A stretch of DNA of 62,913 nucleotides, filler included, from Rhabdomonas costata (taxonomy: Eukaryota): the NCBI GenBank assembly GCA_019059605.1. It is 34 parts of 34 records of this genome, joined end to end, with 100 filler letters (N's around TTAATTAATTAA, not from the genome) between each part and the next. Parts side by side here need not be neighbours in the genome. Positions count along the whole stretch, not along the records: positions 51,871 to 53,623 come from JAHMHO010009582.1; positions 53,724 to 55,475 come from JAHMHO010009583.1; 32 more parts are not named here. One strand, written 5' to 3'. Each line of letters starts with the position of its first letter. Position 1 is the first letter of the stretch. The translations under genes and the position numbers were made by a program. A model generated the notes under the pieces. It was not told the origin of the DNA. It made no database searches and saw only the letters and a list, made by a program, of their open reading frames with translations. This document shows positions 1 through 62,913 of the stretch, piece by piece.

Positions 1-1131
1 GGGGTGTGGTGGATAAGATTCTGGGAGACCGCGTGCTGTGCCTGTGGAACGTGCCGCGGAGGTGTGCCCTGGCGGAGGTGTGTGCGGTGCGGGCCGGCCT
101 GGCGATGGCATCGCTCTGGGCTGCCATCGCCGCGGAGCTGAAGGAAACCTCTGAGGCGGAGCTGAAGCTTCGGGTGGGCATTGCTAGCTCCCTTGTGACC
201 TTCGGGAACTTCGGCAGTGACTCCATGAAGGTCCGTTTGATTGTGCCTGTGCCTTACCCGCTCGCATCCCAAGTCGCTTGCTGATTTTTCCGGGGTTTTT
301 GCCTTTAACGTTCTTTTTCGTTTTGTCCTTTCTTGTCTCAGGTCTTCACTGTGGTTGGAGAGGCCGTGGAGGTGGCGGTGGCCCTGCAGCGCGTGGGCTG
401 CAAGGAGCACGGCGTGCCCATCCTGGTGACGGAGGCCGTAGCGAAACAGGTGCATCTCCCCCACGCAAGGCTTAGCCTCTTGGGCAGGCTTTTTCTCAGT
501 CGCTTGCTTTTTAGCGTTTCCAGCGTCAATTCACGCTGCTGAGTTGATTTGCAATGTCAGATGCCCCGGTGTGTCCACGATGTTCAGGTAGTCGACCGAG
601 TTGGTATTTGTGTCCAGGGAAATGCGCCCCAGGTTGACCGCTTCCACCTCCGCCACAAGGAGGCTCTCCATATTTTGTTTCGAGGTGATGACCGCCAACC
701 AGGAGCCGTTACCACACGTCACCATAGCTCCAATCCAACTCTTGTTTCCGGAAAAAGCTCAGCAATACATCTCTTCACTTCGGTGTCTTGCAGCTGTAAA
801 TGAGAAAAACAAACACAAAAAAAACCAACGACCACCACAGTCAAACATTGGGAACAAGGCCTCAGCTCAAGGTGCCAAGGTGAGCCGTACACCCAGAATA
901 CAGGAAAAGTACAACATTGGGGCAGACGTACCTTCCCAATGTGTGCTTAGCAGCCATTGGGTGTGTACACCTCTCTCAGGTGGAGTGCTACCTGCAGACC
1001 GTGCCCCGCACGGTGCTGCGGCTGGCGTACCGGTCCCCCGCGAAGGTGGTGGGTTGCCTGCAGCCCATGGTCCCACACACCTCGGAGGTCTCCGAGAACC
1101 AGGACCTGGAGTATGTGCACGCCGCGGCGTG
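1..1131 (+). CDS. Class III nucleotide cyclase catalytic domain, partial, 3 exons
   Basis: Exons 1-230, 342-449 and 980 to about 1131 with GT-AG introns. The spliced protein reads VDKILGDRV...LRVGIASSLVTFGNFGSDSMK/VFTVVGEAVEVAVALQRVGCKEHGVPILVTE, matching the cyclase pattern DKFIGD...RIGI..G..GS....YTVIGD.VN.A.RL. Confidence 0.85.
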
Positions 1132-1754
1132 GTGCATCTGTTGTTTTTATCAAAAAAAAAAATCCGTTGTCCTGCCAAGTACCGCTTTATTCCTGCTTCA
1201 GCATTAATCAGGGCTGTGTCACAGTGTACTAATCTGCCCGCCGTGTTTAAAACCACTTCTTTTTTCGTTGCTGTGAAATGTTTAAAAGTGTATCCCTTAG
1301 GCCGGAGGTCACGGTTTTTCAATGGTATGTTAGTGTGCTGAATGCGGTAAACCACTCAGTTTGTCCTCAGCTTACCGTTTTCCTCGGCCCTGGTGGAGCA
1401 CAGGGGCAGTCCGTTGTATGTAACGGCGTTAAACGAGTCCAACAAAGCCCCACCTTCGCAGGTAATCGCTTTCTTCACTGGTTTTTCCAGGATGTCTTGG
1501 GTCAGCGGAGCCCCTTGGAGACGATGCACGTGTCCGTGTGTCATCATGTGTGTTATTTCGTCTCGCACGGGATTTGTGATACACCTTTTCGAATGGGGGT
1601 TAGGCTTGAGATACACGCGACTCCAAAACGAGAGGTTCGTATAACCTTGTTGCGTTGTGTATTTGGCCGTTATAGGCATTATACCGAACTCCTGCCCCCT
1701 TACATTTCTCCGAACCCTTTTCCTCCCAAATGAAAACGGCTGCTAACCCACAAA

Positions 1755-1854
1755 NNNNNNNNNNNNNNNNNNNNNNNNNNNNNNNNNNNNNNNNNNNNTT
1801 AATTAATTAANNNNNNNNNNNNNNNNNNNNNNNNNNNNNNNNNNNNNNNNNNNN
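1755..1854. other. Artificial contig linker N44-TTAATTAATTAA-N44 (first of 33)
   Basis: The same spacer, with stops in all six frames, recurs about every 1.85 kb; the core starts at 1799, 3652, 5507, 7361 and so on to 59225 and 61109. This gives 34 contigs of near-identical length. Confidence 0.98.
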
Positions 1855-3000
1855 GGGTGGGGTGGGCATTGGATCTACCCTCTCATCGGTTGGCGGCGGC
1901 GGCTGTCCAGGTTGAGAAGGACTTCGTCTTCGTCTTCGTCTTCCGGTAGAAAACTAACAGTGTCCAGGATTCGTGCCTGATACGGAATGGGTAGGCTGGT
2001 AAGACCGGGGTCGTGTCCAAAGATGATTTCAAAGGGCATTTCGACTCGCATGGACGTGCGGCTCATCATCAATACCTTTTCAAGGCACAAACAAAAGGGG
2101 GAACTTGTGAAAGATCTCCAAGGATGGATTCAATTCAGAACCAGAGAGTTTATTTTGCCATGTCCTCGGGGCGACGTTTTTTTCTTCAGTTTTCACCGGT
2201 CAGGTTGTCTTGGGTGCCTGGTGCGAAAAACTGGAAGGACAGACAGTGATTCTCGTGCAAGCAACCAGAAATAAAGCAGAGACAAGTGAGCGTGTCTTTG
2301 GCTTTCACGGAATACTGCTTTAAGTTGTGGGGGAAGTTGTGGGGGACCCCCACAAACATGTGGGGTCGCTGTGTGTCATACTCCCCATGCCCGGTTGAAT
2401 TCGCGGGCTAGGAGGGCTGGAGAAAAAGTGCAACCTAGAAACCTAGAAATTTGCTATATATTTTTTGTAATTTCGACACCTCCAAAAATGTCTTGAACAC
2501 TGTTTTGTTTTGCACTTTTTTGTAACGCGATTTTGGGGCCAGATGGGCAGGCCCATTGGGTGGTTGGACCAGAGTGCACCAGGGTAACCCCAAACCGGGA
2601 ACCCCTGGGCTGGCTATGGAGGGTGGGGAGAGAATTGTGGTTGGGCTGCACAGTGGCGGCAGCTTTGAAAAATGTCCCCATAGTGCCCCGCTTCTAGTGC
2701 TAGGCTCCACTTGCGCCAGGTTGGGTTCGTGGGGTTCGTGGCGGTGATTTCTGAGTCCCCTAATTTGTCGCAGTGGTCAGCAACGCTCAGCCTTTCCATG
2801 GTTTTTTGGTTTTCACAGGGCCCTGGGAAGTGAGTCACCTATCGCTGAGGTGTGGCAAATCGTGCTTCCCGTTTGCCTTTGATCTCTGCCAGTGTGTGTG
2901 TGTGGGGGGGGGGGCAGTCGCAGACGCCGAACCACCAGGGGGAGAGCATGGGCTGTGTGCTGGAGTCTTTTTGGGTAAAAAATCCGGCGAGATGCCCTGA

Positions 3001-3330
3001 GACAGCACAGCATGAGACACGAACACACCACAGCACCACCACAGCATCCCCCAACCCCACCAACACCCAACACCCTCACACCCACAGAGTCAAGCACTAC
3101 AGGAACGCTAACACCAGGAACCACACCACCAACGCTACCACCATGAGAGCCAAGAACACCATGAGAGCCGACAACCACCGCAGGAGTAACGCTAACACCA
3201 CCACCACCACTACACACAAGAAGCACAGAGGAAGCATCAACACCAGCAACACCAAGAGCACTAACCCTACGCTAACAGCCTCAACAGTGACACCAACACA
3301 CCAGTACACTACAAGCACACAGAACTACAG
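3001..3330 (-). pseudogene. G/T-rich, possibly nad4-derived mitochondrial-type fragment
   Basis: The minus strand reads VTVEAVSVGLVLL..LMLPLCFL...ALMVFLALMVVALVVWF and, after a frameshift, SVPVV...CSCLMLCCL. This loosely follows nad4 (DGISL.LVLLT..L.PLC.L ... IP ... GS..ML) and has the same skewed composition as the nad5 contig. Confidence 0.3.
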
Positions 3331-3719
3331 ACACAGAGGGCATGGTTGAGAGAGAGCATGGTGTAGAGAGAGCATGGTTGACTACACCCTTCGACTCCAC
3401 TACAGACACACACACCGACTCCTACTCCAACACCAACGGTGAGACCAACACCAACACCACTAGCCCACTACAGCACCAACACCTCCCATCGACACCGGAA
3501 TAGCCCACAGCAACTGGAGACGGAGACGCAGAGACAGCAACACCAACACCACCACACCCTAAGCACTGACACTGACACGGACCCACTCCAACACAACCAC
3601 AATAACTNNNNNNNNNNNNNNNNNNNNNNNNNNNNNNNNNNNNNNNNNNNNTTAATTAATTAANNNNNNNNNNNNNNNNNNNNNNNNNNNNNNNNNNNNN
3701 NNNNNNNGGGGGGTCCCGC

Positions 3720-4450
3720 TAGGGCAGGATCCTTGATGAGCCAGGCGGATGCGTAGGGTTGTGGTGTTGCGAGTGCTTTTTCGGATTGGCGTGTGCTCCG
3801 TGTTTTTTTCTGTAAAACCGTGGAAAAGGGCGTTAAGGACAGAACTCGTGTCTGGACTCCTTTGTGCCCAGGGTGAAGTTTTGACGGAATCCTTTTTTCC
3901 CATGGTGTTGCGTGAAATCAGAGTTGACCTTCAATCGGGGAGAAAGGGCGAGTGGGTCTCCATGTCGACTGAAGCAAGGGATCCCGTTCCTTGGGTCTGA
4001 GAGGAAGAAGCGAGCTCGCAAACAACCGCTGTCGGGGAGTCTCCGAGGAGTCTCCGATCAATGCCTGGACGTTTAGTGCTGAGTCCCCAGAGCCACTTCG
4101 AAAGCTGAGCGGTTCCACCCGGCTGCTGCTGATTCTTCGTGTGCGAAACACGATGCCTCGGTGAGAAAGGCTACAGCTCCCATGGAAAGAGGATCAAACT
4201 CAACCAGCCGGTCCAAAAAAAAAACGCTCAAGCCCCGCCAAACTTTTCGCTGTATTCCTCGAAATGAGTCGCAGGCCCGACTGACATGGGAGCCAAGAAC
4301 CGTAAGACCCTGAGAGAGAGTGAGAGGGATGGTAGAGAGATGCAAAAGAGAACCCTCAGGGGAAAGCGAATCATCCCCCCAAACCCGCTTCGTAGCCCAA
4401 TTGAGTGTGAGGCCGTGCTGCTCAACAAGGGGAAGAAGTGCGGCAAGTTG
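3720..4450 (-). mobile_element. Degenerate non-LTR retrotransposon (CRE/SLACS-like) RT C-terminal region
   Basis: Ordered motifs across frameshifts: HGLTLNWATKRVW (GL.lN..K..vW), GLTVLGSHV (G..vLG.p), LLPLRP (LPlr.GG) and LRIRLA (lr.RLG). Confidence 0.45.
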
Positions 4451-4797
4451 GCCAATTTTTTGCGTTTGCGAAAGAAACGAAGAACAAATGTAAAAGAAAC
4501 CCAAAATCCAAGGTTCCCGAAAAAAAGCCAAATATCGTAAAATATCATAATAAAGAGTAAAGGACGTAAAAGATGATGCATGGTCAGGAAAGTTTTTTTT
4601 TTCAGGTTTTGGACTCTCCGCTCACCTTGTTAGTAAAGTGTTGTTTTGTGTTCACGCAAAACTGTTGCACGCATTTCCCACCTCCAGTATGGTGCTGCGG
4701 CGACTAATTTTGGTTCATGGTGTTGCCTTTCTAGCATTTGCAACGTTGTGACAGTAGTGGTGTCTTGAGCTCGAACCTCCAAGAACTAGATCACCAC

Positions 4798-5105
4798 CTA
4801 CGGTAGGATGATACAATACTCCGTAGACGTAATAAGACCCACCCAAGCCAACCCAGTCAGCTCAATGACATACCAAGACACAAGTTCGTACTTAGGCAGT
4901 TCAAAAGAAATTCGAGAACCCTCAAACATACCCAACGACAACAGCAACAACGCAACATTCCAGTGAGCTATGGCCTGCCACACATCATCATACCCACACC
5001 CATGCACCAAACAAGAACTCGTGAGACTTTCGCAACCTGCTTTCAAACGAATGCGTTGGAAACACTGCGTAGGCCATGTATCCTGTGACTGACGGACTCG
5101 TAGAA
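4798..5105 (-). pseudogene. nad1: nad1-derived fragment, probable NUMT
   Basis: LLLLSLGMFEGSRISFELPKYELVSWYVIELTGLAWVGLITSTEYCII aligns by eye with the nad1 motif E..R.PFDLPEAESELV.GY.vEysG....EY, with a short deletion. An upstream frame gives GYMAYAVFPTHSFES (cf. G.lR.vaqtiSyE). Flanks are A/T-run-rich nuclear-type DNA. Confidence 0.65.
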
Positions 5106-6782
5106 CGCTTTTTATCTGTATCACTTTTTGATTTTTGTTTCCCCTTGTTTTTCGCCTTGCTTTTATTTTGCTGACATTGGAAAATTGTCAAAGTCAAAAA
5201 CGTCAAAAAAAAAACGAAAAAATTCGCTCAAAAAATCGTAAAAAAAAATTTGCAAAGAAAAATTTTCCAAAAACCTAAAAATTCGCCAACTCTGGCCAAG
5301 TGCTTGAGAGAGCTAACGAGTTTTTCAAAACGTTTAACGCTCCCGTCATACCTAAGCATATGACTTTTGTGCATAGGCCCCAGGAAATGATGACACCGAC
5401 TTGGAATGCTTCGCTTTGCAGCTACCCCCGAGGCCTTAAAAGGCCCGGGGGTAGCTGCAAACNNNNNNNNNNNNNNNNNNNNNNNNNNNNNNNNNNNNNN
5501 NNNNNNTTAATTAATTAANNNNNNNNNNNNNNNNNNNNNNNNNNNNNNNNNNNNNNNNNNNNGCAACGTGGGCAGCAGATACCGGGGCGGGGGCCTGGGG
5601 ACTCTCGCAAAATGCACTGCCACAGCTGTGCGCGTCCGTGTGATTCGAGTAAAAAAAAGGAGTGAAAGTGTGAGGGTTTTGCCTCATTTCTCTTCACAGA
5701 CGCAACAAACCGTAAAAGCGAAAATCTCTCGCACCTCCCCCTCCCAACTCCAAACACGACAGGTAACCAATCCCCAGGAAGCAAGGGACAGAAAACGGAA
5801 AATCAAAGCTCCTTCAGAGGAAGCCAATTCACCCTGCCCCCCCGTCACCTTGTCCAGGACTCCGCCCGTGGAGATGATCTCTCCACACATGGTCTGAAAG
5901 AACTCCGCCATTGTGCTCACCAGAACCTCGGATGGGGTTGCCTCGCACAAAGAGGTGAACCCTACACATCGCGCAAAAAGTCTTGCAAGCAACCCTTCCA
6001 CGGGGAGTTGGGGTTTGGGGGTAACCACTGGTACATTCTTGCAGGCATATACCAAAACAGCAAATTAGCACGGGGGTCTTTTCCGTCGGCGGCTAATTAC
6101 GAGGCACCACTTCCTCGGACTTAACTACACAGGCCCAACCTTACCACCTTACATCCAATCCTCGCATCTCCCCAATTTCACCTCCACTCACCCTCGGCAA
6201 AATATGCGCCGCGTACCACATCCACACCCACAAAGCTCTGAGGCCGGCAGTGGGCCCACACAAGGGTTCTCCAATGCATCAGGTGTGCACATCAGGAGAT
6301 ACTCTCACTTACCTCGGGCTTGCGACACCACCACAAAGACTTCTTTCGTTCCTTTCGTTTTTCTGCAATAGGGGGGGGGGGCATAAAGAGGGTGATAAAG
6401 GGGGTGATGGCGCCCAGCCCGCGAAGCAGTCCTCCAAGGAGCGGAAGAAAACCGGTGGTGACGAAAGGTGCCGAAAGACGTGAAGCCAACTGCACTTAAC
6501 CCTTCCTTCCGCTGAGACTTTGGGGATTGCCGTCACACCACCTGACCCCCGTGTTTCGAATGACATGTCCCAGTCATACCACAGCATGACATGAAACAAA
6601 TCGGCACAGTTCACTGGACTTATTGCCAAAGAGCTTTTAAATATATGGACCTAAATATAGCTTTTAAATATGGACCTTTCCGGCTGCGCTAGGTTTTGTT
6701 GGCTGAAATGGAACCTTCCAAGGTGCTTCAGTAAGCCAAAATAATCACTACCAGCCTACACGGAGATGTGCACTTGACGCAC

Positions 6783-7316
6783 CGTGGTCAGCAGGGAGAC
6801 CCCCACAGCGGGGACGTTGAGGTAGCCATCGGGAGGAGCGTTTGCGATTTGCTTCGGCACCGTCACCCCGGCGCTGGCCAGAAGGCTGACGAAGTACCCC
6901 GACCACCCCACGGCCACCGTGGAGGCGGAGACGAGGTACTCCAGCATGAGGTCCCAGCCAATGATCCACGCAGTGATCTCGTTCAAAGTGACGTAGGCAT
7001 AGGTGTAGGCGCTGCCTGTGAGCGGATGGGGATTCGATAAACGAGAACATACACCCCAAAAAGGCTTTTGGAAATGTGGAAACAGCAAAACTGTGCAGGT
7101 GCAAATACGCTGCAGTTCACGATGGACGCATGTGGATGAGTACAGTTACTCTGCCCAAGCAGAACACACCGACCTGCGACTGGAATCATCGACGCGAACT
7201 CCGCGTAGCACAGCGCGGCGAACAGGCACCCCACTGCGCTAATCACAAAGCTGAGCGCAATCGCTGGCCCCGCGTACTCTGCCGCGGCCTGCCCCGTGAT
7301 CACGAAGATCCCCCCC
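6783..7316 (-). CDS. APC-family cationic amino acid permease, partial, 2 exons
   Basis: Exons 7316-7174 and 7015-6783 with a GT-AG intron. Protein: GIFVITGQAAAEYAGPAIALSFVISAVGCLFAALCYAEFASMIPVAG/SAYTYAYVTLNEITAWIIGWDLMLEY. Confidence 0.93.
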
Positions 7317-7419
7317 NNNNNNNNNNNNNNNNNNNNNNNNNNNNNNNNNNNNNNNNNNNNTTAATTAATTAANNNNNNNNNNNNNNNNNNNNNNNNNNNN
7401 NNNNNNNNNNNNNNNNTGT

Positions 7420-7548
7420 GTGTTGTCTACTGTTGCGTAGATTCCTTAACCTATGGTCTTTGGTCATTCGCTTTGAACTCCTGTGATGAGTTCAAAGCGA
7501 ATGACCAAAGACCATAGGTTAAGGAATCTACGCAACAGTAGGCAACAC
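7420..7548. repeat. 61-bp inverted repeat (fold-back) at contig start
   Basis: Arms 7420-7480 and 7488-7548, 7-nt loop, one mismatch near the contig end. Confidence 0.95.
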
Positions 7549-7916
7549 GAAGGGGTCTCAAACAGCGGGTGCCTGCATCTGCATATTACCTATACTCTGA
7601 CAACCGGTTATTCGAGGTCGGCGCTCCGAAATAGACTCGTGGGATTCAAGTTTCGCTCATTCTGACCACAGGCTTCTTCAATGAATTTCCCCTGCCACCT
7701 GAGACGCAAACAGTGCCGATCAGACTAAATAGTTTGTTTTTCTGCATCCCCTTCCTCAAAAACATTGCTGAACAAAGTTGGATCGATTGAACCTTATAAT
7801 TTCCCAATGTCCCCATTTTTGACGCTTGACACTTCCGTCCCCTTCCTCATCCTCATCTTGCTGATTCGGGTCCTCCGACAATCCGCTCTTCCTACACATC
7901 CCCTAACGCCTTACAG

Positions 7917-9110
7917 CTTTACCCTGACCCGGCTGGCGCTGGGGTACAACCAGATCGGCAACGAGGGGCTGGTGGCCTTGGCCAAGGGCATGCCTAGCAA
8001 CCGCAGCCTGCAGGTGTTGGACGTCGGTAACAACGCCCTGGACGGCGGGGGGCTCAGCGAGTTCCTCTCCGCGCTGAGCGAGACGGAGCCCCCTCTGGAG
8101 ACCCTGGATCTTAGCGAGAACAAGCTCACCGATGAGGGGGTGCAGGAGCTCGGGGCGGAGCTGGCCAACTCCCTGCCCAACTTAAAGGCCTTGGGACTGC
8201 GGAACTGGTAAGGGGTAAGGGGCCTCCGCTGGGACACAAACACCTACCCGTTCACGCACGCTCACACACTCACACGCACATACACTCACAAACTCTCTCC
8301 TCTCACCGAAGCACGGCAACACCTGTAGTCACGTCAAAGCTTGTGTGCCTTTTGCTGCCCATTTACACAAGCAATGGAAAAGCTCAAAGTTGCATTTCAA
8401 GAAGAGTATGCCTCAGCCGCCCAGCTCGCTGTACAAACATCACCCAAACCAACAACCCAGTTCGTCCCTAACCGAGTGGAGTCCCAATCCCACCCCCGCT
8501 GTACACCGCACAACGAACAACCGAGCCCGTTTCGTTGGGTTTTTGTTTTTCGGTTCGGTGTGTATGTGTGTGTGTCCCGAAGTCCCGTGCCCTGGCTAAG
8601 AGGAAGATCCTGAGGATCCCAGGGAGACGAAGAGTTGAAGAGTGGCCGCCGAGCTTTCAGCACAGTGGGCGAGGGAGCGGGTAGAAGCTCCCTACAAGCG
8701 CGGTAAAATGCGCCCTCAAGGTTTCCCAAGAACCTCCGCCCAGCAGCAGAGGGGTGATCCGTATCCCGAGAATTGGCCAAGCAGTGGGAGAGTATTCAAA
8801 AGCCCTCTGGAGACAGAAAAGACCTCCACCAAAACAGTGCCTTGTGCACGAAGCGTGTATGCGTGTGCAGTGAGAGATAAGTAGGTGTCCATACGCACTT
8901 CCCGAGTCCCCCTGCTCCCCCCTTTTCAGTGACCTCACTGATGAAGGGGTGAAGCAGCTATGTGTGAACCTGCATGCGGCCCGGTTGGAAAACGGAGGGC
9001 GGCTGCAGCTGACCAGCCTGGACCTCTCCGAGAACGCCATCACGGCCAATACCATCCAAGACGGCGTGTGCAGGCTCCTCACGGGTCGCCGCTACGTCAC
9101 CCTCTCCGCC
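7917..9110 (+). CDS. Ribonuclease-inhibitor-type leucine-rich repeat protein, partial
   Basis: Exons 7917-8207 and 8930 to about 9110 with a GT-AG intron. Repeats: LTRLALGYNQIGNEG, LQVLDVGNNAL, LETLDLSENKLTDEG, LKALGLRNC/DLTDEG, LTSLDLSENAI. Confidence 0.9.
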
Positions 9111-10115
9111 ACCGCGCTCACCCCGCGCTCGGCGGGGCAGCAGTCCCCACAGCAAACCCCCCGCCAAACANNNNNNNNNNNNNNNNNNNNNNNNNNNNNN
9201 NNNNNNNNNNNNNNTTAATTAATTAANNNNNNNNNNNNNNNNNNNNNNNNNNNNNNNNNNNNNNNNNNNNTGTGGGTGGTTGCAGGGATTACTTTATATG
9301 AATTTTTTAAAGCAAGAAAATATCTTTTGCAGGTTTGCACGATCGCTACATTACATTTTAATGCTATTTTTTTTTACAATATCAAAAGGAAGATGTTTGG
9401 GAAATGCCCACTGGTCATACATATGCAAACTTATGTACTGTCCACCCAGCCAAATGCGTGGTCCATTACAAAGTATCCAAATACAAGAACTGCTCACGAG
9501 TAAAGGGTGCGGTGCCGCCACAGTGGCACAGACTATACCTCTGCAGAGGTCGACCACAAGACGTGGAGAAAAGAGAGTCTTGAACACGATAAGGCCCGGA
9601 ACATCAGAGCTGCAGTCCATTCGAATGGTCAAACGACTGTCCCTGTAAGGAAGGTCAAAATCCCCCCCATCACAAAGATCCTGGAGCATAATTCCTGGAA
9701 ACGGAAAAAAGGACACAGAGATGATTAGTCTCATGCCAACGAATATAGAGTGTGTTGCCTCATCAACTCCAACTCAAGGTTACGATCGCACTTACCCACC
9801 TGAAGGGAACGCAGCTGATGCAATCCCTCGCATTCGCCCGGTCCCTCTTTTGAATGTTCTTAAATTGATGCAGCTGGAGTTAGAGTCCGAGTTGGAAAGG
9901 TATACCCCCGCGTCATTGAGTTCCTGATCCAGCAGCCAATGGTAGTTCAAATTTACGGAACGTGGGCACACGGCACGGGCAAATGATTTCCGGAACTCTA
10001 CTCTGCAAACTTTTGTTTCTGCCAGGGTCGAGCCACGGTGGCTGAGTTCCGTGGCGGAAACAAACGTTTACATAGGAAAGTGTGAATACAAAGGGAAATC
10101 CAAATCTCTGCATAC

Positions 10116-10543
10116 CGACTAGCGTCCTGCTGATCGAGGGAAATCGTCGCCTTTCCTCCACCACGGAAAAACACCGTCAGTGTCCAGGGCCAACCAACCG
10201 CATTTCGGTAGTTCTCCATGTGCTGGCAGACCTGCGTTTTGGAAGGGATGGTGAGGTGGACAAAGTTGTGGTCTGGGCGGTATTTCTCCTCGTCCCAGTC
10301 GTACAGATCTTGTATGACTGCGGCGGTGTCCACAATGTCCACCCCGACGTGGTTGTACAGGCAGAATTCCGTCCCAATGCTTGACCTCCCGGATCCGGTG
10401 CTGACCCCGACCTGTGCGGCTAGCGGAGTGCTCACGGAATGGGCCTTCTCCTGGACCAGTCCCGAAGCTCCCCAAGTGAGGCACAACCAAAGCAAAACAG
10501 CAAGTGCCGCCCGCCCGGGCCTTCTCGCTGCGGTCATCACCAT
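10116..10543 (-). CDS. Secreted protein, first coding exon, function unknown
   Basis: ATG at 10543, hydrophobic signal peptide ALAVLLWLCLTWGASG, GC-rich coding composition, GT donor at 10115 and an AG acceptor 22 nt upstream of the ATG. Confidence 0.65.
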
Positions 10544-11133
10544 TGTGTGAAAATCGAAAGCCGGCCTGCGACACAAATACGCAGGAAACGAAGCATCGAC
10601 CAACGGACCAACGGAGGAAAGGGAGGGAAGGGGGCCCATCGTGCAGTGATAGCATTCCCCCAAAACCACCCGATCACCTTTTCTGAATTCGAGGGACAGA
10701 GAGGGCTGAAAGACGAAACATTGTATACGAGGACTCGAAAGCAGGGTAAAAAGAAAAAGATGTCCCTAGAATTCGGCGCGCGATGCTTCAATCAGATAAC
10801 TGGAGTCCTATTGTGAGCCGCAGCCAACCGGTTCACCACAAAAAGGAACAGGAACATCCGCCTGCCTTGCGGAAACATCCGCCTGCCCAGCACCTAGGAC
10901 TCTCAAAATGTTCCTGTCTGCCCAACCGTTCAGCAGAGACCACAAATACTCAAAGCGCCCATAGAAAGGTCGGGTAACCAAACACTAATCCCAGCCCACA
11001 GTCTCCTGCTCGAACAAAACCAACNNNNNNNNNNNNNNNNNNNNNNNNNNNNNNNNNNNNNNNNNNNNTTAATTAATTAANNNNNNNNNNNNNNNNNNNN
11101 NNNNNNNNNNNNNNNNNNNNNNNNTTTTTGTGT

Positions 11134-11225
11134 TGACCGATCAACAGAATTGGTATGAGGCTTGTTTATGGAAGACTTGTCAAAGCACCACAAACAAGCC
11201 TCATACCAATTCTGTTGATCGGTCA
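11134..11225. repeat. 34-bp inverted repeat at contig start
   Basis: Arms 11134-11167 and 11192-11225. Confidence 0.9.
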
Positions 11226-12332
11226 TCATAAAAGCCTTTACACTTTCAAAGTAACGCCTTTTTAGGTGCTTATTGGTACGAGACACATCCGCAACTCTGG
11301 ATGCACAGTAGCTAGTCGTAACCAACAAACCCACAATTAAGTTGCACGCGCACACACAATGGTGACATGTATTTAGGATCTACTCTGAAGTTTTTGTTTT
11401 GCACTCACATTAAAATAGTAATCAAATAATGTAAACGCAAAGGCAAAGACAAAACGTACATGGATCTCCATACACAAACTATTTTCACATTACATAACAC
11501 ACTTGATCACTTTTGGAAAACACAATATAACACACCTATATGAAAAACCACTAATACACTCATTAAACACCTCCTTCGAGCACATAACAAAAGCTTATCC
11601 CAATGGTACTGACCTCAAACTTTTTTAAAATCAAGGTACCACCTTCCATTGCAAAGCTGGCTTCCAACTGTCAGCTATTTCAGCGCCATTTACTGCGGTG
11701 ATTCTGGCCACTCCGGAGTCACCACAGGTGTTCCGATATGCCACTGTATCCAACAAATCTACCATAAATACCTCTGCAGCTAATGATGCATCTCTTAAAA
11801 AACAAATTTGCACAATGTGTAACTCTCAAACTGTAGTACATTTCTATGAAAATTACCGGCTTTAACTTCACTTCTTCTGCTTCAAAAAACTCTTCAAAAA
11901 TAGCATGTCCCACAGTTTGAAGCAACATTACATCTCCGCAAGCATCATCCTTTTAACCTTCAACACATCTCACACCTTGGTGTGGATACAAGCACCTCTG
12001 GAAGTGTGGAAGCTGGTTCACCACCTCCACTCTGTAAACATTCCGCTGAGGGTCCAACCACCAATCAAACCATGTGTAATATTGTGATTGGAAGCCGATG
12101 TTGCTCCATACTATGTTGAAATGATACCATTTATGTTATGAAACCCATCTCGGTGGGGTAAGAGCTGGTATTGGCTTTGGTGCTGGATGATTTGTGATCT
12201 TCAAATTGGATCCCACAACTGAAATCGGGCTAAACTCCTCTCACTGGTATGTAATGAGATGAACTCAACCCCTGTGTGATCAAACCGTAAACTGGATTCC
12301 GGAATCTATAGCCCGCTCCCAAGCTCTGTACA

Positions 12333-12877
12333 TTTTTGTTCCAATCATGCAAATCTTGCTTTGCTGCGCAAACACGCTTTCAAAGACGTAGACATCAAAA
12401 CTCTGAAGTAGGATTACCTTCTTTTGAGCTGTGGCATAAAACTTATGCACAACTTTTAACAATGCCTTCTTTCGCCCTACGGCGATACAGTCCCTACATC
12501 TGAAGGCGGTTGTGCCTCCGGATCAAGGATCCTGCACGCCATGAACTGTATCCGGACATTGGTTGCACAAAGCGGGCTCTGCATCGAATTCCCGCGGAGA
12601 CTTTCACCATGACCATTGCTTTCCATCATTACATCACGGGGGGTCGCCGTGGAGCTGCTTTTTCTTGAGCTTCGCCATTCTGAAATTGTGAAGGCTCATA
12701 TTAATGGCCCGCCCTCGTTTGGAATCGGAAACATTTTGGGTCAAATTTTGAAAAAACCAGTTTGGGGATGAGATGCCTGTGTGGCTCTGTAACGCTCCTT
12801 TGGACAGAGGTGTGATGTCTACGTCTTTGAAAGCGTGTTTGCGCAGCAAAGCAAGATTTGCATGATTGAAACAAAAA
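12333..12877. repeat. 65-bp inverted repeat with about 415-bp spacer, ending at contig end
   Basis: Arms 12333-12397 and 12813-12877, with one mismatch in the terminal bases. Confidence 0.9.
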
Positions 12878-13790
12878 CNNNNNNNNNNNNNNNNNNNNNN
12901 NNNNNNNNNNNNNNNNNNNNNNTTAATTAATTAANNNNNNNNNNNNNNNNNNNNNNNNNNNNNNNNNNNNNNNNNNNNGGGGGGGGGGGGCACGGGCACG
13001 TGCATCGCTCCCTGACCCCCTGCGAGACTTTCTATCTTGTCCTACGGCACATTTGAATCGCCGCCAAACCCCATACGAGACATTCTGTTCTAGGAGGAGC
13101 GTATATCGCCCGATGTCGACTTTTATGGGCTGGGTGTCCCATTGTGAAACAACATTGACGACATCGGGACACGTATGCACGTTTGCGCAGAACCGCAAAA
13201 GTACCCGAATCGGTTTTCTCCAGCTAAAAAGGCCAAAATTAGGGGTAAAACGGTGGTTTTTACGCCAAAAAATTAATGCCAAAAAATAGCAAATTGCAAG
13301 TACTGGACAAGACGAACAATTTGTAGGCTCCATAAATGCACCGTAAATGGGAGTGGGTCCCAAAAAATGCACTTGATAGGAGGGGTCCCATAATGCCCCG
13401 GAGCCACGCCTACTTTGGTGCACGCTTTTTTTCTTGAATTGTGACTTTCAAAGGTGACGGACAATACTCAGCGCACCGGTGATGACTTTTGCCTGTGTGA
13501 GGAAGGGGGATGGAAGACACACATTCTCCAATCTTCAGGGGCTCGAAGATTGGCCTTCGCAAAGGCGTCTTGCAACATCGTGTCCGTCACCGCTGGGTCA
13601 CGCGCCTCCTCCTCCACGGCGAGCAGTAACCGCTCCACGGCTTCAACGGGTACAGGAGTCATGTAAAAGCGGAAAGCACAGAAAAACTTTGGCTAAGTCC
13701 TATTGGAAAAGACAACACACAGGATATTTTCTTTCTTCCCATTCGTTCTCCCGGGAATGCAATTGACTGCTGTTTGAATGATGAAGATCT

Positions 13791-13880
13791 AATGCAAATG
13801 CAAATGCAAATGCAAATGCAAATGCAAATGCAAATGCAAATGCAAATGCAAATGCAAATGCAAATGCAAATGCAAATGCA
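13791..13880. repeat. (AATGCA)15 microsatellite
   Basis: Read directly from the sequence. Confidence 0.97.
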
Positions 13881-15540
13881 GCCTTGGTGGGTGTAAACTG
13901 ACCATTTTGTTCCAAGGAACAGCAATCTGCAGAATTTATGGATTGAAGTATGAACAGGTTGCTCCACATATGAGAGATTTTTTTTAGAAGAAAGGAGCAT
14001 GGCATTGGGTTGGAAGCACGATACAATCGCAGAAGTTTATAACAAAAACAGAGCAATACACCAGACAGAAGAACCAACCGCAATATGCGGGGGGGGGCAC
14101 ATTTGCATTTGTAAAGTGCAATTGAGAAAAAAAGGGAAAACGCAGAAAGCATATAAAGGAGAGGATTTACTAAAATAGTCAAGAAGGTGCATTTTCTCTG
14201 GCGTTAGAAACACAAATTCAGTACCCCACGAAAATGTTTCTGACAGAACTCAGCACAAGGGACATAAGGAAAGCGTCACCTAGCACACTTTTAAAGGAAG
14301 GTACCGCGGTTTTCCGATCCACAACTATTGAAAAAGAAATTTTAACTATTGAAGAAGAGAAAATGAATGCTGGCGGTGCTTGAGCCATGGGCCAACACTG
14401 AGCAACGTGTGCAACAGCAAAGATGGCTGATGGAACCATAACAGCTGTGCAAAACTCAGTCGAAACCCCAACTGAGCACTCCACAGTTATGTCTTCAAGC
14501 CCTTCTTGGAGTCCCTCGAGGCAACGGAGGAGATGCAACGGAGCAGAACGTGGGGTACGTCCTGAGTTCCCAGGCATCGCACCAGCCCACGGGCGAGCAT
14601 GTGGTCCCGAGTGGGGTCGAAGAAGCTGTAGACCTTCTTCACATGGCAGGGGAAAAGGTGCCCTGAGTGACGCAAACGTTTTGATTATGAACGTTTTGAT
14701 TATTGTAGAGCAAACTGCCGTCATGCAAAAACNNNNNNNNNNNNNNNNNNNNNNNNNNNNNNNNNNNNNNNNNNNNTTAATTAATTAANNNNNNNNNNNN
14801 NNNNNNNNNNNNNNNNNNNNNNNNNNNNNNNNGGGGTGTGGGAAAAATATGAGAGGATAATGGATAATGGACCATATCAAACACGATTCAAGCAGCTTTG
14901 TTTCGTTTCTCGAGTCCGAGTTTTACTGCCAGAGAAATCTGCGTGTAAGGTTTTGTTTTGGTCGACAAGGAAGCTGAGTGGCTTTCCTATGCCCCAATGC
15001 AGTTCTCGCAAACGGCTGTCTCGTGCAGCTTTTGGATGACAGAAATGGGAGACAGTTCAGATCAGGGTCGACAAGGGAGGCAGTGGTAAGCGTTGGCATT
15101 TGAAACCTTAACTTTTTCCGAAACAGCGAGAGCTTTAGTGATTGGATTCCCTTCATTTTCCCACAGTACAGGTCAGATACAGATTTGGGGAGGCTGGGCA
15201 TGTGCTATCACTAATCAATATCACTCCATGAACCAGGAGAAATACTTCCAGAAGCATGCAAAAATCGCAATCACCAAGTGAAAAAACACACACGGCAAGC
15301 AGCAAGGCAAAACTGACGAATCGGTGTCAACCCGAATTTCGAATTTCGTTCCTCAGCTGCTTGCCCTCGTTAATCACATGAAACCACGCAAAAGAAATTG
15401 GCGGACGGCCTGCGATAAAAGATGTACAACCAGGCTCGACATCCTCACTGGGAAGAGAAGCATGTACAGCGAGGAGGATGCAGCACAGCCTTGCGAGTGT
15501 TCCCAAAACTGCTTGGGATGGAATGACCGATTCAATGACG

Positions 15541-16152
15541 TTAGAGAGGCTTGCGAAATTGAGGGCTGCTTCCCGGAAGCTCCTCCTTGTACACCTCCAA
15601 GGGGTGCTCCACGCAGTACTGCTCCAGATCGCGCAGAAACTCCGCAAGGCTGTCCCACTCCCCGGTGCGTTCAGGTATGTTGTCCACCACGCAGCTCACT
15701 CGCCCGAAGGCGGGGGACCCTGCCGAGCAGTTCAGAAGGTATACTCCAAATTCCCCCTCGGAGCCTATGCACAGCAGCTCGCTGGGCAAGTCCCCCGGCT
15801 GGAGCTCTGGCCGGTCCTCTGCCTCGTTGTCCTCAACACTACCGCGATCCTTGTACGTCATCAAGGAGGCAAGTGGAAAGAGCTGAAAGGTGAAGTACAA
15901 GTCCTGCTCCACACGCCGAAGACCGTTGGCGACCCCGAGAAGCTCAAGGTACTCCGCAGGGGGGCTGACGTTGCGCACTCGGGGAGCCGCAGCCCAGGCG
16001 CCTTCAGGGTCCGACAGGCCCGGGTCCACGACCTCGAAGTGAGGCCTTAGCAAGGACACCAGGGAAGCAACCGCAGAGCTTTCGGAGGGAAGGGGCTGCG
16101 AAGCGGCGGGCTGCTTTGAGGGCGCTTGCCCACTGCCACGTGAACACAGCAT
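15541..16152 (-). CDS. SMI1/KNR4 (SUKH superfamily) domain protein
   Basis: Open frame from ATG 16152 to a stop at 15541. Motifs PPAEYLELLGVANG (LP.dY..fl...NG), LLCIGSEGEFGVYLLNC, FGRV and WDSLAEFL. A pyrimidine tract and AG lie 16 nt upstream of the ATG. Confidence 0.7.
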   Translation of the reverse strand: MLCSRGSGQAPSKQPAASQPLPSESSAVASLVSLLRPHFEVVDPGLSDPEGAWAAAPRVRNVSPPAEYLELLGVANGLRRVEQDLYFTFQLFPLASLMTYKDRGSVEDNEAEDRPELQPGDLPSELLCIGSEGEFGVYLLNCSAGSPAFGRVSCVVDNIPERTGEWDSLAEFLRDLEQYCVEHPLEVYKEELPGSSPQFRKPL

Positions 16153-18127
16153 TGGAAGGAATTCACACCTGCTGGAAGGAAAGTAAGGGGTGGGTGCTGT
16201 GTGGAGGGAGGGCGTATCCACCGTTGCAAAATAAAAAGTGGTTCAAAAGATAATGCGCGCAGTAGCGGGCCACACCACTGCCTTCGGTTTAACGAGCATC
16301 CATTACTCCATCGCAAACCAGCGCCAAACCAGCCAACTCTGTGCAGACAAATCCAATGAGATTGGCTGTTGATGGCATGAGTAAAAGGGTGGAGTCCACA
16401 AATACTGGCCATATTTTTTTTGCGGAGGGATACTGGTCAAAGGCATGACGATGTGTTTAAGCCCATTCCAAACTATGATTTACCCCATCCACAGCAGGCT
16501 TCCCGACCCCAAAAAAGCACAAGTATGATCCGAGGGTCGAACGGAAGCAGTGCACGCACAAAGCGCAAGTGCATACACAAACAAGNNNNNNNNNNNNNNN
16601 NNNNNNNNNNNNNNNNNNNNNNNNNNNNNTTAATTAATTAANNNNNNNNNNNNNNNNNNNNNNNNNNNNNNNNNNNNNNNNNNNNCCCAAAAAAGTTCAA
16701 AAGACTACCCGAGGGGGCGGGGATGAGGGGTTGAGGGGCAGTTTTATTTTACCCAGAGGACACTAGAGTTTTGTCCAGGATGTTTCCTGTTGCAGGTTTT
16801 AGTTGCCATGGAGCCTCGGCCTCTCTCTGACAGACTGATTACATCAAGGATGATTTTTCTATTTTTTTCGTGTCTTATTAGGATTTTTTCCTTTCTCGTT
16901 TCCGTCACAGGGAGTACCTAGTGAGGGATGAAAACAAGGCCAACGTTTTCAATTACCTGGCATAACTGCGACACTCGGAGACATTCGCTCACATGCACTC
17001 GGCGGACACAGCTCCGTTTGTGGTTCCTGCTGTGTGTTGCACTCTCGGTTCCAGCATCGCCTCGATCATCGATCGCTCCCCTCCCCCCTCCCCCGCTTGG
17101 GAAAACGGAAATGCTGGCGCATCCAAGCTTTCTGTTCTCAAGAGGTTGGGCTCTTCATTGCACTTAACCCTGGGATGGGAGTGGTGACCGTGGCCACTGA
17201 TAGCCCTTTTGTGGTATGAGTTATGTGTTCAACTTACGACGACAGCACAACGTTGCACCCCGCGAGGCCTTGTTTCTGCCTTGTCGTTGAACGTCGAAAT
17301 TCAAATCTTTGCATGACGCATGACATTCCGTCACTGTCCTAACACTCCCCCCCCTCGGCCGCTCCGGCAGCGCCGCGGGCTGGTCTCCGCCCCTAATCTA
17401 ATGCTGTCCCACCACCCCGCAAGGGGTTCGCCCTTAGCCGGTGGTGTTGAGTTGAGTTACTTGCATCACCCAAACCCTTTAACCATTTACCCCTGCCCTC
17501 CCATAAAAATGAAAACTCTTCTCGGGTGCACTGGCACAGTTTACCTAACCCTCTGATATTCAGTTACTCATTGTGTTTCCAATGTTGAACGTTTGACTGT
17601 AACCCTTTGCCTTCTTAATTCCAAGATGGGTACCCCTGCGTGGTGGGGGAAACACCGCCCCGCCTCCTCCTCCTCCAATCATCGTATCCCCAACACACAC
17701 ACACACCCTTCCCATGCATGTTCCAACGGTGTCCCTTTGTGCACCCGAGGGAGGAGCACCCAGAACGAACCCGCGTAGAGACGGACCCAGTGCGCAGAGG
17801 TAGAAGCGGACCATCGAGCATCAGAGCCCTTATACGTGGCCAATAGCACTCGCGCCCATCAGTCCACAGTGGTCACCAACAAACCAGCAACCATCAAACA
17901 GGCAAGAGCCAGCCGCAGTGCGCCCAGTACACACACACACGCACCCCATCCAGATATCGGATAGTTTTTCAGGTTGCTTTTGTTTTGCCCACATACCATC
18001 ACAGACACACACACATACACACACAAATAAACTCAACAAATGGATTGGAAAAAGCACACTCAGGTGTCCCTCTCTCAAAAAAAAATGTCAGTTGGAATGG
18101 CATTATTATGATCACCCTCTTTTGTAG

Positions 18128-18223
18128 GGCTGCCGGAAATCTCTGGAGCAGAGCGAAGAGCGGGCCTCCGAAGCGGAGTCGGTCGGGCAGCAGCGCCGAG
18201 CAGAACTGGAGACTGCTCGCAAG
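18128..18223 (+). CDS. Isolated coiled-coil-like exon
   Basis: TTTTGTAG acceptor, 96 nt reading GCRKSLEQSEERASEAESVGQQRRAELETARK, then an AAG/GT donor. Confidence 0.5.
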
Positions 18224-19604
18224 GTTTGCAACAGCATCGGGCCGCTCCGTGGCTTATTCAAACTTCGGCGTTCGTTTTCTCGGCTTTCTAAACCCCCACA
18301 CCTTAGGTTTTGGTGTGATTGCGCCTGTTATGCCTGAATTCTGGATTACCAAATCAGCAGAATGCACCCCAATCCGCCCCATGCCCACTTGCGCGATCTC
18401 GCGCACAGTGCACAGCCTGTTCGCGCACCACAACCCCACNNNNNNNNNNNNNNNNNNNNNNNNNNNNNNNNNNNNNNNNNNNNTTAATTAATTAANNNNN
18501 NNNNNNNNNNNNNNNNNNNNNNNNNNNNNNNNNNNNNNNTTCGGCCGGGTCTGCTTAATATGTCTGAGGATAGGGTCCGTACTTAATGCTGGCACCGGAG
18601 TGGGCCAGAATGCTTCGGTTTGGAGCTGCTGGCTTTTGTGTATTGCTGACCTGCAAAAAGCGGGTAATAATGTTAGCTGGAACACCCAACAGCTAATGTG
18701 TGTGTGTTTGAGAGATACCTGTCTCAACCATTTGCCATTATCTTGAATGCTCGAGACCTCTGTTACTCCTACGGTCTCCGTCCCCCCCCCCAGATATCCA
18801 GAACTCGACTCACCTGTGGGAAAACTACCCCGAGATGTCCCGCGCCCTGGAGGTCCACAACGGGGTTGTACGGCAACTGATCTACCGTCACGGTGTGCTC
18901 TTTCGAACCCCTCCCCTACTCCGCCCAAAAAAACTAAACACGTCAACCGCTTTGATTTGTTTTGGAGGGGTGGGGGGAATGGAAGCAGGGAAATTGTCCT
19001 CCGGACATTGAGATTGTGAATGTTCGTTGCTTGTGGTCCACAACTAACTCATACACCCAAGCCATTTCCCAACTCGCTCGTGTACGCGGGTATTGTGTGA
19101 GTGAGGGGTCTGGAGTGCATTCAGATCGCAACCAATTACGAATTTCACACAAAAAAAATAACTGCATACCATCTCTACCCCTCCCTTTCGCCTGGACGCC
19201 CTACTTGTTGTCCTTACCTCTTCTATGGTTCCAATTATTGCTTCAGTTATCTCACTTGCAGATATCCTTCCTAAGCGCGCGCTTATTGCGCTGCTTTTGT
19301 TGCGTTTTCTTTTTGCTGCGTTTATTTCTGCTTCCTTTGCATTTTCTGCTTTTCCATTTCCTTCGCGTCCTCCTGCGAACTCCTCACCTCCCAACTAGAT
19401 GCGTTCCATTGAACCTTGATCTTACCTTCCTTACCATTCTTACCATTGTTGTTTGTTACTCCTGCCGCAGATTGTCGAGCTGCTGAGGTTGTGCTTCCTT
19501 TTGCGTCTTTTGGTCATTCCCATCTAAAACCCCAAAAGTTGTGTCCTGTGGTCAAAAGATCCGCCTCTGCTGTAATCAGCTCCCCAATTTACGTACACGC
19601 GAAG

Positions 19605-19855
19605 GGGGGTACGAGGTGAAGACCATCGGGGACAGCTTCTTCGTGGCCTTCCCCGACGTTCCCAGCGCGGTGCGGTTCGCGCTGCAGCTCCAACTGGAGA
19701 TGATGACCGCGGAGTGGCCGGAGAGCCTGCTCCGCCTGCCCGACGGCCTGATGGAGCTGGGCCCCTCAGGGAAGTTGCTGTGGCGCGGGCTGAGGGTGAG
19801 GGTAGGGATCCACTTCGGGGTCGCGAAGGTGGAGATGGACCACGACACTCTGAAG
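19605..19855 (+). CDS. Receptor-type adenylate cyclase catalytic domain exon
   Basis: GGYEVKTIGDSFFVAF...EWPESLL...LWRGLRVRVGIHFG, the pattern of trypanosomatid/fungal-type class III adenylate cyclases. GT donor at 19856; the acceptor position is approximate. Confidence 0.92.
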
Positions 19856-20437
19856 GTCGTCGCCCATGCGCACCTTTCAGTCAAAACACCGAATGGAATG
19901 TTTTGTGATGAACCGATGCCCCGCGGCTCACCACTGGATTATGGTGGTCCCCGTAGGCAGCGCTCGTGGTGTGATATGGAAATTTTTGTGTCTCAACGTT
20001 CGGGTCATCGCCTTCTGTCTTTCTTCTTTCACCTCCCTGTCCATATTCAAAATCTACGACCAAGGTTGATCCCTGATTGTGCAGACCATGCCCAGTGGAA
20101 GTTGAAGGAATTCTGCAGTCACTGAATGAGACTGGGAGGATAGCCCAATGAGTGGTTTAGGAATTGTCGTCGCCCCTACTGGTGCGCCTGGGAAGATCCT
20201 GGAGCAAATCATACGTCGATCTGTTGGAATCAATGCGCCCTAAATATCGTAAAATGGGTTGGTTTACGAAAGGCCGGGGACATCACAAACACNNNNNNNN
20301 NNNNNNNNNNNNNNNNNNNNNNNNNNNNNNNNNNNNTTAATTAATTAANNNNNNNNNNNNNNNNNNNNNNNNNNNNNNNNNNNNNNNNNNNNGTGGTGGT
20401 GGGAGGAGGCTTAGGTCAGCCCCCCTACCCACAATAC

Positions 20438-20626
20438 CTTGTCGACCGTCCAAATTCGAAGCCTCACACAGTACCGCGGCGCCAGCCCCTCCGTGGAGGC
20501 ATTGCAGGCCTCCATGGGCCTTGACGCCGGGGGTGCCGCGGTGCTGTGAAGACTAACTCCGGTCAACAACCCCGCCAACCAAACCAAAGCAAGCTGACCA
20601 AAGCCTCCTCCCAGACCATCCCTCAT
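20438..20626 (-). CDS. Signal-peptide-bearing first exon, function uncertain
   Basis: ATG 20626, hydrophobic stretch LALVWLAGLLTGVSL, AAG/GT donor at 20437 and a CTTCCTTCAG acceptor 18 nt upstream. Confidence 0.5.
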
Positions 20627-22246
20627 CCCTTCGCGGGGCCCTCCCTGAAGGAAGAGGCACACAAGAGGCGGAGTTGCTCTGCGAGATGAAAACTCCAGCA
20701 TTAGGGCCTTTTTTTTTCGGGGCGATGGGTCTCGCCCTCGCCCAGTATAAACATGTGAGTTGGGGATGGGGCAATCGATGACTTCCTGATGAGCTACATT
20801 TCTCTATTTTTTTTTGAAAAAGCTCACCTGTTCGCGCATATTTGTCCTGTCCCAGAAATTTGTGTGAAAGTGGCATTTACAACTCACCCGAAATTTCTGT
20901 GGGTGTCAGCAACTGCTAGAATCCACAACTATACTGCGGCTTGTGGACTGGAAGAGTCTTTTTTTTTTTTGCCTTTTGGCCATCCCAATCAAGAACTTTG
21001 AAGAACCCAAAAAAAGCCTGACGGGTACAAGTGAGGTGTGGGGATTTCCCCCGCAGCACACAAACCCATTGTTCGTGTTGTTCATCCGTATACTAACACA
21101 AGCCAAGCACTTCATTCCCTCTGTCTGATTGGGAAGGTTGGGAGGGAGGGAGGGACAGGGGGTAGGCAAGCGCCTTTCCCCTTCGCGTCGAGGAAGCCGC
21201 ACACAGAGACAGAGAGACAGAGAGAAGACATACGAAGCACTTAGCGCAATGGGCGCGATGGGCACACATATACACAAGCACACAGCCTGTGACACTCATC
21301 TAACCTTTTTGAGTGGCAGACGAGGGAGGAGGAGATGCAATGCAGGGAGGCCGAGCTCTTCTTTTCAGAGTTGGGAGTGGCTCCAGGTCGCTCCGAGAAA
21401 AAGAAGGGATGTGTAGTCAGTGTACAGCAATAAAAATAGACATGTCAAATGGGGGGCATGGGATTTGAGGAAAGGGGAATGCAAAGAATGTAAAAACAGG
21501 GGGAACTGGGTCAGAGTTCGCCTGGGAAGTTGCCCTTCTCCTTCCGCTTTGTTCCTCCCAAAGCTGAGGAACTTGCCCTCCTTCTTCTCTTTGACTGAGA
21601 AGTGTAAAAAGATAAAAAAGAAAAGACAAGGGCCGCGGGACACCGGAGGTACACCGCTGCCGAGGCTGAGACAAAGCACAACGAGGAAAGGATATTCGGG
21701 CCCCAAAACAGGCGGAACTTTTTCCCTGACTCTGCCCACACGCACATATGCACAAAAACCCACCGACCGATCGGCAGCAGGAGCGTGCCGTGTTTGTGCG
21801 CGTGCGGCGGTGAAGGGGGCGGGAGGGGGCTTCTCTGTCAACATCATCAAACGCATTAATTTCACAGAGTCGCCAATTTCTCTCCCAAGCTTGCTGACTC
21901 CCAGGCGGAGTCGACAGAGTTTTCCTGGGAAGACAGGGATTCACAAGCACTTCAAGAAGGTTGAGGTCATGGGAAGGCAATACAAGGCAGAGGAAGAATG
22001 ATGAGAATGCTGAAAAGGCAATGACAGCTGTGCAGTGCTGTTTTGAAGAGCGCAAGTCTGAGTCCTTTTGTTGAATGAGACACAGCCGGCGCCGTCACGT
22101 ACGAAGGGAACACGCAGACAGCTGGAGATGAGAAAGCAAAACCNNNNNNNNNNNNNNNNNNNNNNNNNNNNNNNNNNNNNNNNNNNNTTAATTAATTAAN
22201 NNNNNNNNNNNNNNNNNNNNNNNNNNNNNNNNNNNNNNNNNNNGGG

Positions 22247-23985
22247 GTGGTAGCCCGTCTTCTTGTCGACCTCTTTGTTGAACCGGCTGTCACTGTAAAA
22301 TAAAGAAGAGCCAATGCATTTCCTGCTTGAACAACCAAACACGACATGACTCCGAAACGACACATACGGCAGAAGGCTCAAGAACACTCTTCATGAGATA
22401 AAGCCAAGGAAGCCCCTCCATGCTGGCACATCAAGAATGCACCTGTAGGCATCCTGGATATTCACGGTGTTCCCCGTGGTGGCAACATGGCCCGCAATCC
22501 CGGCGTTGATCGGGAGCCTCATCACAGTCGACCCGAAGTAGGCCTCCAGCTCCTGCTTCTCGTTATCCACCAGGAACAGTGCACATCGGTCTGATGTGAT
22601 AAGCTTCTGCGCCATCCCCACCACGAACTGCGGAAGCTTCTCCCCATCCAGAGAGGCCGACGACAGCGTCGCCGCGAGCTCCAGCATCACCGTGGCCTTC
22701 TGATTGAGGAACTTCGCCAGGGCGAACAGCCGGCAGTTCCGAAGGGAGACACCGGCGTAGGTCGCAAAGGAGATGAACATCTCCTCGTCGGACTTGGTGA
22801 AGGGCACGATTTCCCCGCTAGAGCCATTTTCCAGCTTGTTGACGAGCTGGGCCACCTACATTCAAACACATTCAGAGTGAGTTCGGATCCCCAGAGGACC
22901 CATACAAACACAGGCTATAACAAAAAAAGCTAGCGGCTTTACCATCCGCCTAAGTGGTGCCAGGATGGGGGTGCCACATCTTCTGGTTCGGCTCCGAGGG
23001 ATCCGTCTGGGAGGTCGACCGACAAATAGTGTATGCTATTGAATTGTCAGGTGAGGTTCTGTTGTTGTGTTGTCATTATTTTGCTGTCTCCTCCGTCTTC
23101 ATTTTCTTGCATATGAAACCGAACCTTTGGTATTCCTGCCGCAAGGTTGAGGTTGACGTTGTGCAGCTTTTATTGACTTTGGCGAATGCACACTCAGCCA
23201 AGGCGTCCAACACTTCTTAAATGCCTTTAACGAATAATTAGCCAACAAAGGCGCAGGATGGGAACTGCCCCATACAACTTCCCATGTTCCCAACTTTCCG
23301 GTGCAACTCAAGGAAATGATGTAGCACAGGCAAAGATAACAATGCAATTGACAATGTCGGCACACCTGGGCAGTAAAACCAAAAAACCTGCACGCCCCCC
23401 CCCCCCCCCCCCCGCTCTCCAACCACCAAACGTACCGCAACAACGGTTCCTTCATAGGTCACCGGCATGCACAGCATGGACTGAGTTCGGTAGCCGGTCT
23501 TCACATCCACGGCCTTGTTGAACCGAGGATCACTGAGAGAGAACAGAGACATGCGAACGCAATGAGTTGGACGAGCTGCCGAAAAGTACCGAAAAATCCG
23601 AAAACGGCTGAAACATCTGTCAGCAAGTGCACGGTGCAATGTGCAAACTGAAACACAACAGAAAATATTCCACAGTCACCACCAAACGAAAACCAAGGTC
23701 CCGATGGTCAGGTTAACCGCGAGGTCACCAAATCATCAACTGGCACAATAATGGCGTACAACGTCAATACAAACATATGCAAAGTTCGCAATGGAGACAA
23801 TGTTCAATGCTGCAATTGTGGGGACCTTCGCATTCTAAGTATACTCCATCTCCTGCAACATCTCCAACCGAAGGTTTCGGCAGAGGATTGGTGTTTTGGC
23901 AGATTGCAGGCACGGATGCGCAAACCTATAGCAGTCGGGGATGTTCACCGTTTCTGAGGTCGTAGCGACGTGGCCGGCGATGTGC
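22247..23985 (-). CDS. Tandem GAF-domain protein, cyclic nucleotide phosphodiesterase-like, partial, 4 exons
   Basis: Exons about 23985-23926, 23532-23436, 22855-22443 and 22292 to about 22247, all GT-AG and in frame. Two GAF repeats (IAGHVATT.ETVNI.D.YSD.RFNK.VD.KTGY) and the NKFDE motif (VNKL...FTKSDEE). The catalytic domain is outside the contig. Confidence 0.92.
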
Positions 23986-24128
23986 CAAAACACCAACNNN
24001 NNNNNNNNNNNNNNNNNNNNNNNNNNNNNNNNNNNNNNNNNTTAATTAATTAANNNNNNNNNNNNNNNNNNNNNNNNNNNNNNNNNNNNNNNNNNNNGGT
24101 GGGGGGGGGGGAGGCGCTGTGCAGCTAT

Positions 24129-24129
<1 letters not shown>

Positions 24130-24165
<36 letters not shown>

Positions 24166-24171
24166 CAACAA
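24130..24171. repeat. (CAG)9(CAA)5 microsatellite
   Basis: Read directly from the sequence. Confidence 0.95.
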
Positions 24172-24812
24172 AGGCAGAAGTCACACACAGAGCTGTCAAA
24201 ATGCTGCAATACACCAAAGGACAACAGAAAGTGGGAGGCAGGAAGTGGGAAGGGATGCAAGAACTCGGCACCAGGAAAGTCACAAAGAAAAAGAACAGCG
24301 ACGAAGTAAAGGATGCCGGGAAGAAAAACAAAATTTCTGTTTTCCCGCGCCCGCGCGCTCGCCCTGGAAAAGGCGATAACACAAATGCATGGTCAAGCAG
24401 TTATGAAAAGGCCCCATCCTTCCCAAAGTGTAGCACGGTCAGCGTCAACGCGGCCACGGAGAAAGGTTTCGCGCAGGCACTTTGCATGGAAGGCGGGAGG
24501 GTGTTTTCCGCACAGCCGGCAAGAGAAAGAATAAACTGGCTGTGTTTCAAGCGAGACCGGAACAGCACGGGAAAACATCAGATATGTCTCCTGATGGTGC
24601 CTCCGTTAGCAATGTCCGAAATTGCTTTTCAGAGTGAGCCTCCATGGTGCTGGCACAGATGAGACCATTTATATGCCGCTGGGCTGCTGGGCGCTGTGAT
24701 TTACCGCTAGTTGGATGTGGAGCCAGGCATGGCAAACTGTTGATAGCTCAGAATTTAGAATTCGGGTTCCGTTACAATTGGAGAACACACCTCCCACATA
24801 ACGCTCGCAAAC

Positions 24813-25850
24813 CTATCAGATAAGCGCCTGAGACGACCTCAGACATCGGGTCCGTTGGAAAACCATTGGCGACGAGGTAGTCGTCGCCCAGCCCGCCGTA
24901 GCTCGGGCTCTTGAACTCATTCAGGGCGAGAATCCGGTAGGCGTACGACATCGGGCTCAGGTAAAACACGGGGTAGAGGTAGGCCTTCATTCTCTGACAG
25001 ATGCGAGTAAATCGGGTTCGACCAATGGCTCAGGAAACGTTCGCCAGGAAGGAGCAAAGAGAGAACGCCTTTCCTACGGACCTGAGATTTCCAGACAGGC
25101 GCAAACATAGCGCCGATTTTACACCAATTGACAGACAAGTTTCCCTTTTTTGCAGACGGCCTTCAATACAACGAAGCCTCGTCAGCGTGCAGGGTAAAGA
25201 TGCAGGAGCATCACAGTTAACGAAGGACGGTTCGGCTTTCTGCTTTGCTCGCTGTTATTCGAAAGTTCTAACGCCTCTGGCACTGCAACAAGCAGCACGG
25301 CAACCTGCACCGCCAAAAGGACGTGGAGAAACCCACGAGTAGAGGAGTAAAGTTGACACAACCGGCTGGACACACTACCCTGCGGAAGGTGTGGCGCGAG
25401 AGCGGGAAGGGCCGAGGAAGGGGGAGGGGTGACCGGAAAGGGAATCATGTAGCCTGACATGGAGCTCATCACCAGGATGGAGAATGATGCGATGCCCTGA
25501 GGAAGAAGAGACCGATGTGTTAACGAACCAGTAACAAACACAGCTGACCAAGCCAATCGTTCAGGTTCAGTAAATTAAAGCTAATCAAATGCATTTAACA
25601 CTTCGCATCCGTCCTTCCCTCTGAGGTTCCCAGATGTCTAGAGCGACGGCGGCGAAGGTGGCGTTCTCACGGAGTGCAGCAATACGGAGGATAGGGAAGG
25701 GAGAGAAGCACGTTAACGACATATGACGACTATGCCGACGCTGCCCCAGCACTCCCTCCCAGACCTGAGCCTCAGAGTCGACTTCGCACACGATCCCCAG
25801 AAGCTGGAAGTACGCTGTGTTGGCCACCTCTGCCATGAGCATCACACCGA
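24813..25850 (-). CDS. ABCG/PDR transporter membrane domain, partial, 3 exons
   Basis: Exons 25850-25765, 25496-25434 and 24993 to about 24813, GT-AG. Protein: SSMSGYMIPFP/RMKAYLYPVFYLSPMSYAYRILALNEF, the ABC2 membrane signature SP..Y....L..NEF. Confidence 0.85.
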
Positions 25851-26689
25851 NNNNNNNNNNNNNNNNNNNNNNNNNNNNNNNNNNNNNNNNNNNNTTAATT
25901 AATTAANNNNNNNNNNNNNNNNNNNNNNNNNNNNNNNNNNNNNNNNNNNNGTGTTGGGTGTGGTTGGTGTGGGGTGGGCTTTCTTTCTCTTCTTGATTCA
26001 ACATTGTAGTTTTTAGCTGTAATTGTTGAAATGGGCTGTTATGGGCGACATTGGAGCGTATCTGGCTGCCACAAGCGATACATAAACTGCGCCCTGTGCA
26101 ATTGGCTAACTCCGAAGACTTGTCTGGAGTTGGGGGGGGAGGGGAATGGTGGCGGACTGGTGGCGGAATGCGCTGCACTTTGGTTTACTTTGCACCGCAC
26201 TCCCCTGAACTGTCCCGTGAGCGCTCATTTGCGCCAGTGCAGTCCAGCGAAGAGAGATGGCGGTTTGCATGCCAAGGCGGCCCGTCCCCTGTTTTCGCTT
26301 TTTCAGTTGCCAGGCACCCTACAACACCCACCCACACACACACATCCGCACCCACGCACGCAACGCACGCACGCACCCGCGAACCATTCCATTGATATGG
26401 GGAAAGTTCTTGATAGAGGAGTCCCCGGTGGCAGTGCCCAACCACCTTCCTTGCCCGCTCCATGCACATATGCATGCGATTAGGGTCGCCACATTTTCCG
26501 ACGGTTGTAACACCCGCCATCATTGTCATGCATCCTGCTGCGCACGCAAACCGGGCTTGGGTCATACCCCCGGGTCACCAGCGCACAAGACAAGGGAGGA
26601 CCGGAGGACTAAGGCTGCAGCAGCCTCATCTCAGTAAGGCAGGCGCAGCACGGTGAGTTCCATTGGTGGTGGTGGGGTATACCGTACAG

Positions 26690-27704
26690 CCGAGAACGTT
26701 GTGCTGTCCGCGGACCTCCGAGTGGCGAAGCTGCGCCACGCTTATGTGGGGGAGCTACAGGGCTCAGAGGATCCCACCCTAACTCGGCCTTGGGTGTACT
26801 GGAGGCCCCCGGAGGCGTTACACACGCCGGCAGCGTCGAGCAAGTCCGGCGGTGCTGCCTCTGGAGGTGATGGGGCAACATTTTCAGCGATGGTGAAGGC
26901 CGACACCTGGGCTCTGGGCTGCACCGTGGTGGAAATGGTAAATAGGAAACGGCTGGTGCTTTCGTCGTGCGGGGGGCTCTCTCTTTTGGAATACGAACGA
27001 GAGAGAACGCTAAAGAGGCAAGCGAGGTCCTTTCCTGTCCGTTTCTCCGACTTTGCGGGACGCATAGAGATGGCAGGAGACTTTGGATCCTGTTCTCCTG
27101 CTGACATTCAAATCCACGGCAGGGCGGCGGGTCGCCTTCGGCAGTGTTCTCTCTGCTCTGTAATCGGTACCCTCGCTGCGAATTGTAAGTGTATTTCCCC
27201 CTTCTCTGTGAAAACGCAACCAGGTCACCGGGAAGCACCCATGGACCGAGGTGAGGTGCCCCTTGGCGGCCGCCGCTCAGATCAGTCAGTGGGGCGGGCG
27301 CCCCCCGGGGCTTCCATTTGGGCTGCCGCACCGGCTGCTGGGGTTCCTGCGCCGCTGCCTGACCAAGGTGTGCATCTGGCGTGCCCATGGTTACCCCCAC
27401 CCCACCCCACCTCCGCTCGCGCTTTCTCTTTTTGCTTGTGCATCGCTTTTCTCAGATGCATTCCCCGATCCTGCGCTGCTTTCTTTCCTTGGAAGCAATT
27501 GGTCATTTATTATTTTGTTTTTTGGGCTTTTGCCTAGTGGGGGGTTACGGGGCAACAGGCTTCGGAGCGGCCTGCGGCGAAGGAGCTTTTGGCGGAGCCC
27601 TTCCTGCTCCCCGATGTGGACTACGAGGCCCACCGGCGGTGTGGCCCAGGGCACCCCCCGGCGGCGTTCTGGATGGGCCCCCGCACGGCGGGGTTTGCGG
27701 TGGT
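26690..27704 (+). CDS. STE11/MEKK-like kinase-fold protein lacking DFG (probable pseudokinase), partial, 3 exons
   Basis: Exons 26690-26937, 27224-27367 and 27559 onward. Protein: ENVVLS..VAKLRHAY, YWRPPEAL, KADTWALGCTVVEM/VTGKHPWTE...FLRRCLTK/ASERPAAKELLAEPFL (subdomains VIb-XI). Confidence 0.8.
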
Positions 27705-29788
27705 NNNNNNNNNNNNNNNNNNNNNNNNNNNNNNNNNNNNNNNNNNNNTTAATTAATTAANNNNNNNNNNNNNNNNNNNNNNNNNNNNNNNNNNNNNNNN
27801 NNNNGGTGTGTGGTGCATATCCATATCGCATACCCAAGCAGCCCGGCCTATGCACAAACGTAACCGAGAGACGTGATGATGCCCGATGCTGCTGCTCAAA
27901 GTCCAGTCTTTTTATTTTTTTTGGGGGGCGGGGGTGAATTCGACGCAATGCAAACCCTGTTCGGTTACAGCACACACCTCGTTTCGCCAGGTGCTTAAAT
28001 AAACGAAAACCAGAAGAGGGCCTTACGCGGGTGGTGGGTGAGAAAGCCGCTCAGAGATTAGAAGTTACTGCGTGCGCAAGCGCAAGCGCAAGCAGCCCAG
28101 TTGAAAAGGATGCAAAGGCAAGCACACCGGGAAAGCACACCTGAGAAGCACGACAGCGAAAGCAGGGACATGTATTCAACACCCCAAAGGGGGCCAGGAA
28201 AATGTCTCTCCGTTTCCAAAACAAAGACCGACTTTGCACACACACCAGCCTCCCCTCCTGCAACCTCTCGCGAGTATGAACTCGGGAGCCAGCACCGAAT
28301 TAGGTTCGGAAAACGAGAAGAAAAAGAAAGAAAAGCTGTGGATCAATCAGACAGTGAACACACTTTCAGCCTCACAGCCAGCCAGTTAACAAGCTCTGGA
28401 AGAGGAAGAGGAATCAGGTGCTCAGAAGGAGCTTGGATGGTGGGGATCTGTACAGCAAGCATCCTTAAGAACTAATGCGGATTGTCAGGGATAGCTGACA
28501 GGTTGTTAACCTAACAGAGTGCGGGGTCGAGGTGCCGGGGAGAGATTGGATTTCTTCCTCACCCCACATGCCAAGGAAGCCGAGGAGGCCGAGGAAGAAG
28601 GGTGGGGCATACAGATGGAGGTGCCATCTCTGGCAGCACTGGTATACCCGCCCACCCCTCGGAAAAAGAGGATCAAAAGAAGAAAGAAGCAAAACAAGCC
28701 GGAAAGGAAAGGATACAGGGTGGGGCAAAAAACGAGACACATCCGAGCTACTGATTGCAAATAGTAACGGTGCCCGGAGAGGATATCACCACTAATGTTG
28801 CACAGCTCCATTAGGAGCAGTGGGAAGAAAAGAACATGACAGAACCGCCCAGAGAAGCTGCGCTGGTCGAACACCTCCCAACCCCCGCACAGTGCGTTTA
28901 AGCGAAGGACTACCGACGCCAGTACTTCCACTTCGCTCCGCAAGTTTGGCAGCTGAAGTAGTCATAGCCCTGAGAACACACCCCAGCTCAACCACACAGA
29001 GAGCCTCCCGCCCGTTCAGCTCTGCAACCAAATGTGAGAGGCGAGGACAATCGTCCTTGCCACCATCCAAAACCAAAGCGCAAAGGACCGTCGCGATGGA
29101 CACCCGCGCAGGTTTTCGATCTGAGCTCCGAGCATTAGGTTATGAAATAACCTTCTTTCCCCCAGGAGGATACTACGATATTGCCATACGATATTGCCAG
29201 TCTTGCCCCGTGTTGTCCTCTCATTGTTAATTTTCATTTCTGTGTTTCCCCCCGCTGATTTTCAGCTGCGCACCTCTTCCTTTTGCACACATGATGCCCG
29301 TCCGCGTCCCTTCCTGCGGGCCAATCACTCCACCAACATTTCCTGTTCGAATCCCCTCTTTCCTCTGCTTCCTTTGCTGGACTGTATATTCACCCTTTTC
29401 GGCTTTCCCCTTCCCTTGCCTTGCTGAGGTTGCTTTTTGTTCCGGACACTGGACGCATACGTAAGCAATTAGCAATAGGGACGTCCTTTCCCGGACTCCC
29501 AGCAGAACAATCACTGACAGCGAATGCAGAAACACACCCGCTTCCCACAAACCCCNNNNNNNNNNNNNNNNNNNNNNNNNNNNNNNNNNNNNNNNNNNNT
29601 TAATTAATTAANNNNNNNNNNNNNNNNNNNNNNNNNNNNNNNNNNNNNNNNNNNNTGCGGTTGTACACATCCCCGCCTGTTCTTTGATTTTCAGTTCTTT
29701 CTCGTATCACTGTTATGGGTGGAAGGGAGGTAAGTAAGGCTTTCTGTCCTAAACACTGAGCGCACGCACATGTACTTATATAAGAATG

Positions 29789-29872
29789 GATGCGATGCGA
29801 TGCGATGCGATGCGATGCGATGCGATGCGATGCGATGCGATGCGATGCGATGCGATGCGATGCGATGCGATG
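29789..29872. repeat. (GATGC)n microsatellite, about 17 units
   Basis: Read directly from the sequence. Confidence 0.97.
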
Positions 29873-30323
29873 TGGTTGGTTTAATTGGCGAGCCCAAAGT
29901 TTGAACCCATTACTGAGTGGCATCTCCCTCCGGGTCGCTTTTTTTCATCTTTTGTTGGTTCTAGCGCTGAGCTGAAGGCGAGAGTACTCTTTCCGAGTAT
30001 GCCCAATAAATTACAGCACGAAGAGATCTGGTGGTCGGAGGGTTTTGGCGAGATGAGATGGAGTTAATAAAACCCGAAACAAAAAAGCAGAAATTAGTTG
30101 AAAAAAGCGTTGATGCTTGTGTTTGCCATTCAAATGAAGCTTGTGCCAGTGCACAGCATTGCATACCCGGAATGAGACGGCTTTCTCCCCCGAACTCTCA
30201 GTCGGCCCAGAACACGCCCGAGGGTTGCTTCTCTACCAAGCGGTCGTCGTACTGCGGGGCAATGATCATGAGAGAAGGTCACCAAAAAGACGTCTACACG
30301 GGGCACGGGCTTCCTCTCCTCAG

Positions 30324-30648
30324 GGCACTTTGGGTTCATTGTGTTTGCCCCGATCACGCTGATCACCCTGATGGCGCTGTCCTCGCTGTTCATCGACACC
30401 TCGGTGATGCCCGCTCGGGTTGCCCTGGAGATCACTAGCATGCTCAGCTTGGTGGCCCTGACCTTCCCCATGACCGCGGACCTTCCCGTGACCCCGTACG
30501 AGAACTACGTCACAATGTACAACGCGATCAGCACATACTTCATCTTCGCCACGATCATGGCCACGGTGCTTGTGCACTTCCTTCGGAGGATGCACGAGCT
30601 GAGGGGGAAGAGCGCGAAGCCCGCTCCTGCCGCCCCCGCTTCCTCTGG
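30324..30648 (+). CDS. Pentameric ligand-gated ion channel (Cys-loop/Pro-loop family) M1-M3 exon
   Basis: M1 FAPITLITLMALSSLFI, M2 PARVALEITSMLSLVAL, M2-M3 loop LPVTPY and M3 TYFIFATIMATVLVHFL. Compare GABA/glycine receptors: P..L.V.LSW.SFWI, PARV.LGITTVLT, LP.VSY. Pyrimidine tract and CAG acceptor at 30323. Confidence 0.8.
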
Positions 30649-32472
30649 GTTGGTGTGGGTTAGTGGATTTTTCTATCTGGTTGGCGAGTGTTTCATTCCG
30701 AATGCAGAAAACCTGCAAGCAGTTTAGGAGCTGAGCAGAAAAAACGCTGGCACCCTAACCCTTAGGGTACTCCTCGAGGGCAACGGGCTATCACTTCTAA
30801 AGTTTGCGTTTCTGGCTGCTGCCAAAGTTCCGCAAATCTCCCCCTCCCCCCTTCCCCGCAAGCGAACACACCTATCTACGCTTAGCGGTGTCTATACAGG
30901 TACGAAAACGCTGCAAAGGTTTTGTGTGGTTGTGCAGGATGGTCGCGCGAGTAATAAATGCTGCTGGGCCGCCCAATAGGCCGAGTGCCGTCCCTGAGAT
31001 AGAGTTCAGGGGAGGTTCATGGAACGCAAGCAGAAACATGGCACGCGTCTTGTCAAAAGTGACAGTTACAGCCAAAACGATATTTCTGCTGAAACTGACC
31101 ACGGAACCTCCAGGCGAGATGTGATAACACTCATAAGGTCGTTTTAGTGTCTGAAAAGGGCTGATAAATTTCTGAGTCACCCCCTGAAATTGTGAATGAG
31201 AGAAAACCATGTCACTATCTAGCCTTCTCAGTGTACAACCTTTAACAGACAGCCGGCAAATTTTTCATAGGAAATATTGCCTGTAAGGTAAAAACGCCTC
31301 CTTTAGAGCACATCTCAAAAACTCTCACTTTTAAGGTGGCGCGGACAATATTATTCAAACGACGTCATTTTTGCTTTCGCGAAGAATGGCGCGTATCGAA
31401 CAACCACANNNNNNNNNNNNNNNNNNNNNNNNNNNNNNNNNNNNNNNNNNNNTTAATTAATTAANNNNNNNNNNNNNNNNNNNNNNNNNNNNNNNNNNNN
31501 NNNNNNNNGGGGTTTGTGTTGGCACCTCCAGTCGCTACTGGAGGTGCCAACACAAGCACTGAAGCAAACATTTCTGAGACGCAGGCAGGGTCAAACGCCG
31601 TGCCCGTTGTACTGGTTGTTTATTCTCCTCCAGACAATCGGCGAATCTTGGGAATCTTTTGAAGGGGCACCGTGAGGGCAAAAAAGCGTGGCGTTGGTCA
31701 GCATGATGACTTCTAGTGCTCATCAAGAGGTCTTGCAGGAAGGTGGATTTTCCACGCGCGGCATCGAAAGGTTCGATGGGTCAAAGCGTTCTTGAGCCCA
31801 ACATAAACAGAGAATGAGGGGGAGGGGTATGGCACCTTTTTTGTGGACCCGTAACAACCCAGCTTTGCCCGTAACCTCTACCTACCATTTCCGGCCCTTT
31901 AAGCAAATAATCTGTCCACGGGAGGAGAAGCGCCAGAAATGATCCATGGGGGTAGGGTCAAAGCTCTCCTGGCACAATTTTTCTGATGAAGAAAGGCCCC
32001 AAACGCTGCCGATGGAGAGTTTTCGGTAAGGAACCACGAAGAAAGTGTGATGTTGTTAGAAGGTAAGTTACCGAAAACTCAAAAATTGGTATCTGACAGT
32101 TTCCATTCGCAGTGCTCAGGGTGGTGTTGCTGCATTTTTTCGCACATTCCCAGAGACACTTGGCGCTTTTCGAAGCCAGTCCGTTAAACCATACTGAAAT
32201 CAATTTGTGTATCTCAACACATGAAAAATCGATTTTTTTTTTGAAAAACCCAGCTCTTTCTTTTCGCAACAAATCGATATTCTTAAGATTCTTCAAGTTT
32301 CGGTAAGAAGGGGTAGTCAATCCCCCTTTGCTCTGCTCAGCCCCTCTGAGGTTTATCTGTAAAAAATTATATCAATCACAATTAAAAATACTTTTGCAAC
32401 CATTTGTTTTGCAACAGTGAGAAAGAAATCTCTGAACCCTTTCTGTCATTCCCTCAATCCCTTCGCGCACAC

Positions 32473-32532
32473 CTCTCCGGTCCGGGTGACCAGGATGTTT
32501 GCCGGCTTGAGATCGCGGTGAACCACATTGCA
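32473..32532 (-). CDS. Protein kinase catalytic-loop micro-exon
   Basis: 60-nt exon reading CNVVHRDLKPANILVTRTGE between a TTTCTCTCAG acceptor and a GAG/GT donor. Confidence 0.88.
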
Positions 32533-33452
32533 CTGAGAGAAACAAGGAGAACTTATACCAAAGGAAGAAAACACGCACATAAACCGTTGTTGGCACACCG
32601 GCAGACACTCACTGGTGCGGCGGGGGGGGGGGGCATGGACGAATGCGCCGCTCTAGAGCTCGTCCGAACATTATTATACCCAGGCTATGTCAACATCACC
32701 AACACACACCAGGACAGCTGACACCCATGAGGAAACTCGAAAGGACCCTCCCCAGAACCGTGAAACAGAGGAAAAACGACTATTTTTAGGGTCATTCTTC
32801 TCAAAAGTTCCTCATGCACAAAAAGGTTCACGTACTAGAGCAGAGAAAGGAAGGGATCGGCCGAGGGAGGGAGGTTTCGAGCTCAAACAGAGAAAACATA
32901 GCAATTCTGCAAAGAGGCGACGCTCCCTAACTCCCGGAAGTCAACACACCTTGCATCGCTCCCTAACCCCCTCCCAAAAATTAGTCCTATTCTTGGGCCT
33001 GTTTAGTAAAGGGCTGCCAATTAAAGTTTCCGCTGGGAATCAATGTTGCCCTGAAACAAGGTTTTTTCAATTCGGGAGTTGGGTCAACTGTGCCGGTTCG
33101 AGGCTGAAACGCGACCCCCCTCCCCCGTGAACCAGTTTTAGCTTAACCCCACTGTGCCCTCACACCCTCAGAAAATGTTGATTTAGCCTCAGGGGACAAA
33201 CAGGCGAACCCAGGTACCGCCGATTCCGGGCACCTCCCCGAAATTCCACTTCACAAAAAACNNNNNNNNNNNNNNNNNNNNNNNNNNNNNNNNNNNNNNN
33301 NNNNNTTAATTAATTAANNNNNNNNNNNNNNNNNNNNNNNNNNNNNNNNNNNNNNNNNNNNGGTTTTTGTGTGTGTGTGTGTGTGTGCGCGCGCGCAAGT
33401 GCCAAAGGTAGCAGATGGAGAGGGGAAGAGCGGGTGCAGCTGAGAGATATGC

Positions 33453-33539
33453 CTGGCAGAGTTTGCACCCCTGCGCTTCCCCACAGCCGTGGCACACAGG
33501 GCAGGGTGCCTCCACTGCCTCCTCGGCACTCCACGGAGC
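33453..33539 (-). CDS. Exon with DnaJ-type CxxCxGxG zinc-finger motif
   Basis: After a CAG acceptor the frame reads APWSAEEAVEAPCPVCHGCGEAQGCKLCQ; the likely donor is CAG/GC. Confidence 0.45.
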
Positions 33540-35679
33540 CTGCATCACAACACAGACCTGGCCAGTGCGCGTGAGTGCACTTCTGAATTTGGTTGTTTTA
33601 TAAATATGCAAACTTTGCAACCTCTCGATTTACGGTGTACCCTGCTATAGTGAGTTATAAAGAAGAAAGAGCATGTGAAGGACTGGTGCAGCCATGACAA
33701 TAGCTGTGCCTCTGTCCGTCGAACTCGATATGCTTCGACTGGTCTCAACAGTGGAAGCGAGCCCGTTCAGTTTCGCGTCAGCAAAGGTGTGCCGTCTTCG
33801 TTGCAGAGTCGGGTAAAGGGGTGCAAGCAAACCGCCGGCAGCCCAAAACAGCACACGAAGTCATTGTCTACCACCCAGCAAACTGCTGGCGGAGATGTTT
33901 CATTGAGGGGTGTTGTTCATTTCCCGCCCTATCCAAAGTGCAAGCGGTCTGATGGCTCTCGGCTTTAGCAGTGTTGAGGTCGAAAGGTGAAGGTAAACGC
34001 CCTCTCCCATATTTCAAGTAGGAGGCAACACAACCACCCATTTCCGGAAAACCCACAATACTATCCCAACGGAGGAAGGAAAGGATCCCCATTTGTACTG
34101 CAAAGATCAACAGAAGCAGATGGCATGCCCCCCTAAAGCACGGCACCACCCTCTCCCATCTCCACAGCGATTTCTCAACTGAGGACTGCGTCTGTTTTGG
34201 GTGTGTCGGGAAGATTGGCGGTGCGAGGCATTTTTTTGTGGGGGGGGGGGATTTCACGTTATTAAACGACGGTTAGGATACTGGAAGTTTTTTATTGGGG
34301 TACGTTTCCTGTGTATTTCTGGTTTGCTTGAGAGCTGATTTTGGTGATTTTGACCAGGAAAGGCGATAAACGGTTCCCAGGAGATGACACACTAAGGACA
34401 AGACAAACATATTTTGGTGGCAAAGGCCAGCGCCCCGGGGGTCGCCGAAGCCCCCCCCCCCCCCAAAAAAAAACAAATGCATCGGACCCAAGGTTTGCAA
34501 CACACCACAGAGAGTGCTGGAGCGGAGGACGGCCGCAGAGCGTGGTGCTCACTGAGGGACTCGTGGCTGCATTGGCACCCCATAGCTGTGGGTCTATGAG
34601 AGAGCGCAAAAATAATATATAAAAAGAAAATGGCGCTAGTCCTTTGCTTGCCCCAGTTACAATGACTGCGGCCAAAAAGACAAGGGCTGGAGCAACTCTC
34701 ACTAAGGTGCAACAGAAGTTGGGGGGGAGGGGGTCCGGCCATCTCTCCGCCGTTGGCGAGTCCTTAGTCAGCACTAGTTTTCATCTGCTACGCAAGAACA
34801 ATCATCTAGGGGGCCCTGGCCAAGCTCACCTAACCCCCCTTACACAAAATAAAGTCATTTCGAGGGTGCTGGAATATTTTACGCGACAAATTTAAGTTAA
34901 ATTAAGAACACTTTTAAGCCAGTTTTCTGTTACCACTCCCATCCCCCCCCCAAAAAAAAACTTCCATTGGGCCCTCACAAAGCACAGTAGCGCAAACCGA
35001 TGGCACGTACCTTTGGGTGCGCTGAGTGCGGGCCACGACGGGGTGCACTCCTTAGGCTTTGGACAGGTCAGAATAGACAAGCCACCCCTCTCCCCCCACC
35101 CCCACACNNNNNNNNNNNNNNNNNNNNNNNNNNNNNNNNNNNNNNNNNNNNTTAATTAATTAANNNNNNNNNNNNNNNNNNNNNNNNNNNNNNNNNNNNN
35201 NNNNNNNGGTTGTTGTTGTTGGAATCAAAAGGTTTTGTGCCGCCCTTTTTTTCTTTCCAAACCTTTCCCATGAGTGCATTTCGTTGTTGTGTGTGTGGTG
35301 GGGGTAGGGGGTCGGGCGTCTTGCGCGGGCTGCTGCCGGATTGGTTTAATCGTTACCCCAACGCAGCTCTTATTTTCTTTGTCATCGTGCCCCCATACTA
35401 CTGGCTATTGACCGAACGGCAGCATCCACGTAACAAACCTTTCCGGCCCTACGAAACCGAGTAGTTATAAAAATGTGTGAGGGCAGGATCAATAACAGAC
35501 AAACTCTCAAGGAATGGTGCAACTTTAGGAACGAAAACTCGACAAGGGTGTTCCCCAACCCACGGGTACAGGGGAAAGCTTCTGGTATGGGTGCAGGATA
35601 AGAAAACGGGAAACACATTCTATTCAGCGTAGTATGCTGCAGTGCTGGAATGAAATCTACTGTGTTATGAAACCTTTCG

Positions 35680-36200
35680 AAGGACCACAGTGCAAATCCG
35701 CAATGGTGGTCGTTGTGAAAATACAGTGCAGGTGATCGGCTGCGGTGCGGATTATGGGATGCTTGGAGCGCGTTTCTGCGGCCGTGGAGATCTGCGGGGG
35801 GTAAGCGGGGTAAGGACACATTAGCCCAACAAAACCACTCGTAACGATACTCAACAAAACCACTCGCCCACCGAGCTCGCTTTTCGTAGAATACTCCACC
35901 ACACAGCCGTCCACGAACCGGAACAGCCGCCCCTGGGAGGGGCAAGAACACCCAACAGTGCTGGGCGCACATTTAACGTTGTAGGGGGCATTTCACTTGT
36001 GATGGAATTTTTCAATTCATGGAAAAAGCGTGTGCGCGTAACTGGCGCCAGTTGAAGCCAGAAGGGACCAACAACCTAAAAATGATTAAAGATGTAGGGT
36101 GAGGGCCGAAATGCTATCTGACGATAATTGGTCACCATCTGCGTTTTGTGGTCGGAATTTCGGCAGAGACTTATGGGTGTGGATGGTGCCAGAAGGATGC
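35680..36200 (-). mobile_element. Possible highly decayed non-LTR reverse transcriptase
   Basis: Ordered weak motifs across frames: NYRQIA (NYRPIs), QH..VFLP.PG (QhGF.PG) and FERFHNTVD (DfeKAFDtV). Confidence 0.25.
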
Positions 36201-38952
36201 TGGCGCAGATGGCGCCAGTTGGATCCAGACGAGGTGATGGAAAGATATGTCTTATGTCGGTAGAGCGAGTGGTACAGTGCGGTTTACGGTATAAATGATA
36301 ACATGGTTGGGATAGTACACTGAGGGCGGAACCTTTGCATGCAGAGTTCGCAGTCAACCATGAAAAGGATCCCTGAGATAAAATTTAGCACGAGTCAAGC
36401 TCAGTTCAGTTCAAATATCAACAAGAAAATACGCTCTGAGGTTGGAGAGAGCAGGACGTGTGCAAACAAGCAAAGCGTGAAAATACACCTTGGGTGCCGA
36501 ACAGCATAGAGCCAGCCAGGAATCGAGATATTTATTCTGGGGAGGGCAGCAAGATCCAACGTGTACTTAAGGCCAAGTATACAGTTTCGCACTTCAACTG
36601 TAACATGTCGCTGTTGCAGTGCACCAGTGGCCCAGAACACTAGAAGCAGGTGAACCTGAAAGTCCAAAGGTATGGAGGCAAAATGGAGCCCTTGCTAACA
36701 GTACCATGAAACCGTGCCACATGTGAAATCTCCTCCTCTGCACTGTCTGTGCGGTGGGTAAGGGTGAATGAATCGCCACGGCACAAGGTAAAGTATTCAA
36801 AATAAAAATTGTCGTGACAACCAAATATGAGGAGAAAAGACGGATGTGACAAGAACAGTACGGAAGCTCACCGTTCACGCGCCGTTGAGCACCGCCCAGA
36901 ACCCGAGATGTGATGCCTAGGACGGCTGGATTTCTTTTTCGAGCACACGGGATGCAAATGNNNNNNNNNNNNNNNNNNNNNNNNNNNNNNNNNNNNNNNN
37001 NNNNTTAATTAATTAANNNNNNNNNNNNNNNNNNNNNNNNNNNNNNNNNNNNNNNNNNNNGTCATACCCGTCGCGGTATGGGGTAAGGACTGGTGGCTAC
37101 GCCGAGGGAGCTGCATACGTCTGCCAGTGGCCCTCGCTGTCGTCCCCCGGCGCTTGCTGCGCAGAGCCCATCGCCCGGAACGGCTGTGCCAGCGCGGGAT
37201 TTGTGTTGCCGCGGCCCCCCCGCAGGCACCGCTGTGCGCTGCACCCCAAGGCCACCCCACTCGGAGTCACCCCACAAGTGCCCTTTGCCGCAGTGAGCGC
37301 GCTGTTGCGCTTTTCCTTTCCAGTACGAGAGATCGCCTTCCAGTGCCATGGACGAAGAGATTCGATGGGAAATTTTGTGGGACATGGGGCGTGATCGATC
37401 TCCTTTAGTCTTCCCCTTCCAGGTGACCTTCACAAACAGCTCAGGCGGTTTCTAATCCGTCGGTAAAGAACGCATCGCCATATTTCTGCCACATTTCATG
37501 CTGGAAGGGACCTCTGCGGGCCTTGTGGCCTGTTCAGCTCCTCAGCGCACCTCGTGCAAATAGGCGTTAGTTCGATTCCCGCGTTTTTTTTTTGTGGGGG
37601 CCATGCTTCGGCATGGTTGAAACTTCGCTTGGCAGCCATTGGAGTATTTTCCTTTGTGTTTCCCTGTTTTGCGTCATCGAGTTCACTGTGGCCAACTGAT
37701 TTTCGTACTCTTTTTCGTACCCACAAAGGGCGGCTGGAACGCTGGATCATACTCTCCCTCTTTGATTTTCACACCGGCTGGGCTCTCCACATCTTTCCTC
37801 GTGGTGAATCAATCTTAGCGGCTGCATCGCTTTGCGTTTTCCCTGCCAGACACGAACGCCCTCCAGCGTTGGGGTGGCAGCGAGCTCGTCGCCTTGTGCT
37901 CAGAACGCCGAAATACCTCACGGTATCCTGCTTTGTCCTTTTAACTGTGCGCCAGTGAAGGGGATGAAATCAATATCTTTATGAAGCATGTCTTCATGCC
38001 CCATCGACTCTGCTAGTGTGGCTTTCGTCAGAGATCGTGAGCAAGGACTACAGGATATCTACTCCTTCTGTCTCAATCTTTCGGTGCAGGTGTCCTTCAG
38101 GACGAAGCAGGCAGCTCCGCGCAGGCGGGCACCATGACTCATGTGGTGGTGGGGAACACTTTGCCTGCGTCAAAACCCACGTACGTTCAGTCGCTCACTG
38201 CCTGTTGGGTCGGTTAGGCCGGTGTGTCTTCATCAGGGTTGGCTGCGCACTGGGTTGGGTTTCGTCGGTAAATTGGCTGGAATTGGTGTGCTACTGCTCC
38301 CCACCTTCCATGTCTTCCCCTTCCCCTTGGGGAGCACATTTCTTCTTTTTTGCTGTGCCAAAGGCGCCCCCTACCTCCAACTTTCCGCAGTGAAAGCAGT
38401 CGAAGATTCGACCAAAAATCAACTTCGGCGTCACTCTCTCGACTCCTGTCTCTTCCCGCTTCACTTTAGAAGGGAGAACCACGAAACGCCGGACTTGATA
38501 TGCTGTTTCACCTGTTCCCTGATGAACGCAAAACTTCTCACTTTTCATCTAAAGCGGCCGTATTAATTCCCAGACGTTCTCGATCTCTTCCCCCTCCTCC
38601 CAATTCATTCCCTTTCCCCCTTCCCCTGCTTGTTGGCCTGTTTTTGTTGTTGTATTTTGCTTTTTGTCCTTGCGGAACCTGGAACATGCGCTTTTGAGGA
38701 TTTGGGAATCAAATGTATCGGCAAAATGATAGGTATGCGTGGATTTAATTTTCTGCTGCTTTTCCTGCGTGTTTGTGTGTGTGTGTGTGGCTTCCAACAC
38801 CACNNNNNNNNNNNNNNNNNNNNNNNNNNNNNNNNNNNNNNNNNNNNTTAATTAATTAANNNNNNNNNNNNNNNNNNNNNNNNNNNNNNNNNNNNNNNNN
38901 NNNTTTGTTTGGTGTGGTAGTTATTCTCCTCGCTATCAATTCTCTGCTCTGT

Positions 38953-40180
38953 ATGCGCCGCCTTGTCTCAGCGGCAGCCCGCTCCTTGCGCTTCTGCGAG
39001 TCCTCCCATCGTCTCCTCGCATCATTTCATTCCCGAATGAATACCCTCGCGGGTGCCCCACAGCCGGCAGTGCTGGCCTACCATGAGCGGACTAAGCATC
39101 ACTACGACCGCATGGCCAAATCCCTGGGATACATGGACTGGGACACCCAGCCCGACCCCTTCCGGCGCTTCCCCGGTGCTCCCCTGATCGACCTTCCCAC
39201 CCCCGCAGAACCCTCAGCGCTTCCTGCACCGTACGGAAGCCTGTATGGGCCGGTCCCGGCTGCCTCTGCCCAGCCCTTGACCCTGCAGGTCCTCTCGAAC
39301 TTCCTCTATTACAGCATGTCCATCTCAGCAATCAAAAGGGCGGGCTCCGCGTCCTGGGCGGTGAGGGTGAACCCCTCCTCGGGAAACCTGCACCCCAGCG
39401 AGTGCTACGTTGTGCTGCCTCCGATCGACGCGGCTCAGGCTGGAGTGTACCACTACTCCCCGCAGAGCCACGAGCTCGAGCTTCGGGTATCGCCTTTTTT
39501 GTGCTGCATCTGCGTTTGTTCTGCGGTAGTTTCGTGAGGCTCCTGGCTTCCGGGTCTTCAGTCCCGCGGTCCATTATTACAACCGTGCTGCTGTTGCCGC
39601 TGGTTGTGCCCGGACGTGGGAATTGTTTTCACTCTTCGTCTCGTGGCGCCGTGTTGTAGAGGAGCTACGAGCAGCTGTTCTTGGCCGAATCAAACGCAGT
39701 TGGAAAACGCAGGGAAATGACAGTGGTGCAGTCGATTTCGACGGTGGGGGGAGCGGGAGCATCCACTCACACTTACACTCACACATACACACATTGGGGT
39801 TGCAGGTGGGAATAATTCACCAAAAAGTACATGACAACGGCACAACTTCAACTGGCTACGCACACATCTACATCTACATTCTACATCTGTCCGACAATGG
39901 TTCATTAATGATTTCCTTCTCGCGGTAGCAAATGGTGCATCTATGCCATGTGCACACCCAACAACGGATCATCAGATCAGCCAGTGCGCTGCGCACTTCT
40001 ACACATGTGCTCAATATCGGAGGAGACCCGCGCGCCCCCGCCTGACAGGCCTCCCTCAGCCCTGAGCTCTGGACCAGGCTGGCCGCAGGACTTACGCAGG
40101 GCTGCTTTCTGGTGGGGCTCTCTTCCATTCACTGGAGAGAAAGCTGGAAGTACGGCGAGCGGGCGTTCCGCTACTGCCAG
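38953..40180 (+). CDS. SagB/ThcOx-family nitroreductase-like oxidoreductase with N-terminal targeting peptide, partial
   Basis: Exons 38953-39486 and 40049-40180. Motifs YHERTKH, MDWDTQPDPFRRF, RVNPSSGNLHPSECY, GVYHY and LSSIHWRESWKYGERAFRYCQ. Arg/Ser/Ala-rich leader MRRLVSAAARSLRF. Confidence 0.92.
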
Positions 40181-42405
40181 GCCTGCCCGCCGCGTTGAAC
40201 CCTCCTTCGATTTTTTTGGACACCGATCGATGTCCCTTGGTGCTGAGGAAAAATATACAAAATGGGCCAAATGTCATATTAAACCAAATTCCATACCACC
40301 CCCGGACTGTTCACGTGGGCTTGACGCCCTCTTTGTTGTGTTCATGGTGTCACCAGCTGGTTGTTCTCATGTAAATTTCGGGATTCGTCGATTCTGTGCA
40401 TCGTCATAAAATGAAAAAAAGAACCTGCCTCTTTTTGATCTTTTGGACGAGTAAGTATATAATAAGGTACGTTACACCGTAAACTTAGAACCACAGAATT
40501 CTTCTGTTTCAGCTGTTTTGTGCTTCCCAAGCAGAAAGTCTACCCGTGTAAGGACCAAAATCCACACAACCCGCAGGCGTGATGTGGAAGCATTCCCGCT
40601 GGGTACAAAAATCGAAATTTTTCTCGCGCATACAGCGCGTAGCAACACAACCCAACNNNNNNNNNNNNNNNNNNNNNNNNNNNNNNNNNNNNNNNNNNNN
40701 TTAATTAATTAANNNNNNNNNNNNNNNNNNNNNNNNNNNNNNNNNNNNNNNNNNNNAAAAGAAGAACCCGCAGACACAACGCACCGCTCACCTCCTTGTT
40801 TTTTTTTGAAGAGAAAAGCAGAAACAAAGGCGGCCACAACTGTGCTGTGGGTGGCTGTGCGGGACCGTGACGCACTGCACATCACTGACACCCTTCAATG
40901 TCATCCTACTTGAATGAATGGTTCAAGCTTTGGGCCACAAAATATACCGATGTCCGAGTTAAATGTAACAATAATTTTTTAAGTAAAACTTCACAGGTTC
41001 TTTCTTGGGTTGTGAGTGTAACGGCTGCAGGTGGGTGTTTGGCCCGCGTCATCTCAAAAGTAAGAAGTTGGGGTTTATGGCCATCTTGAGAGTGGCCGAG
41101 CCCAGGTTGCATACTTCGCGGGTCACACGGCTCCAAAGATATCGTAGCGTGCGCACCAGTTGGGCGAAGACGGTCGCCTTAAGTTGGCCTCACAAGAAAA
41201 AGTCCAGTGGGGAGGGGTCCGGTGACCTCGGTGGCCAAGGGACCGTAACCCCTGACCGTAAGAACATTCCCAGGAGAGACCCCGGCACCAGCTCCCGCCC
41301 CCATCCCTTCTGAGGGCTCGTAACGCTCCTGCTGAGCCGCAGCGATGGACCTCAGCACATGGGCCCTCTCTTCGACCCATTGTGCGAAACGGGTACGTGG
41401 TTTAGGAACCCTAACCAATAAAATGGAGAACCACCCACGGCACAAACCCAGCACCATCCCAACCAACACAATTAAAATAATTCAAAAAAATTATTGTTAA
41501 CTGGGACAAAGGCTGCGGTGTTCGAGAGGAATCGCGATCAACCCAAACCCCCAGAACACCCACGGTTACTTAACTTGATCGGCAGAAGGCTTGATCCACT
41601 GCTCCTCTCTTCCCACATTTCGGTGGATATTGAGTCCACGCAGGCCTTCCAATCGTGGGTGGGATTTTCGGAGAGGGCAGAAGGCGTGCCAACCCCCAAC
41701 ACATCAGCCGAAACGAAGGCTATTAGTGAAGGGCAGTGACTCAGTGACCAAGGATTTCCGACTTGCAGGTGAAAAATGTGGACCCTGACATAAAGATGCA
41801 CCTTTTTCGACGCGAATCGCCTCCGAAATCCCCAAACGAGTTGCCCTCATTGCGGTGACGGTTAGCAATAATCACTGCCGGGACAGAATAACCTGCTGCA
41901 CATACACTTTATGAAAGAGCGCGAAACATAGCAGAAGCAGCACCACAACGGGGCAGACATCTGTACAAGCGACAAAGCCAAAGGGCTACAGCACCGCACG
42001 GCAAACCGGCACGTCACCCTGCAAAGCAGCAGAAGGCTCGCAGGAACGGAGAATGGGCAGCTCCAAGTTTCACAGAGAACACCAGAGAATCCTTAGAGAG
42101 AGAGAGAACCAATGGAAAGGGATAAGCAAGGCAAAGCGCACAAAGATAGATAAGAAGAGAATCGAAAGTCTGCAGACAGAGCCACCGTTCAAAGAATGGG
42201 AAGGTCAAGAACAGCACTTTCTCAGCGGACAGGAGCACAGCGTGATCAGGACACGACCATAATCCTCAGAATCTCAGCGGGTGAGCACAGGAATCCAAAT
42301 CTATAGAAATGAACACCTCCTTTCATTTCAAACAAGGCGCACGGCACTGCCTCCATGGACCATTGACACGACCACAAAGGCGTCCTCCGTGAAGCCCAAC
42401 CGCAC

Positions 42406-42508
42406 CGCCCCCTCCCCTCCACCGCCCCACAATACCACCGCCCCGTTCACCGCGACCTTCACGGTGAACGGGGCGGTGGTATTGTGGGGCGGTGGAAGGG
42501 AGGGGGCG
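42406..42508. repeat. 47-bp inverted repeat at contig end
   Basis: Arms 42406-42452 and 42462-42508, one mismatch. Confidence 0.93.
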
Positions 42509-42728
42509 NNNNNNNNNNNNNNNNNNNNNNNNNNNNNNNNNNNNNNNNNNNNTTAATTAATTAANNNNNNNNNNNNNNNNNNNNNNNNNNNNNNNNNNNN
42601 NNNNNNNNGGTGGGGTGTGAAATCGTGTGTCTTGCTTTTTTAGCGCTACCTCCCTCCCCTCCTTTCTCTTACGCTTTTCCATATGTCTCAAAATACGCAT
42701 TCTCCTGAAGTGACCATTCCTCGCGCAG

Positions 42729-44358
42729 TGCTGTGTGTGCTGCAGCGGCTTGAGCGGCGTGTCTGTGAGCCAGGCGACCCTCCCCAGCTGAGGCGCCAGA
42801 AAGTGTCCCTGGCTTGCTTTCTCTGCGTGGCGTGGCTGCTGCCGTTCTCCATGGGAGTGTTCTCTTGGTGGGCCATGGGGTTTCGAACTACCATTGGGCC
42901 CATGATCTCTCTGGGGTACTACTTCGGGTGCCTTCCGGTGATTTGGATCCTCGCGGCGATGTACTTCCGCACCAAGGCCGTGGCCTGGCCTCGCCTGATC
43001 TTCATGGCCCTGAACTGGATCTACTCCCCTGTCGCGCTGATCTCGCAGGGCGGTTTCCAGTACAACTCCTTCGTGGGGGTGCAGATCGTGCTGAACATCG
43101 TGTTCGCGCTGATTCTGTATGAGAGCTTTTCTGCAGCCGCGGTCTCCGCCACCCTGTCCTGTGCCACCATTGTGGTTTGTGCTTTGGTGGAGGCCACGAT
43201 GGGGCTGCCCGTGGCCTTCGAGTACGACCGCGTGGGGTCAGTTGTGTGGCACGCCACAGAGTGCTTCGTGGCTCCCCCGTTTATAATGCTTGCGCTGTGG
43301 TACCTGATCTTTGCAATGAGGCAAGAGATCCTGGAGCGCACGGTGGCCGAGGCTCGGGCCGTGGCTACGGCGGAGGCGCGGGCTGCCTTTGTGGCCCGGA
43401 TGTCGCACGAGATTCGCTCTCCGGTGCGTATCTGGCGGTCTGTCTTGATGCGTGCGTGAAGGCCGTTGGTAACCGTTATCCTTTTATCAATAGGGTTTCG
43501 TGGGTAGCTTCCTATACTAACTGTTCACTTTTCTGGGAGTTATTAAATGTTTTGACTGATGGTGTGATGCACACCGTCAGTCGTAACATTCAGTCCGTGC
43601 CCCCGCAAGGTCGGACTGGGTGGTTTCCGGTCAAAGATCGTCGCGGCTGTGATAGCGTCCTGTGCACGGGGTTGTTCGGTCCTCTGGACTATGCTGCATC
43701 AGCCTTCGATGGGTGTTTCTGGTTTTTCTGTGCAAATGGCCTCTTCTTCTTTTGAGTTTTCTGTTGGGTAACAGTCGGTTGGATTCAACCATAGCACATT
43801 CTTCCGTAACCTCAGCTCAGCCGACCAACAACCATCGAAACTCCCTATCTGAGCATCACATGAGAAAATTTTAATTTTCCTTTTAACTGTAAATGTCTTC
43901 TCAGAGTTCAAAAAACCTTCCGCCGTCAGCGCTGGTGATTCAAAATGTTGTTTAAAATAAAGGCAGTCACCAGTGTCAGGCAACACCACTTGGCTATACA
44001 TTGCCATAAGAAGACGATGGTATGGCCCGACAATATTTATATAGGTTCCGACGACTCCAGGTTGCATGTTTCATGTGGATTCTTTAGAGTTTTGGGGTGT
44101 TATGGTCCATATAAGATGTCATCCTGCGGGAAACTTGGTATTCGGGAACCGTGAAACTTGTCCATGCGATCTTTCGCTCGGCGATGTCTACGTGAATTTT
44201 ACGTTGATACAATAGCTCACGGGAATTATCGGTATGGCTGAGCTGCTTTCGAAGACCCCGCTGAGTGGCATTCAGAGGCAGTACACGGCCTCCATCGGGC
44301 TGTGTGGGAAGGCCCTGCTGGGCGTGATCAACGACGTGCTGACGTTCGCGAAGCACCA
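42729..44358 (+). CDS. Multi-pass membrane sensor histidine kinase (HisKA), partial, 2 exons
   Basis: Exons about 42729-43423 and 44216-44358, GT-AG. About six hydrophobic segments precede AFVARMSHEIRSP/LTGIIGMAELLSKTPLSGIQRQY...LLGVINDVLTFAK, an intact H-box. Confidence 0.92.
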
Positions 44359-44832
44359 CCCNNNNNNNNNNNNNNNNNNNNNNNNNNNNNNNNNNNNNNN
44401 NNNNNTTAATTAATTAANNNNNNNNNNNNNNNNNNNNNNNNNNNNNNNNNNNNNNNNNNNNAGCGAATTGAAATTTGCGTCGCTCGAGGAAAAGGGTTTG
44501 AAGGGACAGCGAAAAGGAATCTGGGAAGCGGAGATACAAAGCAGTATTATCTGGACCGTTGACGGCGTGCAAGGAGGCGTTTCACTGACGAGAGTAGTTC
44601 GGTTACGAGCACGACAGCGCTGCGATGCGATGCCAACGTCGATTCAGTGTGAGCATGCCATACCAGCGGTTGGAAATGGTGAAGGTGGGTGTGTATTCTG
44701 ACGCTACATGTGATTTTTGCTTCACTGTGTGTTAGGAAGTGAACGTTGTGTTTATTGATGTCCGCTCAGAAGCGGTGTAAGGAGGTCAGCATGCGTTGGG
44801 GTGTCTCTTTCTGGTTTCCGCCGTGTTCTCAG

Positions 44833-46214
44833 CACCCGGCCAGAGTTTCAGGTTCCCCCTGAGGGCCAACAGTACATGGCGACGAAGGAGCAGGAGCTGA
44901 CAGACATCATTGTGCAGTACATGGAGAGCCCCACGGTAAACCCTTACCGCGGCAGCGTCCCCGTGGAGCGCATTCAGAACATCGCGCGTTCGCGGCACTC
45001 TGACCTCTACGCGATCGTGGTGGGCACCAAGCACAACGGCTGGAGGCACTATGTGGAGCGGCACAGCGATGTCTTCCTGCTATTCACGGTGGAGGACGGC
45101 AAGTGGAAGGTACGGCTGAGGGAGAACGGGTGGCGAGAGAGTGGGCTTGGATGTGGAGGAAATCCACCCTCACTGCGCGGATTTGTATTGGAAGTCTTAA
45201 CTATGGGGCCCACAGCAGCCCCCATGATGACCAAGTGAAAAGAATTGACTCCAGGAATTTGAAGTTTTAAGTTGATGAAGATGTCACAGTTGATGAAGAT
45301 GTCACTTCAGTTGGAAAGGAAATCTATTTAAATCGTTTTAGGTTAGCCAGCTCGCCTTCATTTGCACTGCTCTTAAATAAGTGCCCTCGAAATCGAACAG
45401 TGCACTGCAGTCGAAGAATTCTGAAAATATTTTTTTATATTCTGCAAACTCACGGAACAGGCACAGTTTACAAAAAAGACGCGAGATTTGGGCTAAATAA
45501 AAACGGCTCCAATCTGTGTGACTCAAGGTCGGGGAAGTGCTGAAGCGGTAAAGTGAAGAGGGGGCATGATGCTGGAATTATTTAAGAAAAAGCGGGTGTA
45601 ACAACGGCTGTAACGAGAAAGAAGGCAAATCAGCCCGCATAAGAACCCGAGATGATAGCAACAATTGGATGGAGGAAAGAAAGGGAGATCTTGACAGATC
45701 AGCTGTCCTTGACTCATCTTTCGGTAACATTTTGGGACCATTCGCTCGGTCTTTGAGCCCGATGCTGTGTAGGAGTGTGGAAGTGGAGCCATTCAGCTGT
45801 CAAGGTGTTATGCGGATAAAGTAGACCCGAGGCCTTCTTGACAGTGAGGACGATAGCTGCATGTTAGGGGGTTGGGGTGGGGCGTATCTGCAGATGCGAC
45901 TGCACACACACACGGACTGGCAAATCGGGGACCAGAAGGAGCAGGCTGAGCGGACGCGGATGGAGCGGCACTTTGTGGCCTGCCTGACCGCCTTCCTGCG
46001 CAGCCGCACTCCCCAGAAGTGCCAGGTCGACGACTTCATTGCGGCATACCCCGAGCTTCCCCTGAACCAAGCCTACGAGCCCAAGCCCTTCCCTTCTCTC
46101 CCCGCCCGAGGAGACCTGGTGCGGTTCATCCGCCGCCACACCAAGCACTTCAGCTACAACCACTCCGAGTGGGAGATTACCCTGCAGCCTGACGCGGAAG
46201 CGGGAACCACCACC
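44833..46214 (+). CDS. Conserved-looking hypothetical protein with two possible winged-helix-like repeats, 2 exons
   Basis: Exons 44833-45109 and 45894-46214 join in frame via GT-AG. Internal similarity between WRHYVERHSDVF and LVRFIRRHTKHF. Confidence 0.7.
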
Positions 46215-47137
46215 NNNNNNNNNNNNNNNNNNNNNNNNNNNNNNNNNNNNNNNNNNNNTTAATTAATTAANNNNNNNNNNNNNNNNNNNNNNNNNNNNNN
46301 NNNNNNNNNNNNNNTTTTGGTACAGCACACCGTCGCTTCGGGCCTCAACTCAACAGAAACTTCCTAAGTAAAAACAAGAGCAGATTAACGGAAACTCGAC
46401 AATCGATCCGCAAACAGCAGCTCAAAGCACCACATTGTTCATTGGGTGACTGGGCGAAGCAAGAGCAGAACATTCTGACATGAAACTTGCAGTCAATGGC
46501 GCCAAAAGATTGATGCAAGGCGCAAACCTACCCACCAACCATCCCTCCCCTTCACGCTTCATCACCGCTGAAGTGGATACAAACTTCGCGGTCACCTTCA
46601 TCGCAGTAAAAACTGCGAAGCTACAAACAAAAAAAAGAGTGGAGGGCACTCAATAGTGGGTCAAAGACAAAAAGGAGTGGTTCCTGTCTAGAAATCTGTG
46701 CGAAACAAAGGAGACGGAGATACAGACAAGCGGAAAAACGGGGTGTCTTCAGAAAAAGGCGGAGCTTGTGATCCTTCGCAAGAAGAAGTGCTTCGCTTTG
46801 GAGTGCAAAAGAAAATCGTTTCTACCACTTTTTCTGGCCGAGAAGTGCTGTCATGTGAAAGAGCTTACACTGATGGAAGAGAGTACCTCAGGAACTAACT
46901 CTGGGACGAACGTCATCAGCCTCGTTTTAATTCTCTTTTCAAAAAATGGTCCCGAAAGAAAAACGCGGACATGGAACACAGTATACGCAATCTATGGCTT
47001 TTAAGCAGCTGCGAACTTTTTTCTTGAGGATATGGCAGAGGGTGCGGAATTTCTTCGAGCACAAGCTACCATTCCTACAACACGGTAAAACACGGTCACC
47101 CCATCTTCCCTCTCTTCCCCCGACTTTGCACTATCTT

Positions 47138-47999
47138 TCACAGAAGTAGCAGCCGAGCAGTATCCCGGAGCACATGGCTGTGAACATTGTGCAGGTAAAG
47201 CTCGCAGAGCTCCCTCCGCAGCGGCTCATAGTTGAGCAGGTTATGCTCCATTCGGTTGCGGGACATATCCACAACCTAGCAAAAGGATGCATAAGCACAA
47301 AGAAACAACCGTAGCCTCACCAGAACATCAGATAAGACCACCGTGCCGAGGGGCAAAAAATCCTCTCTCGCAGATGTAGACACATACGAAGGGAAGGGAA
47401 AGGAAAGAAGACAAGTGGAAGCCTTGAGATAAGTGAAGACAAGTGTGCGGCAAGGGAACAAGTGGGCAAGCAGGGACTTTCGACATATGGGGATGATGGG
47501 GGGGGGGACAAGAAAGAAGAGGAAAGGAGAGGAGGGAATTCTTTGGTGCCCTGTCTGTTGTGTAAGCACCTGGCACCTGGCGCTCATCCTACAACCTACT
47601 GCACCAGACATAATCCTAAACTCCTAAACGCTTTTCCTCGTCGGTGTTTCGACCTAATCTGTTGTTGCTTTTGTTGCACTGCTGACTGAGAACACTAATT
47701 CAATGTTTGAAAATACTCGCTCGCATCTGTTTACAGGCAAAACGTGAGATGAGGAGAAGCCAAAAGAGATGTGGTTCTGCTGAAAGCTGAAGGTCGGGCG
47801 GGAGTGCTGGGGAGCTACCAGCAAAGCATGGGAAAGCCTCAGAGCCTTCCGCTGAGCGAGCTCTAGCATGCGGCCCGGAGTCCCGACCACGATGCACACC
47901 ACAGAGGAGAGCTGCCAGAGCTGGGTGCTAATCTCGATGTGCTTCGCGAACAGCTTGAGCACGTGCTTACACGGCGGCTCGTTGAACGGCTTCAGGGCC
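47138..47999 (-). CDS. CMSS1: CMS1/CMSS1 ribosome biogenesis protein, last 2 exons
   Basis: Exons 47999-47819 and 47275-47138 (TGA). Protein: VLKLFAKHIEISTQ...IVVGTPGRMLEL...LL/VVDMSRNRMEHNLLNYEPLRRELCEL. KLFAKH followed by VGTPGR is the CMS1 signature. Confidence 0.85.
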
Positions 48000-49269
48000 C
48001 TTCACAGTTCACCGCAGCACTCACAAAATCATCACTGCCAACCCCCCCCCAACCACACCCAACACNNNNNNNNNNNNNNNNNNNNNNNNNNNNNNNNNNN
48101 NNNNNNNNNTTAATTAATTAANNNNNNNNNNNNNNNNNNNNNNNNNNNNNNNNNNNNNNNNNNNNGTGTGGGTGTGTTTGGTGGTGTGGGGTAGACAGGC
48201 TATTTGACGGGTACGAGCACCAGCACGAGGGTGCACTAAAGCAAACTTAACAATCCTGCGGTGGAGAGGTTGTTGTTTGTGATAGAAAGGCGCGCTCCTC
48301 GGATGCAGAAGAAGAAGGGCGTTAAGATCAACAATCAAGCAAACGCACACGCACGTTTAGGTCATCTTGTTTTTATCCGGTTTTTGCACCTCAGCAAAAC
48401 GCCTGTTTCGAACTGAACTTCATCCTCATTTTTGGTGGATACTAATTATATCATCTCCCTCAAGCGTGCAAGCGGGGCGAGAACAACAAGCAATGCCATC
48501 GTCCTCATCCTCCCTTCGCAAAGGCATGGTAGTAGACGAAACCAGCCAGTCGAAAAGAATGAAGTACACTTAATACCGCATCCAAAATTCTACAGATGGA
48601 AGAGGATATTCAAACTGAACAGTCATCATCTCATTTCCTCCTGGTCTTAAATCCTTCAGGGTTTTGCGGGATGCACGCCAGCGTTCCATCCACATTCCAC
48701 CTGCACCCGATGTCAAAGCCCCGCTCGGTCATAAACTAGAACGCAGCCCAAGAACGCAGCCCAAGAACAAAATGGTGAAACGAGGCGGATGCACAGGCGC
48801 ACTCAGAGCGAGGGGAAGCAATGGGGCACATGCAGACCGTGAACTTCGCTTTGCCCGGCGAGAGTGGTCGCTCGGCTTCGGCAGGGAACTGGGTGAAGAA
48901 GGCCTTGGGGTGACCAGCCAGGTATCGCGGCCCCGGTGGCTGCAACGGAATTGAACATTTCATATGCTCTGGACCATCTAAAATGAATAAGATTTCTTTT
49001 TTTTTCGAAAGCTCGCAACCCGAGCAAGGTGGGGAACCCGCAAAGGCGGTCTCTATCTCAAAATAAACGTGGGCGGCAAAATGGACGATGAGGATGGGGA
49101 CTAGAGAGCAACCAACACAAAAATCACACAAACTTATACAATGAGAGCATGACAGCGTGGCGGAGAGTGGTGGAGATGGAAGAGGAGTAACACAAAGACG
49201 AACCACCGTCAACTACCACGGGGAAGGAGGGGCATTTATGGGCTGGGAGGATCCGGTGAGCCTGATGGC

Positions 49270-49880
49270 TCATCTCCAGCGAAAGGAGGGGCCCACATCC
49301 ATCAGATTGGGAGTAGCACCCGACAGCTGTTTGGTGATGGCCTTGCCAGCCTCTGCCATCACTCCTGCTGGAGTTGACCAGGAAGCTTGTCTCACCCTCT
49401 CCTGCGAAGCGCTTCGCGTATCTCTCGAGAAAAGCCCGGGAAAGTGTCCACCCCAACTGGAATAAAATGGATGCCTGCAGCGGCTGAGAGTGCGTCGAAT
49501 TTGTTCCTCTTGGCGGCTTTTGCTTTGTCAGCAGCGGCGTGGTGGGGATCCCAAAGATTGGAGGGAATCAGTCTGGGCAAAATGGTAGGATCAGTCGCTG
49601 CATTGTCCTGAGCTGGGCGCTACCAACACCATCTGCTCCGCTGTCCTGAACTCGAGGCCTGCTGACTGCAGTACCCTCGATGGTCGAGCAAAGGCGTTCC
49701 ACGCTCCCGCTTGCCGGCAAGAGACGAGAGGGTCACTCCAAAGGCTGTCCACACTGGTCGCTGGGCTTTCCCGCTGCTGCTGCTGCTGCTGGGCGGTAGA
49801 CCCAGACGAAAATGGGTTGGCAGCAAGAACTCTCCCGGAACGACCACGCAGCGTTTGGGGAGGCCTGCTGTACTACAAAA
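49270..49880 (-). mobile_element. Degenerate CRE/SLACS-like non-LTR retrotransposon, restriction-like endonuclease region
   Basis: Ordered motifs across frameshifts: EFLLPTHFRLGLP, QSAGL, RPAQD, AADKAKAAKRNKF...GIHFIPVGVDTF and WQRLA. These match EF...lrfRLGLP, AG, RPaD, A..ae..K..KY...g..F.P...et.G and wQRl. Confidence 0.6.
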
Positions 49881-51870
49881 GACCCTAGACCGGCTTCGGC
49901 TTATCATCCCTCCCCAACNNNNNNNNNNNNNNNNNNNNNNNNNNNNNNNNNNNNNNNNNNNNTTAATTAATTAANNNNNNNNNNNNNNNNNNNNNNNNNN
50001 NNNNNNNNNNNNNNNNNNCCGCGTGACGCGCAAAATGCGGAACAGCTCGGGGTAGTGACTGGAGTGGATGTGCACCTTCATCGTCTCTGTACCACCCGAA
50101 GCTTGGTCCACAAGTGTGCCAAAGGATCCCAAATGTATTCAACCAACATACAGTAGGTTACATTTGCCCTCTTGCAGATGCGGTTCATCGGTGGTTTGCA
50201 TCATTCAATCGAATCGATTTACTACTGCCAAGAAATCACCCATTTGATGGTTGTAGCACGAAGTGTGTTTAAATCGGTGAAACCCCCTATGTATGAATTG
50301 AACAACGTCATCGAATGAACCCGCTGAAGATCTGCATAGTGTTACGGTCTCCAATAATTCCAGTGTCTCCTCTCGTTGATGAGAAACACCACAGCCAATA
50401 ATAAACTTTCTCAAGGCTGGACATTCCATCCTCCTTCATCTTGGCTTTGGTGTCGATCTGATATGCGTACAAAAATATCCTGATTCTGCTCATTCTGACC
50501 ATGCATGTGTGACCATTTTACCAATTTCACAGTATGTTTTGTTGCTTATTATTTTGTTCACTGCTGTGCAGCGCCCCGAATCTGCTGTGTTTCCTGTGCT
50601 CTGGTGACATAAGGCATGCTAGAGTATGTGTACGTCGAGGGCCCTTCCCAGAAAAAATCACCATTGCCAAGTTCACAAAAGGTGTCCGCACGCTCTCGGT
50701 TGCATTGTCTTTGTTTTCAGGTACAATGCAAGAAACGTCCGCCTGGTTTGGGCGGATGGTGCAACATGGGACCCTGCTCAGAGTGGTGCTGACCCACCTT
50801 GGAGTGAGGACGGCGTTCCCTTGTGCGCCCTCGATCCGCGCAAATTTGCCCGCTTGCTTGCGAGGGTGGAGTCCCCAACTGCTGGGCCTGGGAGGGCATT
50901 GGCGGGGATTGTTATGCTGGAGCCCCAAGCAGGCCTGCTGCGCTGTGAATGGAAACATAGCAACCCGCGGGTTGACAGCAAAAGGTTCATGGCCCTTAGT
51001 TTTAACTGCTTTAGACCCCTGAGCAGATCGGTTCTGGTTCCGCGCTGTGGTCGTGGACGGTCTAGGATCCGTGGCTTCAGAGCATGTGGGTGATAGTCAT
51101 TTTCGTATGTCACAGGGAACCTGAAGACAGCGCACGTATCTGGGTGGTTGCGAGATAGGTTGCAGATTTCTCATGATTGCTCAGGTGCTGTTTCCTTGGG
51201 CGCAATTATTCTTTTTTGCCTCTAACACCGTAATCCTATCAAAGCTACAGTTATCCAGCTCTCTAGAGCTGAGCTGAATAAGGAGCTAGGGATAAAGGTT
51301 GTGATTTATCTGGCATTGTGGCCGTGAACCTTTCAAGATGCGCCCATGTGGTCTCCGCAAACGTAAGCGAAGGCGGCAGGCTACTCCCCATGTTGAGCTG
51401 GACCCTTGCGGTCCTTGCGACCCGCAAGAGGCGCCAAGCACTGGCTCCTCTGTCCCGCAAACCTGTTCTGGTGCGGGCCCCCCGCAGTGCTTCGATCGTG
51501 TTCTGGTGGACGCAGAGTGCACTTCTGATGGCCGAGTGCCTGCGCTGGAGCCCAGCCCAAGCCTCAGGGGCAACCGACGGTCTCCATGGAGCGAAGGTGA
51601 GAGGAAATCGTGAGATAGGGGCGCTGCTTCCTTACCTGTTCGGATACTATACAAGAGTAATTGCAAGAAACGGAAATGACCGCAGTAGAATTTTTGGTGT
51701 CAACAACGGTGAAGTACAGATTTCCACCCATTTTAATTTGCTTTTTCTTTTTTTTTATACGTCTTTTTCCNNNNNNNNNNNNNNNNNNNNNNNNNNNNNN
51801 NNNNNNNNNNNNNNTTAATTAATTAANNNNNNNNNNNNNNNNNNNNNNNNNNNNNNNNNNNNNNNNNNNN

Positions 51871-52953
51871 GGTTTTGGTTCCGGTGTCAAGGTAGCGGTG
51901 CCTATAGTCATGGTTTCTGGCCTTCGTTTCTGGATTCGCGTCTCTGGGTTCTGGGTTCTGGGTTCTGTCTTCCGGGTTCGCTTCTCTGGATATGGGGTTT
52001 GCCTTCATGTCACATGCGTCGGATTCACGTAGCTGTAACAGCAAGGGGTTTGTTCGGGTTTCTCGGCGTGTCTTCCTCTTACCCATGGGTTTGGGTGTCG
52101 GGTTTGCTTCTCTTGGCCTTCTGTATCCGTTGTTTGCTGGTTTCCATTGCTATGGTTCGTGCTTTGTCTCGTGGTGATTGCGCTTCTGTGGTGCTGGTGT
52201 GGTCTTGCATGGGTTCCGTGGTCTTCGCGTCTCTGGGTTCGGCCTTCGGTGTGGCGCTGGTAATGTCTTCGGCCTTCTTGCCTTCGTTGTGCTTTTGGTC
52301 TCCCTTGCTACGTTTGCTGTTTTTGCTGTGTGTTCTCGTGCTGCTGTAATGCTTGCGTGGGTCTGTGCCGCGTCTGGGGTGCTGGTGGTCTTGGTGCTGG
52401 GGTTTGGTACTTCTACGTAGGGGTATTCCGTTGTCTCGGTGGTTCTGGTGGGCGCGTGTTGGGTGGGTGGGTTCGGGGTTCGGGGTTCGGAGTCGTGCTG
52501 TTTGCTTCCGTGGTGATTCTGGGTTCCTTCGCTGTGTTGAGTGCTTCTAAGGTGGGTGTGCGTACGGAGCTGGTGTTCGTGGGGGTTTGCGTGGGTGTCG
52601 TGCTCTTGGGGTTCGTGGCTTTGGGTGCCGGGCTGTGCGTGGGCGGTGCGGGTATGGACTCTATGGTAGGGTGGTGTCCTTGGGTGTCGCGTGGAGTGGT
52701 GTGGGCGCTGCTGACGGTGTGGACGGTGCTCTGTGGGTCTAGGGTGTGTTGGGGTTGCTGTTGGTGGAGTCGTGGTTGCTGTTGGTTGTGCTGGAGGAGT
52801 CGTGGTTGCTGTTGCTGTTGGTTGTGCTGCTGTTGGTGCGTCTGTGTGGTTGGTGAGGGTGGTGGGAACTAGGGTTGTGTGCTGCTTGGTGCTTCTGTTG
52901 CTGTTGGTGGTGGAGGGTGCGTTGGGTTCATGCTGTGGGTGGTTGGCTGCTGC
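51871..52953 (+). other. G/T-rich, A-poor mosaic with short degenerate repeats, probably of mitochondrial origin
   Basis: Extreme G+T skew. TTCGCGTCTCTGGGTTC occurs twice (about 51935 and 52224) and GGGTT(C/T)GCTTC recurs. Frames are hydrophobic and stop-interrupted, and the segment abuts the nad5 fragment in opposite orientation. Confidence 0.45.
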
Positions 52954-52967
52954 ACGCAACCTGACCC

Positions 52968-53470
52968 ACCGTATCCACTGAACAAACCCGAAAGACAACA
53001 CCAGTGCACGCAGGGAACCCTTGTACACGACCTAAGCCGACCCCACCCCACCATGCACGCTCAACTCACTCCAAGCACCACCACAATCGACACCATGACA
53101 CGAAGGCATACCCGTAGCGAAGGAACCAGAAACACAACACAGACCGACACACGCATCCACACACCCTACCTAGAGCCAACATCATACTAGTGCAAGAACC
53201 CATGATAGCCGAAGACGTACACGCAGAAACCGGTGTTGGCCCTTCCATAGCATACAACAGCCACGATTGCAAACCCAAGAATGCGGACTTGGAAGAGAAC
53301 CCCAAACCCGTAAAGCCGTCACCACACACTCCCACACCACCCAGCACACCCCAAGCACCGTCGACACCTGCACACCCCACAGCATCAGTACTCCACCCCA
53401 ACGTACCCAAGGAAGCAAACCCACACCCAACCAACGCATCGTTTCCTACAGCAACCAACAGCAACACATT
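52968..53470 (-). pseudogene. nad5: nad5 fragment (mitochondrial-type), divergent and frameshifted
   Basis: KSAFLGLQSWLLYAMEGPTPVSA at 53290-53222 matches the diagnostic nad5 motif KSAQ.GLH.WL..AMEGPTPVSA. In another frame downstream, VYKGSL...VQWIR resembles HAFFKALL...QDIR. Confidence 0.85.
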
Positions 53471-54027
53471 CTCTTTCAGGGTTGCTACGAGAAGGCAGTT
53501 GCCAACTCACAAAAGAAAGATCACAAAAAACACAACGTCAACAGGTCGCGACAATCTGTGAGACAGATATAGAAAGGGTTCGGTTTCTGTTGTGCAGGCA
53601 ACCGTACAAAAGAAACAAAACACNNNNNNNNNNNNNNNNNNNNNNNNNNNNNNNNNNNNNNNNNNNNTTAATTAATTAANNNNNNNNNNNNNNNNNNNNN
53701 NNNNNNNNNNNNNNNNNNNNNNNTGTGTGTGTGTGCACTCGCGCAGCGGAATTGTGCAAATAAGGGTTGCTCATTGATACCGGAAAGACACAGTGAATGT
53801 CCACCGTCAACCGCCATATGGAACTGACGCAAAAATGTGATAGGAATTAAAAAGGAGAGAAATTGAAGATGCACACAGTCAGGTGAGGTGCAGCGTCCAC
53901 ATCTGTGCCGGCATACTCCCCCCCCCCACACACACACATGGGGATTACTACTCTGACCAAAGCTCGCCGCACGAAACAAAAGGCTGGTCTTCAAAGAGCT
54001 GGCCACCCAGCAAGGTCTGGTTTTCAG

Positions 54028-54982
54028 TCCCGGGGTGCGGCTGGGGAAGATCGAGGACCTAGTCAAGAACCTGCGGCAGAAACAGAAGGATTTCGACTCC
54101 ACCGCTCCGGAGTCCAGGATCGACTTCTACCACTCCGACCTCACCGCAGAGCAGCGGATGGCGCGGTACCGGGGCTTCAAGGAAGGCGTGATCCGGGTGC
54201 TGGTGTGCTCGGCGGGGTTTGGGCAGGGCGTGGACCTGCCCCGGGTCCAGTTCGTGATCCACAGCAGCATGCCGCAGTCGTTAACGGCGTACTACCAGGT
54301 AGGGTGCACATATTTGTGGATGTGCTCTCTCTCCTCTCCCTCCCTCCCTCAACGGGGTCCAACTTAAACTCACTTGGCGTTTAGGAACTTTAAGTAACCT
54401 GGCGCTTACACCCCAACTCGCTTGAGCTCAGATCCAACGCGTTTTGAATTTTCAGGAAAATCGAGTTTTTCAATTTAATTGAATAATTTAATTGAAACTT
54501 CAGTTAGCCGGGTGGGTGCAACAGAATGCTCAGAAACGCACTCATCGCTGTGGGGTCTGCACAGCAGTCCGCTGTTCTTTCACCAACAACAAAAGAACAG
54601 TGTGGCGTTTTGAAGAGAGTAATCCTCAGCAGCTCGTCAATGTTGTCACTCGGTCCCACCAATGGCAACAGGAGCGTCCCCAAGCATCTCTTCTCCATTA
54701 TTGGTTACGCAGCAAGTCGGCCGTGGAGGCCGCGACCCCCAGACCAGCTGCCGGTGTGTGCTTCTGGCGGACCCCCCGGCCGACCGCTTCTACTTCCAAA
54801 TGTACTACTGGACCCTCCTGGTGCGCGCTGCGCGGGAGATCGCCAGGGCGGAGGTTCGAGCTCAGGCGGTCTCCTCCGCAGAAGGTGCGGAAGGGGGCAG
54901 TCCTGCGGTGAGGCTGCAGGCTGCGCTGCGGGAGGTCTTCCGCGAAAGTCAGGAAGCTGGGCAGCGGTGGTACCTCAGATGG
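54028..54982 (+). CDS. RecQ-family helicase C-terminal domain, partial, 2 exons
   Basis: Exons 54028-54298 and 54713 to about 54982, GT-AG. Protein: FYHSDL, VLVCSAGFGQGVDLPRVQFVIHSSMPQSLTAYYQ/QVGRGGRD (motifs IVa-VI). Confidence 0.88.
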
Positions 54983-57002
54983 GTGTGCATGCTTGGTGTA
55001 ATCTACCATTTTGCTACTTAAGGAGCTTCGGCCTGCAGTTCAAAGATGATCCTCACCCCCAGAAGATGCCCAGGAATCGATAGAAATGGCGAAAGGTGCG
55101 CTGTCAGAAAGACCTGTCCGGCAACAGACGGGCTGCATTTGTGTGGCAACCGGGACAGGGAAACCAGCAATTCTTGTGGCATTGGAGGGGTGAAGCGCCT
55201 TTCAAAATGCAGGGCACTCGCTCACGCAGGCACACGCACACATAAACACACACGGACCCGAGCTGCAATGGAGCAGTGCGGGGTGGTCGTTGGAGAAGAG
55301 CAGCGGCGCGGACGCGACAGAGGCCCCGGACCCTTTAGGCAGAAGGGAAGTTACCACATGCGGGACGTTCGGTGGTGAGTCACTGCCCCACGACGTGATT
55401 CGCCCCAGCGATACCTCTGGAGAGCACCGTGGCCAACAGCGCGTGCGCCTGTCTGTCCACAGTGGTCACCACCACNNNNNNNNNNNNNNNNNNNNNNNNN
55501 NNNNNNNNNNNNNNNNNNNTTAATTAATTAANNNNNNNNNNNNNNNNNNNNNNNNNNNNNNNNNNNNNNNNNNNNGGGTGGTTGTGCGAAGCACGCCTAA
55601 CACTCTCCAATCCCTTCCATTCGCGCTTCCCGCCAATACTTCTCCGCTCTATCTCGATTACGTCTGAAAGAAGCAGGGGCATTGCAGCCAATACAAGCAT
55701 GTGCTGGCCGAGGTCAGTGGCAGGCACCATCCCAATAATGTTCCAATAATCTTGCAGTGAAGAGGAGTGCTGCAATTCATCCTGTCTGCGATCGCCAACA
55801 AGGAAAACCAATGATCACTGATCAATGATTTTGAAGGACAATCAGCTCTTGTGGGAGGAGGCAGTGCCAAAGGCCCCACCCTGAACCCTCGAGGTTCGCT
55901 TGCGAGACGACCCACAGGGTCCAGACGCCGACCCAGTGACGGGTACGGCCTGCGGAGGCGGCGGCTGCGTTCCCGAAGGCGTTTGAGACTCGACAAGAGC
56001 CCCAGCTGTTCCGTCAGAGGAGCGGGAGGCAGAGCTAGACAAGGTGTTCCAGCTCACGGGTGTGGCCGAGACCTGCGCGGGATACCAACATTCAAAATAG
56101 GCACTTTCAGACTCAAAGGGCAAAACCAGTCACCATCTTCAACGGCAGAAGGGTTGAAGACCTTTTTCTATATTAACTTTGGCTTACAGCTCTTTACCTC
56201 AAGCGTAAATAGGAATGCGGTGCAATAGCGGTAAGGCAGATATGAAGACAGTGTGTGTAACGCTTTAGCAGACCTATCCGCCCTCCCTTGCTCCCTCAAC
56301 TTAAACGCAAAACAGGCAAGCAAACCTGACCAGCGGAAGCCGACTGGCGTACACCACCGTTCCGCTCCGTGAGGACCTTTCGGCACCCCCAAACAATTAC
56401 AGAGACTCGGGGACCTACTCTGCAGACCCCCGCCAGGCACACCAGCCCAATTCCTTGCATAATTCGATATAAGCGATACAGCGGTGCTTTGGTTGAATCC
56501 CGCATGCTAGTTCACCTCAATCCATGACCCGCCGAATGAAGCGTCTCACAAGTAATATCAGCCGGAAACTGGAAGATCCGTTCTCTACTAAATCAATACC
56601 AGTTCATTGGCTCCGATGATGAAACACGAAGACCACAGGGTGCTTTCACGTGCCTTTCCGATAAACGGTGTAATCCTTCAAGACAGTTGCCAAAGTGACG
56701 CTTCCACACACACACACACACACACACACACCAAGAGCAGAACATGCCTCTTGTCCGTCGCCCGCGGAACACTGTGTACAAATTGCTGATTGACCTCGGA
56801 GGTAAACGCAAACACGTCTCCTGAAGAAGGGAAGATGATGTAGTGCAAATTCATCGATCACTCCAGTGCGCAAGAGCCCACACAACCCTGGATAGCATAA
56901 CTTCTCACTTGCCTCTTCCCGATCCGACTCGGGCATTATTCGTTCCTTGGTGACCACATTTGCGAACACAGCACAGTGGAGGGTCATGAAGTCATAGCCG
57001 AC

Positions 57003-57160
57003 CGTTGTGCTGGGGAATAGCGAAGGCCGTCTTGGACTCCTCGTGCAGGAAGGAGAGCTCCCGGGTGGACCCCAGAGAAAGCCCCACCGTGAGGTCCTCG
57101 CGGTCGGTGCGATTGGGGCCATAGGCGTGGCTGTCATGGTGGTAGGGCTTCCACTCAGAC
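57003..57160 (-). CDS. AlkB-like 2OG-Fe(II) oxygenase exon
   Basis: AG/GT-bounded exon reading SEWKPYHHDSHAY...LTVGLSLGSTRELSFLH...PQHNG, with an HxD iron motif and the S.G..R...F strand. Confidence 0.75.
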
Positions 57161-57430
57161 CTGCACAAAAGACCCCAATGCTTCACGAAGCAACCCATTG
57201 CGGTATGCAAAGGTCAAACAGGTGATGATAATGACACGTCGGCTGCAACCGAGTGTGGAGTTCCCACAAGAAATCAGGAAGGAACAGATGGGAACCCCCG
57301 ACCGCTTTGTGCAACAGCACGACCCAACNNNNNNNNNNNNNNNNNNNNNNNNNNNNNNNNNNNNNNNNNNNNTTAATTAATTAANNNNNNNNNNNNNNNN
57401 NNNNNNNNNNNNNNNNNNNNNNNNNNNNGG

Positions 57431-57570
57431 TGTGGGGTAGAAAACTTATGTGCAGTGAGAAGCACACCTGCTAGCAAATGTCCGTCATCGCAAAAAGAAA
57501 CGCCTTTTTGCGATGACGGACATTTGCTAGCAGGTGTGCTTCTCACTGCACATAAGTTTTCTACGCCACA
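57431..57570. repeat. 67-bp inverted repeat at contig start
   Basis: Arms 57431-57497 and 57504-57570, 6-nt loop, one mismatch in the G/T-only terminal bases. Confidence 0.95.
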
Positions 57571-57651
57571 TATGCAGGATTGACCCCGTGCGTGAGTACC
57601 AGCTGCGTGGTTTTTTCGCACTGGGCTATGTGCCTTGCCTCTGCTTTGCAG

Positions 57652-57774
57652 GGTGTCTCTCAGCTCGAGAACGGGGGCATGCGGGCTGCCGTGATGAACG
57701 CCGTGTACTACGCCACGGAGAGGTCCAAGGAGTTGGGCCAAGCCGCTGCTGCCTCTCAGCAGAACCAGAAATGA
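57652..57774 (+). CDS. proC: Pyrroline-5-carboxylate reductase, terminal exon
   Basis: CTTTGCAG acceptor, then GVSQLENGGMRAAVMNAVYYATERSKELG to a stop. This matches the P5CR C-terminus G...LE.gg.R.a...AV..At.RS.ELG. Confidence 0.85.
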   Translation, partial: GVSQLENGGMRAAVMNAVYYATERSKELGQAAAASQQNQK

Positions 57775-58239
57775 GCCCGGTTGACACCGCAGCGGAGAGG
57801 GGGAAAGGTTTTGGAAATGGATTAGAGGAAGCGAATGCACAGCACAAAGATGGAGAGCAGCCCCAAGCACTCTGAAATCTGCCTGTTTTTTGTTCATTGA
57901 AGTTCTTGAAATTGCGGAGGTTTGGAAACACTGAATTGTTTCGTTTTTCGGAGAGGTCCCGCCCGCGGAGTTTTCTGATTATGCGAGGCACGCTGGTATT
58001 AAGAAAGACCTCCGTTGGTAATGGGACGTTTATTGCGGTCCATAGCCTTTTCAGAGAACCTCTTTGCTACATTGCCACAAATAAACGCAATTGCTATGTG
58101 TTTGCAAGTCTTCCTCTTGTGGTCTGTCGGCCTGAGGCCAGCGAGGGTACCAGGCCATCGAATTGGTGTCGTATTTTGAGTATTCTGCGAAGTCCAGTTT
58201 GCTCTTTTGTTTTTAGTATGTTTTTACACTGAGCTTACT

Positions 58240-58900
58240 TCATACGGTCCTTGTCGCGTTTAGTACGTGAGCTCGACCAGACATGCGCAGACAAACAGAG
58301 GAGAACACAAGGCACACCAATCTTCCACGGAGTTTCCCTTGTGGACGATATTTATAGCGAATCGGAACGGTAGGATCGACCCCTTTATCTAACCGCTTTG
58401 TTCTTGAAAGTGCACCTGTTTCTATATATAAATGGCACCTGTGGAATTGTGGACCAACAGAAAGTATGTATACCGAATCAAAACGGGAAGTGTCCAGCAC
58501 GAATGTCGCCCAACAAAGACACCCAAGGATCATCACCAAGGAGTTTAGAGCGCCATTGGAACTACTTGAGGTTCTGAAAAAGGTCGTGTTCTTGGACTCC
58601 GCCGCCAGAATTCCATGCCGGTGGCCGGCCCCACAAACCATCGATAGTGTTAGTGCTTCCGGCGTTGTCCAAAACGGATCCGCGCTTAATGTAAGTTCAT
58701 TCAATTTGGAAGCGCCGTTTTCATAGCTCACCGTCTTCAATTCTTCGCTGGCTTTTGGATGGAGGCTGTCAGGCTCATCAGTCCCCGCTGCGCCCCGCTC
58801 GCTCCCCGGATCTAATCCCTGGGTATCTGTGGCTCTTGCGGTACTGCGGAGCCCTTGCCAGGCTTGGTAAGCACCGATCAAAGGCCGGGGTCGGGAATAC
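58240..58900 (-). mobile_element. Possible decayed RT/RNase H region of a tyrosine-recombinase retrotransposon
   Basis: Long ORF without host-exon codon bias. Weak motifs SLVMILGCLCWATFV (L.sllG.L.wa..v) and LYIETGAL (l.TDAS). Confidence 0.2.
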
Positions 58901-59674
58901 CGCACGCGGACAAAGTGTGCCCAAAGATACCGCAAAGGAAACAACTTTGCTTCCTTCAGCTTTATAAACTTTTACCCACCTACCCGCTGTTCCAGCAATC
59001 GCTTTTCAAAAACCCACCCGCTTTGGACTTCACGGTCTGGTCGCGGCATGGCGGGGCCCAAGATCCCTGGGACAAGGCACAAAAGCACAAGGATAAGCGG
59101 TACCCTCATGGACGCAGGATGGAGTTACTCCGTGTGGGCCGCGGACAGGCTCGGCGGATTACACGGAGTAACCCCACCCCNNNNNNNNNNNNNNNNNNNN
59201 NNNNNNNNNNNNNNNNNNNNNNNNTTAATTAATTAANNNNNNNNNNNNNNNNNNNNNNNNNNNNNNNNNNNNNNNNNNNNGGTTTGTGGGAAAACCTGTT
59301 ACATGAAGAACCTTCCAGTTGAGGCGCCTAATCACATCGTGTGAAGTGATCTTACCGGGGTTGTGTTTTTTGTCGGAAAACCTGTTACATGAAGAAGTCG
59401 ATCTATTTTCATCCACAGATACCCTTCCCCAGGTCCCCAGGTCCCTAGATTCAATGTTTCCGTTGATCTTCAAAAAAAAAAACGTGGAAAAAAAGTGTGG
59501 AAGAATTCGTCCTTCGCCGGCACTGGAAGCTTGGACCCTGTCGACACAAAAGCAAGGACAGTGGCACCAGGAGCTTTCAAGGAATTCAAATCATCGGGCC
59601 CTTCATTGAGGTGAACTCAAAAACAAGCCTGCACACGCAGAAGTACGCACCCAAACACACACGGATGTACACAC

Positions 59675-61003
<1,329 letters not shown>

Positions 61004-62913
61004 CTATGTGTGGTAACAGTGGACAAGTCAGTCAAGCACCGACATAAGCTGAGCACCAACTGGANNNNNNNNNNNNNNNNNNNNNNNNNNNNNNNNNNNN
61101 NNNNNNNNTTAATTAATTAANNNNNNNNNNNNNNNNNNNNNNNNNNNNNNNNNNNNNNNNNNNNGTTGGGGGGTTTTCTCATTTTTAGCAAAGACAACCT
61201 CAATAAAAGGCCAAAAATGAGAAAACCCCGCATATATAAAAAAGGATCACAGAGTTTTGTCACAGATTGCTGCAGTACCTCGGCTTAAGGTTAGGCTAAG
61301 TAAATCTATGTAGGTCAGTCAAGGCCCAAAAAGGGTCCATTTAGACCCTTGAAAATGCAGCGAAGTCGACAAGCATCCAACAACGACTCAGGATGGACCG
61401 TTCAAGATGCCACATCTAGGCGTAGAAATGGACCCCCCCCCAAAAAAAAGAGCGTCCAAAGTTCTGTAATTAGGTGCAGTGCTCAGTGGCCCTGCTCAGC
61501 AATGACAGAAACGCTCTCCCCACGCGTAAAGAGAAAAATGGGCGAGGAGCGACAACAAGGAGGTAGTCGTGGTGGTGGTAATTGTGAGAGTCGGCGCACA
61601 GCCACACACCGGCAACGCAGCACTGCAGCTGCAGTGTGGGATAGTCGTGATCATCGCTGGAAGGATCCGCGGAGGGGTTTGTGAAGGCCACAGCCTCCAC
61701 TAAGTTGGAGCGGTACGGGCCCTTTCCTTGACACAAGTACCCCCAGAAGTCCGCCACTCTCTGCGCATCGCACACGCACATACCCACAAACACATCAAAA
61801 CAGAATGCGAGCAGGCAATGAGCTCATATCGGGTAACAGGATACGCTGAGATAGGCGGAAATCTTTGGAGGAACGGGGGGGGGGGTACGGGGAAAATCAC
61901 GCGTCAAAGTGAGTGGTTCATAGGATAAGAGGAGAAAATATGAATGCCTTGGGCCACCACTTGACACCAAAACAAAGGCCACTTGAACATTCTAACGGAA
62001 AACCACTGTAGTTGTATTGGTGTTGCTGGTGCCCCGGTTGCTGCACGACTGCTGGTCCGATTTTACAAAAAAGGGTTTCCCTGGAAAACTGAAAAATCTA
62101 TCGCTTGGCCGACTTTTCACCGCTACACAGCGGCGGAGCCAAAAGTCTCCACCAGAAAATGCTGAAAAATTGAAAATCTCTGCAATTGCATGTTTTGTAT
62201 GTCTGACGACACAAAAAAGGTAAACGGAAGACCGGGCCTTTATTGTCTGCTCCCTTTTCCAAAAAAATCAAACCGAACGCGTATCCAGACGTAGGGACGA
62301 AGTGTAAAGGGTGCACCGACGTAGAAGTGATGGTGGAATGCCTCCTAAGACGCTGAAATGATGACTCGATTCTTACCCTATCGCAGGCCTCGAAACCCAA
62401 AATGGTAGAGTGACTCGAAATGGAGCGCGCCGAGCGCGACCCTAACTCATGATGCATATGGATTGAGTGACCGTAAGAACCTTATGGTGGTGGGGGGAAC
62501 CATCGTGGTGACGTGTGATCGTAGCCGCATTATGGCGGTGGATGGAACGGGAGGAGAATGAAGAGGAAGAGCCGTCACCCGCTTCACCGCTGTCACGTTT
62601 ACGCTCGTTCCTACCTTCATGGTCGCATTCTCAGTCCTTTTCCCTTTTCCAGCTCAAGATTACGACACCATCGTCACACTTTCTGCCTTTAACAAACTGC
62701 CTCCGCCCGGAAACCCGGAAACCAAGACACCGGTCCAATCTTCAACAAGGTGTCGGGATAAAATACCCCACCGCGTCGCCAATTGAACTCTGCAATATTG
62801 CCGAACGCGTAGGACCACAACCGGGGAACAAGGATCCTAAATTGGGCAATGCCAAGCCCATTTGCGCAAAGCATTCAGATCACCGAGTTAAGATCGGACC
62901 ATTGAACCCAAAA

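Follow-up and report, generated by a model that had tools for sequence, protein, structure and literature searches.

The mitochondrial DNA (mtDNA) of Euglena gracilis is AT-rich and, being so, offers a precedent for the architecture of the locus described here, not for its composition. It was reported to carry 'numerous short fragments' of nad5 that are non-functional (Spencer & Gray 2011, as given in an excerpt of Dobakova et al. 2015, PMC4700960). For the draft genome of a heterotrophic euglenid, homologues of each of the seven mitochondrial genes were reported on contigs, but extension succeeded for four genes only, with three completed and nad4 partial; nad5 is not among these four (PMC8219788, excerpt). 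Diplonemids carry nad5 as 11 separate modules (Vlcek et al. 2011, PMC3035467; Valach et al. 2017, PMC5658414; excerpts of both). The contig of Rhabdomonas costata described here resembles the mtDNA of E. gracilis in having a short nad5 piece among repeats, on a small molecule or contig with no gene beside it, and in the type of nad5 (WLL.AMEGPTPVSA; best PDB match Euglena ND5). It is unlike E. gracilis in its A content of 5-12% on the G/T-rich strand and in a sharp polarity switch.

The window, that is, the whole stretch of DNA analysed (62,913 nucleotides, filler included, from assembly GCA_019059605.1), consists of 34 contigs of 1743-1784 bp each with spacers between them. Positions 51871-53623 are one complete contig of 1753 bp, bounded by artificial N/TTAATTAATTAA spacers; its features are listed in Table 1. 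The left half is composed of A 5.5, C 17.8, G 39.4 and T 37.2% on the plus strand, and the right half of A 12.4, C 17.0, G 35.3 and T 35.3% on the minus strand. The cumulative G+T excess reaches its maximum at 52952, where the G/T-rich strand changes from plus to minus. The A-poor, G/T-rich composition and the sharp flip in strand skew near 52953 had both been claimed in the preliminary description, and both hold. Each plus frame of the left tract contains 3-4 TAA/TAG stops. Ordinary nuclear composition is absent from every part of the contig, and the bias of the A-poor gene piece is the bias found along its whole length.

Table 1. Features of the contig at 51871-53623 (positions along the window)
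Feature	Position	Strand	Remarks
Left tract	51871-52952	+	G/T-rich, A-poor (A 5.5%), low-complexity; no detectable gene
Tandem repeat	51928-51989	+	Units of 7 and 21 nt, TCTGGGT-type
Tandem repeat, perfect	52469-52490	+	(GGGTTCG)x3
Nested tandem repeats	52753-52839	+	Units of 30, 15, 12 and 6 nt, GTTGCT-type
Polarity switch	52952/52953	.	Peak of cumulative G+T excess
Right tract	52953-53460	-	G/T-rich on minus strand, A ~10%; nad5 frame free of TAA/TAG
Widest nad5 profile alignment	53150-53329	-	Residues 99-158 of the frame; LLHSATLV.AG block lost 3' of 53222
nad5 core	53222-53305	-	28 codons, LGFSSKSAFLGLQSWLLYAMEGPTPVSA; 47.6 bits alone against the clade profile
Contig end	53461-53623	-	Milder skew: A 18, C 22, G 22, T 38% (minus strand); matches nothing

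The nad5 motif KSAFLGLQSWLLYAMEGPTPVSA lies at 53222-53290 on the minus strand and is followed by CTSSAIMGSC. The TM7 motif that distinguishes subunit 5/L from subunits 2 and 4, K-S-A-x-x-x-x-x-x-W-L-(P/L)-x-A-M-E-G-P-T-P-V-S, is present. Up to ...PTPVS, 14 of the 15 residues invariant in 17 relatives are kept; the invariant Asp of WLLDAM is replaced by Tyr. WLL in place of the usual WLP is also found in 16 of the 17 listed relatives, the last having WLM. Conservation is lost abruptly at the 3' side: the TM8 block LLHSATLV.AG (LIHAATMV in most NuoL), which belongs directly after the motif, keeps only 2 of its 10 invariant columns (Fisher p 3e-4 for the drop past ...PVS), and restoring it requires 16 base changes of 10 kinds in 10 codons when compared with the environmental nad5 piece P0002. 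Pfam family PF00361 (Proton_antipo_M) was matched at E 2.5e-4 over residues 107-150 only, with a score of 20.8 bits that lies under the 21.5-bit gathering cut-off for the family. In the PDB search, Euglena ND5 (8iuf_N5) was the best among the 37 matches listed; the others were mostly ND5, NuoL and NdhF chains, with a few of the Mrp-antiporter (MrpA-type) or DabB. Among 1.84 billion representatives, only P0002 and P0003, both short nad5 pieces, matched at E<=0.001. When these two were compared with the whole window by tblastn, matches were obtained at the nad5 site only, with P0002 at E 6e-11 (27 of 46 residues identical), and after correction for composition the nad5 locus was the sole match below E 0.01 for 11 of 11 relatives.

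A profile was built from 11 euglenid-type nad5 sequences and scanned in six frames with TGA read as W and TAG as Y. One domain only was found (profile positions 196-254 of 567, 37 bits, envelope of about 60 codons), and the runner-up in any of the six frames scored -2.1 bits. The core alone exceeds the core with its flanks (41.6 bits against the clade profile), and the parts upstream and downstream of it score -0.4 and 1.8 bits, respectively. The motifs of a full-length collinear gene (GWE.IG, NR.GD, KR..AYST, H..H...K..LF) are not present around this single domain. On these comparisons the nad5 match is real homology, above chance. The single profile domain, the core outscoring core plus flanks, the abrupt 3' loss of conservation and the change of Asp to Tyr indicate a fragment rather than a complete gene. 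A euglenozoan and specifically euglenid-like affinity is supported by the best PDB match, by P0002 and P0003 as nearest relatives, and by WLL for WLP. The clear minus-strand motif and the altered residues in place of LIHAATMV, as previously noted, are thus borne out, but the scan did not recover the later nad5-like motifs said to follow after about 65 codons in a different frame.

The nearest relatives are A-poor nad5 genes of euglenid type from environmental assemblies (P0002-P0004, P0124-P0128 and P0130). P0002 has 8iuf_N5 as its own closest match and shares its ...AYST..H... variant. Amino acids that need A in their codons are as scarce in the contig piece as in P0002-P0004 (16-18%), compared with 41% in the AT-rich P0095. 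The environmental clade shares ...GL(H/Q)SWLL.AMEGPTPVSA with the contig; the identity is 59% with P0002 (46 residues) and 67% with P0004 (39 residues). All of its members keep LLHSATLVCAG, and those that are long enough have ...KRVVA(Y/L)STMVHV... in one frame; the contig copy has neither. In 17 of 17 relatives examined, P0002 and P0003 included, ...PVS(A/S)LLHSATLV... is unbroken. A metagenome scan with the pattern EGPTPVSAL returned at least 80 loci (L001-L080), which are bacterial nuoL, 29-35% identical and uninformative. A group of equally A-poor, euglenid-type nad5 genes was thus encountered in environmental assemblies; no description of such a composition was found in a literature search, which is weak evidence of its absence from print.

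The stop-free nad5 frame and the flank-shuffle tests with p<0.03 hint weakly that nad5 sequence formerly took up more of the right half; the piece would then be what is left of a longer pseudogene in decay, not a cleanly cut short fragment. TAA and TAG are absent from the nad5 frame over the whole right half (671 nt), compared with four and two such stops in the other frames; under the null models used, a frame of this kind arises by chance in 0.9-13% of cases. Coding cannot be concluded from long open frames here, because stops are rare in A-poor DNA, and codon periodicity is weak throughout, the nad5 core included. Alignments with MAFFT and tblastn suggested homology upstream and downstream of the core, but this was not accepted, as the profile gave no score there and the flank-shuffle tests were equivocal (p<0.03 in 3 of 18). 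The upstream part was aligned to different nad5 blocks by two relatives.

Other mitochondrial genes, rRNA and tRNAs were not found on the contig. In Pfam, neither the seven plus-strand ORFs of the left tract nor, under code 4, the 10 ORFs compared besides the nad5 frame gave anything better than E 0.23. Rfam gave no match at the gathering score in the whole window and none at E<=1 on the contig. Among 838 word-sharing candidates, none was homologous to the left ORF 52264-52869 at E<=0.001. Of three left-half ORFs compared with the PDB, two had no match at all. One left-half ORF matched ovine ND6 at E 0.023, in the non-conserved C-terminal part and with no other ND6 matched; the match was rejected as compositional, since ND6 is itself G/T-rich. 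The earlier picture of a scrambled G/T-rich mosaic was therefore overstated, as the one nad5 piece is all that could be detected in the two halves.

The left and right halves are neither copies nor reverse complements of each other. The longest exact inverted word between them measures 15 nt (52810-52824 / 53452-53466) and belongs, with its left copy, to the nested repeats at 52753-52839; in 300 Markov simulations per order, a word at least as long appeared in 2-3%. A further 23 inverted pairs are 12-38 nt long and mostly imperfect, with complementarity down to 71% in some, and weak pairs of this kind are expected from mirror-image compositions. The short repeats earlier said to be common to both halves are a marginal case.

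It is possible, if somewhat doubtful, that the flip at 52952/52953 is not biological, two stretches of a uniformly skewed molecule having been joined as an inverted chimera in the course of whole-genome amplification or of assembly. Multiple-displacement amplification is well known to produce snap-back inversions as an artefact, and a switch from G/T to A/C is found in 3 of the 34 contigs: at 52952/52953, at about 2940 (contig 1855-3607) and at 60563-60646, the last being a perfect palindrome (GT)n-GCGC-(AC)n. One similarly fragmented euglenid draft was obtained from amplified DNA (PMC8219788, excerpt). However, the two arms are not reverse complements, the repeat search of the contig found no long inverted repeat at the switch point, and no unusually stable hairpin is formed at the junction (fold z-score +0.70). 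Convergent arrangements and recombination junctions are moreover expected to be real in fragment-rich mtDNA. A chimera would account for nothing but the flip, and could go with any of the mtDNA, nuclear or module readings of the gene piece itself.

Diplonemid modules resemble the contig in being module-sized gene pieces in G+C-rich, otherwise non-coding DNA (excerpts of the sources above). It is quite improbable that the piece is likewise functional, either a module whose transcript is made whole by diplonemid-like trans-splicing or a cryptogene whose transcript is edited in the manner of kinetoplastids and diplonemids. The core of 84 nt may be compared with the modules of 60-350 bp in Diplonema (PMC3035467, excerpt), and the near-complete set of invariant residues with its abrupt end right after ...PVSA, as well as the nad5 frame free of TAA/TAG, would suit a module. 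Against this, the nearest relatives are unsplit at ...PVSA, the invariant Asp is lost, and the affinity is euglenid. No counterpart of the constant region that diplonemid cassettes have across many chromosomes was found among the other 33 contigs of the window, none of which has sequence in common with the contig. No RNA editing was reported in the euglenid mitochondria studied so far, according to excerpts of PMC4700960 and PMC8219788. An editing cryptogene is unsupported, given the T-rich strand, the contiguous motif of the relatives and the 16 changes of 10 kinds that rescue by substitution would take. In a kinetoplastid U-indel cryptogene the pre-edited strand would be poor in T and its frame would be restored by insertion or deletion of U; here the sense strand has 35% T, and no second motif is found in a shifted frame. 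No single kind of base change restores the lost motif. A-to-G hypermutation of an AT-rich nad5 copy was rejected as well: the composition would fit, but the differences from the relatives are of many kinds. A euglenid mtDNA of about 5% A, in which nad5 is kept in short pieces joined at the RNA level and the 28-codon piece ending after ...PTPVSA is a working module, is accordingly highly improbable; if true, it would place gene fragmentation and trans-splicing of the diplonemid style inside the euglenids as well.

A second skewed tract of the window bears on a nuclear origin. At 2965-3604, the composition is the same as in the present contig and the 5-mer usage correlates with it at r 0.32-0.43, compared with 0 +/- 0.09 for shuffles. 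The remainder of its contig (1855-3607) is nuclear-looking: it is of ordinary composition and has poly-G, (GT)n and a probable start of an ORF. As this tract stands beside nuclear-looking DNA, DNA of this kind may be nuclear or inserted in the nucleus. The piece could accordingly be a NUMT, a short nuclear copy of nad5 with mitochondrial non-coding flanks or inside a nuclear G/T-rich low-complexity tract, which is considered rather unlikely, but is a strong rival of the mtDNA reading. Like NUMTs, it is a short, sharply bounded and slightly damaged copy of a mitochondrial gene, the sharp limits and the single change of Asp to Tyr being as in a recent dead copy, and keto-skewed stretches, shorter and milder, are frequent in the rest of the window, with 36 counted. 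NUMTs differ in having an ordinary nuclear flank, of which there is none within the 1753 bp. The two long tracts have no alignable common sequence (the observed score was reached in 46 of 100 simulations), and, if the flanks were not mitochondrial in origin too, the equal A-poor bias of gene piece and flanks would have arisen by coincidence. The origin of the nearest relatives, all from environmental assemblies, might suggest a contaminant, that is, a contig from another organism of the sample with an A-poor mitochondrial genome. This is very unlikely, given that DNA with this 5-mer style is physically continuous with ordinary sequence of the assembly on the other contig.

The contig has about an even chance of being a single non-functional euglenid-type mitochondrial nad5 fragment in non-coding, skewed, mtDNA-derived sequence of the E. 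gracilis type. One nad5 piece occurs here with three tandem-repeat sites, as short dead gene pieces occur among repeats in E. gracilis. A mitochondrial source would fit the composition, because P0002-P0004 are equally A-poor and the same bias extends along the whole contig. In mtDNA of this type, recombination would scatter short dead gene pieces among repeats, beside intact genes, and the nad5 piece would be a by-product without function; mutation pressure would strip A and C from one strand of the genome. Observed are the identity and length of the piece, the sudden drop in conservation on its 3' side, the lack of further genes, and the skew with the point where it switches; mitochondrial residence, lack of function and recombination as the cause are inferred. 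Of the three readings offered in the preliminary description, fragment-rich mtDNA and NUMT remain the leading ones, whereas the editing cryptogene has no support on the grounds given above.

As a NUMT or an amplification chimera, the contig would be nothing unusual. Short nad5 matches in such assemblies need not represent a functional gene, and caution is advised in their annotation. If it is mitochondrial, a fragment-rich architecture would be compatible with strong strand bias (A ~5% on the G/T-rich strand), and R. costata would represent a second euglenid lineage, after E. gracilis, with a recombination-prone mtDNA littered with dead nad5 pieces.

The window is discontinuous (34 contigs of 1743-1784 bp each, with N runs around TTAATTAATTAA as joints), and the subject of the analysis is exactly one contig, 51871-53623. 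Its minus strand, in the frame beginning at 53623 (TGA=Trp), encodes GLGFSSKSAFLGLQSWLLYAMEGPTPVSACTSSAIMGSC, and the homology of this motif to nad5, which the preliminary description had asserted, is real as judged by sequence searches with Pfam, PDB, HMMER and tblastn. PF00361 matched residues 107-150 only (E 2.5e-4), with 20.8 bits, slightly below the Pfam gathering score of 21.5 bits. Among the 37 sequences listed in the PDB search, the majority were ND5, NuoL and NdhF chains and a few were Mrp-antiporter or DabB chains; the top match among those listed was 8iuf_N5, labeled ND5, an entry from Euglena gracilis. HMMER against 1.84 billion representative proteins gave E ≤ 0.001 for two retrieved proteins only, P0002 (117 aa) and P0003 (105 aa), both short nad5 pieces. 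When these were compared with the whole window by tblastn, the nad5 contig site was the sole match (P0002, E 6e-11, 27/46 identical). Several retrieved proteins (P0002-P0004, P0124-P0128, and P0130) originate from environmental assemblies and are euglenid-type nad5 with very few residues needing A in their codons, always on contigs of about 1-5 kb and called as short ORFs. A metagenome scan for DNA of the relatives was dominated by bacterial nuoL and yielded no useful locus.

A nad5 profile was built from 11 sequences of the same type (P0002-P0005, P0009-P0011, P0016, P0048, P0095, and P0104), which have in common WL(L/M)DAMEGPTPVS(A/S)LLHSATLV and, where long enough, KR.(V/I)A.ST..H. In six frames (TGA=Trp, TAG=Tyr) it found one domain (profile positions 196-254 of 567, 37 bits) and no second one, the runner-up scoring -2.1 bits; in composition-corrected tblastn the nad5 locus was the sole match below E 0.01 for 11 of 11 relatives. 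The later nad5 motifs reported in another frame are therefore a chance product of Val/Gly/Leu-rich translation. In an alignment of 17 relatives (the 11 profile sequences, P0124-P0128, and P0130) 25 columns are invariant. Up to PTPVS the window copy keeps 14 of 15, the exception being Asp to Tyr in WLLDAM, versus 2 of 10 in LLHSATLV.AG directly after it (Fisher p 3e-4), which bears out the described loss of the LLHSATLV-type block. With a clade profile the 28-codon core scored 47.6 bits by itself and 41.6 bits with its flanks; conservation thus ends abruptly at 53222. MAFFT and uncorrected tblastn gave tempting flank alignments, yet the upstream part falls on different nad5 blocks depending on the relative, and flank shuffle tests reached p < 0.03 in 3 of 18. 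In the nad5 frame the whole right half (671 nt) contains no TAA or TAG, and the two remaining frames contain 4 and 2; the probability is 0.9% by block shuffles and 13% by a second-order Markov null. Because these indications of nad5 similarity upstream and downstream of the core are equivocal, a longer, heavily decayed nad5 pseudogene may exist; the demonstrable part is a short fragment.

An editing-dependent cryptogene had also been proposed. The conversion of CTSSAIMGSCTS to the relatives' LLHSATLVCAGV requires no fewer than 16 base changes, of 10 kinds, within 10 codons, so that neither C-to-U nor A-to-I editing fits, and with 35% T the sense strand is the reverse of what a U-insertion cryptogene would show. 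The PTPVS and LLHSATLV.AG blocks are contiguous in the closest relatives, and the proposal is not upheld. For published euglenid cases, PMC4700960 and PMC8219788 report no editing. Diplonemid chromosomes carry a constant region, whereas the nad5 contig shares none with the other 33 window contigs, a weak test confined to the window. A functional gene module retains a very slight chance on account of the good preservation and sharp bounds of the core.

The A-poor, G/T-rich composition and the skew flip near 52953 were confirmed by base counts per half (see table) and by the peak of cumulative G+T excess at 52952; the strand bias extends over the whole contig. The last 160 bp, which had no match to anything, may mark where the skewed domain ends.

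Features of the nad5 contig and of other window contigs (composition on the strand given)
Feature	Position	Strand	Composition or Pfam match
nad5 contig, left half	51871-52952	+	A 5.5, C 17.8, G 39.4, T 37.2%
nad5 contig, right half	52953-53623	-	A 12.4, C 17.0, G 35.3, T 35.3%
nad5 core	53222-53305	-	
Last 160 bp, far milder skew	53461-53623	-	A 18, C 22, G 22, T 38%
Second long G/T-rich, A-poor tract (region 2710-3607, contig 1855-3607)	2965-3604	-	A 8.7, G 37, T 37%
Likely nuclear ORF start, contig 1855-3607	about 2072 to 1878	-	
Perfect palindromic microsatellite (GT)n-GCGC-(AC)n, contig 59281-61064	60563-60646		
ORF	15544-16242	-	SUKH-1 (SMI1/KNR4, PF09346) domain, E 5e-7
ORF	19487-20122	+	Adenylate/guanylate cyclase (PF00211) domain, E 1e-6

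Ten further ORFs of the nad5 contig gave a best Pfam E of 0.23, Rfam gave nothing even at E ≤ 1, no tRNA was found on the contig, and its longest left-half ORF had no relatives. Three left-half ORFs had no PDB match other than ovine ND6 (E 0.023), taken as compositional as it lies in a non-conserved region. Eight other long ORFs from other window contigs matched no Pfam family. Of the short repeats described between the halves, a 15-nt inverted word is the longest in common (equalled in 2-3% of simulations), but the halves are not copies of one another. Although the original observation was largely real, the contig shows neither a scrambled mosaic nor any sign of editing; it is a single short nad5 fragment of euglenid type, probably dead, in A-poor, repeat-bearing, non-coding DNA.

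Residence of the contig in the mitochondrion is given an even chance. In its favor, the bias spans the contig, and amino acids needing A in their codons make up 16-18% of the closest relatives, equal to the nad5 frame, and 41% of AT-rich family members. Loss of A and C from one strand is an outcome of single-stranded DNA deamination, established for animal mtDNA, and by analogy may be the source of the loss here. The P0003 ORF stops exactly at a Tyr of P0002, which would fit a mitochondrial code with TAG as Tyr. For a heterotrophic euglenid draft genome, PMC8219788 describes UAG as Tyr in the mitochondrion and mitochondrial contigs for all seven genes, with only cox1, cox2, and cob completed and nad4 extended in part. 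A small nuclear copy of nad5 (NUMT) in skewed nuclear DNA is considered less likely; in its favor, the similar second tract is joined to nuclear-looking DNA. Outside the tract, contig 1855-3607 is of ordinary composition, with a poly-G run and (GT)n, and ORFs of the tract matched no Pfam family. The tract and the nad5 contig have a common 5-mer style (r 0.32-0.43; control 0 ± 0.09) and no alignable sequence, the observed score being equalled in 46 of 100 simulations. The other 33 contigs contain 36 shorter, milder keto/amino-skewed stretches of 100-395 bp (A or T ≤ about 14%; G+T or A+C ≥ 66%), two of them belonging to the tract, so local strand asymmetry seems general to the assembly, which also favors a NUMT. 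From the tract and the stretches two possibilities follow: mitochondrial non-coding DNA also occurs in the nucleus (or has been joined to nuclear DNA by chimeras), or the skewed DNA is nuclear and contains the fragment as a small NUMT.

A switch from G/T-rich to A/C-rich also occurs near 2940, and a third in the palindromic microsatellite, which may be a genuine palindrome or, in amplified DNA, a snap-back chimera. That 34 contigs contain three polarity switches suggests a cause that recurs, which could be a real DNA property or inverted amplification chimeras. The arms at 52952 lack complementarity and form no stable hairpin (fold z +0.70), so neither is demonstrated there; an inverted amplification artefact is considered a tentative explanation, somewhat less likely than not.

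The probably dead nad5 fragment is another example of a known sort of thing; its sole unusual trait is the extreme strand bias, which is common to the environmental nad5 clade.
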